Origin: Parcubacteria group bacterium
GTDB taxonomy: Bacteria; Patescibacteriota; Minisyncoccia; Moranbacterales; UBA2206
Reading direction: 5' to 3'
Assembly (NCBI GenBank): GCA_041661275.1
Contig: JBAZUU010000001.1
Span: 101,057 to 165,056 of the forward strand
DNA length: 64,000 bases
Shown here: positions 1 through 64,000 of the stretch, in pieces
Position numbering within the stretch: position 1 is the stretch's first letter
Layout of the letters: each line of letters begins with the position of its first letter
Notes under the pieces: model-generated
What the model was told of the DNA's origin: nothing
What the model saw: the letters and a program-made list of their open reading frames with translations, nothing else
Database searches by the model: none
Translations under genes and position numbers: made by a program

Positions 1-393
1 AAGCACGGGCGTCAGAAACAAGGCTAAAAAAGAATAGCAGTAAAGAGATAAAAAATATGACAATATTTTTTTGTTTTGAAATCATTTTATAAATAACTAT
101 TTGTAGTAATTGATTGCAAAGGCGATACTCGTGTTATGTTTTTATTATGCCATAAATCCGGATAAATTAGAATAGTTAGTCTTAACTAATAATGCGAAAA
201 TAACAGAAAGACGAAGTAATATTAACCAAATCTACCCCTGTATCAACTCTCCCACCCACTTTAAGTAAAACTCAATATTCGGATAAGTTACACTAAGATT
301 TATTTGTCGATAATAGGACCATTTTGAGAGCAAGCAAATTGAAGGCTTATATAAGCCTTCTTTGTTTAACTATATCATTTTTTAATTAATATC

Positions 394-457
394 TTGACTT
401 TTTGTATCATAAATGATACAATTATAGTATAATTTAGAGTATAAATGATACAATTAT
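394..457 (+). promoter_or_regulatory. Putative promoter (TTGACT 394-399, 17-nt spacer, TACAAT 417-422, alternative TATAAT 428-433) with two direct repeats TAAATGATACAATTAT (about 409-426 and 441-458); the second overlaps the start codon. Candidate autoregulatory operator of the HTH-Fic gene.
   Basis: Read directly: sigma-70-like hexamers and a 16-17 bp direct repeat immediately upstream of the ORF at 456. Confidence 0.45.
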
Positions 458-1526
458 GCCAATTTATCCCAAATTAAGCGAAAGGCAAGTTGCCATTGTT
501 GATTTTGCCAAGAAGCAGATATCCTTTCAAACAAAGGACGTTTTTTCTGAAACCGGAAAAAAATTCAATGTCAAGCGACTGACTATTGTTCGCGACCTGT
601 CATTTTTAGAAGAAAATGACATATTGAAAAAGCGCGGAAAAGGAAGATCGATAGCATACGAGATTTCCCGGAAATATTTGGCGCTTGAGAAAATCGACAG
701 TAAAAAATATTTCTCTCTCCCTTTTTTAAATAGAAATGCCAAGCCGTTATTTGATGACGAAATTTTTTCTATATTGAATGACGGTCTTTTTTCACCGGAA
801 GAAATAGAAAAGTTGGAAGAAATAAATAAAAGGTATGTCGAAACAAATAGCAAGCTAGCTAAAGAAAGTCCGGTGATTCTTCGAAAAGAATGGGAACGTT
901 TGATAATAGAATTGTCATGGAAGTCTTCAGAAATTGAAGGTAATACTTATACCTTGCTCGAGACCGAGGCGCTCCTTCGCGAAATGCGTTTCGCGAAAGG
1001 TAAGGATAGGGCGGAAGCACAAATGATTTTGAACCATAAAAAAACGCTTGATTTCATTTTGGCGAATTATGATTACTTTGCCAATATCGACCTTGATAAA
1101 ATTATAAAAATCCATGAGATGCTGACGGAAAAAGTGGATATAAAAAAAGATTTTAGAGATCATCCAGTGGGAATCACCGGAACGATTTACCGGCCTTTGC
1201 CTAAAAGAAAAGATATTGAAACGGCTATGAAAAAATTGACGGAAGTTCTTGAGGCGGTAGCAAATCCATATGTCAAATCTTTTATTGTTCTCGTTATGAT
1301 TGCTTATATCCAACCATTTGAAGACGGAAACAAACGCACGTCGCGCATTGTCGCCAATGCCATTTTACATGCCCATGGCAAATCTATGCTATCCTATCGC
1401 AACGTCGACGCAATCGAGTATAAAAAAGCGATGCTTCTTTTTTATGAGCAAAATAATATTTCATATATAAAAGAAATATTCATTGCTCAATTCGAGTTCG
1501 CGGTGAAAAACTATTTTGAACAATAA
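456..1526 (+). CDS. Fic/Doc-family protein with N-terminal winged-HTH; core motif is QPFEDGNKRTSR (catalytic His replaced by Gln)
   Basis: Translation contains IAYIQPFEDGNKRTSRIVANAIL, aligning to the Fic motif HPFx(D/E)GN(G/K)R but with Q for H. The N-terminal 60 aa look like a wHTH. 356 aa. Confidence 0.75.
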   Translation: MPIYPKLSERQVAIVDFAKKQISFQTKDVFSETGKKFNVKRLTIVRDLSFLEENDILKKRGKGRSIAYEISRKYLALEKIDSKKYFSLPFLNRNAKPLFDDEIFSILNDGLFSPEEIEKLEEINKRYVETNSKLAKESPVILRKEWERLIIELSWKSSEIEGNTYTLLETEALLREMRFAKGKDRAEAQMILNHKKTLDFILANYDYFANIDLDKIIKIHEMLTEKVDIKKDFRDHPVGITGTIYRPLPKRKDIETAMKKLTEVLEAVANPYVKSFIVLVMIAYIQPFEDGNKRTSRIVANAILHAHGKSMLSYRNVDAIEYKKAMLLFYEQNNISYIKEIFIAQFEFAVKNYFEQ

Positions 1527-1540
1527 AAACTATCAGGAAC

Positions 1541-2179
1541 TTGTTGAGCATAAAAAAATCACACAAAATGTTTGGGATAGGAAAAAAAGAACTAAAAATA
1601 TTGAAAAGTCTGAACACTCCCGGAAAGATCCAGGATTTTCTGAATTTGATGCCAATGAATTTCGAGAAAAATGGAGATACCAGCCTTTCTCCTATGTCAG
1701 TTTTGGAAGAAAATACTTGTCATTGTATGGAGGGTGCGGCTCTAGCGGCTTTGGCTCTTCGGATAAATGACTACCCCCCTCTTTTAGTCGATCTTAGAGC
1801 CAACAAGAATGATTTTGACCATGTCATCGCCGTTTTTAAGCGTGACGGCAAGTGGGGTGCCATCTCAAAAACAAACCACGCTGTTCTTCGTTACCGGGAA
1901 CCGATCTACAAATCCATCAGAGAACTGGTCATGAGTTACTTCCATGAATATACGGATGATCATGGAAGAAAAAATTTGAGAAATTTCTCGCGACCCCTGA
2001 ATCTCAAAATTTTTGATAAGCTTGGTTGGATGACAACCAAAGAAGAAATTGACTACATTCCAGAATATCTTGATAAAGTCAGACACTATCCGATTTTAAA
2101 CAGAAAACAAATATGCGGACTCCGAAAGGCAGACGAGATTGAGCGTAAGGCTGGAGATATTATTGAATGGAAAAAATAG
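1541..2179 (+). CDS. Papain-like (peptidase C39-like) cysteine peptidase domain protein, co-operonic with the Fic-like gene
   Basis: Cys motif CHCMEGAALAALAL and downstream His motif DHVIAVFKRDGKW resemble the Cys/His boxes of C39-type peptidases. Starts 15 nt after the Fic stop. Alternative start MFGIGKK at 1568. Confidence 0.45.
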   Translation: MLSIKKSHKMFGIGKKELKILKSLNTPGKIQDFLNLMPMNFEKNGDTSLSPMSVLEENTCHCMEGAALAALALRINDYPPLLVDLRANKNDFDHVIAVFKRDGKWGAISKTNHAVLRYREPIYKSIRELVMSYFHEYTDDHGRKNLRNFSRPLNLKIFDKLGWMTTKEEIDYIPEYLDKVRHYPILNRKQICGLRKADEIERKAGDIIEWKK

Positions 2180-2210
2180 AGGCCTCTTTTGAGGCCTCTA
2201 TTTTTTTCCT
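2177..2210. terminator. Bidirectional rho-independent terminator (AGAGGCCTC tttt GAGGCCTCT plus T-run; A-run on the other side)
   Basis: Perfect 9-bp stem 2178-2200 flanked by T-run (plus) and A-run (minus). Lies between the convergent 1541..2179 gene and the helicase stop at 2209. Confidence 0.8.
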
Positions 2211-3414
2211 AATTCACAAAAGTCAGCGCGATTCCTTTTTGCTCCGCGCGGCCAGTGCGGCCGATGCGGTGGATATAGTCGTCATATGTCGCCGGAAGAT
2301 CAAAATTGATGACATGGCTGACGTTCGGAATATCCAAGCCTCTTGCCGCTACATCAGTGGCAACCAAAATTTCGACAACATTATCCTTGAACATTTTGAG
2401 CGCGCGTTGCCTTTTCGCTTGAGATTTATTACCATGGATACATTCTGATTTGAAACCCTTGAGATGTAAATTTTTTGACAACTTGTCCGCGCCGTGTTTG
2501 GTACGGGTAAAAATCAACACTTTTTGAAATTCCACTTGGTTCAAAAGATCGTGAAGCACTTCCGATTTATCCTTGCCCATAGTCACCCGGACGATATCCT
2601 GGTCAACAAGAGCCGAGGTTTCTCCGGTCTTTATGGAAATGCGTTCTGGATTATTCAGAAATTGTCTTGTCAAATTCTCGATCTCTCTGGAAAACGTAGC
2701 GGAAAAAAGCATCGTCTGTCTTTTTTTGGAGACGAGAGATAAAAATAATTTCACATCCGGCAAAAATCCCATATCAAACATCCGGTCAGCTTCGTCCAAA
2801 ACGATATTATTAAATCCTGATAAATTAAGCACCTTTCGGGTGATCAGATCTTTTAGACGTCCGGGTGTACCGATAACCATATTATGCCGCAATCGGAGTT
2901 CGGAAATTTGTCTTCCGATGTTAGCGCCACCAACAACAACCACGGAATAGAGGCGAAGCGCACGAGCCAAAGCGATAAATTCGTCCTGGATTTGGATAGC
3001 CAGCTCGCGAGTCGGAACAACGATAAGCACTTTTTCCCTTGGGTTCAAAAGTATTTTGTTAATCATCGGGATAAGAAAAGCGGCTGTTTTTCCAGTGCCG
3101 GTATTAGCCAGACCAATAACATCTCGCCCGGAAAGAACTGCCGGAATAGCCATATCCTGGATAGGAGTAGGCGTGACATATCCGCGGTTTTTTATCGTCT
3201 GCTTCAGTTCGCGTCGGATCTCAAGATCATTAAATGTATAACGAGGCACAAAAACTTCGACAGGTTTTAGTGCTTCAGTTTTATTGATAAAACGATTGAT
3301 GTCGATCGCATCGCCAGAAAATCGTCCTCTTTTTGGATGATTGTAACTAGTTCCTGGCGGTCTTTTCCAACCGCTAGCGGCGCGCGCCAAACGCGCGTTG
3401 TTTCTTCTTCTCAT
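2209..3414 (-). CDS. DEAD-box ATP-dependent RNA helicase (RhlE/CshA-like) with Arg/Gly-rich N-terminal extension
   Basis: Motifs TPTPIQ (Q-motif), ANTGTGKTAAF (Walker A), DEADRM, SAT and HRIGRTGRAG-like motif VI in order. 401 aa. Confidence 0.9.
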   Translation of the reverse strand: MRRRNNARLARAASGWKRPPGTSYNHPKRGRFSGDAIDINRFINKTEALKPVEVFVPRYTFNDLEIRRELKQTIKNRGYVTPTPIQDMAIPAVLSGRDVIGLANTGTGKTAAFLIPMINKILLNPREKVLIVVPTRELAIQIQDEFIALARALRLYSVVVVGGANIGRQISELRLRHNMVIGTPGRLKDLITRKVLNLSGFNNIVLDEADRMFDMGFLPDVKLFLSLVSKKRQTMLFSATFSREIENLTRQFLNNPERISIKTGETSALVDQDIVRVTMGKDKSEVLHDLLNQVEFQKVLIFTRTKHGADKLSKNLHLKGFKSECIHGNKSQAKRQRALKMFKDNVVEILVATDVAARGLDIPNVSHVINFDLPATYDDYIHRIGRTGRAEQKGIALTFVN

Positions 3415-3619
3415 TTACTTTGTCTCAAGCTCGAAGTCCAACTTTGCACCTTACAATTTTGCGCCGGAGCTTAAACATAAAAATTAATATTTTATGTTTA
3501 TATACTCCGACCATTTCAAGAAAGAAGTATTAACATAAAAAGCAAGTATATCACTCCTGACTCATCTTGTCAAGGCATCGATAGAAAAATCCAAAAAACA
3601 ATGTTAGGATAGGTTTATT

Positions 3620-4888
3620 ATGAACACCAGCAAAAAAGAGGAATATTTTGATATCGTCGTCATCGGTGGCGGGGCGGCCGGGATGATGGCAGCGATAGCT
3701 GCCAGTTTTGATGGCGCAAAAATGGCTCTGATCGAGAAAAATAGGACTCTTGGAAAAAAATTGCTTCTCACTGGCAACGGCCGGTGCAATATCACCCAGA
3801 TTAGTTTCGATACCCGCGGATTTATTGAAAAAATTGGCAAAAATGGCAGATTTCTCTTCTCTTCCCTGGCGGCTTTCGGTCCCAATGAAACAGTGGAATT
3901 TTTTGCCAGTTTAGGCCTTGAAGTGAAAACAGAAAAAAATGGCCGGGTTTTCCCAGCAAGTGACAAAGCGCAGGATGTTCTTCATGTCCTTGAAAAAGCC
4001 CTGAAAAAGAATGGGGTGAAAATTATGTTTAACCATAATGTCCTTGATCTAAAAATAAAAGATAAAAAAATAGAATACGTAGAGCTGGAAAACAAAAAGA
4101 TTTATGCCGATAATTTTATCATTACGACTGGAGGAAAATCATATCCGGTGACCGGCTCCACTGGAGACGGATACCTGTGGCTCGCGCGTATCGGACATAA
4201 AATAAATTCCCCCACTCCCGCTCTTGTGCCTGTAAAAATAGTTGAATCCTGGATCAAGGATCTGCAAGGAATAAGTCTTGCGCAGACTGGAATAAAATTG
4301 ATCCAAAATGGCAAAAAGGTGAAACTGGATCCGGGAGAGATTATTTTCACCCATTTTGGGATGAGCGGACCGGCTATCATTAATGCCAGCAAAACTATTG
4401 GCGAATATCTAAAAAAAGGCAAGGTATTCCTGGAAATTGACCTGCTCCCCACTCTGGGCATAGCCGAACTGGAAGAAAAATTAAAAAAAGACTTTGAGAT
4501 ACATAAGAAAAAAGATCTAAAAAATTATTTATCAGAAATATTTCCACGAAAGTTAGCAGTAAAATTGATAGAACTGTCCGGAATAGAAATTACCAGAAAA
4601 ATTTACACAATTGCAAAATCAGAAAGAAACAACTTGGCCCGACTGATAAAAAATATTTGTGTAACTGTCAACGCGCTTTTGGATTTCGGGAGCGCCATGA
4701 TAACTTCCGGCGGAGTGGATCTAAAAGAAGTTGAACCCAAGACAATGCGTTCAAAGATCGTCCCTAATCTATTTTTAGCCGGAGAAATTTTGGATCTCGA
4801 TGGCCCGACTGGCGGATATAATCTGCAGATCGCCTGGACAACAGGACGCACGGCTGGCATCAGCGCGAGAGACAAAAAAGGCCTCTAA
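3620..4888 (+). CDS. BaiN/HI0933-like NAD(FAD)-utilizing flavoprotein (aminoacetone oxidase family)
   Basis: N-terminal FAD fold VVIGGGAAGMMAAI plus TGNGRCN motif typical of the HI0933/YhiN family. 422 aa. Confidence 0.8.
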   Translation: MNTSKKEEYFDIVVIGGGAAGMMAAIAASFDGAKMALIEKNRTLGKKLLLTGNGRCNITQISFDTRGFIEKIGKNGRFLFSSLAAFGPNETVEFFASLGLEVKTEKNGRVFPASDKAQDVLHVLEKALKKNGVKIMFNHNVLDLKIKDKKIEYVELENKKIYADNFIITTGGKSYPVTGSTGDGYLWLARIGHKINSPTPALVPVKIVESWIKDLQGISLAQTGIKLIQNGKKVKLDPGEIIFTHFGMSGPAIINASKTIGEYLKKGKVFLEIDLLPTLGIAELEEKLKKDFEIHKKKDLKNYLSEIFPRKLAVKLIELSGIEITRKIYTIAKSERNNLARLIKNICVTVNALLDFGSAMITSGGVDLKEVEPKTMRSKIVPNLFLAGEILDLDGPTGGYNLQIAWTTGRTAGISARDKKGL

Positions 4889-4910
4889 TAAGCCATGCCA
4901 TAAACATCGC

Positions 4911-4939
4911 TTGACAAATGCCCATAATAGACATATAAT
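4911..4939 (+). promoter_or_regulatory. Consensus sigma-70 promoter for cspA (TTGACA 4911-4916, 17 nt, TATAAT 4934-4939), followed by an approximately 100-nt 5'UTR
   Basis: Perfect -35/-10 hexamers with 17-nt spacing. Long leaders are typical of cold-shock genes. Confidence 0.65.
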
Positions 4940-5039
4940 TGGTTACAAGTCCCAATAAGCATGCAGGTAGAAGACTAGTCGAACTTTTTTGCACAGCTTC
5001 CAATGGTACTAAATTTAATTAAAATATTGTCTATTACAA

Positions 5040-5243
5040 ATGGAACAAGGAACAATCAAAAGACTGACTGACCGAGGATTTGGCTTCATTGCCAGAGAAG
5101 GTCAGGACAAAGATCTTTTTTTCCACTCAAAAGAACTTCAGGGCGTGACCTTTGAAGAACTGCGAGAAGGTGACAAAGTTCAGTTCGAAGTGGCTGAAGG
5201 CCCTAAAGGACCGAACGCTGTCAACGTATCAAAAGTTGCCTAA
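5040..5243 (+). CDS. cspA: Cold-shock protein (CspA family, S1-like cold-shock domain)
   Basis: RGFGFI and LFFHxSEL RNP-like motifs. 67 aa. Confidence 0.9.
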   Translation: MEQGTIKRLTDRGFGFIAREGQDKDLFFHSKELQGVTFEELREGDKVQFEVAEGPKGPNAVNVSKVA

Positions 5244-5261
5244 ACACTTTTGAAGTATTTA

Positions 5262-5298
5262 ACAAAAACCACCCTGTGAAAGCGGGGTGGTTTTTTGT
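5262..5298 (+). terminator. Rho-independent terminator (CCACCC ... GGGTGG plus T-run)
   Basis: Hairpin 5269-5290 followed by TTTTTT. Confidence 0.8.
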
Positions 5299-5309
5299 TT
5301 TATTATCTT

Positions 5310-5415
5310 AGGACTCGCGCGTTGACCGCTATTCCAACTTTTCAAAAAGCTAAGCTTTATGGACAAGCCCAGGCATTTCAAAAAGCTTAGCTTTGAGGAA
5401 ATGCTAACGATAGTA
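5310..5415. repeat. Copy A of an approximately 105-bp intergenic repeat (AGGACTCGCGCGTTGACCGCTATT...TTTCAAAAAGCTAAGCTTT...TTTCAAAAAGCTTAGCTTTGAGG...)
   Basis: About 85 percent identical to 7251-7358. Each copy contains two sub-repeats TTTCAAAAAGCT(A/T)AGC(T/C)TT and follows a rho-independent terminator. Confidence 0.85.
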
Positions 5416-5455
5416 GCTGCGCAAATCCTGTATTGAAAAAATATTCGGGGATTTT

Positions 5456-5956
5456 CTATTTCACCGGAATATTTTTCTCCATTTCTTTTTGAAATTCTTC
5501 CGGATCAGGCATGCTTTCCCGAAAATCCTGTGATTTTTTCTCCCACTCTTCGCTTTCTTTACTAAATTTATCAGCACTTTCCTCTATCTCATTTAGGATC
5601 GAGTTATTATTTATCCGATTATTTATTTCTTTTTTCGCTTCCCTTATTCCCCACCATCCGAGACCAACTACGGCAACTAATATAAGAATGACGATCAAAA
5701 GACATCCGCCGATGATCCACGGCCAAGGACTGCTGGATTTAGGAGGCACAGGAGTTGCTGGCGGCGCAGCTGGCGCGGGCGGGTAATAAACAGGAGGAGG
5801 GGTCGGAGTTGGTTGAGGTGCTGGCGGCGGCATTACTGGAGCTAGTGGTGGAGCGGGCATCGGTTGCGGCGTCATCGGAGCTGGTGCCATCGGTTGAGGA
5901 ACCACTGGCGGTGGCGCCACCGGAGCTGGCGCGGGAGCTTGGTTTTGTTGTTCCAT
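5456..5956 (-). CDS. Proline-rich single-pass membrane protein (hypothetical)
   Basis: N-terminal PAPAPVAPPPVVP low-complexity region, one TM helix, acidic C-terminal tail. 166 aa. Codon-level repeats. Confidence 0.5.
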   Translation of the reverse strand: MEQQNQAPAPAPVAPPPVVPQPMAPAPMTPQPMPAPPLAPVMPPPAPQPTPTPPPVYYPPAPAAPPATPVPPKSSSPWPWIIGGCLLIVILILVAVVGLGWWGIREAKKEINNRINNNSILNEIEESADKFSKESEEWEKKSQDFRESMPDPEEFQKEMEKNIPVK

Positions 5957-6071
5957 ATTTTTGTTTTTATTATTGCCGTTTACATAGAAAATATAGCATA
6001 AAATTTAATTTTTAAAAATGCCGACTGGTTTTTTATTTGAAAAAATCCGGTTTTTGGCGGATAATGAAGCT

Positions 6072-6419
6072 ATGGAAACAAAACAAAAAATTATCCATTG
6101 GCTGCCGAGAATTTTGAGCTTTGGTTACGTTCTCTTTTTTTCACTCTTCGCGTTTGACGTTTTTAGCGGTCCTTTCAGCTGGACAATGATCCTGGCTTTC
6201 GCTGTCCACCTTCTCCCGTCTTTTCTTCTTCTTATAGCCATCGTTGTTTCCTGGAAATATGATCTTTTTGGTTTTTTTATCTTTTTTGGTTTCGCTGTCG
6301 GATATGTTTTTATGGTCGGCTTTGACCGGCCTTGGAGCTGGTATGCCGCCATCTCCGGCCCCTCGGCCGTTGTCGGGATCCTTTATCTTCTTAGCTGGCG
6401 CCAGAGGAAACATCATTGA
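6072..6419 (+). CDS. Small integral membrane protein (3-4 TM, hypothetical)
   Basis: Start moved to METKQK (ATG 6072). Hydrophobic throughout. 115 aa. Confidence 0.45.
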   Translation: METKQKIIHWLPRILSFGYVLFFSLFAFDVFSGPFSWTMILAFAVHLLPSFLLLIAIVVSWKYDLFGFFIFFGFAVGYVFMVGFDRPWSWYAAISGPSAVVGILYLLSWRQRKHH

Positions 6420-6423
6420 AGAA

Positions 6424-6500
6424 TAGATTATTGTTAACGTGTTGACAATAGCATTAACGTATGTTAACATAGTGACAGAGAAGTTAACTAATATAAAGCC
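6424..6500 (+). promoter_or_regulatory. Promoter/operator with clustered GTTAAC half-sites (TTGTTAACgtGTTGACAatagcaTTAACgtatGTTAACAtagtgacagagaaGTTAACtaat); TTGACA at 6442-6447
   Basis: Five GTTAAC/TTAAC palindromic motifs within 70 bp upstream of the HTH-Doc operon. Confidence 0.4.
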
Positions 6501-6507
6501 CTTGTTT

Positions 6508-6765
6508 GTGAGTAAAAATGGCTTTTTTTCAACAACTGAAGCAGCAAAAATACTCGGAATCAGCCGGATTGCCGTGTTTAACCGTGTAAAAAGAGGCTCT
6601 CTGAAAGCTATCCGGATAGGCAAAAACTGGGCAATTCCCAAGGAAGAGCTGGAAAATAATCTGGGTCGTCCGCTAAGCGAGGAGGAAAAACGAATATTGT
6701 TAGAGGGTGTCCGTAAAGTTATTGCCGAATATGGAGAAACTTTGCGGAGACTAGGCAAAGAATAG
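6508..6765 (+). CDS. HTH_17/excisionase-type DNA-binding protein; putative antitoxin of the downstream Doc toxin
   Basis: STTEAAKILGISRIAVFNRVKRGSLKAIRIGKNWAIPKEEL is a MerR/excisionase-family HTH. Stop is 2 nt before the Doc start. The start codon is uncertain (GTG 6508, TTG 6502 or GTG 6439). Confidence 0.6.
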   Translation: MSKNGFFSTTEAAKILGISRIAVFNRVKRGSLKAIRIGKNWAIPKEELENNLGRPLSEEEKRILLEGVRKVIAEYGETLRRLGKE

Positions 6766-6767
6766 TT

Positions 6768-7190
6768 ATGATCAAAAGACTGACGATCATCGAAATAGAA
6801 TTCATCGCTCACGCGATGGCCAGGGAAACATTGGCGTGGAACGAACCGATCCCCGACTTTTCAACGCGCTATCCGGGAAAACTGGAAAGTTGCCTGGCGA
6901 TGCCGTTTCAAAAATTTTCCAGAAAAAATTTATATGAAGGTCTTATTGGAAAGGCAGCCATTATGTTCTATCTGATGATTAAAAATCATCCCTTTCAAAA
7001 CGGCAACAAGCGTATCGCGGTCACTACGCTTCTTTTGCTTCTCTACAAAAATGGAAAGTGGATCAGCGCTTCCAATGAAACTTTATATCGGTTCGCTGTT
7101 CTCGTCGCCCAAAGTCCGGCTGAACTGAAAAAAGAAATTGTCATTCTCATTGAAAATTTCTTGGAGAAATATGTGAAAGATGCAAAATAG
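6768..7190 (+). CDS. doc: Doc (death-on-curing) family toxin, Fic fold with HPFQNGNKR motif
   Basis: Canonical Doc motif NHPFQNGNKRIAVT. 140 aa. Adjacent to a small DNA-binding partner. Confidence 0.8.
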   Translation: MIKRLTIIEIEFIAHAMARETLAWNEPIPDFSTRYPGKLESCLAMPFQKFSRKNLYEGLIGKAAIMFYLMIKNHPFQNGNKRIAVTTLLLLLYKNGKWISASNETLYRFAVLVAQSPAELKKEIVILIENFLEKYVKDAK

Positions 7191-7207
7191 GGCAGCTGGA
7201 ATTTCAA

Positions 7208-7245
7208 TTAGAGATTAAAAAACCGGCATCGCCGGATTTTTGTGT
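7208..7245 (+). terminator. Rho-independent terminator (CCGGC atcg CCGG plus T-run)
   Basis: Hairpin AAAAACCGGCATCGCCGGATTTTTGTG after the Doc stop. Confidence 0.7.
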
Positions 7246-7250
7246 CTTTA

Positions 7251-7358
7251 AGGACTCGCATGTTTGCCGCTATTTTAGCTTTTCAAAAAAGCTAAGCTTT
7301 AGGGAAAAGCCCCGGCGTTTCAAAAAACTTAGCCTTGAGGAGATGCCAACGGTAACAA
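7251..7358. repeat. Copy B of the approximately 105-bp intergenic repeat (see 5310-5415)
   Basis: Direct repeat in the same orientation as copy A. Together they bracket the 5416-7250 segment carrying the HTH-Doc pair. Confidence 0.85.
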
Positions 7359-7374
7359 ACGCACGAGTTCCATT

Positions 7375-7539
7375 TCATTTCCTCCAATCGCTGATTTCCA
7401 ACTTTCCCCTGCCTTTGTCTTTGATGACTAGCTTCTGCTTTTCCTTCCAGCCATATTTTTCCACCATCTCCTTGGGGATGGTCACGGAATAGCTATACAC
7501 GCTGGATTTTTTGAGTTTGATGATGTTTTTTTCTTTCAT
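7375..7539 (-). CDS. AbrB/MazE/SpoVT-type swapped-hairpin DNA-binding protein (54 aa, below the ORF-track cutoff); orphan antitoxin-like
   Basis: Manual translation MKEKNIIKLKKSSVYSYSVTIPKEMVEKYGWKEKQKLVIKDKGRGKLEISDWRK. The VTIPKE motif fits the AbrB/MazE fold. ATG at 7539, stop at 7375. Confidence 0.5.
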   Translation of the reverse strand: MKEKNIIKLKKSSVYSYSVTIPKEMVEKYGWKEKQKLVIKDKGRGKLEISDWRK

Positions 7540-7733
7540 ATTTTTTATTTTAATTATTTTTTAGAGGCCTCTATAGTTGCTTCTATTTTATCTTACCACC
7601 GCCCGGTTGGGAAATCCAGAAGTGATGAATACTTGAAAAAATTCAAATTTTGACGGATAATACAGCAGCGGGATGGCATTCAACTGGAAATGAATTAACC
7701 CGCCCCTCCTAAATATTATTGTATTAAGTTTAT

Positions 7734-8387
7734 ATGGACGATATTCAGTTGGAAAAATTATTAAAAGATTTAATTTCGCTTCCCCACAATGAAGAAATTT
7801 CCAAAGCATTAAGAAAAGAAGTTAAGATGTACCCCGAAGTTGCCATCCGTGAATTTGTTGCCAACGCGCTTATCCATCAAGATCTTTCGATATCCGGCGC
7901 GGGACCAATGATAGAAATATTTGATAATCGTATAGAAATTACCAATACTGGTGAGCCACTAATTGAGACTGATAGATTTATTGACCACCCGCCTCGCTCT
8001 CGAAATGAAGACATGGCATCTTTTATGCGGCAAGTTGGTGTCTGTGAAGAAGGAGGCACTGGTATCGATCGGGCATTAATTAACATAGCCTTATATCAAT
8101 TACCCGCTCCTAGTTTTGAAAAGTTTGACAACTTCACTAAGATTACCTTGTACGCTCATAAGGATTTAAAAGAAATGACATTGGATGATAAAGTACGCGC
8201 CTGTTTTCAACATTGTGTTTTAAAGCATATTGAAAAATCAAGAATGACAAACGCAACTCTCAGAGAACGACTTGGTATCGGCGAAAAAAATTATCCGGCC
8301 GCCTCCGCAATTATCAAGGCAACAATAAAAAAAGGATTCATTAAAGAATCGGAAAAGCCAAAAGAATATGTTCCAATTTGGGCTTAA
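7734..8387 (+). CDS. HATPase_c_4-type (RecG C-terminal-like) putative transcriptional regulator lacking the AlbA_2/Schlafen N-domain
   Basis: IREFVANALIHQD ... IEITNTGEPL ... RSRNEDMASFMRQVGVCEEGGTGIDR matches the PF13749-like ATPase-like DNA-binding family. 217 aa. Confidence 0.6.
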   Translation: MDDIQLEKLLKDLISLPHNEEISKALRKEVKMYPEVAIREFVANALIHQDLSISGAGPMIEIFDNRIEITNTGEPLIETDRFIDHPPRSRNEDMASFMRQVGVCEEGGTGIDRALINIALYQLPAPSFEKFDNFTKITLYAHKDLKEMTLDDKVRACFQHCVLKHIEKSRMTNATLRERLGIGEKNYPAASAIIKATIKKGFIKESEKPKEYVPIWA

Positions 8388-8492
8388 AAACCATGTAGTG
8401 ATTTTGTCAACTTTATTGCTATTTTACCAAAAAATGCCTTATATATGCCAAATATCATGTAGTAGCCATGTAGCACAATTCAACTAATAACC

Positions 8493-9635
8493 CTAAAAAT
8501 CCTTAAACCCCACCCCCCTTAAATCCTTTTTCACCCTATTCACAAATTTCCCAAACTGCCTGGCTTTGTTTCTTTTTTCCAGCTTGCTCGATTCGTTGTG
8601 CCGGGCTTCTTTTTGGAGAGTGATATAGTTTTGAAACTTTCCCGCGTCCAGCGTGCCGGACTTTGCGGCAGCGAGTACCGCGCAGCCGGGTTCGTGAGTG
8701 TGTGTGCAGTCATCAAACTTGCAATCATTGGAAAGAGTCGCTATTTCATCAAAGATACTATCAACGCTGGAAAGCGTATCGCCAAGACCTACTTCACGGA
8801 CACCGGGATTGTCGATGACAATGCCGCCGGAATCCCCGCCTGCGCCTAGGCTTCGGCGGGCAGGCAGAAAATACATCTCGCGTCTTGTGGTCACATGTTT
8901 TCCTCTGTCGGAATATTCACTCACGTCTCCGGTCTTGATAGTCCCTTCGCCAAGTAAAATATTGATAAGCGATGACTTCCCGACGCCAGACGACCCCAAA
9001 AAACAATATGTCTTTCCTTTGATAATATTATCTTTTAGCGCTGCTAGTCCTTCGCCGGTTTTGGTGCTAGTGGCGAACACGCTCACATCGCCCAGTCTTG
9101 TTTTTATCTCCAAAAGTTTTGAATTCAATTCTTCTTTGGAAATTAGATCAATTTTATTAAGGATGACAGCCGGCTCGATGCCACCGTCTCTTGCTATGGC
9201 AAAATATCTCTCAAATCGGTTGAGATTGTAATCCCGGCCGACCGACTGGACGACATAGGCCGTGTCGATGTTGGCCGCTATCATCTGAATTTCATTTTTT
9301 TCGCCAGACCTGTCACGGTCACCAAACTTTCTTTTCATCACAGTACGCCTGGGCAAAATGGCGCGGATGACCGCTTGTCCCTCACCGCTCTCTTCGATCG
9401 CCACCCAATCACCGACAGCTGGATAGTCCTCTTTCGATCTGGCGTTATGTCGAATTTTTCCGGTAATTTTGGCCAGATACGTTCCATCAGTATTTTTGAC
9501 ACTGTATGCACCTTTCGTTTCCGTTGTCACCCGAGCCACAGCAAAACCATCAAGGCCAAGTTTTGCCCGATTGGATTCGAAGAACGGGCCATACCCCAGA
9601 TCTTCCATCGTCAATTTTTTGCTTTTCTTTTCCAT
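8493..9635 (-). CDS. rsgA: Ribosome small-subunit-dependent GTPase A
   Basis: Circularly permuted GTPase order (NKIDL ... GSSGVGKSSLIN ... DxxG) plus C-terminal zinc motif CKFDDCTHTHEPGC. 380 aa. Confidence 0.9.
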   Translation of the reverse strand: MEKKSKKLTMEDLGYGPFFESNRAKLGLDGFAVARVTTETKGAYSVKNTDGTYLAKITGKIRHNARSKEDYPAVGDWVAIEESGEGQAVIRAILPRRTVMKRKFGDRDRSGEKNEIQMIAANIDTAYVVQSVGRDYNLNRFERYFAIARDGGIEPAVILNKIDLISKEELNSKLLEIKTRLGDVSVFATSTKTGEGLAALKDNIIKGKTYCFLGSSGVGKSSLINILLGEGTIKTGDVSEYSDRGKHVTTRREMYFLPARRSLGAGGDSGGIVIDNPGVREVGLGDTLSSVDSIFDEIATLSNDCKFDDCTHTHEPGCAVLAAAKSGTLDAGKFQNYITLQKEARHNESSKLEKRNKARQFGKFVNRVKKDLRGVGFKDF

Positions 9636-9743
9636 TGGTTCCTTATTTACTCTATCACCACCGAAGCAAAAGACAAAATTATGATAAAAAAACAGCCGGC
9701 CTGCGATAATAATGCGGGTCGGCGGCCATGGTCGATAGTCAAT

Positions 9744-11105
9744 CTATAATTTTGCCCTCGTCAGCAGGCCGACAAATCCTGTTGGCTCAATGCCGTTATC
9801 AGATTGAAATTTTTTCACGGCTTCAGTGGTAATTTCCCCATAAATCCCGGTGATGTATTGGGAATCAAGCAGGCCTAATTGATGGAGTCTTGTTTGAATA
9901 TTTTTTGTGCCTTCCGGAACTGCCGGGTCATAATAATCGCCGCTTTCTCCGCTTTCAAAGGAAACTTCATCCAGATCTATCTCTTTGTTGGCTTTTTCAG
10001 TATCCGCATCAGGATTGGTTATATATATTTTTCTTTTGTGGTCAGATTTATTTTCTATAAGCTTAGTGAAGCAAAACTTAGCCACCAGCTCTTTTCTAGA
10101 TTTTTTGTCCACTGAAGAAGCTTTATGATTTCCAATTTTCACCTCGGCATCTTCGTCAAAATGCTCGCCTTTGATGACCAGTTTCAGCCGTGACGTACAG
10201 CTTTTATTAGTGTCTTCATACCGATAAGCTTTCCAGGAATCAATATGAGCTCTTTCAGAATCATCGTTTTCGTCGTCATTTTCTCCTTCCTCGGTTTCAG
10301 CGATGCTGGTATATTGGGTTATGGCGAAATAAGAAGCATGAGAAGCATTAAAAGAGCATTGTCCACCAGAGACTTCGCAGTCAACTCCCATAGGCTCCCA
10401 ACCATCATCGCCGCCATCACTTCTTGAAAATATATTCAGGCTTTGCCCGTTATAAGCACTGCCAACAATGAAAGTGATGGTAACAGGATTAGAAAAAGAC
10501 AAAGTGGTATTCGGCACTCCAAAACGGAGTTTATTTATAATTCTGGAATTATTAGGATCGACGGCTTCGGCATACCATTCGCCAGCATTAAATGTTCCGC
10601 CCCCTTCTTTTGTAATTTTAGTTTCTGATGAAAAAGTAAACCCGAAGCCTTCTGCGGCTGAAGTATAGGTGTATCCTCCGGGAAATTCTATAAATTCAAC
10701 TGCACTACTACTGCCCCCCCACCAATAGACATCGTGAGTAATCCCGGAGTCGATATACAAACCATTAGTCCAGTTGAGCGTGAGAGAATTTACACCCTTG
10801 GTGGCTATTGCCTCATAATCATAATATCCTTGAGCCATCGCGGATGTGTAGGTATATGACCAGTTTCCGGCAGCATCAATCGTTGTTACGTTTTTTACGT
10901 CTCCGCCCTCTACCTGCACCGTTATGGTAGTAGTGCCCACATCAGCCGCATCGATGCTTCCCCTAATAGTCGGTGTCGTGTCCGGAGTCGACAGGGCATA
11001 GGCTTTGAAATTATTCACATCCGCCTCGGCTTTTTCAGGAGACACAAAAAAACAGCTGAAAAAAACGATTAGCGCCAAAAGTAGAAAATATTTTTTGTTT
11101 TTCAT
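9744..11105 (-). CDS. Secreted protein with C-terminal peptidoglycan-binding (PG_binding_1) domain; hypothetical
   Basis: Signal peptide MKNKKYFLLLALIVFFSCFFVSP (start moved to ATG 11105). C-terminal LHQLGLLDSQYITGIYGEITTEAVKKFQSDNGIEPTGFVG is PG-binding-like. Confidence 0.6.
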   Translation of the reverse strand: MKNKKYFLLLALIVFFSCFFVSPEKAEADVNNFKAYALSTPDTTPTIRGSIDAADVGTTTITVQVEGGDVKNVTTIDAAGNWSYTYTSAMAQGYYDYEAIATKGVNSLTLNWTNGLYIDSGITHDVYWWGGSSSAVEFIEFPGGYTYTSAAEGFGFTFSSETKITKEGGGTFNAGEWYAEAVDPNNSRIINKLRFGVPNTTLSFSNPVTITFIVGSAYNGQSLNIFSRSDGGDDGWEPMGVDCEVSGGQCSFNASHASYFAITQYTSIAETEEGENDDENDDSERAHIDSWKAYRYEDTNKSCTSRLKLVIKGEHFDEDAEVKIGNHKASSVDKKSRKELVAKFCFTKLIENKSDHKRKIYITNPDADTEKANKEIDLDEVSFESGESGDYYDPAVPEGTKNIQTRLHQLGLLDSQYITGIYGEITTEAVKKFQSDNGIEPTGFVGLLTRAKL

Positions 11106-11243
11106 TTTTTTGCTTCCCCTATAAAAACATAACCCGTGCTTGATATTACTATACCACAAAAGGAGGCCTCTGGTGAAATGGCTCCTGAAATTAAAACAGG
11201 TCCGGCCAGTATTATATTATACTCTAATTATTAACGGAAAATT

Positions 11244-11510
11244 ATGATGTGGGGTTATGGACCTATGATGGGAGGGTACGGCTTTGGTCTTTTTGGCGGA
11301 TTACTGCAAATTATCTTTTTTGTTTTTATCATTTGGGCAATCGTCTCCCTGTTTCGCTATGGACGATACATGGGCGGATGCGGCCCGATGAGAGGCTATG
11401 ACCACAAGCATGGCGGCAGTGAAAACGCTTTGGAAATCTTGAAAAACCGCTATGCCAAAGGTGAGATAAATAAAGATGAATTTGAGAAAATGAAAAAGGA
11501 CTTGGAGTAG
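11244..11510 (+). CDS. SHOCT-domain small membrane protein
   Basis: Gly/Met-rich TM segment followed by ALEILKNRYAKGEINKDEFEKMKKDL (SHOCT short C-terminal domain). 88 aa. Confidence 0.7.
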   Translation: MMWGYGPMMGGYGFGLFGGLLQIIFFVFIIWAIVSLFRYGRYMGGCGPMRGYDHKHGGSENALEILKNRYAKGEINKDEFEKMKKDLE

Positions 11511-11555
11511 ACAAAAAAATAAGTTGGGGATAAAAAATAGTCGGGCGCTATAATA

Positions 11556-11586
11556 AAATGGCTAAACCTAGCCATTTTTTTATTTA
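11556..11586 (+). terminator. Rho-independent terminator (AAATGGCTA aac TAGCCATTT plus T-run)
   Basis: Perfect 9-bp stem followed by TTTTTTT. Confidence 0.75.
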
Positions 11587-11676
11587 TATCTAAATTACCT
11601 AAAAAAATATTTGTCAAATAAGCGTCTTTATGCTAGTCTGGTGAATCATAAATGTAATTAAAATTTTATCAAACAT

Positions 11677-12219
11677 ATGGTAAAAAATAAGAACTTCTAT
11701 CTAATAATCACAGCCCTTGTCGTGGGACTGACTTTTGTCGCGTTCTCCGGTGTCCAGAAAGCTAACGCCCAATGGGGTGAATTTGATAATAGTGGAGATG
11801 ATTATGGCCAGAGTTGGAGCGAAGATGGAACCGGCTGGTATGATAATAATTCCGATTTAAACTGGATGGATACTGATCAAGATTGGAATAATTCCGGATT
11901 TGATTGGGGTCAGGATAATTCTGACTCCGGTTGGTATGATACAGGATATGATAATTATGCTGCTAACAACGAATATCAGGACTCTCATCGATGCTACGGT
12001 TGCGGAGATGATATTTATAATTACAAAGAAAAAAGAAATAATTGCAAACACAAGAAAAGGCCTATCCCAGAACCAAAGCCTTTTCCAAGACCAGAACCTT
12101 TCCCAATGCCTATTTTTACTCCTGACGGCAAAAGTGAAAATAGCAATATCAATAACATCTCAATAGACAATGCTAATAATAACTTTCAAAATCAGAACAT
12201 AGGATGGGAAAATGACTGA
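11677..12219 (+). CDS. Secreted Asp/Asn/Trp/Gly-rich low-complexity protein with PEPKPFPRPEPFP segment; paralogous to the N-terminal region of the downstream LPxTG protein
   Basis: Signal peptide, D/N/W-rich repeats, shared PEP(R/K)P motif with the 12252 gene. No LPxTG motif. Confidence 0.5.
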   Translation: MVKNKNFYLIITALVVGLTFVAFSGVQKANAQWGEFDNSGDDYGQSWSEDGTGWYDNNSDLNWMDTDQDWNNSGFDWGQDNSDSGWYDTGYDNYAANNEYQDSHRCYGCGDDIYNYKEKRNNCKHKKRPIPEPKPFPRPEPFPMPIFTPDGKSENSNINNISIDNANNNFQNQNIGWEND

Positions 12220-12251
12220 TACTATTTAGAATAGTTTTATTACGTAAACAT

Positions 12252-12725
12252 ATGACTAATATCATGAAAAACTATATAAAAATAACTATCCTCTCTATTA
12301 TTCTGATGGGTGGTATACTTCTTGTTTTTTCAACGGCGAATGCCTGTGAGCAGGGTGGCAATGTTGGATGCAACCCTCCTATTCCCGAGCCACGGCCAGA
12401 ACCTAGACCAAAACCCCAACATCAACCAATCCGCATTGAAAGATTTATTGCACAAGCTGATAAATCCACCAACACTAATAATGTTGTTGTTTCTAACACC
12501 AACACTAATACCCAATCTCAAAGTATCGAGGTCAAGGTAAAGGTAAAGAAAGAAAAAAATAACAAAAAATCAAAAAATGAAAAGAAAAAATCTTCTAAAA
12601 AGACTACAGCCACAACTAAAAAACTGCCGCGAACCGGAAGCTCTACTGCAGGGTTTGCAGGTCTCGGGCTTGTTTCTTGCGTTTCTGCGTTAGGAATAAA
12701 AAGATACTTTTGGAAACTGGCATAA
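12252..12725 (+). CDS. LPxTG cell-wall-anchored surface protein (sortase substrate)
   Basis: C-terminal LPRTGSSTAGFAGLGLVSCVSALGIKRYFWKLA (LPxTG, hydrophobic segment, positively charged tail). N-terminal signal peptide. Lys/Thr-rich stalk. Confidence 0.8.
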   Translation: MTNIMKNYIKITILSIILMGGILLVFSTANACEQGGNVGCNPPIPEPRPEPRPKPQHQPIRIERFIAQADKSTNTNNVVVSNTNTNTQSQSIEVKVKVKKEKNNKKSKNEKKKSSKKTTATTKKLPRTGSSTAGFAGLGLVSCVSALGIKRYFWKLA

Positions 12726-12775
12726 ATTACATAAATTAATTTGTCGGCCAGCTCCTATCGGCTATTCCTAATCAT

Positions 12776-13657
12776 ATGTTTTTAATCTTTCTAGCCAATC
12801 TTTTTAAGCAATACAAAGAACACTGGAAAAAGGCCACTTTGACTCTCGGCCTTTTTTTAGGAATCTTTTTCCTGTTGTTTAATGTTGTCAATTTTGACTT
12901 TAGTTCAGTTGCTAATAGCGATTCTAACGATAAAACAGAAAAGAAAAGCGCCGAGGAAGAAAATAAATGGCAATTCAAAAAGAAGCCTCTGTCTGTGGCT
13001 AACGCCGCTCCCCTTAGCGCCAACGAATGGACCAGGGAATATGGATTAGATGATAGTAACAATAAACCCGGCGATGATCCGGATGGCGACGGGCTGCCCA
13101 ACAAACTAGAGTATGCTCATATGACTGATCCTCTGAAGGCTGACACTGACGGAGATGGCTATTCCGATAAACAGGAAATAATCAATGGTTATGACCCTGA
13201 CGCGCCGGGAGACGCCAGACCCAATGCGGAAATAATCATCACCAAGATCGGTGTTTCTGCTCCGGTTATCTGGTCTAAAAACGATGATGAAACAAGCCTA
13301 CAGGAAGATCTAAAAAAGGGTGTCGTCCATTTTCCCAAGTCCGCCTCTCCCGGACAGGATGGCAATATGGTTATTTCAGGTCATTCCAGCAACTATGTCT
13401 GGGTAAAGGGAAGCTATAACTACATCTTTAAAAACCTCAATAATCTTGAAAAGAATGATGAGATTAAAATAAAGGTAACTCAACAGAACAAAAGAATAAT
13501 TAATTATACTTATAAGATAATTGATAAAAGAACAACCACCGCTGACGATCCATTCATCTTTGAACAAACAGCTAACCCGTCTCTTACTCTCTCCACTTGT
13601 TGGCCAATAGGCACCGCTCTCAAAAGACTTGTAGTGAGAGCAGAGCTGGTGAAATAA
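12776..13657 (+). CDS. Sortase (transpeptidase) with thrombospondin-type-3-like DxDGDG calcium-binding repeats
   Basis: Catalytic His (VISGHSS) and Cys (LTLSTCWP, the TLxTC motif). N-terminal TM anchor. DPDGDGLPN / DTDGDGYSD repeats. Immediately downstream of the LPxTG substrate. Confidence 0.8.
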   Translation: MFLIFLANLFKQYKEHWKKATLTLGLFLGIFFLLFNVVNFDFSSVANSDSNDKTEKKSAEEENKWQFKKKPLSVANAAPLSANEWTREYGLDDSNNKPGDDPDGDGLPNKLEYAHMTDPLKADTDGDGYSDKQEIINGYDPDAPGDARPNAEIIITKIGVSAPVIWSKNDDETSLQEDLKKGVVHFPKSASPGQDGNMVISGHSSNYVWVKGSYNYIFKNLNNLEKNDEIKIKVTQQNKRIINYTYKIIDKRTTTADDPFIFEQTANPSLTLSTCWPIGTALKRLVVRAELVK

Positions 13658-13741
13658 GATCATAAAAAAACTGTCCCGTTAAGCGGGGCGGTTTTTTATA
13701 TCACTTTCTTTTAATTACTTTTTAAATTAAAATAAAGATGT

Positions 13742-14245
13742 ATGAAAAAATATATTTATATCATCTTAGTCATAATCATTGTCCTTGCGGCAGTATTTTT
13801 TATTTCCCGGTCAAAGCCGTCAAAAGAAACTGCTACGCCGCCAGCAACACCGGTAGCGGAAAATAAGGCAGAAAAAATTGTCGAAGACCAGTCCGCTGCC
13901 ACCGCTAAAAACTACCAGGAATCGAGTGAAAAATATAAATATCAAATTGCTGTTGTTTATCCCTTTTTTGACAGTCTAGCTGACAAAAAAATCTTGGATA
14001 GCATTAATAGCCAAATAGATAAAAGCGTGCAACTGGAAGTTGATAAATATATTGCTGAAGCCAGAAAAAACAAGATTGCCCCATCTTTTGGTTATCTTAC
14101 CGGAAACTACACATATTCAGTCTCGGACGGAAAAGTATTGTCAGTAAAATTGGAAATGGAAAAACTTCTTTCCGGCGGCGCTGATCCTTCTAACTACTCC
14201 GTCACTCTGAACTATGATTTGGAAAATGGAAGACAAATATTATAG
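13742..14245 (+). CDS. Membrane-anchored hypothetical protein (possible DUF3298/DUF4163-like fold)
   Basis: Signal anchor plus approximately 130-aa soluble domain. No diagnostic motif. 167 aa. Confidence 0.4.
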   Translation: MKKYIYIILVIIIVLAAVFFISRSKPSKETATPPATPVAENKAEKIVEDQSAATAKNYQESSEKYKYQIAVVYPFFDSLADKKILDSINSQIDKSVQLEVDKYIAEARKNKIAPSFGYLTGNYTYSVSDGKVLSVKLEMEKLLSGGADPSNYSVTLNYDLENGRQIL

Positions 14246-14351
14246 TATGTTCAAATCAAATTATCTAAAACTGCTGACTTTTTTTCTGGTTTTCAACTGG
14301 TTTATTTCTTTTAGCTGAGCCGCTCTTCTCCCTCATTTTATCCAGGAAGGG

Positions 14352-15377
14352 ATGACTATGCAGCAAATAATTTTTGGTGCTATGCTCACTTTTTGGGGAG
14401 TGCTTTTAATGATTCTGTTGGTCAAATTTTTCGGTCAGAAGCTTGATTCTAAAACCTCCTGGTATATAGCAATAATCTTATCCTATGTTTATATTCTTCT
14501 TTTGATCAAAATTGTCAGCCCTTATCAGTTATATTTGGCTTTCTTCATTAATGGCCTAATCACTTTTTTCTTTTACGCTTTCTATAATTCTGCTTACTTC
14601 GAGGCTACGTCTCAAAAAAATATCGGGAAAAGTTCCGCTCTTATGTTTAGCATCGGTCCTCTGATTTCTCTTGTCGCACCGCTCTTTGCTGGATCGCTTG
14701 CTCAAATAAATTATCTTTATATCTGGATTTTATCCTTTTTCTTTTTTCTTATTCCTTTGTATTTTGTAAGATCACAGGAAAGTTTTACTATTAAATATTC
14801 GGTGAGGGAGATTATAGAAGAGATAAGATCTACCCGTCTTTTCATTTTTATCGGTGCTTTTTGGGAAGCAATGGCTTTTGGAATGATTCCTATTTATACC
14901 TTATTTTTTATCAAAACCCCCCTTGGTTATGGCGCTTTTTTATCATACTTGGGAATGATTGGAATCTTAGCCAATCTGTCGCTCGGAGTTTTTACTGACA
15001 AAATGCAAAAAAGAGTGTTTTTTCTTTATCCTGTAACCTTGGCTATGTCCGCTGTTACTTTTTTATTTTCCTTAGCAACAGTAAATATTTATTATTGGAT
15101 TATCGCTTCCGGAGTTATCCAATTTTTTTATCCAATTTATAATAATGTTTCTCTGGCTATGGTCGTTGATACAAAACCGGATTTAAAAAAAGCCATAGTC
15201 GGAAGAGAACTAGTGCTTTCTTTAGGGAGAATTGTCGGACTGTCCTTAGCTTTTTTGAGCTTCACTTTCGAACGCCAGCCTTTTTATATTTTTATTGTCC
15301 TTGGAACCGTTATGCTCTTTTTTCCGCTGGCTCTTTTTTGGCGAACAAAAGTGGTTAAAAAATATTCGTATTTGTAA
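14352..15377 (+). CDS. Polytopic membrane protein, MFS-transporter-like (approximately 9-10 TM), possibly truncated
   Basis: Multiple hydrophobic helices. The segment GKSSALMFSIGPLISLVAPLFAGSLAQ resembles an MFS motif region. 341 aa is short for a 12-TM MFS. Confidence 0.45.
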   Translation: MTMQQIIFGAMLTFWGVLLMILLVKFFGQKLDSKTSWYIAIILSYVYILLLIKIVSPYQLYLAFFINGLITFFFYAFYNSAYFEATSQKNIGKSSALMFSIGPLISLVAPLFAGSLAQINYLYIWILSFFFFLIPLYFVRSQESFTIKYSVREIIEEIRSTRLFIFIGAFWEAMAFGMIPIYTLFFIKTPLGYGAFLSYLGMIGILANLSLGVFTDKMQKRVFFLYPVTLAMSAVTFLFSLATVNIYYWIIASGVIQFFYPIYNNVSLAMVVDTKPDLKKAIVGRELVLSLGRIVGLSLAFLSFTFERQPFYIFIVLGTVMLFFPLALFWRTKVVKKYSYL

Positions 15378-15474
15378 TTTTAAGCAGAGTTAGGCACAGG
15401 CTTAAAATGAAAAAGGCAAGACACGCGTGTCCTGCCCCAGAAACAAAAAGGGAGCGACTTCTCTCGGGAAAAAG

Positions 15475-15810
15475 TCATAATCCCATTTTGGTTTTTATCC
15501 CCTGTAAAATTTCTTGCGCTTTAGGGGAAGGCGGATCAAAAGAGATACCAAGCAAATTCAGGGCCTCCTCCATTTCTTTAGCTACCATAAACTGAAGGTT
15601 ATTTCTTTCCCATCGCTTGATGCTGTACTGGGCATCAACATAGATGGTTAGAATCTTTGCTCCTTTCTCATCATTCTCTGCTTCCCTGATTTTTTTCGCT
15701 AACACCAGAAGCGTTTCGGGAGAATAGAACGCTTGTTCAAGCCCTTGCCAATAAATGATGAGTGGTCCACCTTTTTTCAATATTTCTTGAAGAACGTCTG
15801 GCATTTCCAT
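15475..15810 (-). CDS. Hypothetical protein, downstream of copA on the same strand
   Basis: 111-aa ORF with no recognisable motif. Keeps the local strand and spacing pattern. Confidence 0.35.
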   Translation of the reverse strand: MEMPDVLQEILKKGGPLIIYWQGLEQAFYSPETLLVLAKKIREAENDEKGAKILTIYVDAQYSIKRWERNNLQFMVAKEMEEALNLLGISFDPPSPKAQEILQGIKTKMGL

Positions 15811-15899
15811 ATCACTTACCTCCTAGAATTAAGATCAATGGCAGTTTCCTTTTGTCGCCCACTTGAATATATATTAACGTTTATGTACTTAAAAATCAA

Positions 15900-18095
15900 T
15901 TACTTCCTATATATCTGCAAACTATTCATCACTACCGTCACGGAACTAAATGACATCGCCCCGGCGGCGATCATAGGATTGAGAAATCCAAAAGCAGCCA
16001 AGGGGATAGCTAGGATATTATAGAAAAAAGCCCAGAAAAGATTTTGCTTGATGATAGAAAAAGTGGCTCGGGAAAGTTTCCCGGCCGTTACTACTTTTTC
16101 CAGATTATTAGTCAGAAGAATTATCTCTCCTGCTTCTTTGGCCACATCTGATGCACTACCCATAGCCACGCCAAGATCCGCTTGCACAAGTGACGGCGCG
16201 TCATTGATACCATCGCCCACAAAAGCCACCCTTTCGCCCCTGTCTTGCAATTTTTTTATCTCCTGGACTTTTTCGGAAGGGAGAATTTCTGCTCGAACAT
16301 AGGAAATTCCTAAACTTTTGGCAACTGAGTGCACGGTCGCCATATTATCACCTGAAATAATGCCAACATGAAGCCTCGCTCTTTTCAGTTTTTCAATGAC
16401 CTTTTTGGCCTCGGGTCGGACTTTATCAAAAATTTGGATAGCACCGATCACTTTTTTGTCGTGTCCGACAAAAAGCCAGGAACCGCCCTCCATCTCTGGA
16501 GTTTTTAGTAATTCTTTCGCCCAGGAAGTATCAACTTCCTTTTCTTCTAAGAGCTTCATATTCCCCAAAAAGAGTGGGATATTATGATCTTGAAATATGC
16601 CGCTAAGCCCTCGGCCCCTTGTTTCCTGAAAATTAATAACATTAACTTGTCCGCTCTTTTTTTCTACTGCGTATTTTTCCACTGCCACTGAAAGCGGATG
16701 AGTGGAACTTTGCGCAAGACTTCGAGCAATTGACAACACATTTTCAGCAGCAAAACTAAAATTATCATTGACAATCAATCGACTGACCCTTGGCGTACCC
16801 ATCGTCAGTGTCCCGGTTTTGTCAAAAAGCATCATGGTGATATTTTTGGCTCGTTCAAAAATCTCCGGATTTTTAATGAGTATGCCTTTTCTTGCGGCTT
16901 GCCCTATACCAACCATAATGGCCGTCGGTGTAGCTAGCCCCAAAGCGCAGGGGCACGCTATGATCAAGACCGTAATAGCTCTTGTCAGACTAGTCGCAAA
17001 TATGCCGCCAGAAAAATAATTTAAAATAAAAGTAGAAATAGCTATAAACAACACGACTGGAACGAATATGCCAGAAATCTTGTCCGCCAGTTTTTGCACC
17101 GGAGCTTTGGCCATTTGCGCTTCTTCCATCGTCTTGATGATTTGGGCTAGCGCCGTTCCCTCCCCTGTTACAGTCACTTTTATTTTCAGTTTTCCATTTT
17201 CATTTAGAGTAGCGCCATAGACGGATGAGCCGATATTTTTATCAACCGGTATCGATTCTCCGGTAAGCATTGATTCATTTACACTGGACTCACCTTCTAT
17301 CACTTCCCCATCAAGTGGAATTTTTTCACCGGGCAAAACTCGTACAATGTCGCCGACTTTCACTTCATCTATATTTTTTTCTATCTCCTGATCTCCTTCC
17401 AGCACTCTGGCTTTTTTAGCGCCCAGTTCTAGAAGTTTTTTCATTGCAACGCCAGCCCTTTTTGTGCTTTTGGATTCGAAAAATTTTCCAAGAAGAATGA
17501 GAGTGATGATGACTGCAGCCGTTTCCAAATACTCTTCCATTCCATTGGCTATTGCCCATAAGCTATAAAAATAAGCAGCAGATGTTCCAAGAGATATCAA
17601 AGTGTCCATGTTGGAACTGAATTTTCTGGCCAGTTTTATAGCCATATAATGGAAACGCCAGCCGAAATACCATGCCACAACAGTTGCCAAAAAAATGTGG
17701 ATCCATATGATCAAGTCCAATCCTCCAACCATTATTCCTGATCGAATTTTTATGAACATTTCCAAAACAAGGGGTAAGCTCAAAATGGCTGACCATAAAA
17801 AATCTTTTTTGTCTATGTCCTCATTTTCACTGTGATGCATATGCGAATGATCACCATACGCGGGACCATTTTCATTTTCCGTGTCAGATGCCTGATATCC
17901 TGCTTCCGCCACCGCTTTTTTTATTTTTTCAATACTGACAATTTCCCTGTCATATTCTACCAACGCTTTTTTGGCGGCAAAATTTATCCGAGCATCCGTG
18001 ATCCCTGGTGTGCGTGATAACTTTCGGGTAATTGATGCGGCGCAACTGGCACAAGTCATGCCTGTTATATTTAAGATTATTTTCTTTTTATTCAT
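15900..18095 (-). CDS. copA: Copper-translocating P1B-type ATPase
   Basis: N-terminal HMA domain [16 protein letters not shown] motif [12 protein letters not shown], phosphorylation DKTGTLT, hinge [10 protein letters not shown] motif. 731 aa. Confidence 0.92.
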
Positions 18096-18143
18096 ATATT
18101 TTAATTCGCATGTGCGCTTTCGTAGTGCGCCATTCGCATACTA

Positions 18144-19310
18144 TTATTCTACAGTAAACTTGCCCCTGACCATTCCCATCCAGCAACTAAAAGGAATTTC
18201 TCCGGCAGTCGTAGGAGTAAAATTAATTATATTTTTCCCGGAATTGATATTTTTTTCAATGTTAAGCTCGGGAATGATGATCTTGCTGGTGCACCCACTG
18301 ACCGAGTCGCCATGGATTGTCCACTCTACCGGAACATTCTTTTTTATTTTTAGCGCCGCTGGCTGGAATCCCGAACTTGTTACGTGCATTTCCACTGTTT
18401 GAGTAATACCACTGCTCACCGACTTTGTTCCGGCTTCTGATGGATTTATTGTTTTATCGGCAGCTTCTTCTTGTTGGCCAGATGAAAAAATATTGTTTTT
18501 TACCCCCTTTAATGCTAGTCCGGAACCAAAAGTATATACAGCAAAGATCAGTATCATTATCCCGGCCACTTTTTTGAATATTACAATTTTTTTATTTTTC
18601 GTCCAGGAAGTAGTGATACCTAAAATTAAAAGTGCTGGAACCGTCCCCAAAGCAAAGGAGAATAATCCAAGTGATCCGACCCAAAAACTTCCGGAGGTGA
18701 GAGCCAAAATTTGCATACTTTGAGTGAACCCGCAGGGTAGAAAAAAGCTTAAACCACCTAAAACAACAGGCGCCATTTTATGTTCCGAATTTTCTAATTT
18801 CTTCCAGTTGGAAGTAAGACTTTTGGGAAGAGTAATTCCGATTTTAGATATCGGAGGAATAACGCCTAAAATATTGAAGCCGAGCCAAGCCATAACGACG
18901 GCGATTATTATAGTATAGATAGCAATAAAGTTACCACTGATATTGATCTCGCCACCAATGAGCCCCAAAACTCCGCCCAACACAAAAAAGATAATTAATC
19001 TTCCAATATGAAAAAGTAAATTAGGTGCCATTGCCCCCTTCCAAAAAGTTGCTTCTTCGGTTTTGTATTTTTCGGCAAAGGCGATGATAACTGCACCGAC
19101 TACGGCAAGGCACGATGAAACTGATGCCACAAGCCCGACCAAAAAAGAAACACTTAAGTTAAGGGATGGATTGCCGATGTTGAGACTACCTAAAAAACCC
19201 ATTTTTTGAAAGACACTAAAAAGAAAGAAAATTATTATCACTATTAAAAACGCGTAAATCGATTGCTTCCAATTATTTTTCTCCGATCTTTCACAATCAG
19301 CGCAACGCAT
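18144..19310 (-). CDS. Polytopic membrane protein (DsbD/CcdA-like TM core with Cys residues) fused to C-terminal cupredoxin-like domain; copper-homeostasis accessory
   Basis: Six or more TM helices with SSC / LPCGF cysteines. C-terminal approximately 90 aa beta-rich with H...C...M ligand candidates (WTIHGDSVSGC ... FSCWMGM). Sits between csoR and copA. Confidence 0.5.
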   Translation of the reverse strand: MRCADCERSEKNNWKQSIYAFLIVIIIFFLFSVFQKMGFLGSLNIGNPSLNLSVSFLVGLVASVSSCLAVVGAVIIAFAEKYKTEEATFWKGAMAPNLLFHIGRLIIFFVLGGVLGLIGGEINISGNFIAIYTIIIAVVMAWLGFNILGVIPPISKIGITLPKSLTSNWKKLENSEHKMAPVVLGGLSFFLPCGFTQSMQILALTSGSFWVGSLGLFSFALGTVPALLILGITTSWTKNKKIVIFKKVAGIMILIFAVYTFGSGLALKGVKNNIFSSGQQEEAADKTINPSEAGTKSVSSGITQTVEMHVTSSGFQPAALKIKKNVPVEWTIHGDSVSGCTSKIIIPELNIEKNINSGKNIINFTPTTAGEIPFSCWMGMVRGKFTVE

Positions 19311-19317
19311 AATTTTA

Positions 19318-19581
19318 TTAAATTAGTTTATTAATTTTCAAAATCTCATCAATCATTTCCTGTTTTCTCTTTTCATTAGTTCCTTTCATAGCGTTTATGA
19401 AACAACTATTGAGATGGCGTGCTAATAATTTATCGTTAGCCGATTTCAAAAGCCCAATGACCGCCAGATTTTGCTGGAGAATGTCGATGCAATATTCTTT
19501 TCCCTCGACCATCTTAATAACATTCCCCAAATGGCTCTGCGCCTTTTTGAGAGCAATTGTAATTTGCTTATCCTCTTCCAT
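19318..19581 (-). CDS. csoR: CsoR/RcnR-family copper-sensing transcriptional repressor
   Basis: 87 aa, all-helical. Has the W-X-Y-Z fingerprint Cys (YCIDIL) and His/Cys (ARHLNSC) of the DUF156/CsoR family. First gene of the copper operon. Confidence 0.8.
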   Translation of the reverse strand: MEEDKQITIALKKAQSHLGNVIKMVEGKEYCIDILQQNLAVIGLLKSANDKLLARHLNSCFINAMKGTNEKRKQEMIDEILKINKLI

Positions 19582-19634
19582 AATACTTTAATTAAAAATT
19601 AAAAATTTTAAATTAAAAATTTCTTCGTTAGACC

Positions 19635-19664
19635 TCCCCCCTAGGTATATCCTATACTATACCC
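19635..19664. promoter_or_regulatory. Candidate CsoR operator: pseudo-palindrome CCCCCCTAGGTATAtccTATACtATACCCC in the csoR/receiver divergent spacer
   Basis: GC-run-flanked GGTATA...TATACC inverted repeat, the only GC-rich motif in an otherwise AT-rich spacer. CsoR boxes are typically G/C-tract-flanked pseudo-palindromes. Confidence 0.3.
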
Positions 19665-19736
19665 CATCTTCTGTCAAATTATCTACTTTGCATTTGCAAA
19701 ATATATCAAAACTGGTATTATTACAGTAGAAAAACA

Positions 19737-20117
19737 ATGGACAACACCAAGAAGAAAATACTGGTTGTTGATGATGATCATCATCTCCTGGAAACAATCG
19801 GGCATACATTGAAAGATGCCGGCTTTGAAGTTTTGACCGCGTATGATGGACAGGAAGGACTCAACACAGCCTATGCGCAGAAACCAGATCTTATCATATT
19901 TGACGTTATTATGCCTAAAATGGATGGCCTGACTGCCCTTCGCGAATTGCGAAAAGATCAATGGGGAGGGAATGTCCCGGTGATAATCCTGACCAATGCC
20001 AGCGACAATGACAAACTGGCCGAAGCCCTGGAGTTGGGCATAGATGAGTATATAATAAAGTCCAACGTCCAGTTGAGCCATATAGCCGAAAGAATAAAGC
20101 GCATGCTTGGTGTATAA
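19737..20117 (+). CDS. Stand-alone response-regulator receiver (CheY-like REC) domain protein
   Basis: VVDDD, phospho-acceptor Asp in IIFDVIMP, T (ILTNA) and K (IIKS) residues. 126 aa, no output domain. Confidence 0.8.
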   Translation: MDNTKKKILVVDDDHHLLETIGHTLKDAGFEVLTAYDGQEGLNTAYAQKPDLIIFDVIMPKMDGLTALRELRKDQWGGNVPVIILTNASDNDKLAEALELGIDEYIIKSNVQLSHIAERIKRMLGV

Positions 20118-20174
20118 AACAGGATGATACTTAATATAATTATAATTTCACGCCTTATCGGCGTTTTTTGTTTT

Positions 20175-20300
20175 CATCCCCCACCCCTTTTCTATTCTTT
20201 CATTTTTTTATTTTATAAGTTTCAATCTTTTAAAAAAGAGATTTTCGAAAAATCTCTTTTTTTCGCACCTTTGGCGCAAATAAAAAAGTGGTGGGGGATG
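20175..20300. repeat. Inverted-repeat element ATCCCCCACCCC ... (terminator-like hairpin AGAGATTTTTcgAAAAATCTCT) ... GGTGGTGGGGGATG
   Basis: 14-bp terminal arms CATCCCCCACCCC / GGTGGTGGGGGATG enclose an approximately 100-bp core with a perfect 10-bp hairpin. Arms shared with the element at 30898-30966. Confidence 0.7.
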
Positions 20301-20370
20301 AACTGAAATTATTTCACATTTCAGAAGTATTACAGAAGGCAACAGTAACAATTAATTTAACTTCAAAACA

Positions 20371-20559
20371 ATGGCTAAAAGTGATAGAGGATTCGCTTCG
20401 ATGGATCCTCAAAAGCAAAAACAGATAGCCTCCAAAGGCGGGAGGACTGTCAGTCAGGACAGGCGTCATATGGCGGAAATCGGCCGAAAAGGCGGGAAGT
20501 CGGTCAGTAAAGACAGGATGCATATGGCGGAAATCGGCCGAAAAGGCGGGAAGTCGTAA
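20371..20559 (+). CDS. KGG-repeat general stress protein (YciG/con-10-like)
   Basis: Repeats ASKGGRTVSQDRRHMAEIGRKGGKSVSKDRMHMAEIGRKGGKS, encoded by an exact approximately 60-bp tandem DNA duplication (20455-20574). 62 aa. Confidence 0.7.
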   Translation: MAKSDRGFASMDPQKQKQIASKGGRTVSQDRRHMAEIGRKGGKSVSKDRMHMAEIGRKGGKS

Positions 20560-20626
20560 GATAATAAAATCTATCCCTCTTTGAATATGTATCAGGCACA
20601 AACAAGTCTGAGGCTTGTTTGTGTAT

Positions 20627-21052
20627 TTATTTATTATTTTCCAACCCAATCTTCCAGATAGTTATCTGGATGAAAGTTCCGGCTCCGGCCAAAGCCATAA
20701 TAAGAAGAAACGTCCAGGAATACGGAACAGCCAAATATAGAAAAATAGTGATAAGTGACATCCATATTCCGGTACACCAGGGACAATTAATAAGATCGCT
20801 TAAATTTTTTCTAAGCCCTGTGGGAAACTGGCCAAGATACTTCCGGATATAATCCGTGACGGAATCGTAAGTCAGAAGCCGCACAAGGCGAAACGTGGCT
20901 AAAATCAGGATAAAAGAATCGAAGGCCGAGATATTATATCTTATTTTGCCGGTGATTTCCAGATAATAAGTGAGTAAAATTACCAGAGATATAAATACAA
21001 TAGAGGAAACAAAGTGCCATAAATCCTGGTCTTTTTCAATTAGTTTAGGCAT
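20627..21052 (-). CDS. DUF1360-family membrane protein (CPWCTGIW motif)
   Basis: Conserved C-x-W-C-x-G-x-W motif and 3-4 TM helices. Start moved to MPKLIEK (ATG 21052) because the upstream 31 codons are encoded by a GC-rich hairpin repeat. Confidence 0.6.
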   Translation of the reverse strand: MPKLIEKDQDLWHFVSSIVFISLVILLTYYLEITGKIRYNISAFDSFILILATFRLVRLLTYDSVTDYIRKYLGQFPTGLRKNLSDLINCPWCTGIWMSLITIFLYLAVPYSWTFLLIMALAGAGTFIQITIWKIGLENNK

Positions 21053-21268
21053 AGGAATAGTCCCTGCATTATCCTTCTCTCCCTTCGGGAGAGGATATCC
21101 GCCCAAATTTTTCTTAAAATTTGTGGTGGACAGGAGAGGGAACATTAATTATTAGTTACTGAAATGTATACAACCAACAACCGACAATATTTCCAAAGAA
21201 AAAGGGCAAATGCGCGGAGACGCGTCTGCCCTCTATAATACCGATGATTATACCACCAATGCCATATG

Positions 21269-21487
21269 CTACCCAATCGCCAATGCGACCGAGTACACAC
21301 CGGGAAGCTTAGCGATAGCATCCCTTACTTCCAGAGGCTTGCAATTGCCGTTAGGAACAAATATCCTGTTTGATACAAAATTGGGAACAGCCGAAGGGAA
21401 AATACTCCTGAGCGCCTCCCGCGTTTTTTCCAAATCACAATCTGGTTCTTTTCTAAAAGTAATGATTACTGACGATTCATTCGACAT
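21269..21487 (-). CDS. Small hypothetical protein (72 aa)
   Basis: ORF followed on the minus strand by a GC hairpin (GGGCAGACGCGTCTCCGCGCATTTGCCC). No motif. Confidence 0.3.
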   Translation of the reverse strand: MSNESSVIITFRKEPDCDLEKTREALRSIFPSAVPNFVSNRIFVPNGNCKPLEVRDAIAKLPGVYSVALAIG

Positions 21488-21510
21488 AATAATACCTCCT
21501 TTATTCTGAT

Positions 21511-21711
21511 TTAGTTGCCGCGTTTACGACTGCTTGTTTTTCCGCTTCTTCGATTCTGCTTTCCCATTAAGTTCGGATTCCAGATTATTGGTTTATCTTC
21601 GGCAAAGCCAGTGAATGACTTAGCTCCGAGAAAATTTCCAATAGCTCCTGACGGAATTTTTATGGAAGTTTGGTTAAATTCCAAAGACATCAATTTTACA
21701 TTTTCGTCCAT
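21511..21711 (-). CDS. Small hypothetical protein (66 aa, basic C-terminus)
   Basis: ORF downstream of the rpoD terminator on the same strand. No motif. Confidence 0.3.
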   Translation of the reverse strand: MDENVKLMSLEFNQTSIKIPSGAIGNFLGAKSFTGFAEDKPIIWNPNLMGKQNRRSGKTSSRKRGN

Positions 21712-21814
21712 TTCATTATCCCCCTTAGATTTGTCGAATCATTGATAAAACTGTACCCCGGCATAAAGAAAATAATCGCCCTATGCCGGGATACAGTTTG
21801 GATAAATTTTAAAG

Positions 21815-21845
21815 AACTAAAAAATCGGCCTACGTTAGGCCGATT
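21815..21845 (-). terminator. Rho-independent terminator of rpoD (AATCGGCCTA cgt TAGGCCGATT plus T-run on the minus strand)
   Basis: Perfect 10-bp stem. A-run on plus equals T-run on minus. 165 nt after the rpoD stop. Confidence 0.75.
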
Positions 21846-22009
21846 CGGGTTTATGGGAAATTTCTTTATCTTACTTCTTGAGAATTTTCCGCAAACCTAA
21901 ACCGACCTGGTTGGTAAACCAAGTAAAATAGAAATAGAATCGGTTGTTAGTTTGCTTATTCATACCTTTATAATCTATCAGCTATTGATATTTGTGTCAA
22001 ATATACTAA

Positions 22010-23332
22010 CTAATAGTCCTTTAGTTTTTTTATCGTCACGTGATCTCTTATCTTCTCCAAGGCCTTGGCTTCGATCTGACGGATACGTTCGCGGGTTACG
22101 CCGAATTCCTGACCGACTTCTTCAAGAGTGTGCGTCACGCCATCTTCCAGGCCGAATCTTATCTTCAATATTTTTTGTTCCCGCGGAGTGAGATCGTGGA
22201 GAATTTCATTTAAGTGATCTTTGAGCATCTTTCTTGAAGCGATCTGATTAGGCATCACTGTTTCCGTGTCTTCGATAAAATCTCCCAAAACTGATTCGTC
22301 ATCGGAGTCACCGACGGAAGTTTCCAGTGATACCGTTTCCTGCGAAATCTTTTGGATATGCCGCACCTTGTCCACTTCTATTCCCATTTCCACGGCAATT
22401 TCTTCAGGGAGAGGTTCGCGGCCAAGATCCTGGACAAGACGTCGAGTAACTTGCGTATATTTATTGATCGTTTCTACCATATGCACCGGGATACGGATTG
22501 TTCTTGATTGGTCAGCTAAAGCTCGCGTTACTGCCTGGCGGATCCACCAGGTGGCATAAGTGGAAAACTTATAGCCTTTCCGATAATCAAATTTTTCCAC
22601 CGCCCGGAAAAGCCCGATATTCCCCTCCTGGATCAAATCCAAGAGCGAAAGATTGTGCGATCTCCCGACATATTTCTTGGCGATAGAAACCACTAGACGC
22701 AAATTAGCCTCTGTCAGCCTTTGCTTGGCAGCAACATCACCCTTCTCGATCCTCTTGGCCAAAGATACTTCTTCTTCGGTAGTCAGAAGAGCAACGCGGC
22801 CGATCTCGCGAAGATACATCTGCACCAGATCCGATGACGCGTCTTCCGGAACGGCAATTTCTGCCGGAGTTTTTCCCTTTCTACCCTTCTTTTCTTTTTC
22901 CAGTTCTTCCGGTATCTTGTCTGTTTCCATCTTAATCATTTCATCCGAACTTAAGACCCGGATGCTGGATTTTTCCAGACGGTCATAAAGTTCCTCCAGT
23001 ATTTCTATTTCTTTTTCCGCGTCCGGTATGGCATGAAGTATTTCATCTTCCGTCACAAAACCTCTTTGTTTGGCACGGTAAATCAGATCCTCTACAGGAT
23101 CTTTGCGCCCCACTTCTTTCTTGGATATTTCCGAACGTTTTAGCTTTTTCCGTATTTTTCTACCGATCTTCTTCTGCGCCACTTTTCTTTTACCAGGTTT
23201 TCCAGCCTGCTTTTTAGCCGTTAATTTTTTGGCGGTTTTCTTCTTGGCCGTTCGGATATCCTTTTTTGGCATCCTCTTTTTGGAAGGTTTTGCTTTTTTA
23301 GACGGAGCTTTTTCCTTTTTTCTTCTGGCCAT
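22010..23332 (-). CDS. rpoD: RNA polymerase sigma-70 factor RpoD with Lys-rich N-terminal extension
   Basis: Regions 1.2-4 recognisable ([37 protein letters not shown]; region 4 [24 protein letters not shown]). Downstream of dnaG (classic operon). 440 aa. Confidence 0.92.
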
Positions 23333-23402
23333 AATATTTAGAACAAAAAGAAACCAATCGGCGCTACGCGCGCTTTTTGATTTTTAAGATAAGTTATCTA
23401 CC

Positions 23403-25187
23403 CTAAATTTCTTCTTCAAGAATTTTTTTGAATTCTATCCTTAAAAATTTCACTGCTTCTTTATCCTTTTTTTCTTCCGCCATCCTAAGATCATTCTCTA
23501 TCTTTTTCAGCTTTTCCTTTCTCAATTCTTCCCTGATTTCTGACAGTACCTTACTCAATGTTTCCTGGGGCTTTTCAATTTCCACTTCTTCCAGCTCATT
23601 GGTAAGGCTCATTCGATATTTTTTGCCAAAACTTAGCTTTTCCGCCCGCTTTTTTTCCGCTAAATCAGAAAACCAGCCAGAAAGCTTTTCCCGGGAAAAT
23701 TCAGCTGTTTTTCCTTTTTCCAAGGCAATATTCAGAAGTCTATCTTTTGGCAGAAAAGAAAGTTCTTCCTTCTTTTCCCATGCCTCCTTCCAAATATCCG
23801 GGAAAGCAAGCATAAGCCCGATTAATTCATCAACCAAAATATCAATTTTCTTCCTTTCGGCGACCGGAGCTTCCGATTCCTCCTCTTTTCTTTCCCATCT
23901 GCTCTTAAGATTAGCTTTTTTGAGAACATCCGTCAATGCGGCTTCAGTCGTTTCCAGCTTTTCGGCAATCTTTTTTATCCAATGGCTTTTTTCTACAGAA
24001 CTAGCGATACTTCCCAACATATCAGTCAGCATTTCAGAAATTTTTCTCTTATCCTCAACTTTATTCTTATCGAATTTTTTAAGACTATCGTCTAAAAAAT
24101 ATTCCATAGCGTTCTTTGATTTTTCTACCGCCTTTTTCAGCTCTTCCGGATTTTCCCGTGCCATGTCCGCCGCGTCTTTTCCGGTCTTAATGCTAACTAT
24201 TTCCACATTCATGTCACTGGCAAAACAAAGCTTGGCGCTTTTTTTCGTCGCCGCGCTTCCGGCTGAGTCCATATCAAAAAACATTTTTATCTTCGGCGTA
24301 TATCTTTTTATTATCTTCACTTGCTCTGGCGTCAGCGCCGTTCCGGAAACGGCTACGACGTTTTTTATCCCGGCTTGAGAGGCAGCAATGACATCCATAT
24401 TTCCTTCCACCAGAAGCGCGAAATCATTTTCCTTGATACTGCTTCTCGCCTTGTCCAAGCCATAAAGAACATTGCTTTTGTGATAGACTTCTGTTTCTGG
24501 CGTATTCACATATTTCGCCTGCGACCCATCCCCGCCCGGAGCGACTCTGGCCGAATATCCAACAATTTTTCCGGAGTAATCCGCAATGGGAAACATAATT
24601 CGCTCCCGAAATCTGTCGTAGTAATCATGGCCATTATCTTTTTTCACCAATAGTCCGGTTTTTTCTATCTCTTCTTTTTTATATCCGCGTTTCACCAAAA
24701 AATCTAAAACATTCCGCCACCCGCGCGGTGCGTAACCCAATCTGAATTCTTTTATCGTCTCATCTTTCAAGCCGCGTTCGCGAAGATAATTCAGTATTTT
24801 TGTTTTCCCGTCGCCTTTCCAGAGCTGTATCTCATAGAACTTGGTCGCTAGTTCCAAAATTTCCATCGTTCGGTTTTTTTGTTCCGCTTTTTTTGGATCA
24901 TATCCGGCCAAAGTCACTCCCGCTTTTTCCGCCAGCTGTTTCAGGGCTTCGCGAAATTCCAACCCTTCTATCTCCATAACAAAACTAAAAATATCCCCGC
25001 CTTTTTGACAACCGAAACATTTCCAAAACTGCTTTTCTTCAGAAACCATAAAAGAAGGCGATTTTTCATTATGAAAAGGGCAGAGAGCCCGATAATTGCT
25101 CCCTGCCTTTTCCAGTCTGATATATTCGCCCAAAACGTCGATAATATTGAGCCGTGATTTTATCTCCTCAAGATCGTTATTCATCAC
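23403..25187 (-). CDS. dnaG: DNA primase
   Basis: Zinc-finger CPFHNEKSPSFMV...CFGC, RNA polymerase core, TOPRIM (EGNMDV...DMDSAG). 594 aa. Confidence 0.92.
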   Translation of the reverse strand: MMNNDLEEIKSRLNIIDVLGEYIRLEKAGSNYRALCPFHNEKSPSFMVSEEKQFWKCFGCQKGGDIFSFVMEIEGLEFREALKQLAEKAGVTLAGYDPKKAEQKNRTMEILELATKFYEIQLWKGDGKTKILNYLRERGLKDETIKEFRLGYAPRGWRNVLDFLVKRGYKKEEIEKTGLLVKKDNGHDYYDRFRERIMFPIADYSGKIVGYSARVAPGGDGSQAKYVNTPETEVYHKSNVLYGLDKARSSIKENDFALLVEGNMDVIAASQAGIKNVVAVSGTALTPEQVKIIKRYTPKIKMFFDMDSAGSAATKKSAKLCFASDMNVEIVSIKTGKDAADMARENPEELKKAVEKSKNAMEYFLDDSLKKFDKNKVEDKRKISEMLTDMLGSIASSVEKSHWIKKIAEKLETTEAALTDVLKKANLKSRWERKEEESEAPVAERKKIDILVDELIGLMLAFPDIWKEAWEKKEELSFLPKDRLLNIALEKGKTAEFSREKLSGWFSDLAEKKRAEKLSFGKKYRMSLTNELEEVEIEKPQETLSKVLSEIREELRKEKLKKIENDLRMAEEKKDKEAVKFLRIEFKKILEEEI

Positions 25188-25230
25188 CTATAATCCTAGT
25201 ATATTACACAAAAGAATGCAAAATATTGCG

Positions 25231-26064
25231 TTATTTTATTCTCTTGAGCTTTACTTTCGCCAATGACTTAAAATTATTTCTGGAAATCACTGGCCTGCCC
25301 GACTTTTTCTCAATATCAAGTCTCGCCCTGCCAGCCACCGTTCCGCCCTCAATAGCCACTCTCCTATTTTCGGGAAATGTTTTTGGTTTTTTTGATTTGG
25401 ATATTTCCGTCGTCGCTGTTTCGGCTAGCATATTTAGCACCAATTCCAGATTAGTCATATTATCCCGCAAATTTTCTTTTTTCAAGTCTTTGTGTTTTTT
25501 ATAGTCTTTTGTTCTCATTCCCGCCCAGGCAAAAGTGATGTCGTCTGTGAGAATAGCAAATATATCATTGGTTTTTATTCCTCGGTCATTCCACTCATTA
25601 GTCAGATCTTTTCTGATCTCGATGCTTTTTAGCCTCAAATCCACCCAATTTTTGGAATAACCTTTTTTGAGATATGTCGCCATCGCTCTTTGGATGGCCT
25701 TCTCCGGATCTTCCGTTTCTTCTACTCGCTCATAGCCAACTCGCGCCAGCCAAAGCTTAAACGGCTCGGCATTGGGCGAAGGAATAGACTGAATAATGCG
25801 AAGCATCGTTTCTGTGTCAGCTACATCAGTAAGATAATGCTTACCATCAGTTGCCTGCATTTTCAGTTGTACGATTTTCTCGTACACCTGACTTCCTTCA
25901 TTTTTTAACTTATTTTTCAAGTCCGACCAGTAACGTTTTGGTATAGTGCTGCCTGTTAAAATTTCCACTATATCTATCACGGAAAAAAACCATAACTCTC
26001 TTTCATCATCCCAATGCCTTCTAATTTCCCTGCCTTCAAAAATAGCTATCTTTTTTGTTTTCAT
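25231..26064 (-). CDS. DinD-like DNA-damage-inducible protein (Bro-N/RhuM-type N-terminal domain)
   Basis: Overall similarity of layout and several segments to E. coli DinD as recalled (N-terminal Bro-N-like WFFSVIDIVEILTGS; C-terminal VAIEGGTVAGRARLDIEKKSG). 277 aa. Confidence 0.5.
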   Translation of the reverse strand: MKTKKIAIFEGREIRRHWDDERELWFFSVIDIVEILTGSTIPKRYWSDLKNKLKNEGSQVYEKIVQLKMQATDGKHYLTDVADTETMLRIIQSIPSPNAEPFKLWLARVGYERVEETEDPEKAIQRAMATYLKKGYSKNWVDLRLKSIEIRKDLTNEWNDRGIKTNDIFAILTDDITFAWAGMRTKDYKKHKDLKKENLRDNMTNLELVLNMLAETATTEISKSKKPKTFPENRRVAIEGGTVAGRARLDIEKKSGRPVISRNNFKSLAKVKLKRIK

Positions 26065-26182
26065 CTTCGTGTTATCTTATTAATTATAGTGATATTATAT
26101 CACTATAATTAACTCCTGTCCATCCCTCTAGATGTGGATAATTTTTTGACAAAGACGAGCTAATTTACAAAATATTGCGCTG

Positions 26183-26590
26183 TTAATTAATTCTATCCAA
26201 ATCAGCATCCAATACAATATGATCGAATGCTATAAGCTCTTCGTAATGGGGATGTTTCTCATCAATAGGATTCAATAAAAATATCTTCTTTCCGAGATAA
26301 AAAGCGATTAAAAGCTCCATTAAAGTATTGGATCCAAAATATCCATCTATCCCTTTCTTTTCGTGGTTTAGTATAAGTACGGCATGAGAATTTTCTATTT
26401 TTTTCCATTGATTTTTAGTCCAGATTGGCTTCATTTCTAAAAAGTTTTCCCTTCCGTGATTTTCCTGATATCACTCTTCAGTAACTAGCGGATCAGGCGT
26501 AAAAACCTCATGCCCTTTATTGGTCAGATAATCAGCCGCTTTTGCCATCTCATCAACAAATGTACAACTTCCACAAATCGTTATTTTCAT
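26183..26590 (-). pseudogene. Nucleoside 2-deoxyribosyltransferase-like protein, interrupted by a frameshift (39-aa N-terminal ORF 26471..26590 plus 83-aa ORF 26183..26434)
   Basis: N-terminal piece MKITICGSCTFVDEMAKAADYLTNKGHEVFTPDP and C-terminal piece ...NHEKKGIDGYFGSNTLMELLIAFYLGKKIFLL together look like one Nuc_deoxyri_tr2-type protein split by a stop and frame change. Could also be a sequencing error. Confidence 0.45.
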
Positions 26591-26616
26591 ACTATTTTAT
26601 TAGCCAATTTGGTCTG

Positions 26617-26703
26617 CGGAAAGGGGGGGATTCGAACCCCCGGTGCCATTTCTGACACGCATGCTTTCCAAGCATGTCGATTAAACCGCTCTCGCACCTT
26701 TCC
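26617..26703 (-). tRNA. tRNA-Ser (anticodon GGA), class II with long variable arm
   Basis: Acceptor GGAAAGG/CCTTTCC, anticodon stem-loop CATGC-TTGGAAA-GCATG, long variable arm, T-arm GGGGG-TTCGAAT-CCCCC, discriminator G. CCA not encoded. Confidence 0.8.
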
Positions 26704-26772
26704 ATGATTTTAAAACGAGGCTCTAAACCTCGTTCTTACTTTACCAGCTAAAATGTCATAAATCAACTAAAA

Positions 26773-26900
26773 CGTCATCTCGAGCGAGTTCGACCAAAGG
26801 AAGAACGAGTCGAGAGATCTACTCAATAATAACGCTTGCGAACCTATTCGGTAGATTCCTCGACTCACACTCATTCCATTCGTGTTCGCTCGGAATGACG
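26773..26900. repeat. MITE-like nested-palindrome element, diverged copy (CGTCATCTCGAGCGA ... GTCGAGAGATCTAC ... GTAGATTCCTCGAC ... TCGCTCGGAATGACG)
   Basis: Same architecture as the copies at 40100, 52046 and 58023: terminal IR plus internal IR GTCGAxxGATCTAC / (GT)AGATxCxTCGAC. Lies between the pyk stop and tRNA-Ser. Confidence 0.75.
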
Positions 26901-26902
26901 AA

Positions 26903-28390
26903 TCATTCCACTTCATTCACCTCCACTGACCTAACTTTGTGGCCTTTTTTGTCAATGCCTAAAACTATGACTATTTTATCTTCCTTTTTTATCCTCCTTT
27001 CTTTTTTCGCTTTTTGGATGATTGCGTCGATAAAACTGTGATTATTTTCTTTCAAATTCAAAAGATACGGCTCGACGCCCCAAACTATTGAGAGCTGGTT
27101 GTAAACTTTCGGATTTTCAGTGGCAACAAATATGTGCCGTTCGGGACGGTAGTTAGAAATGGCACGGGCGGTGAAACCGGAAAAGGAAACAGCCAAAATT
27201 GCCTTGGCATCTTCTTTCTTGGCCATCTTCCAGGCTCCGGCAATAAAGTTAGCATATTCTTTTTTTATATGATCTTCGATTTCGATATGCTTGGGAACAT
27301 AATCATCAAACCGCGATTCTTCCGTGTCGCAGATTATCTGGCTCATTATCCGCACCGAATCAATCGGAAACTTTCCATTGGCCGATTCTCCGGAAAGCAT
27401 GGTGGCGTCAGCGTGATCAATGACGGCGTTCGAAACATCGGAAACTTCAGCGCGCGTAGGCAGTGGATTTTCAATCATCGAGTTGAGCATTTGCGTGGCT
27501 ACTATCACGGGTTTTGCCGCTTTCAAACATTTGGCGATAATTTCTTTTTGGTAGAGAACCACTTTTGTTTCCGGAAGCTCTATCCCCAGATCGCCTCTGG
27601 CTACCATAATGACATCAGACACTTCAATGAGTTCATCGATATTGATAATCGCTTCCTTTCTCTCAATTTTCGACACAATTTGTGGCAAATGTTCTTTGTC
27701 TTTGGCTAATTTTCTAATTTTTTCCCTAGTTTCTTTGATATCTTTGGCATAACTAACAAAAGAAAGAGCGACAAAATCAACATCTTTTTCAGCTACTGCA
27801 TAAACCATATCCTTTTCATCTTTTTCCGTCACTGGAGGAATATTTAGTTTGGCATCCGGAATGTTCACTCCCTTGTGATTTCTGACCACCCCGCCAGCGA
27901 CCACTTCTCCGATCAAAATATCATCTTTCTTTTCAACTACTTTTATTTTCATCAATCCATCTTCAATCAGAATTTCATTCCCAATTTCTATATCTTTAAT
28001 TATCCCCGGCCAATCCAATCCTATGCTTTTAATTTTATTTTTGGATTTTGGATTTTGGATTTTATTTGGAATTTGTAATTTATCATTTGAAATTTGGGAG
28101 CTAACCGATGCATCAGTGACGTTAATTTTTTCACCTACTTTTATTTCTACATCCTCACTGACTATTGTTCTTATGCGCGGTCCTTGCAGATCAGCCATAA
28201 TTCCCACTGGAATATTCAGTTTTCGGCTGATGTTTCTGATGTTATCAATCAATTCCCCATTAGATTCATGTGTTCCATGGGAAAAATTTATTCGCGCCAC
28301 ATTCATTCCGGCCATAATCATTTGCTCCAAAATTTTCGGTTCGGATGATGCCGGTCCGATTGTTGCTACAATTTTTGTTTTCTTTTGCAT
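26903..28390 (-). CDS. pyk: Pyruvate kinase carrying a low-complexity insertion (SQISNDKLQIPNKIQNPKSKNKIKSIG) in the B domain
   Basis: MQKKTKIVATIGPAS, NVARINFSHG, ADLQGPRIR, MVARGDLG motifs. Start moved to ATG 28390. Insertion is encoded by the GGATTTTGGATTTTGG/GGAATTTGTAATTT repeat at 28024-28090. Confidence 0.9.
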   Translation of the reverse strand: MQKKTKIVATIGPASSEPKILEQMIMAGMNVARINFSHGTHESNGELIDNIRNISRKLNIPVGIMADLQGPRIRTIVSEDVEIKVGEKINVTDASVSSQISNDKLQIPNKIQNPKSKNKIKSIGLDWPGIIKDIEIGNEILIEDGLMKIKVVEKKDDILIGEVVAGGVVRNHKGVNIPDAKLNIPPVTEKDEKDMVYAVAEKDVDFVALSFVSYAKDIKETREKIRKLAKDKEHLPQIVSKIERKEAIINIDELIEVSDVIMVARGDLGIELPETKVVLYQKEIIAKCLKAAKPVIVATQMLNSMIENPLPTRAEVSDVSNAVIDHADATMLSGESANGKFPIDSVRIMSQIICDTEESRFDDYVPKHIEIEDHIKKEYANFIAGAWKMAKKEDAKAILAVSFSGFTARAISNYRPERHIFVATENPKVYNQLSIVWGVEPYLLNLKENNHSFIDAIIQKAKKERRIKKEDKIVIVLGIDKKGHKVRSVEVNEVE

Positions 28391-28497
28391 ACATATATTA
28401 TATTCGTAATTCGTACATTCGTAAACATTCGTAATTCGTAGAGACAAACAAAAACAGACAATCCAAAAAGAATTGCCTGTTCTATATAAATTCAAGT

Positions 28498-28881
28498 TTA
28501 TTTGATAAGTTGAAATCCTCCGATAACTGGAAGCTTTTTCATCTCACCCTTTGAAGCATTGATGATTCCCAGAATCATAAATACGATGCTAGCGATCATG
28601 ACGATGAACCATAGCAGGATTCCGATGAATATAAAGGTTAGGATAGTTGAAGCTATATATCCAACGACCGTGAAAAGCAGAAAGTTCAACTGTTGATTGG
28701 CATGAAATTTGGCAAACGGACTGTTTTTGGCATCAGACACTAACGGAACGAAAAACAGAATTGGAAAAATATATCCGATAATCGCAAACAGTTTATTTTT
28801 TTCCGCATCACTGCCACCACCTTGGGGAGCCTGCGGAGCAGGAGCTACTGGCGGAGTTTGTTGTGCATTTTGTTCTTCCAT
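28498..28881 (-). CDS. DUF4870 (Tic20-like) small membrane protein with Pro/Ala/Gln-rich N-terminus
   Basis: Architecture FAIIGYIFPILFFVPLV...NSPFAKFHANQQLNFLL typical of DUF4870. 127 aa. Confidence 0.6.
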   Translation of the reverse strand: MEEQNAQQTPPVAPAPQAPQGGGSDAEKNKLFAIIGYIFPILFFVPLVSDAKNSPFAKFHANQQLNFLLFTVVGYIASTILTFIFIGILLWFIVMIASIVFMILGIINASKGEMKKLPVIGGFQLIK

Positions 28882-28955
28882 AAGTCACCCACCTTTCTAT
28901 TTTTATCTTTGTTTACTGTTTCTATAATATCACACTACCAGCAATATTCCAAATC

Positions 28956-29318
28956 CTACATTATCCCCGCAATTTCACTCAAAATATCCTCCGGAATCGG
29001 ATTTCTCTTGGGACTCACGCCAGGATATCTCCAAGCGCTGATAATTTTTATCGCTTTCTTCTTACTTCTTTCTTCTTTCTTCTTATCCTGGTACATAGCC
29101 CAAACTTCTGACTTCCACACTGTTTTATTATTAATAGTCTTCGGACTTACTGGTTGCATAACCGCCACGGTCTTTTCCGCAATCCCTTCTTCCTTTCTGG
29201 CTGGACGACTAATAACGCCCAGAATTTTCTGGGCGGAAAGACCGTAATATTGCATCTTAAATTTCACATGATTAGTCCAGTGGTATTGAGAAGTATTTTT
29301 TGGGCTTTTGGAAAACAT
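28956..29318 (-). CDS. Hypothetical basic protein, translationally coupled to htpX (TAATG overlap)
   Basis: ATG overlaps the htpX TAA stop by 1 nt. No motif. 120 aa. Confidence 0.45.
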   Translation of the reverse strand: MFSKSPKNTSQYHWTNHVKFKMQYYGLSAQKILGVISRPARKEEGIAEKTVAVMQPVSPKTINNKTVWKSEVWAMYQDKKKEERSKKKAIKIISAWRYPGVSPKRNPIPEDILSEIAGIM

Positions 29319-30211
29319 TATTTTACATCCATTCCCCGGAGCGCCCTCACTCTATCTTCAATCGGTGGATGAGTTAAAAACATTTTGGAAATTTTTTTTC
29401 CTTTGAAAGGATTGGTGATATAGAGATGAGCAGTGGCACGATTAGCAGCTTCCAATTTTTCCGGATCAGCTGAAATTTTTTCAAGCGCTCGCGCCAGTCC
29501 ATCAGGATAACGGGTGAGAAGCGCGCCATCGGCATCAGCTAAAAATTCCCGCTTTCGGGAAATAGCTAACTGCATGAGAACCGCGGCAATTGGCGCGAGA
29601 ATTGATAAGACTATAGCCAAAATTATCATAATTAGTCTCATTTGCCCCCCGCCCTCATTGTCGCTTCCCCGCCTTCCCCAAAAAGCCCAGTGGCGGAACC
29701 AATCGGCCATCAAGGCCACAAACCCAACCAGAACTACCACTACTGTGGAAAGCAAGATGTCGCGGTTGCCAATATGGGAAAGTTCGTGAGCAATGACACC
29801 CTGGAGTTCAGATTTCTCGAGCTTGTTTATTATTCCGGTGGTGAGACAAATAACTCCATGCTCCGGATCGCGACCAGTAGCAAAGGCATTGGGAGCGCTA
29901 TCTTGAATGATATATATTTTCGGCACCGGTAGCCCGGCAGTAATGCAAAGATTTTCCACTAGGTGATAAATTTCCGGATTACTATTGTGATCCAAGGGTT
30001 TAGCGCTCGACATGGCGAGAACAATTTTATCGCTCCACCAATAGGAGCCAAAACTCATAATAATAGAAAAAATTATCGCACCAAAAAGAATGGCGCTATT
30101 ATTCATCGCTCCGGCAAAAACATAACCAACCATGATGACAAAAATCAGGAAAAAGGTGATATAAAGATAGGTCAGCCGCGTATTTCTATCGGCTTGAGTA
30201 TATAGTGTCAT
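29318..30211 (-). CDS. htpX: Zinc metalloprotease HtpX (M48 family)
   Basis: HELSHIGNRD (HExxH), downstream Glu, four TM segments. 297 aa. Confidence 0.9.
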   Translation of the reverse strand: MTLYTQADRNTRLTYLYITFFLIFVIMVGYVFAGAMNNSAILFGAIIFSIIMSFGSYWWSDKIVLAMSSAKPLDHNSNPEIYHLVENLCITAGLPVPKIYIIQDSAPNAFATGRDPEHGVICLTTGIINKLEKSELQGVIAHELSHIGNRDILLSTVVVVLVGFVALMADWFRHWAFWGRRGSDNEGGGQMRLIMIILAIVLSILAPIAAVLMQLAISRKREFLADADGALLTRYPDGLARALEKISADPEKLEAANRATAHLYITNPFKGKKISKMFLTHPPIEDRVRALRGMDVK

Positions 30212-30343
30212 AAATTACAAATTCAAATATCTAAATCCTAAATAAATTCAAAATTATAATTTTCAAAATACAAAACGTTTTAAATTTTGGATTTTGATAT
30301 TGTAATTTATTTGGAATTTGAGATTTTGAATTTTGGATTTTTG

Positions 30344-30889
30344 CTAGAACTGAACATTAACCACTTCCTTCTCCGAAGCTTCCGCCTGGAAGAAATCACG
30401 TTTGGTAAAATTCAGCATCCCGGCAAAGATATTGGTTGGAAAGACTTGAATTTTAGTATTGAAGTCGCGCACATTGCCATTGTAAAAGCGTCTGGCCGCC
30501 ATAATTTTGTCTTCCGTGTCAGTCAGTTCTCTTTGCAATTCCAAAAAGTTTTGATTGGCTTTCAGATCTGGATAAGCTTCCGCGATAGCAAACAAACTTT
30601 TCAAAGCGCCTGAAAGCATATTTTCCGCCTGCCCTTTAGCTTCGGCCGTTCCTGCTCCCATAGCGGCAGCTCTGGCTTGCGTTACTTTTTCAAACACATC
30701 TTTCTCGTGCGCTGCATACCCCTTTACTGTGTTTACAAGATTTGGAATCAAATCGTGTCGGCGTTTCAGTTGCACGTCAATGTCACTCCAGGCTTCGTCA
30801 ACCCGATTTTTGAGTCTGACAAGCCCGTTATACATGAAGATAATGCCGATGACGAGCACAATTACGATAATGAGCAATATTATTGCCAT
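30344..30889 (-). CDS. lemA: LemA family membrane protein
   Basis: N-terminal TM, then YNGLVRLKNRVDEAWSDIDVQLKRRHDLIPNLV ... RRFYNGNVRDFNTKIQVFPTNIFA, characteristic of LemA. Upstream of htpX. Confidence 0.9.
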   Translation of the reverse strand: MAIILLIIVIVLVIGIIFMYNGLVRLKNRVDEAWSDIDVQLKRRHDLIPNLVNTVKGYAAHEKDVFEKVTQARAAAMGAGTAEAKGQAENMLSGALKSLFAIAEAYPDLKANQNFLELQRELTDTEDKIMAARRFYNGNVRDFNTKIQVFPTNIFAGMLNFTKRDFFQAEASEKEVVNVQF

Positions 30890-30897
30890 ATTCTTTT

Positions 30898-30966
30898 ATC
30901 CCCCACCACTTTTTCACTTTTTTTCTTCCGCGCCAAGGGCGCGAGTGAAAAAGTGGTGGGGGATGA
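30898..30966. repeat. Perfect 20-bp inverted repeat ATCCCCCACCACTTTTTCAC ... GTGAAAAAGTGGTGGGGGAT with inner GC hairpin CGCGCC aag GGCGCG
   Basis: Shares the GGTGGGGGATGAA arm with 20175-20300. Lies in the divergent spacer between lemA and the PAP2-like gene. Confidence 0.75.
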
Positions 30967-31076
30967 ATTATTTAATTACACTTAAATTGTACCAAAATGA
31001 CGATATATAGCAAACGCCTGCCCGATGTACCCAGGGTATGATATAATAATTATAGTTTTATAAATAATACAATTAT

Positions 31077-31556
31077 ATGATAGATATTTCTCAATACTAC
31101 GTATTTCTCATTCCTATCGCCATAGGAACTTTGATCCATGCCATCAAATTCATCCTTTATCTCCTGCGCCATGATTATAACTGGAAGCTGGCTATTGAAC
31201 ATGGCCTGACCTATGGCCATATGCCATCATCGCACACCGGTTTTGCCATCTCCCTCATAACTTCTGTCGGACACTACGAGGGAATCAGCACGGGAGCCTT
31301 TGCTGTCGCCGTAGCTTTGGCTATTTTTATTATTGACGACGCTATCCGGTTACGCATCCAGATGGGGCACCAGGCCAGATATATGAATATTATGACCCAA
31401 AAACTGGAGCTTGACCCGAAGGAATTCCCACGCCTGAAAGAACGAGTGGGACATAAAAAAATAGAAGTGCTGGTGGGTGGAATATTAGGACTTTTGTTTA
31501 CTCTCGCATTGATACGACTTTTAGAAATTTACCCTTTGCCTATTATAACTTTTTAA
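31077..31556 (+). CDS. Divergent PAP2 (DUF212) family membrane protein
   Basis: YGHMPSSHTGF plus DDAIRLRIQMGHQARY motif arrangement typical of the divergent PAP2 family. 159 aa. Confidence 0.65.
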   Translation: MIDISQYYVFLIPIAIGTLIHAIKFILYLLRHDYNWKLAIEHGLTYGHMPSSHTGFAISLITSVGHYEGISTGAFAVAVALAIFIIDDAIRLRIQMGHQARYMNIMTQKLELDPKEFPRLKERVGHKKIEVLVGGILGLLFTLALIRLLEIYPLPIITF

Positions 31557-32847
31557 GTTCTTCGAGAATTACTTTTTTATCATTCCAAGGAATCATTTTG
31601 CTTCCAATCATCATCATTTCTTCCGCTCCCTTTCCAGTGACTAAAAAAATATCATGAGGTTTTGCAAGTTGCAGAGCCTTTTTTATCGCTTCTCTTCGGT
31701 CTAAAATTTTCCAGAAGTTTTCATTTTCTTTTTTGTTTTTTACACCACTCGCCACTTCATCAATTATTTTTTGTGGATCTTCAGTGTATGGATCTTCGTT
31801 AGTAACGATTATATAATCAGCGTATTTGTCGACAATTTCACCCATTAACGGCCTCTTTCCGCGATCTCGGTCGCCGCAAGAACCAAAAACAGCGATTATT
31901 TTAGACATCCGATGTCCTTCGGTGTTTTGGACATCGGATGTCCTTGAAGTTGAAATCATAGAATATAGTTTTTCCAGGCTATCCGGTGTCAGGGCATAAT
32001 CGATTATGATATTCAGATTTTTATCGTTAGGAACCCTGTCCATCCGTCCTGGCACCACTTTTATTTTTTCGAGCGCCCGGGACATTGTTTCCGGACTGAT
32101 ATGTTCGCTTAGTCCTACGCAAATGGCCGCCAACGCATTTTCAATATTAAACTCCCCCGGCAGATTTAATTTATATTTCACGCCTTCCACTTCAAATTCC
32201 GATCCATCTACATTTGTTTTTATATTTTTCGCTTTCACGGCGATCACGTGTCCGCAATCAAAACCGGAACAGTCCACATCATTTTTAGTGTAACCATATT
32301 TTTCCGGAATATTATATAAAAGATAATCTTTCGGCCTTTTCATCTCCAAATTCACTATCCCCACTTGCGCGCAGCAAAATAATTTATATTTAGCGATCCG
32401 ATATTCATCTATTGTTTTGTGATAATCTAAATGTTCGCGAGTAACGTTTGTAATTACCGCCGTTTTGTATTTCACGCCCCACGTCCGGTACTGATCAAGA
32501 GCATGGGAAGAAGTTTCTAAGATTAAATATTTGCATTTGGCATCCACTGCTTTTTTAATAAATTTCTGGAGGGATTTGCTGGACATAGTGGTGAATTTTG
32601 TTTTATTCACCCATTCTTTTTCGCTGATCTTGAAATTTATAGTAGAAATCATCGCCACTTTCGCGCCTGATTCTTCCAAAATTTTAGCAATCATCTGACA
32701 AGTGGTTGTTTTGCCATTAGTTCCAGTAACACCGATAACGGTCAGTTTTCTTGACGGAAAAGCATACAAAATATTAGCTGCTATCGCTTGCAATAGATGG
32801 TAATAATTTTTCAATCTTTGCGGTATAAGAAGTTTTAACTTTTGCAT
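31543..32847 (-). CDS. Mur ligase family protein, MurE-like (UDP-MurNAc-tripeptide synthetase) lacking the N-terminal domain; contains a short palindromic insertion
   Basis: GVTGTNGKTTT P-loop, HALDQ...TNVTREHLDYH, C-terminal Mur ligase domain. 434 aa. Tandem 15-mer palindromes GGACATCCGATGTCC / GGACATCGGATGTCC at 31903-31948 encode an extra approximately 15 aa. Confidence 0.7.
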   Translation of the reverse strand: MQKLKLLIPQRLKNYYHLLQAIAANILYAFPSRKLTVIGVTGTNGKTTTCQMIAKILEESGAKVAMISTINFKISEKEWVNKTKFTTMSSKSLQKFIKKAVDAKCKYLILETSSHALDQYRTWGVKYKTAVITNVTREHLDYHKTIDEYRIAKYKLFCCAQVGIVNLEMKRPKDYLLYNIPEKYGYTKNDVDCSGFDCGHVIAVKAKNIKTNVDGSEFEVEGVKYKLNLPGEFNIENALAAICVGLSEHISPETMSRALEKIKVVPGRMDRVPNDKNLNIIIDYALTPDSLEKLYSMISTSRTSDVQNTEGHRMSKIIAVFGSCGDRDRGKRPLMGEIVDKYADYIIVTNEDPYTEDPQKIIDEVASGVKNKKENENFWKILDRREAIKKALQLAKPHDIFLVTGKGAEEMMMIGSKMIPWNDKKVILEELKKL

Positions 32848-32970
32848 AATTTTAAATTTTTAATCTGAAATTTGAAATGAATTTTAAATGATTTAATTTA
32901 AAATTAAAACATTTTAATAATTTAAAATTGATTAAAAATTAAAAATTCTAAATTAAAAATTGAACGAGGC

Positions 32971-34047
32971 CTATTTTATTAGATTTTTTAACCTTTGAAT
33001 ATTTCTGTACAGCCAATATTTCCTGGAATTTATTATGATATCATAGCTTCCTGGAAATTCTGTCGGTCGAGTGTTCGGCGAAAATCCCAACTTAAACCGC
33101 GTAATTCCCGCCCATTTATTCGTAATTCGTACATTCATACTTGATTCGCCTGCCTGCCGGCGAGGCAGGTAATTCGTAGAGATCCCTCCAAAATCATATC
33201 TTTCGCATCCCGCCACCTTAGCATCCTGAATTTGCTGCCACTGCAAAAGAAACGGAGCCATAACGTTCCGATACTCATCATCTGATGCTCCATGGAGATA
33301 GGTGCAAGTTTTTCCATAAAATATCACGATATTAGCCGCAATTATTTGGTTGTTATATTCAGCAATATATAATTTTAAGATGTTTTTCGGAATAACTTCC
33401 AACATTTTTCGATAATAGCTTTCTGGATGCGCTTCAATTCCCTGTCTTTTGGCCATTATCTGAGTTAGTTTCAAAAAATTTTCTATAAGATTATTGTTCG
33501 TTGTTCCTTGTTCACTGGTCACTGCCACTCCGTGTTTCTGAGCTACTTTTATGTTATATCGGGTCTTCGATTTCATTTCCGCGAGCAACTGCTCTTCCGG
33601 CTTTGTTACATTGATAATAAACAGCTCTCTCGGCTGCATATCATGTGGGGCTTTTTTTATCTTGCAAGTAGTATTACTCTCGATTGCTTCTAAAATTTCA
33701 TTTGTTGCCGGCTCAACCCTTATCCATCCGATATTATTATTTTTCGCCAAATCAATCAAATCTCTTAATTGATCCCTGATCATTGATCTTTGATCATTGA
33801 CTACTGGCCCACGAGGAATATAAAAATACTTTCCTACAATCGGAAGCATGTGCTCAATAATACTGGCATGAAAAAAAATATCCCCCTCGCCCGCTTGCGG
33901 GAGAGGGTGGCCGGAGGCCGGGTGAGGGAAAGAAACATTATATGTTTTCCGCCCAACGCTTTCTTGAAATTTCCGCCACTCGCTCGACTGCAAAAAGCCT
34001 CCATCGGGAGAATTTTGTTGAACAAAAGTGATTTCTTCTCTATCCAT
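32971..34047 (-). CDS. FemAB-family peptidoglycan interpeptide-bridge peptidyltransferase (FemX-like)
   Basis: Overall FemAB layout (two GNAT-like halves: HASIIEHMLPIVGKYFYIPRGP ... KLYIAEYNNQIIAANIVIFYGKTCTYLHGASD). A GC-rich hairpin repeat at 33885-33945 encodes an inserted PHPASGHPLPQAGEGD segment. Confidence 0.6.
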   Translation of the reverse strand: MDREEITFVQQNSPDGGFLQSSEWRKFQESVGRKTYNVSFPHPASGHPLPQAGEGDIFFHASIIEHMLPIVGKYFYIPRGPVVNDQRSMIRDQLRDLIDLAKNNNIGWIRVEPATNEILEAIESNTTCKIKKAPHDMQPRELFIINVTKPEEQLLAEMKSKTRYNIKVAQKHGVAVTSEQGTTNNNLIENFLKLTQIMAKRQGIEAHPESYYRKMLEVIPKNILKLYIAEYNNQIIAANIVIFYGKTCTYLHGASDDEYRNVMAPFLLQWQQIQDAKVAGCERYDFGGISTNYLPRRQAGESSMNVRITNKWAGITRFKLGFSPNTRPTEFPGSYDIIINSRKYWLYRNIQRLKNLIK

Positions 34048-34055
34048 TAATTTAT

Positions 34056-34697
34056 CTAAAATAGTTTGCTTAATTCTGCTAAAACCTTTTTAGAAATATA
34101 CTCATGCCCCTGCTGATTAGAATGCAAGCCATCCCTGTAAAGATATTTCTTCTTCCATTCATCATCAGTTACACCAATGTCAACAAAAATTATTTCTTTT
34201 TCCAGACATATTTTTTTTGTATATTTTTGAAACTCTTTTTTCCTCGCATTGGTAAAATATGATTTTCTGCCATCGAAGGGACTAGTCTTTGGATTGGTTT
34301 TGGACTCGTCGTAAAAACCGCTTCCAACCATTATCACATGATTGCTAGATTTTTTAAGAAATTCTAGCAAATTATTCATCTCTTTAACATATTCTTCCAC
34401 TGAGGAAACAAAATTATCAGGTTCATCTTTTGCTTTGGCATTATTCCCTCCTATTGAAACCACGATTATTATTTCCCCGCCCCGACTATATCGTTTTAAT
34501 TGTTCAGGAAAACTATCTCTCACAAAATCAATAGTTGCACCAGAAAACCCAAAATTATAAATTTCATACTTCTCGCCGATTCCATTTTCAGAGTACATCT
34601 TTTTGTGAAGGGCTTGCTTAACCAAATCTGCCCAGCCTGAGGTTTCAGCTCCAACTCCATATACATGACTCGAACCAAGTAAAAAAATTTGAATCAT
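34056..34697 (-). CDS. SGNH/GDSL-family hydrolase
   Basis: GSSHVYG (block I), GGNN (block III), DGLHSNQQGH (block V). Start moved to ATG 34697 because the longer ORF would overlap tRNA-Gly. Confidence 0.7.
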   Translation of the reverse strand: MIQIFLLGSSHVYGVGAETSGWADLVKQALHKKMYSENGIGEKYEIYNFGFSGATIDFVRDSFPEQLKRYSRGGEIIIVVSIGGNNAKAKDEPDNFVSSVEEYVKEMNNLLEFLKKSSNHVIMVGSGFYDESKTNPKTSPFDGRKSYFTNARKKEFQKYTKKICLEKEIIFVDIGVTDDEWKKKYLYRDGLHSNQQGHEYISKKVLAELSKLF

Positions 34698-34716
34698 AAA
34701 AATATATATTAAAATG

Positions 34717-34788
34717 AGCGGGTAGCGGGAGTCGAACCCGCATCTTAACCTTGGGAAGGTCACATAATAGCCGCTATACGATACCCGC
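34717..34788 (-). tRNA. tRNA-Gly (anticodon CCC)
   Basis: Acceptor GCGGGTA/TACCCGC, anticodon arm TGACC-TTCCCAA-GGTTA, T-arm GCGGG-TTCGACT-CCCGC, discriminator T. Confidence 0.75.
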
Positions 34789-34816
34789 AGGTCCGCCCAG
34801 GGGGACGGACTGTTTA

Positions 34817-35416
34817 TTACAAAGATTTATCATTCATTCCGCCTCCAACTGAATCTGACGAAGATCCAGAAGCAGAATCTTCCGATCCCGTCACCTGCAC
34901 CGAAGTTTTTCCTTGCCACTTCTCATCTTCGCTCACTCCGATAATTATTGCTATATTTTGTGTTCCTTTTTTGTAATTAGTGATCTTTGAAGTACCAATA
35001 GTCATTTCGGTTTTTGTGTCTGCTGCCCAGCCCTTACTTTCTAAATCACTTTTATACTTGCCGTATATTTCATCCACACTCATGCTGGTAATATAGGCAA
35101 CAGAATAACTCTTGTCTTTCCCGTTAGCCATAGAAAGTTGAATTTTGGCGTCCGTTGCAATAAAAATATCTTTTGGAAAATCCGCGGAGAGTGTTGCTGT
35201 TCCTTCGCCTGACATAGAAAAATCTCCTTCATTTGATTTAATATTCATCTGTCCTTTGTCTGAATTAATATCCACACTTCCCCCTGTTTGCGACTCAATG
35301 GATTTCTCCATTATTTTCTCTCCCGCTTTTTTCCCCGCCCAGTCCGTGAGACCGCAGCCGGAAAGAAGCAATACCGCTCCAAGCGTCATAGCGCTGACAG
35401 CAATTTTTTGTTTCAT
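34817..35416 (-). CDS. Lipoprotein (hypothetical), Ser-rich C-terminus
   Basis: Lipobox LLSGCG after signal peptide. 199 aa. Confidence 0.55.
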   Translation of the reverse strand: MKQKIAVSAMTLGAVLLLSGCGLTDWAGKKAGEKIMEKSIESQTGGSVDINSDKGQMNIKSNEGDFSMSGEGTATLSADFPKDIFIATDAKIQLSMANGKDKSYSVAYITSMSVDEIYGKYKSDLESKGWAADTKTEMTIGTSKITNYKKGTQNIAIIIGVSEDEKWQGKTSVQVTGSEDSASGSSSDSVGGGMNDKSL

Positions 35417-35433
35417 ATTTTTATTATTAAAAA

Positions 35434-36006
35434 TTATTTCTTTCCCAAATTCTTCAACGCCTCTCGTATCCTTTGCCCCACATCTTTCACGTCTGTCGGC
35501 ACCATCTTGAGCGCGTCCCTGGCTTCAGCAATACCATACCCCATAGAAACGAGCGCCTCAATAGCATCGCTATCTATAACCACATCTTCCTTATCAGAAG
35601 TCGACATATCCGCCACCTTGTTTTTAAGTTCGAGTATAACACGCTCGGCCGTTTTTTTACCAATCCCGGAAACTTTGGTAAGAATTGACGGATCTTCATT
35701 AAGAATAGCCGTCCTGATAGTTTTTGGTGTGGCAATAGACAAGATGCCCATCGAAGCCTTAGGGCCAATGCCAGAGATGGAAATTAAAAGTTCAAACATT
35801 TCTTTTTCTTCAAGTGTCAAAAAGCCATAAAGCGCCAATATGTCTTCCCGGACATAAGTATATGTAAACAGATCAACTTCCTTCATCGCTGATACTTTTC
35901 CAAAAGTATAAACGCTCAAATACACCTTGTATCCGACATCATGCACATCCACCACGACGTAATTGTCTTTTATATATTCAATTTTTCCTTTGAGCTTGGC
36001 AATCAT
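35434..36006 (-). CDS. ruvA: Holliday junction branch-migration protein RuvA
   Basis: N-terminal OB fold (IAKLKGKI...DVHDVGYKVY), two HhH motifs (ISGIGPKAS, VSGIGKKTAERV), C-terminal domain III. 190 aa. Confidence 0.9.
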   Translation of the reverse strand: MIAKLKGKIEYIKDNYVVVDVHDVGYKVYLSVYTFGKVSAMKEVDLFTYTYVREDILALYGFLTLEEKEMFELLISISGIGPKASMGILSIATPKTIRTAILNEDPSILTKVSGIGKKTAERVILELKNKVADMSTSDKEDVVIDSDAIEALVSMGYGIAEARDALKMVPTDVKDVGQRIREALKNLGKK

Positions 36007-37193
36007 AATTTTTTCTTCTCCATCACCATATTATAGTACTGCTCGCCATGTTTTTCAAAAGGATTATCCCTATCAATGACAAGCCCTTGCTTTTCATACA
36101 TTGAAATGGCAGGATTTGAGACGCGCGTAATGGCTTTTATCCTAAACTGCCTCGCCATTTCCGGCAAAACCGAACCAGTGAAATATTTGCCAATGCATAA
36201 ACTATTCACTTCTTGGTCAACATTCAAAGATCCGGCGTAAACTTCCTCGTCATTTAATTTCTCAAACCGGCAAAAAGCCGCCAGCTTATCCTGAAATTTC
36301 AGAGTATAGACGATCTGTCCCGATAGCCCATCATCCATTTCTTTTTTAAAATCCCCGATGACCGCCTCCGCCGCTTTTGGATTATCTGGAAAAACCACTT
36401 CCCGATAATTTTTTTCCACCATCTTCAACATTTCCTCTTTTTCCTCCTCGCTCAATTTTATTTCCTGGCCATTTTCATCATTATCGCCAATGACTCTTCT
36501 TTCCAATTTCAGGTTTTTTATCATTTCAAAATCGATTTTCTCTCCCGCTGCTTTGGCTGATTTCAGCATTATTGAAAGCATTATTATATCAGCATGATGA
36601 TCTTTTTCTAGTCTCTCATATAGATCCTTTATTCTATTTTCTTCTTCAGCATTATTAATTTCTTGAAATATTTCGGTAAGGATATAGGCGTATAAAAAAT
36701 ATTCAGATTTTTCGAGGCCTTTTGACGAAATATAATCTATAATATCCTTTGAGGTCTTGAAAGCATCTCCCTTTTTAAAAATTTCCAAACAATCTTCTGA
36801 ATATTTAAAAAAGAAATTCTCGTCTTTTTTTATTTCACTCAACACAAATTCGGATGATTTATTGTCCTTATTTATCTCCGCCAGCTGATGCAAAATATTT
36901 TTATTATTTCTGGCTAAATTACCGGACTTATCCATCACTATCATTTCTTGCTGTATTGTTTTTTTTATCTGTTCATTCGCTTCCGGAAACCATCTCTGGA
37001 TATCCTCATTAATAGCCAATTGTTCATCGGAAATATAGTGCTTTTCGCCATTTTCAATTAGATCCCTAATTTTCATTTCATTCTCCTCGAAGGTTTTAAT
37101 TAAGGCCAACCTCCGAGATTCATTGGTTCCAAGTTTATTTTCAATCGTTTTTGATTGTTCTCTTATTGGCCATTCGTTCATAATTGCTTTCAA
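36003..37193 (-). CDS. Hypothetical protein (Glu/Lys-rich helical region plus possible C-terminal GNAT-like fold), overlaps the ruvA start by 4 nt
   Basis: 396-aa ORF with no diagnostic motif. The C-terminal approximately 100 aa weakly resemble an acetyltransferase fold. Confidence 0.4.
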   Translation of the reverse strand: MKAIMNEWPIREQSKTIENKLGTNESRRLALIKTFEENEMKIRDLIENGEKHYISDEQLAINEDIQRWFPEANEQIKKTIQQEMIVMDKSGNLARNNKNILHQLAEINKDNKSSEFVLSEIKKDENFFFKYSEDCLEIFKKGDAFKTSKDIIDYISSKGLEKSEYFLYAYILTEIFQEINNAEEENRIKDLYERLEKDHHADIIMLSIMLKSAKAAGEKIDFEMIKNLKLERRVIGDNDENGQEIKLSEEEKEEMLKMVEKNYREVVFPDNPKAAEAVIGDFKKEMDDGLSGQIVYTLKFQDKLAAFCRFEKLNDEEVYAGSLNVDQEVNSLCIGKYFTGSVLPEMARQFRIKAITRVSNPAISMYEKQGLVIDRDNPFEKHGEQYYNMVMEKKKL

Positions 37194-37199
37194 TGATTA

Positions 37200-38300
37200 C
37201 ATCCCAATAATACCATCCGTCAGAAATAATAAAAAGAGGCGAGAATTGCTTGTGGTAAGCATACTCGCCTATTTGTGGTTTTACGCCGATTGTTTCATTT
37301 CTTTAGGAGCGGCGATATCTCCTTTTTGGGTGTAGCTCACAATGAGTTACACCCATTCGTCCTCTTTGTCAAAGAGGACGCAGCTCTTTCTTTCAAACCC
37401 GTGCGGACAACCCTCGCAAGAGGGCTACCCACACGGCGCAGGCTGGCGGCACGGGCACTCGTCCGAGTGCTCGTACAGCCAGCATCTGCTTGTTACCTGA
37501 TCCTCCCGGGCCCAATACTGGCGCCCGGGAACCCAATCGTAATCCTCACCGGTAAACACGTGTTTACCGGCTTCCTGAAATAAGTGCATTATTTCCATTT
37601 TTCCTCCTCGCCCCGACTCGCGTCGGGGCATTTTGATTGTTTTTCTCACCTCACCCACCCAAAATAATTTTTCCAAATTATCTTAAGTGGATGAGGGAGA
37701 ATTTCTCAAAGAACTCCTGGATTAACGATATAATCCACAAAAATGCCAGTGATATCATTTGATTTAAGAGAAGAGAGAGTTTCTTTAGCAAAATCAAATT
37801 AGCGATATCACTGGCATATTTCCAGAGACGAATTATTTATTCATCCTGGACTCTCTTCCCTTAGACGCAATAAATTGCGTCTCTACGATATTCGATTTTT
37901 AAATTTCAGCTTTATTAGAAAGCCTGCTCCTAGTTCCAAATGAATTGGAACTAGGGACCACTTTCTATCCCGACGATGGCTCGTTCGGGAGAGAAACAGA
38001 TTTGTTATCCATTCATCCGCTATCTTTTGAGAATCTCTCTTCTCTTGGATGAATATTGTATACCCTCTGTTTCCAGTGCCATTTATAGGCCTCTTTCATC
38101 TTAGGGATAATCGAGACACTATTTATATGTAATGTACGTTGGTTACGTTTGCTCTCTCTTCCCTATCTCATCGTAACAACACAGTATATCATAAAAAAAC
38201 CAAATTGTAAATAATATTAGGTACATTTTTACGGTTTTGTTACTATTTTACCTTACATAAAACATTATTTTGGCTTATTATCGTTTATATATTGTCATAA
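37200..38300. ncRNA. Candidate large structured non-coding RNA or other structured non-coding element, unclassified; the strand is undetermined
   Basis: 1.17 kb with no credible ORF. The 37230-37640 core is GC-rich in an AT-rich genome. Perfect hairpins at 37236-37270, 37328-37354, 37358-37380, 37549-37570 (22-bp perfect palindrome), 37611-37628, 37743-37817 (21+ bp stem), 37864-37881 and 37930-37954. Long-range complementarity between 37697-37711 and 38013-38026. Confidence 0.4.
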
Positions 38301-38306
38301 TTGATA

Positions 38307-38335
38307 TTGACATTTTTCTCGCCGTATGCTATAAT
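38307..38335 (+). promoter_or_regulatory. Consensus sigma-70 promoter (TTGACA 38307-38312, 17 nt, TATAAT 38330-38335) driving the ORF6N gene
   Basis: Perfect hexamers and spacing, 28 nt upstream of the ATG at 38363. Confidence 0.7.
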
Positions 38336-38362
38336 GGCTATATAAAGCCATAAAATAAAACT

Positions 38363-38878
38363 ATGCCTGAAGTAAGCCAACAATTAATCCCCCACGAGCG
38401 GATAATCGACAAAATATACCTAATAAGAGGCCAAAAAGTTATGTTTGATAGAGATTTGGCTGAACTTTATGGAGTAGAAACAAGAGCTTTAAAACAGGCA
38501 GTAAAAAGAAACATAAAGCGCTTTCCGATCGACTTCATGTTTCAGTTAAATAAGAAGGAGTTGGAAATTTGGAGATCACAAATTGTGATGTCCAAAGGCG
38601 ACCAAAAGGGATTAAGATGGCTGCCCATCGTATTCACTGAACAAGGAGTTACTATGCTTTCGGCAGTGCTTAAAAGCAAAACGGCTATAGCTATAAGCAT
38701 TCAGATAGTCAGAACATTCGTTAAGCTTCGCGAAATGTTGGCAACCCACAAAGAAATGCGCGAAAAGATTGAAAAATTAGAAAAGAGCCAAAATAAAAAC
38801 TTTAAAATTATTTTTGAAATAATCGCTCGTCTAATGAAAGAGGACGCGCTGCCAAAAGAGAAAATTGGATTCAAGTAA
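38363..38878 (+). CDS. ORF6N-domain (KilA-N/Bro-N-related, phage-associated) DNA-binding protein
   Basis: MFDRDLAELYGVETRALKQAVKRNIKRFPIDFMFQL and RWLPIVFTEQGVTMLSAVLKS are typical of ORF6N. 171 aa. Confidence 0.7.
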   Translation: MPEVSQQLIPHERIIDKIYLIRGQKVMFDRDLAELYGVETRALKQAVKRNIKRFPIDFMFQLNKKELEIWRSQIVMSKGDQKGLRWLPIVFTEQGVTMLSAVLKSKTAIAISIQIVRTFVKLREMLATHKEMREKIEKLEKSQNKNFKIIFEIIARLMKEDALPKEKIGFK

Positions 38879-38891
38879 AAACGCACGCTAT

Positions 38892-39659
38892 ATGATTCAA
38901 GAGCAATTGCAAAATTTTGGCCTAACTAAAGCCCAATCGGCTGTTTTAGGCTATCTATTGGAGAATAAAGAGGCTAAAGCCAGCTTGATTGCTCGATCTA
39001 CCAGCCACCCGAGGGGCGTGGTGTACAAGGTATTGGAAGAACTATTGGCTATGGAGCTGGTGGAAAAGCAGGAAAAAGAAGGCCAGATCGCCCGTTTTCG
39101 CGCCAGCCATCCTCAAAACATAGAAAAAGTGCTGGAAGAAAAAGAAAAGAAGCTGGAACAAAGCAAAAAGGCCTGGGCCGATCTCCTACCCCAGCTGGTT
39201 TCGAGCTATAATATGACACTTAATAAACCTGGCATTAAATTTTTCGAAGGCGAAGATGGATTTAAAAAGGTTCTTTACGATACACTTACTAGCAAATCAG
39301 AGGTCTATCTTTTCATTAATACCGAAGCTATGGAAGAAGAGGAAAAATTCAAGGAGATAAACGCTGAATATAAACAAAAAAGGATTAACGGAAAAATTGT
39401 AAAAAAAATATTGCGTGTTGGGAAAAAGCCAGAATTGACATTTGGAACAAGCAATGAAAAATACGACGCCATGACAGAAATAAGATACGCTGAAGAGTTG
39501 TCAAGCATATCTAAGGCAGCTATTCACATATATGACAATAAAATATCTTACCAGATAATTGATGGAGAAAAGATTATTGGCATTCTTATTGAAGACAAGA
39601 ATATATACGAGATGAACAAGGCCTGGTTTGAGATGATGTGGGAAACAGCCAAATCATAG
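38892..39659 (+). CDS. TrmB-family transcriptional regulator
   Basis: N-terminal wHTH (GLTKAQSAVLGYLLENKEAKASLIARSTSHPRGVVYKVLEELLAMELVEKQ) plus C-terminal TrmB-type domain. Start moved to MIQEQ (ATG 38892) to avoid overlap. Confidence 0.6.
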   Translation: MIQEQLQNFGLTKAQSAVLGYLLENKEAKASLIARSTSHPRGVVYKVLEELLAMELVEKQEKEGQIARFRASHPQNIEKVLEEKEKKLEQSKKAWADLLPQLVSSYNMTLNKPGIKFFEGEDGFKKVLYDTLTSKSEVYLFINTEAMEEEEKFKEINAEYKQKRINGKIVKKILRVGKKPELTFGTSNEKYDAMTEIRYAEELSSISKAAIHIYDNKISYQIIDGEKIIGILIEDKNIYEMNKAWFEMMWETAKS

Positions 39660-39781
39660 CCGGCTCTTGCCAAAAATCAAAAGGCGTGCTAAAAATACTT
39701 AGTAACTATTACATACAGCATAGAACATAAAACATGGAACAAAAGATTGTTTCATGCTCCATGTTCCATGCTTCATGACTT

Positions 39782-40051
39782 ATGCCGATAAAAAAAGCTG
39801 CTAAGAAATACATGCGAGTGACTAAGAGAAAGACCGAAAAGAACCGAAAAATTAAGGGAAATTTTCGATCTGCCATAAAAGCGACACAATCCGCAATTGC
39901 CGGAGGGGAAAAAGACAAGGCGCAGGAATCTTTGAAAAAAGCGGTTGTCGCCCTCGATAAGGCCGTCCAAAAGAAAGTCATCCACAAAAATATGGCCGCC
40001 CGGACGAAATCGAGATTAAATAAGACCGTAAAGGAAATGGTAAAGAAATAA
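39782..40051 (+). CDS. rpsT: 30S ribosomal protein bS20
   Basis: Basic helical 89-aa protein with the bS20 pattern (KKAAKKYMRVTKRKTEKNRKIKGNFRSAIK). Confidence 0.85.
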   Translation: MPIKKAAKKYMRVTKRKTEKNRKIKGNFRSAIKATQSAIAGGEKDKAQESLKKAVVALDKAVQKKVIHKNMAARTKSRLNKTVKEMVKK

Positions 40052-40057
40052 TACAGA

Positions 40058-40086
40058 CAAAAATCCCCTTACCGGGGATTTTTTAA
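40058..40086 (+). terminator. Rho-independent terminator (AAATCCCC ttacc GGGGATTT plus T-run)
   Basis: 8-bp stem and T-run after rpsT. Confidence 0.8.
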
Positions 40087-40099
40087 TTTTAAAAAAAGT

Positions 40100-40238
40100 C
40101 CGTCATCCTGAGCGAAGTTCCAAATATATTGGGACGTAGTCGAAGGATCTACTACAAATTGTCACTAGTGCTAATATTTGGCAGATTCTTCGACTGCATT
40201 CCCCCGCTAAGGCGGGGTCATTCCGCTCAGAATGACGG
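40100..40238. repeat. MITE-like nested-palindrome element copy (CCGTCATCCTGAGCG ... GTCGAAGGATCTAC ... CAGATTCTTCGAC ... CGCTCAGAATGACGG)
   Basis: Terminal 15-bp inverted repeats and an internal inverted repeat. Ends exactly at the holA stop codon (40239-40241). Confidence 0.85.
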
Positions 40239-41210
40239 TCAAAGCTCCGCCACGAACTTATCTAAAGCCATTCTCATATCAACCTTGCCAGTCTTCACCG
40301 CATGGTCAAACCGCGCCAACTTGTTGTATATTTTTTTTAACCGCTCGAAAGTAAAAACTCTTGTTTGCGCCAGTGTTTTTCTGATAACAAACGGATGCAT
40401 TTTGGTGACTCGAGATATCTCATATTCACTGCTCATTCCTCTTTCCACGAGATCAGCGATCCTTATCATATTTCTAAATTGATAGACAATCATAGAAAAA
40501 ATATAGAACGGATCGTCGCCTTTTTCCATATTGTCATGAAGAAGTTTCATAGCTGACTTTTTATCATTGGCTCCAAGAGCGTCAATAGCTGAAAAAATAT
40601 TACCATCAATTTTCGCTTTGACCAGAAGCTCCACATCTTTGTCAGTTATCATGACTCCGTCCGAGTAACTTATCAGTTTTTGAATTTCTGAATCTAAAAT
40701 ATTAGTATCTGAACCAACAAAAGCGATTAGTTTTTCAAGAGCCGTTTTGGAAATAGAAGCTTTTTCGTCCAATTCTTTCATCCTTTTTAAAATCCATCCC
40801 GCCAATTTTGCGCCTTCCAATTTTGCGAACTCTTGTTTTTTAATTTCACTCTTTGACAATAGCAATTTAAATAAACTGTTATTTTTCTTCGGATTTTCCA
40901 CTTCCCAAAAAATAACCACGAGATCCAAGTCAGCCAGAATATTTTTATTTTCTTTTACATATTCTGCTATTTTTTTCTGATCATCCAACGCGCCACTGGA
41001 AATAATGTTTTTGACAATCACCAATCTTTTAGGCGCCAAAAGATTAGCCATGCCGAAAACACTCAAAACATCGTTCAGTTTAGCTTTTTCATTCATGTCA
41101 AACAAAGACAAGCCCGATCCGGACTTGTCGCTTTGAAGATATTTATTTTTGATTTCTTTTAGTTTGTGGAGAGATCTGAATGAATCTTCTCCATACAGAA
41201 ATATAATCAT
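40239..41210 (-). CDS. holA: DNA polymerase III delta subunit
   Basis: N-terminal IIFLYGEDSF, AAA-lid and C-terminal helical domain layout of HolA. 323 aa. Confidence 0.7.
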   Translation of the reverse strand: MIIFLYGEDSFRSLHKLKEIKNKYLQSDKSGSGLSLFDMNEKAKLNDVLSVFGMANLLAPKRLVIVKNIISSGALDDQKKIAEYVKENKNILADLDLVVIFWEVENPKKNNSLFKLLLSKSEIKKQEFAKLEGAKLAGWILKRMKELDEKASISKTALEKLIAFVGSDTNILDSEIQKLISYSDGVMITDKDVELLVKAKIDGNIFSAIDALGANDKKSAMKLLHDNMEKGDDPFYIFSMIVYQFRNMIRIADLVERGMSSEYEISRVTKMHPFVIRKTLAQTRVFTFERLKKIYNKLARFDHAVKTGKVDMRMALDKFVAEL

Positions 41211-41338
41211 TTTTTAAGCACCAAATCGCAAGCACCAAATTCCAAATAAATTACAATAACCAAAATCCCAATATTCAAAACGGTTTGGAATTTTGAATTT
41301 ATTTGATATTTGTTATTTGAAATTTGTAATTTCCAACG

Positions 41339-42445
41339 CTAGTTGGTTGGAGTCCAACGCAATGTCTGACCTGGTTCCAGAATTTCCAGCCAGATTTGTC
41401 CCGGCACGAATTTCACTTCCTGACCATTAGAGTCAAGAAACATCATCTTGGAAGTTGCCGCAGATTTATCTTTTTTCCAGGTACCCTTTATTTCCTGTCC
41501 ATTCATATAGAAGAAAGCATCGCCACTATCAACAGAGTCAAACCAGGGGTCTCCTAATTGAACATTGTTATATTGCTCTCCTTCAACTAACTGATCTGAT
41601 TGAGCCATTGCTACGACAACGTTTTTTGGCGCCAGTCTTTGCCCATTATTTCTGTCTGTGTCAGCCACATTGCCCCAAATTCTTTTATATGAATTTGTTT
41701 CTTTGTCATAATCATATTCAGCAGCAAATGGTCCGGCAAAAGCCACGCGCAAATGTCCGCCATTTGGTCTTTGGTCAACCGGCGCTTCGTCCTGGTGAGG
41801 ATATCCGGCAAACTTGTTTTCCATCCTAAACCCAAAAGCTTTAGCGCCTTCAATGATTTTAGCAAATTTAGCATATCCGGTATCCACCCCTCTCATTGTT
41901 CCGCTGGCTTCTTTTCGGTAGCAATATTGGCTGGCGCTGCGTCCGGCATCGTCATTACAATTCATATCGTCAAATTGCTTGCTGTCAAGAACGTCTTTAA
42001 ACTTTTGAATATTAGACCTGCCCCAGTGGACAAAGATCGCGTCGAGTCCTTCGGCCATTGACAGAAAGTCATGGCGCGCGCTTCTCATCGAACCAACATC
42101 ATCCGGATTGCCACAGACATAAACTCCCATAAGTCGAGTGATAGACGCGGTAATGACCGGCATTTCCACTACCATGTCCGCGTCAGAAAATCCGGCAGCT
42201 GGACGAGCCGCCACATCAGCTGGCTGCATAACCGCTACCGGCCTTCGATTCCAATCGGCACAAGCCAAGCCTGAAATTGGACTGACATTTCCGGAATTGG
42301 CCGGTCCAGTTTGAGTGGTTTTATTTCCATTTAGATCTATCTTTTTGTCTGTAGCAGTCTTTGGTCTGGAGAGAAAATAATATCCTCCCCCTGCTACCAG
42401 GATTACCACCAGAACGGCGATAATGATTTTTTGCGCTTTGTTCAT
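41339..42445 (-). CDS. DUF3048 (YerB-like) secreted/lipoprotein-type protein
   Basis: N-terminal TM anchor, then a domain resembling DUF3048 (GLACADWNRRPVAVMQ ... ) and a C-terminal beta domain. 368 aa. Confidence 0.5.
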   Translation of the reverse strand: MNKAQKIIIAVLVVILVAGGGYYFLSRPKTATDKKIDLNGNKTTQTGPANSGNVSPISGLACADWNRRPVAVMQPADVAARPAAGFSDADMVVEMPVITASITRLMGVYVCGNPDDVGSMRSARHDFLSMAEGLDAIFVHWGRSNIQKFKDVLDSKQFDDMNCNDDAGRSASQYCYRKEASGTMRGVDTGYAKFAKIIEGAKAFGFRMENKFAGYPHQDEAPVDQRPNGGHLRVAFAGPFAAEYDYDKETNSYKRIWGNVADTDRNNGQRLAPKNVVVAMAQSDQLVEGEQYNNVQLGDPWFDSVDSGDAFFYMNGQEIKGTWKKDKSAATSKMMFLDSNGQEVKFVPGQIWLEILEPGQTLRWTPTN

Positions 42446-42575
42446 AAATTATTATCTACGAATTACGAACCCTTACGAATGTACGAACGATTGTTAAATT
42501 AGGATTATTCCTAGAAGTTTATTTTTCGTTACATTCGTATTTTTTCGTATTTCGTAGTGAAAAAACAAAATTAAA

Positions 42576-43430
42576 CTATCTTTGACACTTCGTACAATAA
42601 AACACCGACCTTCCTCCCATTTTTTTCCGCACTATTATTGTATCACATTTTTGGCATTTTTTCTTCTCCCGTCTATACACCTTCAAAACCTTGTGAAAAT
42701 TGCCAGGAGCGCCAGAGGTGTCACGATAGTCGCTGTCAGATGTCCCACGCAATTTTATGGCTTTATTCAGGACTATTTTTATATATTTGTATATTTCTTT
42801 ACGCTCTTTGTTTGATAAATCTTTGATTAATCTTTCTGGCAGAATTCCCGCTTCAAATAATATTTCACTTCTATATATATTGCCAATTCCAGCGATAAGG
42901 TTTTGATCCATGAGAACTATTCCAACCGGGGTTTTTTGCTTTTTATTTAATATTTCTTGAAATTTAGCAAATGTGAAATCTGGACTCATCGCGTCCACCC
43001 CTAAAGTCGTTATATCTTTATATTCTTTTAAGGTCTTGGTGTCAAGCAACACTATCTTAGCAAACTTTCTCATATCCGAAAATTCTAATGTCTTATTTTT
43101 TCCAAGCGTCCAAATGTGATGGATATATTGATTAACCCGATCAGAAAAATATTGTTCATTGTTCATTGTTCTTTGATCTTTGACCAAAAGATGCCCAGTC
43201 ATCTTCAAATGTATATACATCGTCTTCCCGCCCGAAAGATCAATAAACATATTCTTCCCGATCCTATGCGCACCCAAAATTTTCCGGCCAACTATTTCCT
43301 TACGAAACTTTTCGACTGTTATATTTTTGAGACTTTTCGGCGCATCAGACCAAAAATCGGTGATTTTGTCACCTTTTATTTTTCTATTGAGATCGTCGAC
43401 GATTGTCTGGACCTCAGGTAGTTCCGGCAT
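42576..43430 (-). CDS. mutM: Formamidopyrimidine-DNA glycosylase (Fpg/MutM)
   Basis: N-terminal MPELPEV (catalytic Pro2/Glu3), H2TH, C-terminal zinc finger CQKCDTIIVRKKMGGRSVFYCTKCQ. Start moved to ATG 43430. Confidence 0.9.
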   Translation of the reverse strand: MPELPEVQTIVDDLNRKIKGDKITDFWSDAPKSLKNITVEKFRKEIVGRKILGAHRIGKNMFIDLSGGKTMYIHLKMTGHLLVKDQRTMNNEQYFSDRVNQYIHHIWTLGKNKTLEFSDMRKFAKIVLLDTKTLKEYKDITTLGVDAMSPDFTFAKFQEILNKKQKTPVGIVLMDQNLIAGIGNIYRSEILFEAGILPERLIKDLSNKERKEIYKYIKIVLNKAIKLRGTSDSDYRDTSGAPGNFHKVLKVYRREKKKCQKCDTIIVRKKMGGRSVFYCTKCQR

Positions 43431-43485
43431 ATTCGCTTCGCTCAAATTAAAAGTTAAAAATGCAAAATTAAAAGTTGTTACATGA

Positions 43486-44217
43486 TTAATCCTTCTCCGG
43501 AATCGCCTTCCAACACATTTTAAATATCATTCGCATGGCTGAAGCAATAGGCTCTGATTCCAAAATCACCGCCATTTTGTCACGCACGGAAAATAATCCG
43601 ACACGGTTAGCGTAAATATTAATTTCGATCTTAAACGGATATTCTTCGGCGCTAATTATTTTTGTTCGTCTCAGTTGATTTTTGTCCTGCGTTGTAAATT
43701 GACTGGCGTCTTTGTCGTCCGGCATGATGAGCGTCTGCATAATTTTTTTCCTCTGCCTCCTAGCCACATATTTTTCCACATCTTTCCAATTGAACATTTT
43801 CAAAACTTCCCCTGACGCCCAACCCACCACTTCTGTTCCGGAATAATTCAGTGAGTCTTCATAAGCTTCCAATATTCCTTCTTTTCCATGATAGAACCAG
43901 ACTTTCGGTTTTATCTCACTGACATTGTTTATAGAAATCAAATCAGGAAGTATCTGGTCAATCAGTGATTCTTTTTTTCTAATCAGCGCTTTTAGTTCAT
44001 GCGGATCAATAGCTATAAAATGTTTTCGCTTTCCCTTAGTGGTTACTCGAATATAGCCCATCCCGACCATTTCGTCCATATTTTCATAAACTGTCGTCCT
44101 CTTGATGCCGGTTTTCTTAGCTATTTCAATGATAGATGTCTCTCCAAGCTCAAGAGCCGCCAAATATATCTTGGCTTTTTTATCCTCCAGCCCTATTTTT
44201 CTCAAGGTTTCCAGCAT
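43486..44217 (-). CDS. TrmB-family transcriptional regulator (second paralog)
   Basis: wHTH AKIYLAALELGETSIIEIAKKTGIKRTTVYENMDEMVGMGYIRV plus C-terminal TrmB domain. Start moved to MLETLRK (ATG 44217). Divergent from the radical-SAM gene. Confidence 0.65.
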   Translation of the reverse strand: MLETLRKIGLEDKKAKIYLAALELGETSIIEIAKKTGIKRTTVYENMDEMVGMGYIRVTTKGKRKHFIAIDPHELKALIRKKESLIDQILPDLISINNVSEIKPKVWFYHGKEGILEAYEDSLNYSGTEVVGWASGEVLKMFNWKDVEKYVARRQRKKIMQTLIMPDDKDASQFTTQDKNQLRRTKIISAEEYPFKIEINIYANRVGLFSVRDKMAVILESEPIASAMRMIFKMCWKAIPEKD

Positions 44218-44431
44218 AATGATTGTAATAATGTCGCTTTTTCCGACGATAATTGTATTATAATACCACTTTAAATATCTGTCAAATATGGCTATTTTAA
44301 GCCATCCGCCTGCCGACACCCAATATATCGTACTATTTTTTTGACGTTTTGTGTAGATTATATATAATTTATAGTCATTTCAATGGGGAATGGCACGAAC
44401 CTTAAAAACAAACCAAAAAGGAGACCATACT

Positions 44432-46015
44432 ATGCTTACAAAAGTAGCTTTGATCCAACCGGTGACGGCAGCGGGTAAATCGTTAGGTATTTTCAAATCG
44501 CCTGAATCCATTCAGGCCTTGGCTGGCCAACTGCAAAAGCTGGGCTATCAAGTTAAAATGTTTCATTCGGCCGACAGCGACGAGCTTCGCTGGCAGATCC
44601 ACGGGTTTCTACCGCACTTCATTTGCATTTCGACCATGACCGCCAATTTTCCTGAAGGCCACAAAATTGCGCAAGCAATCAAAAATTCCAAATACTTCCG
44701 CCGGGTAAAAATCATTTTGGGTGGCTGGCATGCTTCTGGCTGTGTAAAAGCCTATGAATCCGGCCAGGAAAAAGAAAGTCTGCGAGAAATTCTTAATCGT
44801 GATTCGCCATTCGACTATGTGGTGGCTGGTGAGGGCGAAGAGGTTTTGCCAAAACTGATCGAAGCAATAAAGAACAATTTCGGAATCATGCATCTAAAAG
44901 GCGTGAGCTATTTTAGTGGAGGAGAGATTCAACTTGGCGGCTCCACACCTCGGATAAATAATCTGGATGGCGTAGCCATGCCTAGCTGGGAAGGTCTTGA
45001 GGTTAATCAATACCGCGATAAAAGAAATGGTGCCCTTGATTTGAGCGTCCATTTCAACCGCGGCTGCCGGTTCAAATGCGCCTACTGCGCAACAGCTTCA
45101 GTTTATGGCCGGGGCATCCGAACTACTCCTGCAGAGCAGGCGTTTGAGTACATCGAATTTCTGGCGCAAAAGTTTAAACCACAGGTCATCACCTTCACGG
45201 ATGAAGATTTTTTCGCTAATCTGCCGTGGGTGAGACAATTGGTAAATTTGCTGCAAAAAGAAAACTTCCATCACAAGTATGGAATTTCTTTCGACACTTT
45301 TGCCAGCGTCAATGATCTACATCGCTTGCAGAGAAATGGGCATAGCCAACTACTGCATCAGATGAAAGCCACGGGATTTAATTCCTTCACGATCGGAATA
45401 GAATCATTCAGCGTCCCCACATTAAAAAAATACAACAAGGAGTTGATGATTCTGCCGACCATGCTTCTGGAACAAAAAATATTTTACAATGAAGCAAAAA
45501 GCTTCACTAAGAGACTAATGCTTCATAACCACTACCTTTCAACTGTTCAACAAGCTATAAATTTCGCCCATGAACACGGATTTCTGGTGGTGGGAGATTA
45601 CATCCTGGGCAACCCGGATGAATCTGTCGACGCTGTACTCTTCGGTTTCCGCTCGTTCAAAAGCCTTTGCCATCTGATGCTGGCCTACCTGCCGGTGTAT
45701 ACACCATTTCCTGGCACAGCTCTCTGGTTAGAAGCCTACACTTCCGGACAACTGGCACGAAAGGATGATGGAAAAATCAACTGGGGAAAATTCGATGCCA
45801 GCGGCAGCGCTCTTGATCTCGGATACGATATTGCCTCGCTGCGCAATAACCTGGAAATTGAATTCTATACTTCCGATCGATATGCCGAAGACATGTTGGC
45901 TATGATCGAAAAAAATCCTGCCATCAAAAAATTCTTTCTCGACCGCCTGAAATATCTCGACCAGACTTATCCCGATGATCCGCGCATCATCAAACAACTC
46001 GCACATTTACAATGA
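44432..46015 (+). CDS. B12-binding-domain radical SAM protein
   Basis: N-terminal B12-binding-like Rossmann region, CxxxCxxC cluster motif CRFKCAYC, radical SAM core. Start at ATG 44432 with RBS AAAAAGGAG 7 nt upstream. 527 aa. Confidence 0.65.
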   Translation: MLTKVALIQPVTAAGKSLGIFKSPESIQALAGQLQKLGYQVKMFHSADSDELRWQIHGFLPHFICISTMTANFPEGHKIAQAIKNSKYFRRVKIILGGWHASGCVKAYESGQEKESLREILNRDSPFDYVVAGEGEEVLPKLIEAIKNNFGIMHLKGVSYFSGGEIQLGGSTPRINNLDGVAMPSWEGLEVNQYRDKRNGALDLSVHFNRGCRFKCAYCATASVYGRGIRTTPAEQAFEYIEFLAQKFKPQVITFTDEDFFANLPWVRQLVNLLQKENFHHKYGISFDTFASVNDLHRLQRNGHSQLLHQMKATGFNSFTIGIESFSVPTLKKYNKELMILPTMLLEQKIFYNEAKSFTKRLMLHNHYLSTVQQAINFAHEHGFLVVGDYILGNPDESVDAVLFGFRSFKSLCHLMLAYLPVYTPFPGTALWLEAYTSGQLARKDDGKINWGKFDASGSALDLGYDIASLRNNLEIEFYTSDRYAEDMLAMIEKNPAIKKFFLDRLKYLDQTYPDDPRIIKQLAHLQ

Positions 46016-46129
46016 GTACGCCCATTAATATGCGTACTCCAAAACCCAGCGGATGATTCCACTGGGTTTTTTATTTTTTCGCCAATTAAAAAGCCCATCC
46101 GAATTTAATCCGGATGGGCTAAATATTTT

Positions 46130-47929
46130 CTACAAGAATTCCTTTAATCTTCCGCGTCTTTCAGGATGCCGCAAAAGGCGCAACGCTTTTGATTCCACCT
46201 GTCTAATATATTCCCGGGTTTTATTGAGTTTAGCGCCAACTTCCTCCAGGGTCATCTCTGGATGGCCAAACAAACCAAAACGCATCACAATTACCCGTTG
46301 TCGCCTGATACTAAGCTTCGCAAGGCATGCTCTGAAAGCTTCACTCAATTCATCATTGATGATTTTAGATTCCAGTTCCTTTTCCGGATCATTTTCTCCT
46401 GGCTGGGCTTCAATCTCTTGACGAGAAACTACTTCGTGTCTTTGATAGAACAAATAATCCCCCATTACATCCTGCATAAATTGGTAGTAATGGTCGGAAT
46501 CTCCCCTCCACATTCCCACCTGCCTGAAGTACCGCCGCATAAGCGTCATTCCAGTTAAGGTAAACTTGGGGTGATCGAAACGCATATTTTGAAATTCGTA
46601 AAATGGTATCTCGCCAAAATCAATATCTTCCCGGGAAAGCAAGATTGCCTTGACGAATTCCGGATCAGTAAAATCGTCTCGTTCGGGCTTTAATCGTTTA
46701 ATATCGACCACCGATCTAGTCTCGTAAGAAACCCTGATATCTTTTATGACAGCGACATCAATTCCTCTTCCAAGCTGAACGTCTTCCTGTTCCATCTGCC
46801 GCTTGGAAGCGACAACCAGCCCGCCCTGCCGATATTTCCGATTTCCAAAGATATGATGGACTAATATCGGCTGGTCGGCCGAACGAAAAACATCTTGGAA
46901 TTCGACGACAATTCCGGAGGTTTTGCCTTCATGCGGCGCTACTGCCCGACAAGCTCTTTGCTCGGCAACCACCCAGGAATACGTTGGCCGTAGATTCAGG
47001 GTAACCGTAACCCGCTCAGAGTCCCAACCCTCAATAAGAATGTCTCGAGAGCAAAGCACATCGATCCATCCTTTATTGAAAGCATTAATTATGCGATCCC
47101 TTTCCCTATCAGGCGTGCCAGAATGGATAGCGTACGCTTTAATTCCCGCTTTTCGATAATACCTAGCGAGCTCGATCGTGTGGTTGATACTGACACAAAA
47201 AGCAACAGCTGGAATACCTCGGAAATTCTTCAGATAGAAATCCCGAGAAACTTTATTTCTGGCGGCGATATTAAGCGCCTTTTCAGCTACTTCTTCATCA
47301 AGCACGCCCTTGCGAGTCATCCTGACTTTGCGAAGGTCAATGTCAGTCTCCACGACATACCCGCGTAGCGGCAAAAGGATTCCGTCTTCAATTGCCTCCT
47401 GTAAGGTCATACGATAAATCTCGTTTCGGAAAACTTTTTCGACGTTTTTTTGTTCACTGAATTTATCTGTCGCCGTGAAAGCGATGCAGATTGCGTTCAG
47501 ATAATCAGGAATCTTCGAACGCATAAGAGACAATGAGCGATGACCCTCGTCAAGAATCACCAGCCGGACAAAATCTTTAGGGATCAGCCTCTTTTTAATA
47601 AGGAGTACCAGTGAATGATATGTCGTATAAACAATGTCCCCAGTAAGATCCTTTTTCCCTTTGTGATAGACCGTAATGTTGGCATCAGGATCATGCTTGC
47701 GCATCTTTTTTACGTTTTGATCCATAATGAGATGCGTCGGGGAAACGATCAAAATCTTTTTCAAAAAGCCTCGCATCAGCTTGGCCACTTCGGAAAAAAC
47801 AATCGTTTTGCCTGATTTTGAGGGCATGACAACGAAACCTCGAATGTCTTTTTTCTTCTGATTCTCATCAATAAAGTCGAGAATCGCATCATAGACCGAA
47901 CCCTGATATTGCCGCAATTTAAAGCTCAT
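46130..47929 (-). CDS. SF2 DEAH-type helicase (ResIII-like N-domain plus helicase C-domain) fused to a C-terminal sigma-70 region-4 HTH
   Basis: Walker A MPSKSGKT, DEGH box VILDEGHRS, helicase C-region. C-terminal ELSEAFRACLAKLSIRRQRVIVMRFGLFGHPEMTLEEVGAKLNKTREYIRQVESKALRLLRHP is a textbook sigma-70 region 4.2. 599 aa. Confidence 0.7.
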   Translation of the reverse strand: MSFKLRQYQGSVYDAILDFIDENQKKKDIRGFVVMPSKSGKTIVFSEVAKLMRGFLKKILIVSPTHLIMDQNVKKMRKHDPDANITVYHKGKKDLTGDIVYTTYHSLVLLIKKRLIPKDFVRLVILDEGHRSLSLMRSKIPDYLNAICIAFTATDKFSEQKNVEKVFRNEIYRMTLQEAIEDGILLPLRGYVVETDIDLRKVRMTRKGVLDEEVAEKALNIAARNKVSRDFYLKNFRGIPAVAFCVSINHTIELARYYRKAGIKAYAIHSGTPDRERDRIINAFNKGWIDVLCSRDILIEGWDSERVTVTLNLRPTYSWVVAEQRACRAVAPHEGKTSGIVVEFQDVFRSADQPILVHHIFGNRKYRQGGLVVASKRQMEQEDVQLGRGIDVAVIKDIRVSYETRSVVDIKRLKPERDDFTDPEFVKAILLSREDIDFGEIPFYEFQNMRFDHPKFTLTGMTLMRRYFRQVGMWRGDSDHYYQFMQDVMGDYLFYQRHEVVSRQEIEAQPGENDPEKELESKIINDELSEAFRACLAKLSIRRQRVIVMRFGLFGHPEMTLEEVGAKLNKTREYIRQVESKALRLLRHPERRGRLKEFL

Positions 47930-48129
47930 ATACGCTCCTATTTTCTAAGAAAAAAAGGTTAATGACAAAGAACAACAACGTAAGATTATTGCATATTTAA
48001 ATCCTCTTGTCAATGCAGACGCAGAAACCCTGAATTCAGCCCCCGATGCCTCGCCATCGGGGTTTTATTATAAAAAAAGTCCTGCGCCAGCAGGACACCT
48101 TAACTTTGCATTTTGAATTTTTAACTAAA

Positions 48130-50823
48130 TCATATTTCTCCCCAATTATCCCCAGTCTTCACATGAGCAACTAGTGGAACGCGCAATTTATATACGCTTT
48201 CCATTATTTCTTTTATCTTCGGCGCTAGTTTTTCAGCCACCCCTTCTTTCACTTCAAAAATAATCTCATCGTGCACTTGCAAGATCATGCGTACGTCGGG
48301 ATTATCAGCAAACTCTTCGTGCAATTTCAGCATGGCCATTTTGACAATATCAGCGGAAAGCCCTTGGATAGGCATATTGATGGCCATTCTTTCTGCGGCA
48401 TTAGCCATCATAAAATTAGGCGAGTTTATTTCCGGAATATTACGCCTGCGGCCAATTTCTGTTTCTACGTAGAGATTTTTTTTAGCAAATTCCTTAGTCC
48501 TTTTCATATATTCCGCAATCCCCGGGAAACGTTCAAAATATTCGTCGATAAATTTTTTGGCATCATCTCTGGAAACATCAGCTGACTGGGAAAATCCAAA
48601 AACACTCATCCCATAAATTACTCCGAAATTCAAAGCTTTCGCCGAACGCCTCATTTTTTGGGTCACTTGCGAAAGCGGAACCTTATATACTTCTGCCGCT
48701 GTCGCCTGGTGAATATCCACGCCCTCGTGGAACAATTTAATCATTTTTTTGTCTTCACTCATATGTGCCACCACCCGCAAGTCAATCTGCGAATAATCAG
48801 CGGCCACCAGCCGCCATCCTTCTTCTGCTTCGAAAGCAGTGCGCAGAACCTGCCCGACGTCAGTTCTTATGGGAATATTTTGCAGGTTAGGTTCCGATGA
48901 AGACAGTCTCCCCGTGGACGTTACCGCTTGGTTAAAAGTAGTATGTATGCGAGATTTTTTATCCACTAGAAGCGGTAGAGCATCGAGATAGGTCGTTTTC
49001 AGCTTGAATATTTCCCGATATTCCTCAATTTTTTCCACGATCTTGTGTTTTTCTTTTATCTTTTGTAGCTCACTGGAAGCTGTGGAATATCCGGTTTTGC
49101 CTTTTTTAATGTCCTCCGTTGGAATTTTTAAATCAACAAAAAGTATGTCGGCTAGTTGCCGTGATGAATTGATATTAAATTCTTTTCCAGCGCTAGTATA
49201 GATATTTTTTTCCAGATTAATAATTCTCTTGTTTATATTTTCCACGATACCGGAAAATATAACGGTATTCAGTTTCACGCCATTCGTTTCCATTTCCGCC
49301 AAAACCGGAATGAGCGGCATCTCTAGATCGCATAATACTTTTTTGACATTATGCGCCTCTCTCTGCGAAGCAGATATTTCTTCGATTTTTTCTTCGTATA
49401 TTCTTTTTAGTTTCCCGATGTAGTCCGCGACTTGGCAAAATTTTTGCGCTATCTCATCTGATGATTCAATTTCTAATCCCAATTGTCCTTTCTTTTTTTC
49501 TTCAACTATTTCTTCACCCAAATTTTCCAAAACTAATCGGGAAAATTCATTTTTTGCTCCGGGGTTGACCACATAGGCTCCAAGCATCACATCAAAGTCT
49601 AATCCTTTGATTTCTATTTTATTATTTTTTAGTATTTCCAGATCCTTTTTTAGATCATATCCGATCTTTTTTATATTTTCATTTTCCAAAACAACTTTTA
49701 ATTTTTCAATCTTATCCGTATAGGCAGCCCGACCGGCTTTCCAGCTCACAGCGATTCCGACAATCTCACTTTTAAAAACATTTTCTCCTCTGGTGTTTAA
49801 TTTAATAGCAATTTCTTTTGCTTTTTCAATCTCGGAAGTTATTTCATCGAAATTTTTATCAGTTATAATTTCATATTTGAAATTCTTCACCCCTCCTTTT
49901 TCAATATTCGCAATTAGCGGATTAGCATTTATTCGTTGATTAGCATCATTCCCAGGAATTCTTTTGATCAAACTATAAAAATTCAGATCCTGAAAAAGTT
50001 TCACTAATTTTTCCCGGTCAAATTCGTGAGTCTTGGCATTCTCTAAATTAATTTCTACCGGTACATCTTTTTTAATTGTCGCCAGCCCCTTACTTTGTAT
50101 AGCGATTACCTTATCACGCTCTAGCTTTTCTTTTATCGCTCCTTTTATTTCATTAATATTTTTATATACATCCTCCAATGTTCCATATTTTGAAAGAAGT
50201 TCCACAGCAGTTTTTTCGCCAATGCCTTTGACGCCTGGAATGTTGTCCGATGCGTCGCCGCGAAGCCCTTTATAATCGATCATTTGCACCGGCGCCAAAT
50301 TATATCGTTCCTTCACCGCGTTTTCATCATAGGTAACAGCGTCAGTGAGACCACGACGCATAGTATAAACTTTTGTTTTTGAACTAATAAGCTGCAAAGT
50401 ATCCAGGTCTCCTGTAACGATAATATTTTCAAGATCCTGATGTTCTTTTTCCGAGTGAGCGACCACGGTTCCGATAAGATCATCCGCTTCAAACCCTTCT
50501 TTTTCATAGATAGGAATATTCATCGCCCGCACTACCTCCTTTACTTTGGGAATTTGATCATAGAGCGCCTGATCAGCTTTGACTCTCGTCGCTTTATATT
50601 CTTTATACTCAATATGCCTGAAAGTCGGCCCGGCCAAATCGAAAGTAGCGATGATATAGTCTGGATTGAATCTGGAGATGACTGAAAGAATAGTCGAAGA
50701 AAAACCATAGACAGCATTGACCAGCTCACCCGATTTAGTAGTCAGTGGCGGAAGCGCGTGATAAGCGCGATGAATGATAGCGTTTCCATCGATAAGAACC
50801 AGTTTTTTAGTGTTTTTGGACAT
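48130..50823 (-). CDS. polA: DNA polymerase I
   Basis: 5'-3' exonuclease domain (N-terminal), family-A polymerase motifs (DYSQIDLRVVAH motif A, RRSAKALNFGVIYG motif B, QVHDEIIFEV motif C). 897 aa. Confidence 0.92.
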   Translation of the reverse strand: MSKNTKKLVLIDGNAIIHRAYHALPPLTTKSGELVNAVYGFSSTILSVISRFNPDYIIATFDLAGPTFRHIEYKEYKATRVKADQALYDQIPKVKEVVRAMNIPIYEKEGFEADDLIGTVVAHSEKEHQDLENIIVTGDLDTLQLISSKTKVYTMRRGLTDAVTYDENAVKERYNLAPVQMIDYKGLRGDASDNIPGVKGIGEKTAVELLSKYGTLEDVYKNINEIKGAIKEKLERDKVIAIQSKGLATIKKDVPVEINLENAKTHEFDREKLVKLFQDLNFYSLIKRIPGNDANQRINANPLIANIEKGGVKNFKYEIITDKNFDEITSEIEKAKEIAIKLNTRGENVFKSEIVGIAVSWKAGRAAYTDKIEKLKVVLENENIKKIGYDLKKDLEILKNNKIEIKGLDFDVMLGAYVVNPGAKNEFSRLVLENLGEEIVEEKKKGQLGLEIESSDEIAQKFCQVADYIGKLKRIYEEKIEEISASQREAHNVKKVLCDLEMPLIPVLAEMETNGVKLNTVIFSGIVENINKRIINLEKNIYTSAGKEFNINSSRQLADILFVDLKIPTEDIKKGKTGYSTASSELQKIKEKHKIVEKIEEYREIFKLKTTYLDALPLLVDKKSRIHTTFNQAVTSTGRLSSSEPNLQNIPIRTDVGQVLRTAFEAEEGWRLVAADYSQIDLRVVAHMSEDKKMIKLFHEGVDIHQATAAEVYKVPLSQVTQKMRRSAKALNFGVIYGMSVFGFSQSADVSRDDAKKFIDEYFERFPGIAEYMKRTKEFAKKNLYVETEIGRRRNIPEINSPNFMMANAAERMAINMPIQGLSADIVKMAMLKLHEEFADNPDVRMILQVHDEIIFEVKEGVAEKLAPKIKEIMESVYKLRVPLVAHVKTGDNWGEI

Positions 50824-50910
50824 AATTTATTATATCACAAAGTCGCCCTAATAATACAAAAAACTTAGACATCAAATGTCTAAGCCTTTTTGTAGTACAG
50901 TTTTTTAAAA

Positions 50911-51252
50911 TTATTTTTGCAATGCTCCTCCGACTATATTTATTATAACTATACCAACAACCGCTACCGCTAGGCCGATCAACGAAAAAGCAAGTGTCTT
51001 GCCGCTACGCCCGACCCGCTCCTCATCTCCGCCGGCGACCAGATAATCAATAGCAGCCACAAGGAGACCAACGATGGAAAGCGCTCCCATACCACCTAAT
51101 ATCACATAAAGGAATGTGCTGATACTGGAAAAAGCCTGCCCGACGCTCGGCTGATCAAGACTGCCCTGTTGATCCGGTCTTATTTGAGCCATTGCCACTC
51201 CCGGGAAAAAAACCGAAAAGTATATTATATTTTTTACTATTTTGTTCATCAA
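50911..51252 (-). CDS. Small two-TM secreted/membrane protein, possibly VirB2/TrbC-pilin-like
   Basis: Signal peptide plus two hydrophobic helices separated by a charged GGDEER loop. 113 aa. Weak assignment. Confidence 0.35.
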   Translation of the reverse strand: MMNKIVKNIIYFSVFFPGVAMAQIRPDQQGSLDQPSVGQAFSSISTFLYVILGGMGALSIVGLLVAAIDYLVAGGDEERVGRSGKTLAFSLIGLAVAVVGIVIINIVGGALQK

Positions 51253-51265
51253 CTATATTATACTA

Positions 51266-52030
51266 CTATTTTTCTAAAGGTTCTACTGAATTTATCGTCA
51301 CGTTTTCCACTGGCCTGTCATTAGTTGTCGTTTTGACGTTTTCAATCTTCAAAGCGACGTCCATTCCACTCGTTACCGTTCCAAAAACTGTGTAACTGGG
51401 TGGGAGTGGCGCTTCGGGGCTAGCGGTAACAATAAAAAACTGACTACCATTGGTGTTCGATCCGGAATTAGCCATGGCCAGTGTCCCTCGCGGATATTTT
51501 TCCGTTCCGACTAATTCATCCTTGAATTTATATCCCGGTCCACCCATTCCCCAACTGGATGTATCGGCATTTTTGGAATTTGGATCGCCGCCCTGGATCA
51601 TAAAGCCCTTGATGACGCGATGAAATTTCGTGTTGTTATAAAAACTACCTTGGGCAAGATTGAGAAAATTAGTGACCGTAAGTGGAGCAGTTGACGCGTC
51701 TAGTTTCACTTTTATATCTCCCATACTCGTTTTAATTGTCGCTGCGGTATATTTTTTCAATATTTCCGCGTTAGCTTCTGGCGCCTTTAGATTGGAATCC
51801 ATATTATTTTCATTTAATGCGTTATTCATATTTTCATTTTCCTTGTTGGTCGCGTCATTGATATCCTGTTGCGCTTTTTCTTTCAAATTAAGCATACCGG
51901 AAATATTTCCGCCAGGATCAGTGATGGGATCGGGAATTTTGTTGCTATCTTGCGCCTGCTGGCTATTGCCGCAACCAGAGAGAGTTACTACTGCGATTAC
52001 CAATGTTGATAATATTAATATTTTTTTCAT
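51266..52030 (-). CDS. Cyclophilin-type peptidyl-prolyl cis-trans isomerase, lipoprotein form
   Basis: Lipobox LSGCG. FHRVIKGFMIQGGD ... GTLAMANSGSNTNGSQFFI cyclophilin signature. 254 aa. Confidence 0.9.
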   Translation of the reverse strand: MKKILILSTLVIAVVTLSGCGNSQQAQDSNKIPDPITDPGGNISGMLNLKEKAQQDINDATNKENENMNNALNENNMDSNLKAPEANAEILKKYTAATIKTSMGDIKVKLDASTAPLTVTNFLNLAQGSFYNNTKFHRVIKGFMIQGGDPNSKNADTSSWGMGGPGYKFKDELVGTEKYPRGTLAMANSGSNTNGSQFFIVTASPEAPLPPSYTVFGTVTSGMDVALKIENVKTTTNDRPVENVTINSVEPLEK

Positions 52031-52045
52031 ATATTTTATAAAGCG

Positions 52046-52184
52046 CCGTCATCCTGAGCGAAGCGATCCCGCTTTAGCGGGAGAGCGCAGTCGAAGGATC
52101 TACTATAAGTTATTACTAGTTATATCACGTGGCAGATCCCTCGACTTCATTCGACTAAAAGTCTCATTCCGCTCGGGATGACGG
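52046..52184. repeat. MITE-like nested-palindrome element copy (CCGTCATCCTGAGCG ... GTCGAAGGATCTAC ... CAGATCCCTCGAC ... CGCTCGGGATGACGG)
   Basis: Same family. Lies between the PPIase start and the tsaE 3' end. The tsaE ORF in the track reads into it. Confidence 0.85.
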
Positions 52185-52588
52185 GAAAGAAAGGATATTT
52201 TTCTTTTATTTTCATCCATCCATTCAAAGCCTATCCACAAAGCACCTCTTGGAATAATTTTAGAAATCCTATCTGCCCATTCGACAATTATAACATTATT
52301 TTCGTCAGCAATAATTTCCTCCCAACCAAGATTTATTATATCATCTTTTCTTACTCGGTATGCATCAAAGTGAAAAATATTTTTCCCATATTTTTTCATG
52401 ATAACAAAAGTGGGACTTGTATAGGGACCTTTTACTCTCAAATCTTTCAATAATCCCTGGGTAAACGTTGTTTTCCCGCTGCCCAGCTCGCCAGTTAGAC
52501 AAATAATTTTCCCGCCTTTAATTTCTTGAGCTAACATTTCGCCCAGTTTTTGCGTTTGTTTGGAATTTTCGGTAATAAATTCTTTCAT
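52103..52588 (-). CDS. tsaE: tRNA threonylcarbamoyladenosine biosynthesis protein TsaE (C-terminal approximately 25 aa encoded by the MITE copy; true stop uncertain)
   Basis: P-loop LTGELGSGKTTFTQGL plus TsaE layout. The ORF continues to 52103 through repeat sequence. Confidence 0.8.
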   Translation of the reverse strand: MKEFITENSKQTQKLGEMLAQEIKGGKIICLTGELGSGKTTFTQGLLKDLRVKGPYTSPTFVIMKKYGKNIFHFDAYRVRKDDIINLGWEEIIADENNVIIVEWADRISKIIPRGALWIGFEWMDENKRKISFLSRHPERNETFSRMKSRDLPRDITSNNL

Positions 52589-52666
52589 GTTTTATATACT
52601 ATCAGTAAATATAAAAAAACAAAACGGCAAATCGATTTCCGACTTGCCGCAGATTGCTCAAGTTCT

Positions 52667-53014
52667 CTAACTATGAGATCTTCGATGCCAGCGTTTAAAG
52701 GCTTCCTCTTTGCTCATTGCGCCAAATCTCTCATGACATTTTTCACAGCCGAATCCACCTGTCCCACCAATAATACCCTCGAAATTATGTGCCCCACCCT
52801 TTGGGCAGCGATCAAAAACGTAAGCGCCAAGCAAAGCCCAGACTACTATTGCAATGATCGCCACAAAGATAATAATAATGAACCATCCGATGTAAAAAGC
52901 TAATGCGCTCAAATTATCGGCAAACACATAAAGCGCATAAGTCACCGCAGCTGCTAGAATCAGAAAAACTAAAATGCTTTTTGTCGCCACAAACCAATTC
53001 CGGAATAAAATCAT
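52667..53014 (-). CDS. Membrane protein with C-terminal zinc-ribbon (CPKGG...CEKCHERF), hypothetical
   Basis: Two TM helices plus Cys4-like ribbon. 115 aa. Confidence 0.45.
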   Translation of the reverse strand: MILFRNWFVATKSILVFLILAAAVTYALYVFADNLSALAFYIGWFIIIIFVAIIAIVVWALLGAYVFDRCPKGGAHNFEGIIGGTGGFGCEKCHERFGAMSKEEAFKRWHRRSHS

Positions 53015-53211
53015 CTTTTTCCTCCTCGTTTATTTTTCAAGACTTATTTTAATCGCTTATTTAAGAGATTATGAACTGGCTTGATTATAATGATCAATTT
53101 TTATTTGTCAATAACCTTTAATTTGACATGAAAAAATATTCCTGCTATTTTGATTAACTAACTTGATTAGTACGGACGTGCCGGTGGCGCGTCTCCACAT
53201 TTTTCTAAATT

Positions 53212-54336
53212 ATGACTCTTGCTCCCCAGGAACAATTCAAAAACTTTCTAGATAAATCACAGGATGTTTTGATCCTTATCCCGGAAAATCCCAGCGCTGA
53301 CGCAGTCGGTTCTTCCTGGGCGCTCTATTATTTTCTGGAAAAAAGGGGCAAAAACCCGACCATCGCTTTTTCCAATCATTTGAGTGACAAATTCGGCTTT
53401 TTGACCAAGCCTTCGCGAATCCTCAATGAGATTTCCGGCGCCCGGGATTTCGTCCTTTCTTTTGATGTTTCTCGCAATAAGATCGGAAATGTTCGTCACG
53501 AAGAAAAGGACGGAAAATTTAATATCTATCTTACTCCGGAACATGGTACTATCAATCCTCGTGATTTCTCTTTCATTTTAGCCAAATTCAAATACGATCT
53601 TATCATCGTCATTGATTGCCCGGATCTGGAAAAATTGGGCAAGATTTATAATTCTAACACTGATTTGTTTTTTGAAGTGCCGGTCGTAAACATTGATTAT
53701 CGTTCTGGTAATGATAACTTTGGCCAGATCAATCTGGTTGATGTCACCTCTTCTTCATGCTCCGAAATTGTCGGTCGAGCCATCGAAGATATGGATATTT
53801 TAAGTATGGATAAGCAAATCGCTACCGCAATTCTCGCCGGTATCATCGGCGCCACTGACAGTTTTCAGAAAAAAAATACTACGCCTAAATCATTTCTTTT
53901 CGCGGCGCATCTCATGGACAAAGGGGCTGATCAGCAAGAAATTATCCGCTGGCTATACAAAACCCAACCTCTCCATGTTTTGAAACTTTGGGGTCGAACG
54001 ATGGCCAAATTGCAATGGGACGAAACTCTGAAAATCGTTTCCGCCACCATTTCCATTGATGATCTGGTGCAAAGTCGAGCCAACATCACTGATCTACCGC
54101 TCATTCTCGAAAAACTCCAAGAAAGCTACACCGACGGCTCTATTTTCCTCATCACTTTCAACGACACCCCCACAACTTCTGTTGCTCTTATGAAAACTGC
54201 CGACAATGAAATTTTCAAAAAACTTTATCTCAATTTCGGCGGGGAGCTGAAACGTGGCCTTCTGGAACTAAAAACCGAAAAGACTGATCTGGAAGAAGTG
54301 AGGAAAGGGATTGTGGAAAAGATAAAAATTTTATGA
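53212..54336 (+). CDS. DHH-family phosphoesterase (NrnA-like; DHH plus DHHA1 layout) with degenerate catalytic motifs
   Basis: Layout matches NrnA/bifunctional oligoribonuclease-pAp phosphatase. Motif I reads ENPSADAVGS and motif III reads IDYR instead of IDHH. 374 aa. Confidence 0.55.
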   Translation: MTLAPQEQFKNFLDKSQDVLILIPENPSADAVGSSWALYYFLEKRGKNPTIAFSNHLSDKFGFLTKPSRILNEISGARDFVLSFDVSRNKIGNVRHEEKDGKFNIYLTPEHGTINPRDFSFILAKFKYDLIIVIDCPDLEKLGKIYNSNTDLFFEVPVVNIDYRSGNDNFGQINLVDVTSSSCSEIVGRAIEDMDILSMDKQIATAILAGIIGATDSFQKKNTTPKSFLFAAHLMDKGADQQEIIRWLYKTQPLHVLKLWGRTMAKLQWDETLKIVSATISIDDLVQSRANITDLPLILEKLQESYTDGSIFLITFNDTPTTSVALMKTADNEIFKKLYLNFGGELKRGLLELKTEKTDLEEVRKGIVEKIKIL

Positions 54337-54465
54337 TTTAAAATTTAATACCCAAATTTTGAATTACGGACGTCAGTCTGTTTTTTTATTGTTCATCTTG
54401 TGATAAAATAATGATAACCAGATTAATAATTTCGTATTTTTGTATTAAATTCGTATTTCGTAACT

Positions 54466-57400
54466 ATGATAAAAATAATAAGAAAAAAAGATGCGCTGGA
54501 GGAATCAGAAAAAGCGGCTCTGACCAAAAAAATAATTTCCAAATTCCGCCGCAGGGAGGAAGAAGAAGAGACGTCCGCATATGCTGCGTCGATCAATTTC
54601 CCCTACCTCGACACCAATCTTGTTCCGATTTCCAATGACAATCTGAAACTTCTGACCGAGGTTGAGGCGAAAGAAAATGATCTGATCATCATCCAAAAAG
54701 TATCGCGCGTTGTCCATGCCATCACTACTGATCCGACTGAAGAAAAAACCAAAAACTTCATTGCGCAATTGCAGCAGGAGAAGGGCTGGCAAATGAAGAT
54801 TTTTGTCGTTTCCCGGTCAAATATGAATATCGTCCTGGAGCGATACAAAAAGATCATTTTTGTGGAAATTCTGGATCTTATGAGTCTACACTTAAGTCCG
54901 GAAGAACTGGCCAAGTTTGAGGAGGAAATGAAAGATCTCCTGACGCTGAAACTTCGGATTAATGAGATGCCGGTCACCCAGATCTTGAATATTATCATGG
55001 CCGGCGCGTATAAGCTCAAGGCCTCGGACGTGCATCTCGAACCCCAGGAAAAAGAATTTCGTCTGCGTTATCGAATTGACGGCGTACTGCAAGATGTAGC
55101 ATATCTGCCGCTCAATGTCTATAAGTCGATCATCACCCGCATAAAATATATGTGCCATATGAAGATCAACTTGCGCGATATCGCCCAGGACGGCACATTT
55201 GAATTCACGGTTCCCCTGGAAACAGGAGAGAAAAAAGCCGACACCCGTGTTTCCGTCATTCCGGGAAATTTTGGCGAATCGGCCGTGATAAGAATCCTCG
55301 ATCCAGAATCGATCAGAGTGACTGTTGATAAACTGGGTCTCACTGGACTGGCCAGTGAGATAATGCAAAAGGAAATTTTGTCGCCAAATGGAATGATTTT
55401 GAATACCGGGCCGACTGGATCAGGAAAAACAACGACGCTCTATGCCATCATTAACACGCTCAATCAACCGGACAAGAAAATAATCACCATTGAAGACCCG
55501 ATCGAATATGAACTGGCCGGTATTTCCCAAACGCAGATAGAAAAATCGCGTGGCTATACTTTTGCAACAGGTCTTCGAGCCATTGTCCGTCAAGACCCGG
55601 ATATTATTCTTGTTGGTGAAATTCGTGATGATGAAACAGCGGACATTGCTGTCAATTCATCGCTTACCGGGCACTTGGTACTCTCGTCGCTTCACACCAA
55701 CAATGCTATCGGCGCTATTCCCCGACTCATCGAATTGGGCGTGAAACCTTCTCTCATGTCTCCGGCTATAAATGCCGTCATCGGACAGCGTTTGGTGCGA
55801 AAACTTTGCGAATGCAAAGAAGCCTATGTTCCGGCGACTGAATCGATTGAATCAATAAAAAGAATTCTTTCTATCATTTCTCCTAAATCAAAAGTGGAAG
55901 TTCCGAAAAATATCCAAAATCTTTATCGCCCCAAAGGTTGTTCCAAATGCAATGGCATTGGATATAAAGGACGGATTGGAATATTTGAGATACTGACCAT
56001 AACCGAAGAAATTGAAAAATTAATTTTGGAGCTGGCTGGAGAAACAGAACTGACTATGACGGCACTTGAAGGCGGAATGATCACTATGCTTCAGGACGGA
56101 ATCATTAAGGCCGTAACTGGAATAACTTCCATTGATGAAGTAAAGCGCGTGACCGGTCAGGGAGAATTTTTGGAAATCATCTATGACAAATTGATGGCGG
56201 CGACGTTGGGTCGGTCAGTCTTGGTGAGTAAAAAGAATTTTGAACTGGCGGAAAAAACTATAAAAGATTTCAAAAAATTTCAGGAATTGATTTCTAAAGA
56301 AAAAAGCACCGACATCGCCAAAATTATTTTTGCCGCCGCTTCCATCCTTGGAGTAAACGATATTCACATTGAACCGCAGGCAGTGCTGGTCAAGATTCGT
56401 TTCCGCATCGATGGAATTTTGCAAGATGTCGCCACAATTCCACTAAATGAATACCCGGCCTTTTTAGGTGAGATAAAAATGCTTTCCGGCGTCAAAACTG
56501 AAGCGCGTCAGGGTGTGATTGACTCCCGATTTACCATTAAATTTGATGAAGAAATAAAAAACGCAAGAGAACCACAAACTGACGTGCGTGTTTCCATAAT
56601 TTTAGGCGGCTTTGGCGAAACGGTTGTGTTGCGTTTACTTTTCAAAACTACCTTGGAATATGATCTCAAAAAATTGGGAATACGCCAGCAAAATCTGGAT
56701 AAGATCATGCATGAAATCGAAAAGCCCAATGGCGTCATTTTGAACACCGGCCCGACTGGCAGCGGAAAAACAACGACCCTTTACTCGATCTTGCAGCATC
56801 TCAATAACCGGGAAGTGAAAATTATTACTGTAGAAGACCCGATTGAATATCAGATGGAAGGAATTTTGCAAACACCAGTCAATGACAAAGAGGGATATAC
56901 TTTCGTCAACGCCCTTCGACAGCTTTTGCGTCAAAATCCGGATATTATGATGATCGGTGAAATCCGCGACAATGAAACAGCAGTCGCCGCCGTGCAAGCC
57001 GCTCTCACTGGACACTTAGTACTCTCTACTATTCACACCAACAACGCCGCTGGAGCGGTGGCGCGAATGATCAATATGGGCGTCGCTCCTGCTGACATCG
57101 CCACTTCCGTCAACGCCTTTATCGCCCAGCGACTTGTACGAAGGCTGTGTGATTGCAAGAAAAAAATAGCGCCGACCGCGGAAGAAAAAGCAAAAATAGA
57201 AGCCACGCTAAAAAAGGTTTCGCCAAAAAGTGGCGTGGAAATTCCTAAAATCGGAGATATATACAAGCCAGGAGGATGCGTCAAATGTAATGGCATCGGA
57301 TACCACGGACGAATGACGGTTTCAGAAGTATTTCAGATCACCCGCGACATCCAGGAAATGATCACTCGCGGTGCCATGACGGTCGAACTCGAAGAAAAAG

Positions 57401-57501
57401 CTATTGAAAATGGCATGCTGACGATGGCGCAAGACGGCGTTATCCGCGTCCTTGAAGGCGAAACAACACTGTCAGAAGTGGAAAGAGTTACTGATTTGTA
57501 A
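54466..57501 (+). CDS. pilB: Type II/IV secretion-system ATPase (PilB/GspE family) with tandemly duplicated ATPase modules
   Basis: T2SSE N-domain, then two complete cores each with Walker A GPTGSGKTTTLY, Asp box, Walker B, His box and tetracysteine zinc motif (CECK...CSKCNG and CDCK...CVKCNG). 1011 aa. Confidence 0.85.
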   Translation: MIKIIRKKDALEESEKAALTKKIISKFRRREEEEETSAYAASINFPYLDTNLVPISNDNLKLLTEVEAKENDLIIIQKVSRVVHAITTDPTEEKTKNFIAQLQQEKGWQMKIFVVSRSNMNIVLERYKKIIFVEILDLMSLHLSPEELAKFEEEMKDLLTLKLRINEMPVTQILNIIMAGAYKLKASDVHLEPQEKEFRLRYRIDGVLQDVAYLPLNVYKSIITRIKYMCHMKINLRDIAQDGTFEFTVPLETGEKKADTRVSVIPGNFGESAVIRILDPESIRVTVDKLGLTGLASEIMQKEILSPNGMILNTGPTGSGKTTTLYAIINTLNQPDKKIITIEDPIEYELAGISQTQIEKSRGYTFATGLRAIVRQDPDIILVGEIRDDETADIAVNSSLTGHLVLSSLHTNNAIGAIPRLIELGVKPSLMSPAINAVIGQRLVRKLCECKEAYVPATESIESIKRILSIISPKSKVEVPKNIQNLYRPKGCSKCNGIGYKGRIGIFEILTITEEIEKLILELAGETELTMTALEGGMITMLQDGIIKAVTGITSIDEVKRVTGQGEFLEIIYDKLMAATLGRSVLVSKKNFELAEKTIKDFKKFQELISKEKSTDIAKIIFAAASILGVNDIHIEPQAVLVKIRFRIDGILQDVATIPLNEYPAFLGEIKMLSGVKTEARQGVIDSRFTIKFDEEIKNAREPQTDVRVSIILGGFGETVVLRLLFKTTLEYDLKKLGIRQQNLDKIMHEIEKPNGVILNTGPTGSGKTTTLYSILQHLNNREVKIITVEDPIEYQMEGILQTPVNDKEGYTFVNALRQLLRQNPDIMMIGEIRDNETAVAAVQAALTGHLVLSTIHTNNAAGAVARMINMGVAPADIATSVNAFIAQRLVRRLCDCKKKIAPTAEEKAKIEATLKKVSPKSGVEIPKIGDIYKPGGCVKCNGIGYHGRMTVSEVFQITRDIQEMITRGAMTVELEEKAIENGMLTMAQDGVIRVLEGETTLSEVERVTDL

Positions 57502-57505
57502 TTTT

Positions 57506-57988
57506 ATGGAAACGACTAACAAATATTTTATTCCCATAAAATTAAATAAGGACATTCTTGTCACTTATCACACCTCTCCCGCTCATATCGGCCGGCTTTA
57601 TCACTCCGTTGATTTTATCGCGCCTCTTGAAACACCGATCCTGGCCGCTCTTGATGGAAAGGTTACCGCTATAAAACTTGACTCAGATATCGGAGGATCA
57701 ACAGAAGATTTTGATCAGTATGGAAATTATATTGAGATAAAGCATGCCAACGGTGAATTTTCCATGTATGAACACATGCGAAAAAATGGCGGATTGGTAA
57801 AAATCGGCGATCACGTGAAGACTGGCCAAGCCATTGGATATGTTGGTGAAACCGGCTGGATGGCTGATCTTGGGCCACATCTGCATTTTAATGTCCATAA
57901 ATATACCCGCGGCAACGGCCCGACTGATTACGAAGCATTGAAAATTCACTGGGTCACGCCACCGCCGAATAAGGAAAATATCATATAA
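57506..57988 (+). CDS. M23-family (LytM-domain) metallopeptidase
   Basis: HxxxD (YHSVD) and HLHF motif with GYVGETG in the M23 layout. Start moved to METTNKYF (ATG 57506), just after the pilB stop. Confidence 0.75.
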   Translation: METTNKYFIPIKLNKDILVTYHTSPAHIGRLYHSVDFIAPLETPILAALDGKVTAIKLDSDIGGSTEDFDQYGNYIEIKHANGEFSMYEHMRKNGGLVKIGDHVKTGQAIGYVGETGWMADLGPHLHFNVHKYTRGNGPTDYEALKIHWVTPPPNKENII

Positions 57989-57993
57989 TTACA

Positions 57994-58020
57994 AAAACGC
58001 TCTTGCAAGGGCGTTTTTTT
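57994..58020 (+). terminator. Rho-independent terminator (AAACGCTCTTGCAAGGGCGTTT plus T-run)
   Basis: Hairpin plus 7 T after the M23 peptidase gene. Confidence 0.75.
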
Positions 58021-58022
58021 AT

Positions 58023-58184
58023 CCGTCATCCCGAGCGAGTTCGACCACAGGGAGAACGAGTCGAGGGATCTACCCCTGATTACCTAAAGTTTTATTAAAT
58101 AAATTTAGCCAGTGATAATATAAAGCAGATCCCTCGACTTCATTCCTCCGACATTCGTCGGAGTCATTCCGCTCGGGATGACGG
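58023..58184. repeat. MITE-like nested-palindrome element copy (CCGTCATCCCGAGCG ... GTCGAGGGATCTAC ... CAGATCCCTCGAC ... CGCTCGGGATGACGG), longest copy
   Basis: Perfect 15-bp terminal inverted repeats and internal inverted repeat. Sandwiched between two terminators. Confidence 0.9.
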
Positions 58185-58196
58185 GAATTAAAAAAA

Positions 58197-58228
58197 GGCG
58201 GGTCGCATCGCGCCCGCCAAAAACCCAA
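58197..58228 (-). terminator. Rho-independent terminator for the minus-strand small-protein operon (GGCGGGCGCGATGCGACCCGCC plus T-run on minus)
   Basis: GC hairpin with an A-run on plus (T-run on minus), just downstream of the 58242 gene. Confidence 0.7.
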
Positions 58229-58241
58229 ACATCCTAGCCCA

Positions 58242-58439
58242 TTAGAGCTTGAGCTTCTTCAGCGCTTCTTCGCATTGTACTTGTTTTGAAATAAGAAGCG
58301 CCATTGTTCCGAAACTACAAAGAACGAATGGTAGAATCCGAATTATGGCTCCAGGTTCACCCGGATCGTATATGTATATTGTTATAATTCCCGCAAGAAT
58401 AAACAGAGTAATACCTAGAACAAAACTAAAAAATCTCAT
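58242..58439 (-). CDS. Small two-TM membrane protein (hypothetical)
   Basis: 65-aa hydrophobic ORF with RBS AAGGAGAAG 6 nt upstream. Follows a zinc-ribbon ORF. Confidence 0.45.
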   Translation of the reverse strand: MRFFSFVLGITLFILAGIITIYIYDPGEPGAIIRILPFVLCSFGTMALLISKQVQCEEALKKLKL

Positions 58440-58452
58440 TTTCTTCTCCTTT

Positions 58453-58629
58453 TCAAAAAAACTTCTTCTTTATCCATCGCCAAAATCTCCTGAAAGGATT
58501 TTCTTCCTTCTCAACACACCCCTTACAGAGATTGGCCCATTTGCCATCAACAGGATATTCGCGAAGAACTGTAAATATTTTTTTGCAATGTTCGCAAACC
58601 AAGCCTTTATACCTCGGCGCGAATTTCAT
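58453..58629 (-). CDS. Small zinc-ribbon protein (58 aa, below ORF-track cutoff): MKFAPRYKGLVCEHCKKIFTVLREYPVDGKWANLCKGCVEKEENPFRRFWRWIKKKFF
   Basis: Manual translation. CxxC ... CxxC. Stop lies 13 nt before the downstream membrane-protein ATG. Confidence 0.4.
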   Translation of the reverse strand: MKFAPRYKGLVCEHCKKIFTVLREYPVDGKWANLCKGCVEKEENPFRRFWRWIKKKFF

Positions 58630-59080
58630 TTCCCCCTCCTGTCAAAAAACTTCAACATAGCATTTTTCCGCGTTTTATCCGCGTCCTAATCAGCGACAAA
58701 TCCGCGACTTTTACACTAATCTGCAGGCAAAATCCCAAAGCTAGGCCCCGGGGGAAGGAGCAACATCGAGGTACGATCGAGCCGAAACCCAATACGCCCA
58801 TGTCTTGAAAAAAGCTCCCATATTGAGGACAAAAGATAGAAGTCCCCAATTTGCCTGCAATTTACTGCTAATCATCTGAAAACCGCTTATTTGCGAGCTT
58901 TTCGATGACTTTAGAGTGTAGCACATCTGGTAATTTTTGTCAAACAGGGGTATAATAACTGCAGACGGTAATTTTTAATTTTTAATTTTTAATTTGAAAT
59001 GAATGTAAAAATGATTAAATTTCAAATTTATTCATTTAAAATTCAATAAAAAATTTCAAATTTCAAATTTCAAATTTTCA

Positions 59081-60082
59081 GTGATAACCACTTCCCACGA
59101 GCAAATTGACGACATAAATCTGGATTCTACCCTGCGCCCCCAAACATTCAATGAATATATCGGACAGGAAAAGGTGAAGAAAAATCTGGAGATCCTGATT
59201 GGCGCGGCGCGACACAGAAAAGAACCGATTGAACATGTTCTTCTCTATGGTCCGGCAGGCTTGGGCAAAACAACACTGGCCAACATCATTGCTAAAGAAA
59301 TGGGCGTGGGGATAAAGACTACTTCCGGTCCGGCTATTGAACGCGTTGGCGATTTCGGCTCAATTTTGACTAATTTATCCGACGGCGACATTCTTTTCAT
59401 CGATGAAATTCACAGATTGAACAAGTCTATCGAAGAAATCCTCTATCCGGCCATGGAAGATTTTAAGCTGGATATCATTATTGGAAAGGGACCGAGCGCC
59501 AGAACCATTCAACTCGATTTGCCAAAATTTACCCTGATTGGCGCTACAACAAAATTAGGATCACTGTCAAATCCCCTGCGTAATCGCTTTGGAGCAGTCC
59601 ACCGCCTGGAATTTTATACCAACGGAGAAATTGAAAAAATCCTGGAACGCTCTTCCAAAATTCTCGGCACCGACGTTCACAAGTCAGGTCTCCAAAAAAT
59701 CGCGTCTTGCGCCCGGCAAACTCCAAGAGTGGCCAATAGACTTCTGAAACGGGTTCGAGATTTTGCTCAAATTCATAACCATAAAACCGTTGATGAAAAT
59801 ATCGCTCAAAAAGCCCTCGAAATGATAGATGTTGATCATATCGGCCTTGAACCGGCCGACAAGCAGATCCTAAAAACTATCATTGAAAAATTCGGTGGCG
59901 GACCGGTGGGACTGGGAACTATCGCCGCGGCAACACAAGAAGAAATAAAAACCATTGAAGATGTCTATGAACCATATCTTTTGCAGATTGGATTTCTGGC
60001 GAGAACACCGAGAGGTCGCATGGCAACGGAACTGGCCTATAACCATTTGGGAATAAAATATATTAATAACACACTTCTATGA
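59081..60082 (+). CDS. ruvB: Holliday junction ATP-dependent DNA helicase RuvB
   Basis: [18 protein letters not shown] Walker A, DEIHRL Walker B, sensor and WH domains. 333 aa. Confidence 0.92.
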
Positions 60083-60312
60083 TGACCGGACTTATTTTTC
60101 TTCTTTACGCCATAATCATTATTATGTTTGTCGTGACCTATTTTTTTATCATCTATCACCTGGTCAGATATTCCCTGAAACCATCACTCAACAATATCGT
60201 TCTCCCTATTTTTATCATCGGTTCGACCCTTCTTCTCATTTCCAACGTTGCGCTTTTTTTCTCCGTTAACTGGCAAATATTTCTCGCTAATTTTCCCATA
60301 AATTTAAGATAA
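60079..60312 (+). CDS. Small two-TM membrane protein, translationally coupled to ruvB (ATGA overlap)
   Basis: 77-aa hydrophobic ORF. Start overlaps the ruvB stop. Confidence 0.45.
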
Positions 60313-60314
60313 AA

Positions 60315-60905
60315 ATGAAAGATTTCACCAAATATCATTTTAAGGGTCAGGAAGACAGAGAAAAAGTTCTCCTGGTTCTTCACCGCCACTGGTTTGACAT
60401 CTTGAGCCAATTTCTGGTTATGATAGGGATGCTTTTTCTCCTTTTTGGCAGCTTTATTATCCTCCCAATTGTCTTTCCGGCCATATCCGAAGGAGCCAAT
60501 CATAATCTTTTTCTTTTTTTGGAAAATCTTTTCTTTATGCTCACTTGGATTATGCTATTCCTTATCTGGGTTGATTATTACTTTGATGTTTGGATTGTCA
60601 CCGACAACCGCATCGTAAATATCGATCAAAAGGGACTTTTTTCGCGCGAAGTGTCAGAACTGGAACTGGATAAGATCCAGGATATCACTACTGACGTTAA
60701 GGGCGTTATCCCAACTTTTCTCAATTTCGGCGATCTGCAGGTGCAAACTGCCGCCGAAGAGGAGCGCTTTCTTTTTCACAACATTCCCGATCCATATGAC
60801 GTGAAAAATATCATCATGAATCTGCACAAAAACAGCGAGAAAAAAATTGAGAATGAATTTGGCAATATGCTCAAAGAAAAAGTTCTTCATGAGGATTCTG
60901 TATAA
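60315..60905 (+). CDS. Bacterial PH-domain (bPH_2, YdbS/YdbT-like) membrane protein
   Basis: Two TM helices followed by a PH-like beta domain (WIVTDNRIVNIDQKGLFSREVSELELDKIQDI). 196 aa. Confidence 0.55.
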   Translation: MKDFTKYHFKGQEDREKVLLVLHRHWFDILSQFLVMIGMLFLLFGSFIILPIVFPAISEGANHNLFLFLENLFFMLTWIMLFLIWVDYYFDVWIVTDNRIVNIDQKGLFSREVSELELDKIQDITTDVKGVIPTFLNFGDLQVQTAAEEERFLFHNIPDPYDVKNIIMNLHKNSEKKIENEFGNMLKEKVLHEDSV

Positions 60906-60934
60906 AATTTGACTTAATCAATTCATCAAGGAGG

Positions 60935-62602
60935 GTGAAAGAAAAAAATAACATCTTCTCGTCGTTATTCTTCCTGTTGCTAACAACAGTTTTTTTCGGC
61001 TTTCCAAGCGGCAGTATAGCAGACGGTAGTGATGTAATAATAAATCAGATAATGATTGAGGATTGTGAAAATACAAAAAATGAGTTTATTGAATTATATA
61101 ATAATTCTGACAATGACATAATTTTGGATGGATACAAACTGATCAAAAAAACGAAAAGTGGAAACAAAAGTAACCTTGTTTCTTCGGAAAAATTCAAAGG
61201 TACAATCCCATCTAAGGGATATTTTCTCATCGCTCCTCAAAAATATGCTCCTGCTATAGTCGCGGATCTCCCTTACTCGGTAGCAGATGCTTCAATTGCC
61301 GACGATAGTACCATTATCCTGTATGATGATCAGACTGAAAAAAATATAGTGGATATGGTTGATTATGGAGCAGTAATCGACATTAATTTCGAAACAAAAC
61401 CAACATTCAATCCGCCTAAAGGAAAAAGTATCGAAAGAAAAAATCATAAGGATACGGGCAACAATTTCGATGATTTTGTCCTGTCGGATTCCATAGCCAG
61501 AAATACAAAGTCCAAAACATCCGTTGACGGTATAAAGAATACTTCCTGCACACTTTCAGAAAACATAGATGAAAATATTTCCGTTGAATATGACAAAAAT
61601 ATTTATAAAAATATCTCTGCCGATTTTGACGTTGATTATATCGGATCGACTGATGCTACAAAATACACCTGGACTTTTGGCGACGGCCACAAAAGTTATC
61701 TGCAAAAAACTACTCACAAATACGAAGAGGCTGGAACATATGCAGCTAGCATAACTATCCGCGGCGATAAAGATGCTAAGAAAAATTTTGAAGTGGAAGT
61801 GGAAGAATATGAAGCGCCAAAAGTGAGAATTATCCGCCTTTCTCCCAATCCTAAGGGGGTCGACACAAAAAATGAGTGGATTGAAATTCAAAATGATTCC
61901 AAGAAAAAAATTGATATGATCGACTGGACAATCGCTACTGGCTGGGACAAACTAATTAATCACAAAATTACCAAAAAATTTGTCATTAAATCCAAAAAAA
62001 GCGCCAAAATCACCAGCAAGTATTGCGCTTTTACGCTTAACAACATCAAAAACAAAATTGAGCTGCGCGATCCGACCGGCGAAACGGTGCAGAAAATAAA
62101 ATACAACCGGAAAAAAGATAAAATTGAAGATGATGAAATTTTTGCGATATCTGGAAAAAATTGGGAATGGAATAAACCGATGAATAATAGCGCGCCGGAA
62201 GAAAATAATACGGAATTAAATTCTGACAACAATATTCCCCCTCTCCCCTCGGGAGAGGATGTCCGCCAAAATTTTTCTGAAAATTTAGAGCGGACAGGAG
62301 AGGGCTCTAAAGAGAATACGGGAGATATAATTATTATTCCTCAATCTGAAATAGATTCCGGCATCGGAAAAGCTACGCCAGATATTTCCTGGCAAAACAA
62401 AAAGGATAATCGGATAATTCTTATCGGTTACGGCACAACCATTAATACGCCAGTAAATTTATTAAATATTCCCCACGGCCAAGTTCTGGGCGCATCAGAC
62501 GAAAAATATTTCCCACCCGAAAAACATTGGGCAGTTTCGCTATTTGATAATTCAGTCAGAAAAATAAATTTTGGTTTGAATTGGGTTTTGAGTAGGATAT
62601 AA
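60935..62602 (+). CDS. Secreted protein with two lamin-tail domains (LTD) flanking a PKD-like domain; start codon and true C-terminus uncertain
   Basis: Signal peptide. LTD-like DVIINQIMIEDCE...EFIELYN and KVRIIRLSPNPKG...EWIEIQN. PKD-like WTFGDGHKSY...GTYAASITI. The 3' third contains a GC-rich hairpin repeat (62233-62300). Confidence 0.55.
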   Translation: MKEKNNIFSSLFFLLLTTVFFGFPSGSIADGSDVIINQIMIEDCENTKNEFIELYNNSDNDIILDGYKLIKKTKSGNKSNLVSSEKFKGTIPSKGYFLIAPQKYAPAIVADLPYSVADASIADDSTIILYDDQTEKNIVDMVDYGAVIDINFETKPTFNPPKGKSIERKNHKDTGNNFDDFVLSDSIARNTKSKTSVDGIKNTSCTLSENIDENISVEYDKNIYKNISADFDVDYIGSTDATKYTWTFGDGHKSYLQKTTHKYEEAGTYAASITIRGDKDAKKNFEVEVEEYEAPKVRIIRLSPNPKGVDTKNEWIEIQNDSKKKIDMIDWTIATGWDKLINHKITKKFVIKSKKSAKITSKYCAFTLNNIKNKIELRDPTGETVQKIKYNRKKDKIEDDEIFAISGKNWEWNKPMNNSAPEENNTELNSDNNIPPLPSGEDVRQNFSENLERTGEGSKENTGDIIIIPQSEIDSGIGKATPDISWQNKKDNRIILIGYGTTINTPVNLLNIPHGQVLGASDEKYFPPEKHWAVSLFDNSVRKINFGLNWVLSRI

Positions 62603-62644
62603 AAAAATTTGGACATCCCAGTTTGGGATATCCAAATTAAATCC

Positions 62645-63106
62645 TTAAAAAAGTTTCTTTTGCGGGTCAGTCCTCTCTAAATGTTTTCTGACTTTCGAAA
62701 GAAATTCTTCCGAAGTCACAAGCGCGCTCCTTGCCTCCTCCTTACTAACCGGAGTCATAGGATCATAAGTAAATTTATTGCGTTTTTTGCGCATCTTATC
62801 AAAGATTTTTATCAATGAGTTAAATTTATCCCCCAATATCATACCGGACACTTCCACTGTGGTTTTATGTTGTTGCCCGTCATCCGGCCGCAAGCCATGA
62901 AGAAATATTATAGCTCTGGCAATTTTCAACATGCCTGTATAAGCCATGGCATAACAAGTTTCTTCATCGATAGCCAGGGTTTTTCTGGCAGCCGACAAAT
63001 TCTTTTCGGCACTTCTCATTAATGCTCTGACTTGATCAAGCCCGATACGCTCTCTCTTCAGAAACCCTTTTTGCACAAGCTTATTGAAGTAATTTTCTAA
63101 ATTCAT
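62645..63106 (-). CDS. HEPN-domain protein (toxin component of a HEPN/MNT pair)
   Basis: All-helical 153-aa protein with HEPN-like organisation. Overlaps the upstream MNT gene by 26 nt. Confidence 0.55.
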   Translation of the reverse strand: MNLENYFNKLVQKGFLKRERIGLDQVRALMRSAEKNLSAARKTLAIDEETCYAMAYTGMLKIARAIIFLHGLRPDDGQQHKTTVEVSGMILGDKFNSLIKIFDKMRKKRNKFTYDPMTPVSKEEARSALVTSEEFLSKVRKHLERTDPQKKLF

Positions 63107-63659
63107 TTTTATTTTTGGTTAATAATATATATTTTTTTGTTACATTTTGCAGAAATGAATCCTTTTTGATTTTTTTTAGAAACTCTGCCACTCCCCAAAT
63201 ATGATAGTTGATTTCCCGATCAATTTCTTTTTCTATTTTTGATATTTTAGCTATCAACTCATCTTCGTCGGGATTTCCAATAATGAACAGATCCACATCA
63301 GAATTTCCTCCAAAGTCTCCTTTGGCGTATGATCCGAAGATAAAAGCGAATTCGATATTAGATATTTTTTTCACTACCGATTCCAGCCCCGCCTCGATAC
63401 CAATAGTTTTCCTGACAATATTTTGCACATCAAAGAAAATCGGATCTTGTTTATTGGCAAAATAATAGCGTCGGCTGGCGACCATTTCCGATTTGATTAT
63501 TCCAGTTTTCAGCATTTTCTCCAGCTCTCGTTGAGCTGTTCCAGGAGACGCCGCAACTATTCTGGCTATTTCACTTAGATAAAATTTCTTATCCTCATTG
63601 GAAAACAGGAGTTTCGCAATACCTTGTCGGGTTTTTGATTTGAAAAATAGGTTTAACAT
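63081..63659 (-). CDS. Minimal nucleotidyltransferase (MNT) with N-terminal wHTH; antitoxin partner of HEPN
   Basis: GSxxxGxxxxxSDxD motif FIFGSYAKGDFGGNSDVDLFII. N-terminal HTH (LSEIARIVAASPGTAQRELEKM). 192 aa. Confidence 0.7.
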   Translation of the reverse strand: MLNLFFKSKTRQGIAKLLFSNEDKKFYLSEIARIVAASPGTAQRELEKMLKTGIIKSEMVASRRYYFANKQDPIFFDVQNIVRKTIGIEAGLESVVKKISNIEFAFIFGSYAKGDFGGNSDVDLFIIGNPDEDELIAKISKIEKEIDREINYHIWGVAEFLKKIKKDSFLQNVTKKYILLTKNKNEFRKLLQ

Positions 63660-63800
63660 ATCTTTATCTTAGCACATACTCTATTTTGAGTAAATACTTA
63701 CTCATAATAGAGTAATGAGTTTTCTTCGTAAAGAAACAAAAAAAGGAAGCGCCCGCGATGGAACGCTTCCTGTCTAAAATACTTCTTTTATCTAAAAAGG

Positions 63801-63980
63801 TTAACGGGGATTTTTCTTTTTCACAAATCTGTCCCAAAGAGGTATAGCGCCCATAAAAAACATTACAAGCCCATATACCCAAAGAGGAATTCCGAACACA
63901 TCTTCTACCGGGTAAGCGCTACTTCTGCCTGCCCAAATCAACACAATTCCGGTAATAATTTCAAGGTAATAAATAAGCAT
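63801..63980 (-). CDS. Small two-TM membrane protein (59 aa, hypothetical; below track cutoff)
   Basis: Manual translation MLIYYLEIITGIVLIWAGRSSAYPVEDVFGIPLWVYGLVMFFMGAIPLWDRFVKKKNPR. The overlapping 72-aa track ORF looks spurious. Confidence 0.3.
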   Translation of the reverse strand: MLIYYLEIITGIVLIWAGRSSAYPVEDVFGIPLWVYGLVMFFMGAIPLWDRFVKKKNPR

Positions 63981-64000
63981 AGCAAATCTCCCTCATCTAA

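Follow-up and report, generated by a model that had tools for sequence, protein, structure and literature searches.

Staphylococcus aureus RNAIII is a chain of hairpins of several hundred nucleotides, which is transcribed from its own promoter and ends in an intrinsic terminator. It exposes pyrimidine-rich antisense seeds in hairpin loops, including the terminator loop; these short C-rich seeds (UCCC) target Shine-Dalgarno sequences, and the RNA also encodes delta-haemolysin. The sponge RNAs CsrB, RsmY and RsmZ are defined by an A(N)GGA motif that is repeated in their loops. Integron attC cassettes and phage 'morons' consist of variable small, mostly orphan ORFs after one fixed promoter, and highly structured coding RNAs are found in the ssRNA phages (Leviviricetes). 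GOLLD, ROOL and OLE are ornate large RNAs that form homo-oligomeric assemblies via RNA-RNA contacts (PMC12286853).

Here, we analyzed a 64-kb stretch of DNA (64,000 nucleotides, hereafter the window) from a Parcubacteria/Moranbacteria-like CPR genome. Its gap at 37200-38300 probably holds a structured non-coding RNA (ncRNA) of ~440 nt together with a small protein gene whose mRNA is packed with hairpins. Like RNAIII, the ncRNA is a hairpin chain of several hundred nucleotides with a promoter and an intrinsic terminator of its own and a putative pyrimidine-rich seed in the terminator loop, but there is no homology in sequence or structure: the loop is a CU-rich stretch of 13-14 nt instead of UCCC, a conserved ORF is missing, and the RNA contains three GA sites complementary to this loop, which have no counterpart in RNAIII. 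With CsrB, RsmY and RsmZ it shares a short purine-rich motif repeated in loops and linkers of a multi-hairpin RNA with a terminator at its end. In contrast to these sponges, the GA sites have no conserved GGA (GA1 of locus L005 reads GAGAAGAGAGAA), and because the 11-13-nt GA motif has an exact complement in the same RNA, RNA-RNA pairing is suggested rather than protein sequestration. As in the case of GOLLD, ROOL and OLE, we are dealing with an orphan structured bacterial RNA, and the GA:CU complementarity makes self-association conceivable. However, it measures about 440 nt compared with about 500-800 nt or more, has another architecture, gives no Rfam score for these families at E ≤ 10 and was not found in viral contigs.

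Promoters, folding and division of the gap

On the plus strand, the perfect sigma-70 promoter of the original prediction was confirmed at 38307..38335 (TTGACA-17-TATAAT, TG-extended, 12/12 consensus); it precedes the ORF6N-TrmB-rpsT unit, with the ORF6N gene next. In divergent orientation, the promoter assigned to the ncRNA is located at 38183..38211 on the minus strand (TTTACA-17-TATACT, 10/12; a TG precedes the -10 box by one base). We favour an arrangement in which both units lie consecutively on the minus strand behind this conserved strong promoter. Identity of the divergent promoter zone (38185-38355) amounts to 85% with L002, 81% with L003 and about 70% with L005 and L006 (L numbers denote loci of relatives). 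The -10 box of the ncRNA promoter, ATGATATACT, does not vary in L002 and L005, and an equivalent promoter is retained in L003, L006, L055 and L059. In L003 and L006, which do not have the RNA, the same promoter directly precedes the cassettes described below. The ORF6N gene had been taken as telling context, but it turned out to be a variable neighbour that is missing from two of the six RNA-bearing genomes.

The GC-rich core against AT-rich surroundings was confirmed by windowed GC, with values of 0.56-0.585 at 37300-37600 and 0.28-0.37 in the flanks, and the eight hairpins that had been listed are all present at the coordinates given for them (inverted repeats I4, I12, I13, I20, I21, I22 and I24). 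A sliding fold scan, which covered the window up to about position 45,600 of its 64 kb, found its most extended series of strongly folded 200-nt windows at 37201-38100 (nine successive windows with z < -4). On the minus strand, the folding z-score is -8.3 (MFE) for the ncRNA segment (37733-38176) and -11.6 for the cassette segment (37222-37732); ordinary genes near the gap range from -1.4 to +1.1. This folding excess is far beyond chance. No further copies of the gap segment occur elsewhere in the 64-kb window, which argues against a repeated mobile element or MITE. Tandem Repeats Finder returned 0 rows, multi-copy direct repeats are missing, and a CRISPR- or TIGR-type repeat array was rejected, as tandem or interspaced units of a conserved repeat are lacking. 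A long gap as such is not unique in the window: the assumption that genes are separated by spacers of tens of bp does not apply to 4889-5455.

The original prediction interpreted the whole gap (37200-38300) as a single GOLLD/ROOL-like multi-domain RNA of ~1.1 kb with long-range closing helices. Hairpin density is indeed continuous over the whole gap and the internal terminator may be read through; nevertheless, a single RNA appears highly improbable. A conserved intrinsic terminator (37817-37739) divides the region, and conservation as RNA is confined to the right half, whereas unrelated ORFs take the place of the left half in relatives. GOLLD and ROOL do not score even at E ≤ 10. The closing helix had been misplaced: its complementary arms lie at 37697-37710 and 38026-38039 (86%, inverted repeat I15), the helix would span two units parted by the conserved terminator, and neither arm is kept in homologues. 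The idea of a novel large structured RNA therefore survives in a reduced form, since novelty, structure, promoter, terminator, strong covariation and the missing Rfam match hold true for ~440 nt, but not for 1.1 kb. Furthermore, the RNA is encoded on the minus strand of the AT-richer right-hand part (37738-38180) and not in the GC-rich core. The core at 37230-37640, proposed as the RNA signature, shows no conservation at the level of RNA sequence and corresponds to a protein-coding cassette with a hyper-structured mRNA. As a marker for ncRNAs, a GC-rich island within an AT-rich genome can be misleading.

Searches for known families covered RNase P a/b, tmRNA, 6S, SRP, GOLLD, ROOL, OLE, HEARO, raiA, group I/II introns, T-box and riboswitches in Rfam 15. 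At gathering thresholds, two tRNAs and nothing else passed in the 64-kb window, and no known family reached threshold in the gap. With a relaxed cut-off of E ≤ 10, the lowest E-value within 37000-38500 was obtained for beta_tmRNA (17.1 bits vs an 84-bit threshold) and the highest bit score for CRISPR-DR43 (21.9 vs a threshold of 35), while RNase P, GOLLD and ROOL gave no match. ARAGORN detected tRNA-Ser and tRNA-Gly in the window, but no tmRNA. The homologous loci of relatives had no Rfam match either, and the ncRNA is previously undescribed. The suggested link to GOLLD and ROOL found neither an Rfam score nor a match in viral contigs. A viral origin was rejected: a specific two-block pattern had 0 matches in viral contigs, and 31 matches of a 16-mer were taken as chance.

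Structure and covariation of the predicted ~440-nt RNA

The ncRNA (37738..38180, minus strand) comprises seven helices that covary as well as a variable linker and the terminator; its ends were placed according to the promoter and the U-run. Helix P1 pairs 38177-38172 with 38147-38142 and holds the site GA1 in its apical loop. Helix P5 (38054-38047 with 38018-38011) and the loop with GA2 are nested inside the long-range helix P4 (GGAAACAGA / UCUGUUUCU, 37992..38074), which in six sequences shows compensatory changes in 5/9 pairs with 98% of the cells paired. In helix P6 (37990-37968, loop AGCCAU), seven of the eight pairs are changed on both sides, and helix P7 follows at 37967-37916. The P6/P7 region (37916..37990) contains the invariant strands UAGAAAGUGGUC and AGCAGGCUUUCUA together with conserved U.G pairs, which assign the RNA to the minus strand; the lower MFE and the conserved G.U pairs of the complete ncRNA favour the same strand. 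The intrinsic terminator (37739..37817) has a stem of ~23 bp, in which 37817-37804 pairs with 37756-37743, and a U5 run at 37743-37739. The same fold with a run of U5-7 is found in 6/6 sequences, and the outer stem covaries and includes sense-strand U.G pairs. The CU-rich terminator loop CUCUCUCUUCUCUU (37779-37766) is nearly invariant.

Six independent homologues were collected from Moranbacteria-like contigs (loci L002, L005/L046, L042, L055 and L059/L061); of these, L042 and L046 are the only real homologues among 15 matches of a 19-mer scan of metagenomes. The ncRNA is 85% identical to L002, compared with 70-83% for all flanking CDS. In a four-sequence alignment, 99.2% of the cells were paired and 22/64 pairs were changed on both sides, with 7.6±2.1 in shuffles (0/500 as good) and 0-3 in slid controls. 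Extending the alignment to six sequences resulted in 94.1% paired cells and compensatory changes in 28/63 predicted pairs (shuffles 13.9±2.2, slid controls 2-6). Because the six homologues come from one narrow clade, part of this covariation signal is due to shared ancestry, but the slid controls argue against shared ancestry as the source of the whole signal.

The ncRNA has no conserved ORF. The longest frames on the sense strand comprise 20-45 codons and differ between homologues, and in L005 a C-to-U change that compensates a helix creates a stop codon inside the ncRNA. A hidden peptide gene was rejected, as no frame is kept across homologues. Flanking promoter and terminator, covarying structure and the absence of a conserved frame are what is expected of a stand-alone ncRNA gene. 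The ncRNA is not essential, because the syntenic relatives L003 and L006 do not have it.

Complementarity between GA sites and the terminator loop

Three purine-rich sites on the minus strand are complementary to the terminator loop. GA1 (38151..38165), in the apical loop of P1, can form 13 contiguous pairs with it (-21.6 kcal/mol). GA2 (AAGAGAAGAGAGA, 38030..38047) is located in the P5 loop and complements the CU loop perfectly over 13 nt (-21.2 kcal/mol), and GA3 (37850..37864) is part of the linker immediately before the terminator (-19.4 kcal/mol) and was found in 6/6 homologues. The 64-kb window contains five matches to the GA motif, four of them within the ncRNA, with a chance expectation of about one for the whole window. 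In each homologue, two or three sites at conserved positions pair with its own loop (-17 to -24 kcal/mol). In L059, the CU loop and GA1/GA3 have changed together, and the cognate pairing (-38.6 kcal/mol) exceeds the non-cognate combinations (-30 to -33 kcal/mol) in this co-change of one lineage and two sites. A search for external targets of the CU loop within the 64-kb window resulted in a weak and unconvincing antisense match inside a gene (3852-3862).

Our best guess is that the ncRNA is a base-pairing regulator whose seed is self-masked or self-associating. The nearly invariant CU 'seed' of 13-14 nt in the apical loop of the terminator suggests that the RNA would act by base pairing. The three GA-rich 11-13-mers could serve as built-in partners of this seed, which in vivo may either mask it within one molecule or join molecules together. 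RNA regulation in CPR/Patescibacteria has barely been studied, and the ncRNA provides a covariation-supported family with a testable hypothesis of GA:CU pairing.

The four GA/CU boxes might instead operate at the DNA level, as iteron- or operator-like sites for TrmB or ORF6N/KilA-N, with the palindromes being cruciforms or products of template switching. This is very unlikely in our opinion, even though four boxes of 11-13 bp are found within 420 bp beside two genes for DNA-binding proteins, many stems are perfectly Watson-Crick paired, and the concerted change in L059 would be compatible with a protein co-evolving with the boxes, too. The boxes are always positioned in single-stranded loops of covarying helices, conserved G.U pairs and the energy asymmetry between sense and antisense are properties of RNA, and ORF6N does not accompany the RNA in every genome, as mentioned above. 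DNA palindromes and template switching were rejected on account of the sense-strand excess of G.U pairs.

A further possibility is that the 440-nt element is a riboswitch- or attenuator-like cis-acting leader, whose terminator gates read-through from the conserved promoter towards the cassette and on to GNAT-RuvA; how efficiently it terminates would then depend on GA3 pairing with the CU loop or on a factor that binds the GA sites. The element is always upstream of same-strand genes, the cassettes of L003 and L006 are driven directly by the same promoter, and GA3 precedes the 5' arm of the terminator by about 5-45 nt, so that a GA3:CU helix would enclose this arm. However, the downstream genes differ in every genome, leaving no common regulated gene, and the terminator stem (about 21-23 bp plus U-run) is far stabler than a GA:CU helix of 12 bp. 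In addition, no covarying antiterminator is visible against the stem arms, and the seven-helix core of 280 nt is large for an aptamer and does not score with any known riboswitch model. We therefore consider a leader function unlikely and prefer the base-pairing regulator.

A probable small protein gene in a hairpin-packed cassette

The GC-rich core forms the second unit (37735->37225, minus strand), a cassette in which two 5' hairpins and a Shine-Dalgarno sequence precede a 57-codon ORF, 3' hairpins and a terminator. At its 5' end, the ~22-bp hairpin H1 (37649..37701, with CUUAAG and four G.U pairs) overlaps a weak promoter-like site (37709->37680). H1 is 81% identical to L003 5012-5123, where it stands ahead of a different ORF, and the comparison shows one compensatory change from A-U to G-C. 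The GC hairpin H2 (GCCCCGAC-GCGA-GUCGGGGC, 37629-37610) abuts the Shine-Dalgarno sequence GAGGAGG (37609-37603), and the same order of hairpin and Shine-Dalgarno sequence precedes the cassette ORFs of L002, L003, L005 and L006. The ORF itself (MEIMHLFQEAGKHVFTGEDYDWVPGRQYWAREDQVTSRCWLYEHSDECPCRQPAPCG, 37425..37598) has a GC content of 57% and is tiled with hairpins. An open frame of 57 codons is not rare by chance in sequence of this GC content. The 3' UTR (37224..37424, z = -5.0) contains four more hairpins and the terminator AGGCGAG..UACCAC..CUCGCCU (37270-37237) with its U-run (37236-37224), and ends 43 nt before the ATG (37181) of a GNAT-like gene. This ACCAC-loop terminator occurs once in the window and recurs after the cassettes of L002, L003, L005 and L006.

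The original prediction had found no credible ORF in the gap and had dismissed an 83-codon frame on the minus strand. The 57-codon ORF (37598->37425) is the inner part of this frame, and its GAGGAGG 4 nt before the ATG, the intact frame and a protein homologue of the same length contradict the dismissal. The homologue P0008 (57 aa) was identified by an exhaustive HMMER scan with E 4.4e-12, and both proteins share the motif CWLYEHSD-CPC; it is the only homologue, at about 50% identity (50% in BLASTP). A second candidate, P0009 (670 aa, E 1e-4), is repetitive and was judged spurious. A word-indexed protein search with the 57-aa ORF returned no match, and neither Pfam nor the viral contigs contained one. 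The unit is probably one accessory 'cassette' whose ORF encodes a small Cys-rich protein.

The same hotspot carries different small ORFs in relatives, which are equally over-folded, on the sense strand only. Their number and identity vary between close relatives; every cassette brings along a Shine-Dalgarno sequence and 5' hairpins of its own and is closed by a hairpin of conserved shape. Folding z-scores of the cassette ORFs are -6 to -13 in 4/8 cases and -1.6 to -3.5 in the others, and synonymous shuffles gave -4.8 to -9.8. For the window ORF, the values are -6.3 after dinucleotide shuffling and -5.5 after synonymous-codon shuffling. The sense strand is more stable and richer in G.U pairs than the antisense strand, 2-fold for the window ORF (6 vs 3) and 3-4.6-fold for three ORFs of relatives; L005 cas1 reaches -241 vs -189 kcal/mol and 23 vs 5 G.U pairs. 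In Pfam, essentially all of the relatives' cassette proteins are orphans. Using the GNAT-like neighbour as a handle in genome contigs did not reveal any relatives.

These data also bear on the idea that the GC-rich island is a structured non-coding RNA or decoy, in which the 57-codon frame would have arisen by chance or be a relic in decay, and the entire cassette transcript would work as a folded RNA. The extreme local folding of the sense strand, an open frame of weak significance at 57% GC, the word-indexed search without a homologue and hairpins that run past the stop codon into the 3' UTR would all be compatible with it. Against this stand the same-length homologue with its common motif, and an optimally placed Shine-Dalgarno sequence and ATG; in relatives, the 5' module to which these belong stands ahead of ORFs of 80-174 codons that are clearly coding. 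Moreover, folding survives a shuffle that preserves the protein, as a dual constraint on coding and structure predicts. A decoy is consequently doubtful at best, and we regard the ORF as a small protein gene.

Like integron cassettes and 'morons', the cassettes form a variable array behind a fixed promoter, with hairpin ends of conserved shape. In contrast to attC sites, there are no GTTRRRY/RYYYAAC core sites, as the hairpins are flanked by AUAGGCGAG...CUCGCCUCUUUUU, and the gene table lists no integrase gene within ±10 kb. The U-runs and the sense-strand G.U asymmetry indicate that these hairpins are RNA terminators and not ssDNA recombination sites, and an integron cassette array was rejected on the basis of the lacking core sites, the lacking integrase and the asymmetry at the RNA level. 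The likeness to Leviviricetes lies in a coding sequence that is hairpin-tiled on the sense strand beyond composition. However, the locus is bacterial chromosomal DNA with housekeeping genes alongside, and replicase, coat and maturation genes are missing.

The mRNA of the window cassette has probably been selected at synonymous and non-synonymous sites for back-to-back local hairpins. Such selection would be the reason for the GC-rich, hairpin-dense island that had attracted attention in the first place. Tentatively, the locus could combine a new class of mid-sized RNA, whose CU seed finds its partners in three GA loops that co-evolve with it (self-masking or polymerising by loop-loop contacts), with a hotspot of nearly fully double-stranded cassette mRNAs under selection; the RNA would stand at the head of this hotspot, which would be of a kind not described before. 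If true, this would point to a novel RNA-level process in Moranbacteria-like CPR, for example protection from an RNase or toxin that attacks single strands, dsRNA recognition or gene capture from RNA replicons. If the folding is adaptive, it would indicate that mRNA structure in these reduced genomes is under a selective pressure that has so far escaped notice. Folding of protein-coding mRNAs far beyond composition and codon usage is confined to one hotspot and to the sense strand. The gene of P0008 (locus L053) is unfolded (z = +1.0) and represents a natural unfolded control for the window ORF.

Two units in the gap

Syntenic loci from relatives were fetched via the flanking GNAT and TrmB proteins, complemented by one DNA-pattern scan, and their comparison splits the gap of about 1.1 kb (37200-38300) into two parts. 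The part at 37906-38355 shares 85% identity with locus L002, while the flanking protein genes all score lower (70-83%), and recognisable counterparts exist in L005/L046, L042, L055 and L059/L061. The GC-rich stretch is unconserved, its sole match being the 5' UTR (37703-37593), which in L003 lies ahead of an unrelated ORF. The interval from the conserved divergent promoter zone to the next housekeeping gene is a variable hotspot, and the small ORFs located there differ in each relative. The promoter zone itself (38185-38355) is about 70-85% conserved across relatives despite differing downstream content on both sides, and it probably includes operators of the neighbouring TrmB-family regulator.

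To one side of the gap lie the minus-strand genes ruvA and a GNAT-like gene (392 aa), which starts at ATG 37181 and not at TTG 37193 as given by the ORF finder. On the other side, ORF6N, the TrmB-family regulator and rpsT are encoded on the plus strand. A public gene caller placed no gene in the gap either. The closest named relatives are Candidatus Moranbacteria MAGs. In L002, the GNAT-like 39x-aa gene is present as a tandem duplicate (6572-7759 and 8001-9188). ORF6N (38363-38878), which separates TrmB from the conserved promoter, also occurs in L006, L054-L057 and L059, and is missing from L002, L003 and L005; in L042 and L054, the zone contains an AAA-ATPase/DUF4143 gene. The start of ORF6N is ambiguous (38363 or 38441, the latter being the choice of the public gene caller), and no Shine-Dalgarno sequence was found upstream of 38363.

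Using dinucleotide shuffles as controls, we obtained folding-energy z-scores of -8.3 (minus strand) and -7.4 (plus strand) for 37733-38176 and of -11.6 and -11.3, respectively, for 37222-37732, compared to -1.4 to +1.1 for neighbouring genes. In a sliding scan covering the window up to about 45,600, no series of strongly folded 200-nt windows was longer than that at 37201-38100. The minus strand is consistently the stabler one and forms more G.U pairs than the plus strand. No tandem or dispersed repeats were found for the segment, and its folding and hairpins are not explained by known RNA families, tRNA or tmRNA.

All hairpins listed in the original prediction are present at their coordinates, windowed GC confirmed the island (peak of 0.56-0.585 at 37300-37600 versus 0.28-0.37 in the surroundings), and the plus-strand promoter at 38307-38335 matches the consensus at 12 of 12 positions. 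The proposal of a single 1.1-kb RNA resembling GOLLD or ROOL is unsupported, as a conserved terminator splits the region, conservation is limited to one half and no Rfam model scores; the suggested closing helices were wrongly placed and also lack conservation. What holds of the predicted novel structured RNA without an Rfam match is a minus-strand unit of roughly 440 nt. For both units, the anatomy, conservation, covariation, strand, coding homology and excess of folding are computational results, and transcription, RNA ends and any function are inferences.

A predicted structured RNA on the minus strand

The first unit has a promoter conserved in all relatives (TTTACA-17-TATACT with TG, 38211->38183, minus), and the putative transcript would extend from about 38180 to about 37738. 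RNAalifold predicted seven helices with 64 pairs from four sequences. In this structure 99.2% of cells are paired and 22 of the 64 pairs show changes on both sides, in comparison to 7.6±2.1 in column shuffles (0 of 500 as good) and 0-3 when partners were slid by 1-3 columns. With six sequences, 94.1% are paired and 28 of 63 pairs changed on both sides (13.9±2.2 in shuffles, 2-6 in slid controls). Because G.U and U.G pairs are invariant, the RNA strand is the minus strand. The linker that comes next is variable, and the 3' end of each of the six RNAs is a long terminator hairpin plus U5-7. The outer stem of this hairpin covaries; the inner stem is sequence-specific to each RNA and yet forms in all six. 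No reading frame is conserved among the homologues, neither the RNA nor its homologues have an Rfam counterpart, and the RNA was not found in the viral contigs searched.

The RNA tolerates large lineage-specific insertions similar to expansion segments, namely an additional domain (about 70 nt) within the P5 loop of L042 (~1000-1070, minus) and a 14-bp hairpin within the terminator loop of L005 (~4330-4400, minus). Immediately past the terminator in L059 (~2168-2139, minus), a Shine-Dalgarno sequence precedes a Lys-rich mini-ORF of nine codons (MKKKKFFKN), which may be a leader peptide.

Self-complementarity of the RNA

The apical loop of the terminator (CU loop, CUCUCUCUUCUCUU, 37779-37766, minus) is nearly invariant across homologues, and the RNA contains its complement AGAGAAGAGAG at three positions, namely the P1 loop (GA1), the P5 loop (GA2) and the linker before the terminator (GA3). 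Four of the five motif matches in the 64-kb window fall in the RNA, with a chance expectation of about 1 for the whole window. Every homologue contains two or three such sites in matching structural positions, and their pairing energies with the cognate loop range from -17 to -24 kcal/mol, compared to about -10 to -16 kcal/mol for shuffled loops. Evidence that loop and GA sites may indeed pair, intra- or intermolecularly, comes from a single lineage, L059. Here, the loop reads ...CUUCUUCG and GA1/GA3 read CGAAGAAG.../AGAAGAAG..., and the loop scores -38.6 kcal/mol with its own RNA versus -30 to -33 kcal/mol with other RNAs; the reverse holds too. Reading the GA and CU boxes as DNA-binding sites fits poorly, being at odds with their placement in loops and with the RNA-type asymmetries.

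We tentatively prefer a stand-alone base-pairing RNA, in which the CU loop would be the active seed, with the GA sites as its internal or intermolecular partners, a possible rather than a probable mechanism; its main rival is a cis-acting leader role. GOLLD, ROOL and OLE are relevant here solely as precedents for self-associating large orphan RNAs (PMC12286853).

A small gene whose predicted mRNA is over-folded

The GC-rich core, originally taken as the signature of a non-coding RNA, corresponds to a small gene cassette (37735->37225, minus). The putative mRNA starts with hairpin H1 (about 22 bp, four G.U pairs) and hairpin H2 (GCCCCGAC...GUCGGGGC), followed by GAGGAGG, an ATG and an ORF of 57 codons (37598->37425). 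A word-indexed protein search found no match to the product. When 1.84 billion representatives were scanned exhaustively with HMMER, a homologue of 57 aa (E 4.4e-12) was recovered, with the common residues HLFQE...YWA.E..V...CWLYEHSD.CPC. The gene of this homologue (L053) has 37% GC and is unfolded (MFE -31 kcal/mol, z +1.0), in contrast to the ORF of the window (57% GC, MFE -82 kcal/mol, z -6.3), which still reached -5.5 when synonymous codons alone were permuted.

Unrelated ORFs at the same hotspot fold like the window ORF, with z-scores for dinucleotide and synonymous shuffles of -13.4 and -9.8 (L005 cas1), -7.2 and -6.6 (L005 cas2) and -6.5 and -4.8 (L003 cas1). In the relatives' cassette ORFs, the sense strand is far stabler than the antisense strand (L005 cas1: -241 versus -189 kcal/mol, 23 versus 5 G.U pairs). 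Four further cassette ORFs are mildly structured (z -1.6 to -3.5), so over-folding is common at the hotspot, but not universal. Taken together, the folding, the sense-strand asymmetry and the contrast to the homologue indicate that the many hairpins and the raised GC content probably stem from selection at the RNA level, acting on mRNAs that are translated. They would mark neither a non-coding RNA gene nor DNA palindromes, the latter being rejected in view of the sense-strand excess of G.U pairs.

At the 3' end of the cassette, a terminator hairpin with the loop UACCAC precedes a U-run (37270-37224, minus); this hairpin occurs once in the 64-kb window and recurs behind cassettes in L002, L003, L005 and L006. 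Terminators with a related loop are located at 7915-7950 in L002, ~4470-4490, 4915-4950 and 5395-5440 in L003, ~2560-2590 in L005 and ~3735-3765 in L006. Their common loop is (U/G/A)ACCAC(A), often with a single-stranded AAAACCAC box a few nt upstream, and it could be a protein-binding or recombination site. In L005, near-duplicate flanks of about 250 nt lie 3' of the two cassettes (3121-3499 and 2484-2790, minus), with compensatory differences between their hairpins, such as UCGAG...CUCGA versus GCCUG...CAGGC.

Two other segments of the window stood out. A second long ORF-free stretch (4889-5455) has 200-nt windows with z-scores of about -7 at 5201-5500 and no Rfam match covering it, and could be another unannotated RNA or cassette-like element. 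Finally, the 200 nt at 40101-40300 fold very strongly (z -9.6); due to their position between the convergent genes rpsT (39782-40051, plus) and holA (40239-41210, minus), they probably represent a pair of back-to-back terminators.

Follow-up and report, generated by a model that had tools for sequence, protein, structure and literature searches.

A duplicated PilB/GspE-type ATPase of Patescibacteria that may build a six-core ring from three proteins

PilB-type motors are thought to be symmetric homohexamers in which opposite sites fire in pairs, and the coordination of their subunits is debated. One open reading frame in the window (that is, the whole 64-kb stretch of DNA analysed here) encodes a protein of 1011 amino acids (the 1011-aa ATPase) in which two such ATPase cores are joined in one chain, and thereby raises the question of whether the duplication is real, whether both cores could work and what kind of ring such a chain would form.

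Domain architecture

The reading frame opens with ATG and contains no internal stop (Table 1). Its match to Pfam PF00437 (T2SSE; E = 4e-217, 720 bits against a cutoff of 24.9) aligns in two stretches that cover nearly the full profile, and the alignment to TIGR02538 spans residues 16–563, that is, from N1 onwards. The N-terminal GSPII/N1 domain expected of the PilB/GspE clade is found a single time, core B having no N1D of its own; it adopts an alpha/beta fold in the AF2 model (pLDDT 82–90), is the least conserved region of the protein and has a precomputed PF05157 entry in many orthologs. The inter-core linker is modelled as three helices (566–580, 589–598 and 602–611) with a low-confidence hinge at 576–581. 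Profile matches and motif positions together bear out the sequence-only reading that one N-domain precedes two complete, motif-intact PilB/GspE cores.

Table 1. Features of the tandem-core ATPase and of its neighbours, in window positions
Feature	Position	Strand	Remarks
ATPase ORF	54466..57501	+	1011 aa: N1D, core A, linker, core B
N1 (GSPII/T2SSE_N-type) domain	54508..54855	+	~residues 15-130; present once, outside the repeat
N2D of core A	54973..55320	+	~residues 170-285; RxRIDG, arginine fingers R261 and R276, T244
CTD of core A	55348..56157	+	~residues 295-564; Walker A 315-322, EDPIEY 343-348, GEIRD 384-388, His box (TGH..HTN) 401-412; C448/C450/C492/C495
Inter-core linker	56158..56304	+	~residues 565-613; conserved motif G564, F568, L569, Y573, L576, M577, L581
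N2D of core B	56305..56655	+	~residues 614-730; R645/R647, R688, arginine fingers R708 and R723
CTD of core B	56683..57498	+	~residues 740-1011; Walker A 762-769, EDPIEY 790-795, GEIRD 831-835, His box (TGH..HTN) 848-859; C895/C897/C938/C941
DHH-family gene (weakly NrnA-like)	53212..54336	+	upstream; neighbour of the ATPase in 7/11 related loci
TsaE	52103..52588	-	conserved divergent neighbour, upstream of the ATPase
RuvB	59081..60082	+	conserved neighbour that follows the ATPase in 8 related loci and precedes it in L001
M23 peptidase gene	57506..57988	+	internal ATG 4 nt past the ATPase stop

Catalytic and zinc motifs

Walker A (GPTGSGKTTTLY) starts at residue 315 in core A and at residue 762 in core B, and the full set of PilB/GspE motifs (Walker A, Asp box, atypical Walker B with catalytic Glu, His box and two arginine fingers) is present in each core. 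Invariance was scored over 118–145 orthologs: K321/K768, E347/E794, E385/E832, H403/H850, H410/H857, R261/R708 and R276/R723 are kept in 145/145, and E390/E837 and R445/R892 are at least 90% conserved in the same 145. According to alignments and the PilB structure paper, with a chain-numbering offset of 20 applied, E347, E385, H403, H410, R261, R276, E390 and R445 (and their partners in core B) correspond to E357, E395, H413, H420, R271, R286, E400 and R455 of Geobacter metallireducens PilB (GmPilB). The pore-loop glutamate is likewise retained by both cores, and the two are equally conserved within the Moranbacteria clade. Each core also carries an invariant zinc tetracysteine motif, a further mark of the PilB/GspE clade; this part of the earlier reading stood, save for a detail of its wording, the first cysteine pair being CxC in this clade and the canonical CxxC in distant relatives. 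An alignment of the halves, proposed beforehand as a check for degenerate catalytic residues, found neither core degenerate. With all residues for ATP binding and hydrolysis retained, both cores are apparently catalytic, as predicted from the residues that they share with PilB.

Age and spread of the duplication

The initial observation came with an a priori concern that the architecture might be an artefact of assembly or annotation (that is, a mis-joined tandem repeat, or two neighbouring genes read through); nothing beyond that concern speaks for an artefact. Core A (140–563) and core B (584–1009) align over 427 amino acids at 46% identity (E = 2e-133), and the best DNA-level stretch between the halves is 70% identical over 328 nt, values too low for a repeat that was collapsed or expanded, so that the duplication must be old. 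The frame is intact, a conserved linker motif lies at the junction, and at least 230 orthologous clusters (90% identity level; approximately 1005–1030 amino acids) from independent assemblies (NCBI, JGI, ENA and Logan) have the same length and junction, which leaves an artefact a negligible chance.

Double-core orthologs occur mostly in Moranbacteria, Parcubacteria and Paceibacterota. In a ranked list drawn from a library of 1.84 billion representatives, approximately 14 full-length double-core representatives (50%-identity clusters) stand at the top with 38–52% identity to the query, and the named ones among them are all Parcubacteria or Paceibacterota. The architecture is thus real and, as had been supposed, rare among bacteria overall, at least by the approximately 14 top-ranked representatives of that library. 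The gene is genuine and vertically inherited, and comes from a Moranbacteria-like Patescibacterium (CPR). The host lineage belongs to the ultra-small ‘candidate phyla radiation’ (CPR) bacteria.

Gene neighbourhood

The ATPase occupies a slot in a conserved housekeeping block (HolA–DUF3048–Fpg–PolA–TsaE–DHH–[ATPase]–RuvB–bPH), and single-core orthologs fill the same TsaE–DHH–[ATPase]–RuvB slot in other Patescibacteria. Downstream, the longest open reading frame of the M23 peptidase gene (from a TTG at 57452) overlaps the 3′ end of the ATPase gene; tblastn found no such gene beside the ATPase in related loci. A search for nearby pilC, pilM and pilin genes, which had been suggested as a check, returned no pil genes in the window: pilC, pilM/N/O, pilin, pilD and pilT genes are absent from the 64 kb and from the 8–10 kb around the ATPase in 11 related CPR loci, so that the co-encoded pilC, pilM/N/O, pilins and prepilin peptidase of a type IV pilus system are lacking in both. 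The protein is assigned to a pilus machine by homology, and the filament that it drives may be a pilus, a competence pseudopilus or a secretion pseudopilus.

Origin of the fusion

Comparisons of the cores give at least three separate origins of the fusion at this locus, unless some copies were homogenised by gene conversion, which could mimic independent duplications. Within each of P0127 and P0132, core A and core B group as sisters in 100/100 neighbour-joining (NJ) bootstraps, and in all three events the repeat boundary is identical, starting just after N1; a unit comprising the post-N1 linker, N2D and CTD was duplicated in tandem long ago. NJ support for a single origin of the main family is weak (35% bootstrap), and the bootstraps for one duplication shared by the Moranbacteria and Paceibacteria double-core proteins are 35% and 11%; their common linker motif suggests that they do share one.

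A further relative, P0004 (a singleton from one metagenome contig, Ga0248662_100121 of JGI 3300022698), has three cores, the middle one being a B/A hybrid with an N2D_B-like and a CTD_A-like part. We considered a chimera of two species and rejected it, all segments having the same nearest relative (P0319, 56–66% identity). That the fusion recurs at one locus, always with one and the same boundary, points to some selective advantage or to a strong constraint from structure, and so does the triple-core relative, given that the two- and three-core forms both sum to six.

Proposed ring assembly and alternatives

On the basis of sequence, architecture and linker, we infer an oligomer in which the usual six-engine ring is probably built from three proteins, not six; the trimer-of-dimers motor suggested with the initial observation is plausible. 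We give a probability of roughly 60% to the reading that the protein is a duplicated PilB/GspE-type type IV filament assembly ATPase whose three protomers assemble within one ring. Three protomers would close into a single pseudo-hexameric ring of six cores in the order A–B–A–B–A–B. Within a chain, the ‘packing unit’ would be made of CTD_A and N2D_B; between chains, CTD_B would pack against the N2D_A of its neighbour. The ring would carry only three N1 anchors to a PilM/GspL-type platform and, under the C2 rotary cycle known for PilB, an A site and a B site would make up each opposite, co-firing pair.

The two-core and three-core forms both divide six, in keeping with in-ring assembly, as are the pore-loop residue in both cores and the conserved, partly structured inter-core linker. 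Given the N2D_B-like and CTD_A-like halves of the middle core of P0004, a ring joined by CTD(n)–N2D(n+1) contacts would have only the two native interface types.

Tandem P-loop ATPases often stack, and six protomers might instead give a homo-hexameric ring of A cores lying coaxially on one of B cores (A6 on B6), the arrangement of KaiC, ClpB/p97 and EccC. The head-to-tail link from the C terminus of core A to the N terminus of N2D_B would be geometrically natural in such a stack, and the AF2 monomer models (whole chain, pTM 0.51; CTD_A–linker–N2D_B construct, pTM 0.63), which have good domain confidence but leave the cores free relative to each other, are compatible with it. In the current model of PilB, however, PilC sits in the pore and nothing is threaded beyond it. 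What a distal ring would act on is therefore not obvious, although the pore-loop glutamate and the complete catalytic set are retained in core B. In a stack, moreover, the middle cores of P0004, being hybrids, would have to meet in a homo-ring through an N2D_B:CTD_A interface that is not native. We consider stacking unlikely.

Another alternative is a division of labour in which one core is non-catalytic or regulatory and only binds nucleotide, as F1 alpha subunits do. Core B diverges faster at depth (in P0134, core A is 46% and core B 36% identical to the query cores), some distant B cores have lost the RxRIDG arginines or zinc cysteines, and the position of GmPilB R257 is taken by T244 in core A of the Moranbacteria clade, whereas core B keeps the equivalent R688 in 118/118 sequences. 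Against this, both canonical arginine fingers are intact in core A as in core B, and together with the Walker A Lys, Asp-box Glu, catalytic Glu and both His they are invariant in both cores of this clade and kept in distant representatives; some single-core PilBs, too, have another residue in place of R257. A silent core is therefore improbable, about as much so as a stack. Far less credible still is a fusion of an extension motor (PilB) with a retraction motor (PilT): CPR genomes commonly encode both, but the two cores are each other's closest paralogs, both are of PilB/GspE type with the zinc tetracysteine motif that PilT lacks, and against the PilT/PilU model TIGR01420 (cutoff 319) they score only 186 and 164 bits, in a protein that also has an N1D.

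Significance

A tandem-core PilB architecture appears to be undescribed, none being reported in the literature that we searched. If the three-protomer ring is correct, the diverged but intact cores of each chain would fix the order of subunits in the ring and, being joined in one natural chain, could be mutated singly without the engineered linked constructs that were needed for ClpX. More tentatively, the locus may belong to a distinct, ancient PilB-like lineage of Patescibacteria, housed in a DNA-repair and housekeeping block, in which the homohexamer repeatedly gave way to covalent dimers, and in one case to a trimer, yielding fixed-order rings with specialised, non-equivalent sites and half the N1 anchors. 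On that view the protein would be a natural ‘linked-subunit’ PilB motor on which the C2 rotary model could be tested directly, and it may serve DNA uptake rather than classical pili; we regard this wider scenario as possible but doubtful. Type IV filaments are regarded as key to how CPR bacteria attach to hosts and scavenge DNA, and a conserved PilB-like lineage of these bacteria is here marked out that is encoded apart from pilus genes.

Comparison with known families

The closest counterpart is PilB of Geobacter metallireducens and G. sulfurreducens (PDB 5TSH, 5TSG, 5ZFR and 6OLJ), which shares the N1D–N2D–CTD order, all catalytic motifs and the zinc tetracysteine; Geobacter PilB and either core agree at 43% of residues, with a TM of 0.9 (target-normalised). 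The PilB homohexamer consists of single-core chains and has six N1Ds, whereas the 1011-aa ATPase has two cores and one N1D per chain and, unlike PilB, is not encoded beside pilC or pilM. Its score against the type IV-A PilB equivalog TIGR02538 (cutoff 675.65) is 456 for N1 plus core A and 384 for core B, the whole-protein score of 827 being the sum of two cores. For each core, the best NCBIfam model is GspE (TIGR02533), at 466 and 407 bits and thus under the cutoff of 630.25; GspE/EpsE (PDB 1P9R, 4KSR and 4PHT) has the same fold and motifs and is single-core. CPR bacteria are reported to be without the outer-membrane secretin PilQ and without a Gram-negative type envelope, which speaks against a type II secretion system of the classical kind. 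The competence pilus ATPase model (ComGA, NF041000; cutoff 300) gives 242 and 224 bits.

Thermus thermophilus PilF (PDB 5OIU and 6F8L), a good fold match for the core, is a PilB homolog likewise elaborated by internal duplication. In PilF it is the N-terminal GSPII domain that is multiplied, beside one ATPase core; in the 1011-aa ATPase, by contrast, the core is duplicated and N1 is single. The suggestion that the protein is ‘archaeal-style’ fails: by sequence and by fold it is matched best by PilB, PilF and GspE of bacteria, the FlaI model NF058587 (cutoff 550) gives only 116 bits, and both cores have the zinc motif, which is present in the PilB/GspE clade and absent from the FlaI/GspE2 clade (McCallum 2017). 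The MshE-type c-di-GMP-binding N domain is marked by two 24-residue motifs of the form RLGxx(L/V/I)(L/V/I)xxG..., a pattern that inspection by eye did not find in residues 1–140.

No PilT/VirB11-like protein with tandem cores was found in the literature searched or among PDB chains, and the nearest parallels come from other ATPase families that have several P-loop modules per chain or alternate them within a ring. KaiC, ClpB/p97 and EccC form stacked tandem-ATPase rings, whereas F1 alpha3beta3 and engineered covalent ClpX place alternating or linked modules within one ring, which is the arrangement that we favour for the 1011-aa ATPase.

Architecture and family assignment

A single open reading frame (ORF) encodes a PilB/GspE-type ATPase of 1011 aa, laid out as N1, core A, linker and core B, in which each core consists of an N2D and a CTD. 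The two-core architecture claimed in the sequence-only reading is borne out: Pfam T2SSE matches the protein twice (E = 4e-217), the NCBIfam models for GspE and for PilB each hit two stretches, and Walker A, the Asp box, Walker B, the His box and the two cysteine pairs are all present in two copies. The earlier description of the motifs also stands, with a single amendment: this clade has CxC as its first cysteine pair, and distant relatives have CxxC there. The alignment of the cores spans 427 residues (A140-563 against B584-1009) with 46% identity, and the best DNA stretch between the halves is 328 nt long and 70% identical.

Together, the motifs, the N1 domain and the zinc site identify the protein, at the sequence level, as a member of the PilB/GspE clade without assignment to one specific system. 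N1 plus core A and core B, respectively, score 466 and 407 bits with GspE (TIGR02533; cutoff 630), 456 and 384 bits with PilB (TIGR02538; cutoff 676) and 242 and 224 bits with ComGA (NF041000; cutoff 300), that is, below the cutoff in each case; the whole-protein pass of an NCBIfam cutoff is only apparent, as it adds the two core scores. An AlphaFold model (mean pLDDT 84) gives TM-scores of ~0.9 (target-normalised) against the nearest solved relatives, which are bacterial PilB (Geobacter), PilF (Thermus) and GspE, and none of the PDB chains compared covers more than ~36% of the protein. Scores with the archaeal FlaI and the PilT models are far under their cutoffs. Given the bacterial relatives and the low FlaI score, the 'archaeal-style' character proposed earlier is unsupported.

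Coordinates of the features (window positions unless a locus is named)
Feature	Position	Remark
Tandem-core ATPase	54466..57501 (+)	
Walker A, GPTGSGKTTTLY	residues 315 and 762	one per core
T244 codon	55195-55197	core A
R688 codon	56527-56529	core B
Conserved gene block	40239-62602	
HolA	40239	
PolA	48130	
TsaE	52103	
DHH	53212	
Hairpin, T-run and TGTGATAAAAT	54366-54440	
M23 peptidase	57452-57988	
RuvB	59081	
LTD/PKD protein	60935-62602	
Sortase with TSP3 repeats	12776-13657	
GDSL lipase	34056..34763 (minus)	
tRNA-Gly(CCC)	34716-34788	
Fic, BRO-N, ORF6N, HEPN genes	456-1526, 25231-26064, 38363-38878, 62645-63659	
Small ORF beside HEPN	63081-63659	
P0004	L001 10001-14383	triple-core
P0127	L012 8001-10985	double-core
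P0132	L013 3226-6213	double-core
404-aa protein	L010 4605-5819	single-core ortholog locus

Conservation of the two cores

Compared with each other and with PilB, neither half looks degenerate: 118 close orthologs show little or no variation, in either core, at any position of Walker A, EDPIEY, GEIRD, TGH..HTN and the four cysteines. Conservation per 25 residues is equal between the halves and lowest in N1 and the inter-core linker. Residues were mapped through alignments to Geobacter metallireducens PilB (GmPilB) and its published description (PMC5424180; 5TSG chain index = native number + 20), and both cores appear to be catalytically competent.

Catalytic and interface residues in 145 sequences
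GmPilB residue	Role	Core A	Core B	Conservation
E357	Asp-box Glu	E347	E794	invariant
E395	catalytic Glu	E385	E832	invariant
T411	inter-unit contact	T401	T848	invariant
H413	His box	H403	H850	invariant
H420	His box	H410	H857	invariant
R271	arginine finger	R261	R708	invariant
R286	arginine finger	R276	R723	invariant
E400	pore loop	E390	E837	>=90%
R455	inter-unit contact	R445	R892	>=90%

GmPilB R257, which is salt-bridged to the Asp-box Glu when the interface is open and ATP is bound (PMC5424180), corresponds to T244 in core A (Thr in 108 of the 118 sequences, Arg in none) and to R688 in core B (Arg in all 118). Distant Paceibacteria double-core proteins carry Arg in both cores, and Arg is also absent from some single-core PilBs. 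This asymmetry, specific to the Moranbacteria clade, hints at non-equivalent cores and is no proof of a dead site. Over a deeper evolutionary range core B changes more rapidly than core A, and the nearest single-core ortholog is closer to core A than to core B.

Distribution

The 120 best matches from a search of 5.8 billion proteins are, apart from the triple-core P0004 and one partial protein, 1004-1055 aa long and 66-87% identical to the ATPase at ~100% query coverage, and their named sources are Moranbacteria (Moraniibacteriota), Parcubacteria, Pacebacteria or Patescibacteria; searching again from a relative yielded ~105 further clusters of equal length. Such uniform length and full coverage, together with the divergence of the two halves, dispel the earlier worry about an assembly artefact, and we conclude from these sequences that the tandem-core ORF is genuine and not rare inside its own clade. 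When 1.84 billion representatives (50% identity clusters) were scanned exhaustively with HMMER, ~14 full-length double-core representatives (978-1018 aa; 38-52% identical) ranked above ordinary single-core PilBs, those named being Parcubacteria GW2011_GWA2_47_8 and Candidatus Paceibacterota. As the GW2011_GWA2_47_8 entry was deposited in 2015 as 'General secretory pathway protein E', public databases have for years contained the double-core architecture, labelled with generic names.

Genomic context

The ATPase sits in a housekeeping block, preceded by HolA, DUF3048, Fpg, PolA, cyclophilin, TsaE and DHH and followed by M23 peptidase, RuvB, a bPH protein and an LTD/PKD protein. A Pfam scan of essentially every sizeable ORF in the 64-kb window, combined with a search for pilin motifs, detected no pilC, pilM/N/O, pilD, pilT or pilin gene, including the pilC, pilM and pilin genes that the sequence-only reading had proposed to look for, and the related CPR loci compared also contain no pil genes. 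At the single-core ortholog locus, a protein adjoining RuvB matches T4SS_pilin (PF18895).

Small gaps or local reshuffling aside, all the related CPR loci compared (tblastn) have this block order, among them loci with double-core proteins just 40% identical to this one and the loci of P0135, P0140, P0153 and P0155, which are the four nearest single-core relatives. Across Patescibacteria, the order HolA-DUF3048-Fpg-PolA-TsaE-(DHH)-ATPase-RuvB-bPH-(LTD/PKD) is kept with ATPases only 38-55% identical (loci L001-L006 and L010-L015). Judged by the recurring gene order, this is one orthologous locus that holds a single-core ATPase in some lineages and a double-core ATPase in others. Given that CPR genomes generally have clustered pilB, pilT, pilC and pilM/N/O (PMC6744442) and that pilBCDMT clusters are present in Paceibacteria (PMC9763046), the tandem-core ATPase may be a paralog apart from the clustered pilB.

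The DHH gene adjoins the ATPase on its upstream side here and, among 11 related loci, in 7; the linkage of this phosphoesterase and of recombination genes to the ATPase may be functional or may simply be inherited. A terminator-like hairpin and T-run lie 3' of DHH, with an extended -10-like element between hairpin and ATPase start, and the ATPase may have its own promoter. Downstream, the M23 peptidase gene has an ATG 4 nt beyond the ATPase stop and its longest ORF shares 50 nt with the ATPase; the two may be co-transcribed, and tblastn found no M23 gene beside the ATPase in related loci. The LTD/PKD protein looks secreted and is kept as a neighbour in both L001 and L005; together with the sortase, it suggests roles at the cell surface.

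Elsewhere in the window, mobile-element- or defence-like genes lie amid housekeeping genes, and the HEPN gene possibly forms a toxin-antitoxin pair with the small overlapping ORF that it adjoins. The GDSL-lipase ORF overlaps a tRNA gene at its 5' end, and its true start codon is probably further inside.

Origin of the core duplication

In a neighbour-joining tree, most A cores cluster, as do most B cores, with weak bootstrap values (35% and 11%). In P0127 and P0132, both at the syntenic locus, the protein's own A and B cores are sisters in 100 of 100 replicates (A-B identity 55% and 74%, respectively), and the linkers are devoid of the motif G-x-x-[EDY]-[FY]-[LVI]-x-x-[ILM]-Y...L-x-R-[GS] common to Moranbacteria and Paceibacteria double-cores. 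In all three cases the repeat starts directly after N1 (residue 120-140) and ends at the C-terminus. Gene conversion between cores is an alternative source of the A-B similarity in P0127 and P0132; the simplest reading of the sequences is that at least three independent tandem duplications occurred with an identical boundary.

The triple-core P0004 (1460 aa; JGI 3300022698), a database singleton in the same syntenic position, has three intact cores, the middle one with a B-like linker and N2D and an A-like C-terminal part, a signature of unequal crossover (A-[B/A]-B). A recent mis-assembly or two-species chimera is ruled out here, as its cores share only 44-58% identity among themselves and every segment has the same nearest relative.

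Proposed ring model and comparison with known systems

In the PilB hexamer, the N2D of one chain sits rigidly on the CTD of its neighbour to form a 'packing unit', ATP lies between these units, and opposite sites fire simultaneously in a C2 cycle (PMC5424180). Mapped on this scheme, the tandem chain would read N1-N2D_A ~ [CTD_A·N2D_B] ~ CTD_B, with one packing unit (CTD_A·N2D_B) within each chain. A ring of three protomers would be closed by CTD_B·N2D_A contacts between them, so that A and B cores alternate, three N1 anchors replace six and each co-firing opposite pair comprises one A and one B site. Two protomers of P0004 would give a truly C2 ring, its hybrid core keeping just the two native interface types. 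By analogy with PilB, such a single ring is the most likely working mode, and the pore-loop residue and structured linker kept in both cores are consistent with it; a stacked double ring in place of six cores in one ring seems less likely. AlphaFold models of the whole chain (pTM 0.51) and of a CTD_A-linker-N2D_B construct (pTM 0.63), with a low-confidence hinge at residues 576-581, are compatible with either arrangement.

The literature searched, including a PilB review from 2024 and the census paper on MshEN, contains no description of tandem ATPase cores in a PilB/GspE protein. The tandem-core ATPase is relevant to work on type IV filaments and on CPR bacteria: its fold and chemistry are already known, and what appears new is that several cores are covalently joined in one chain, that this architecture recurs and that its genomic setting is not a pilus one.
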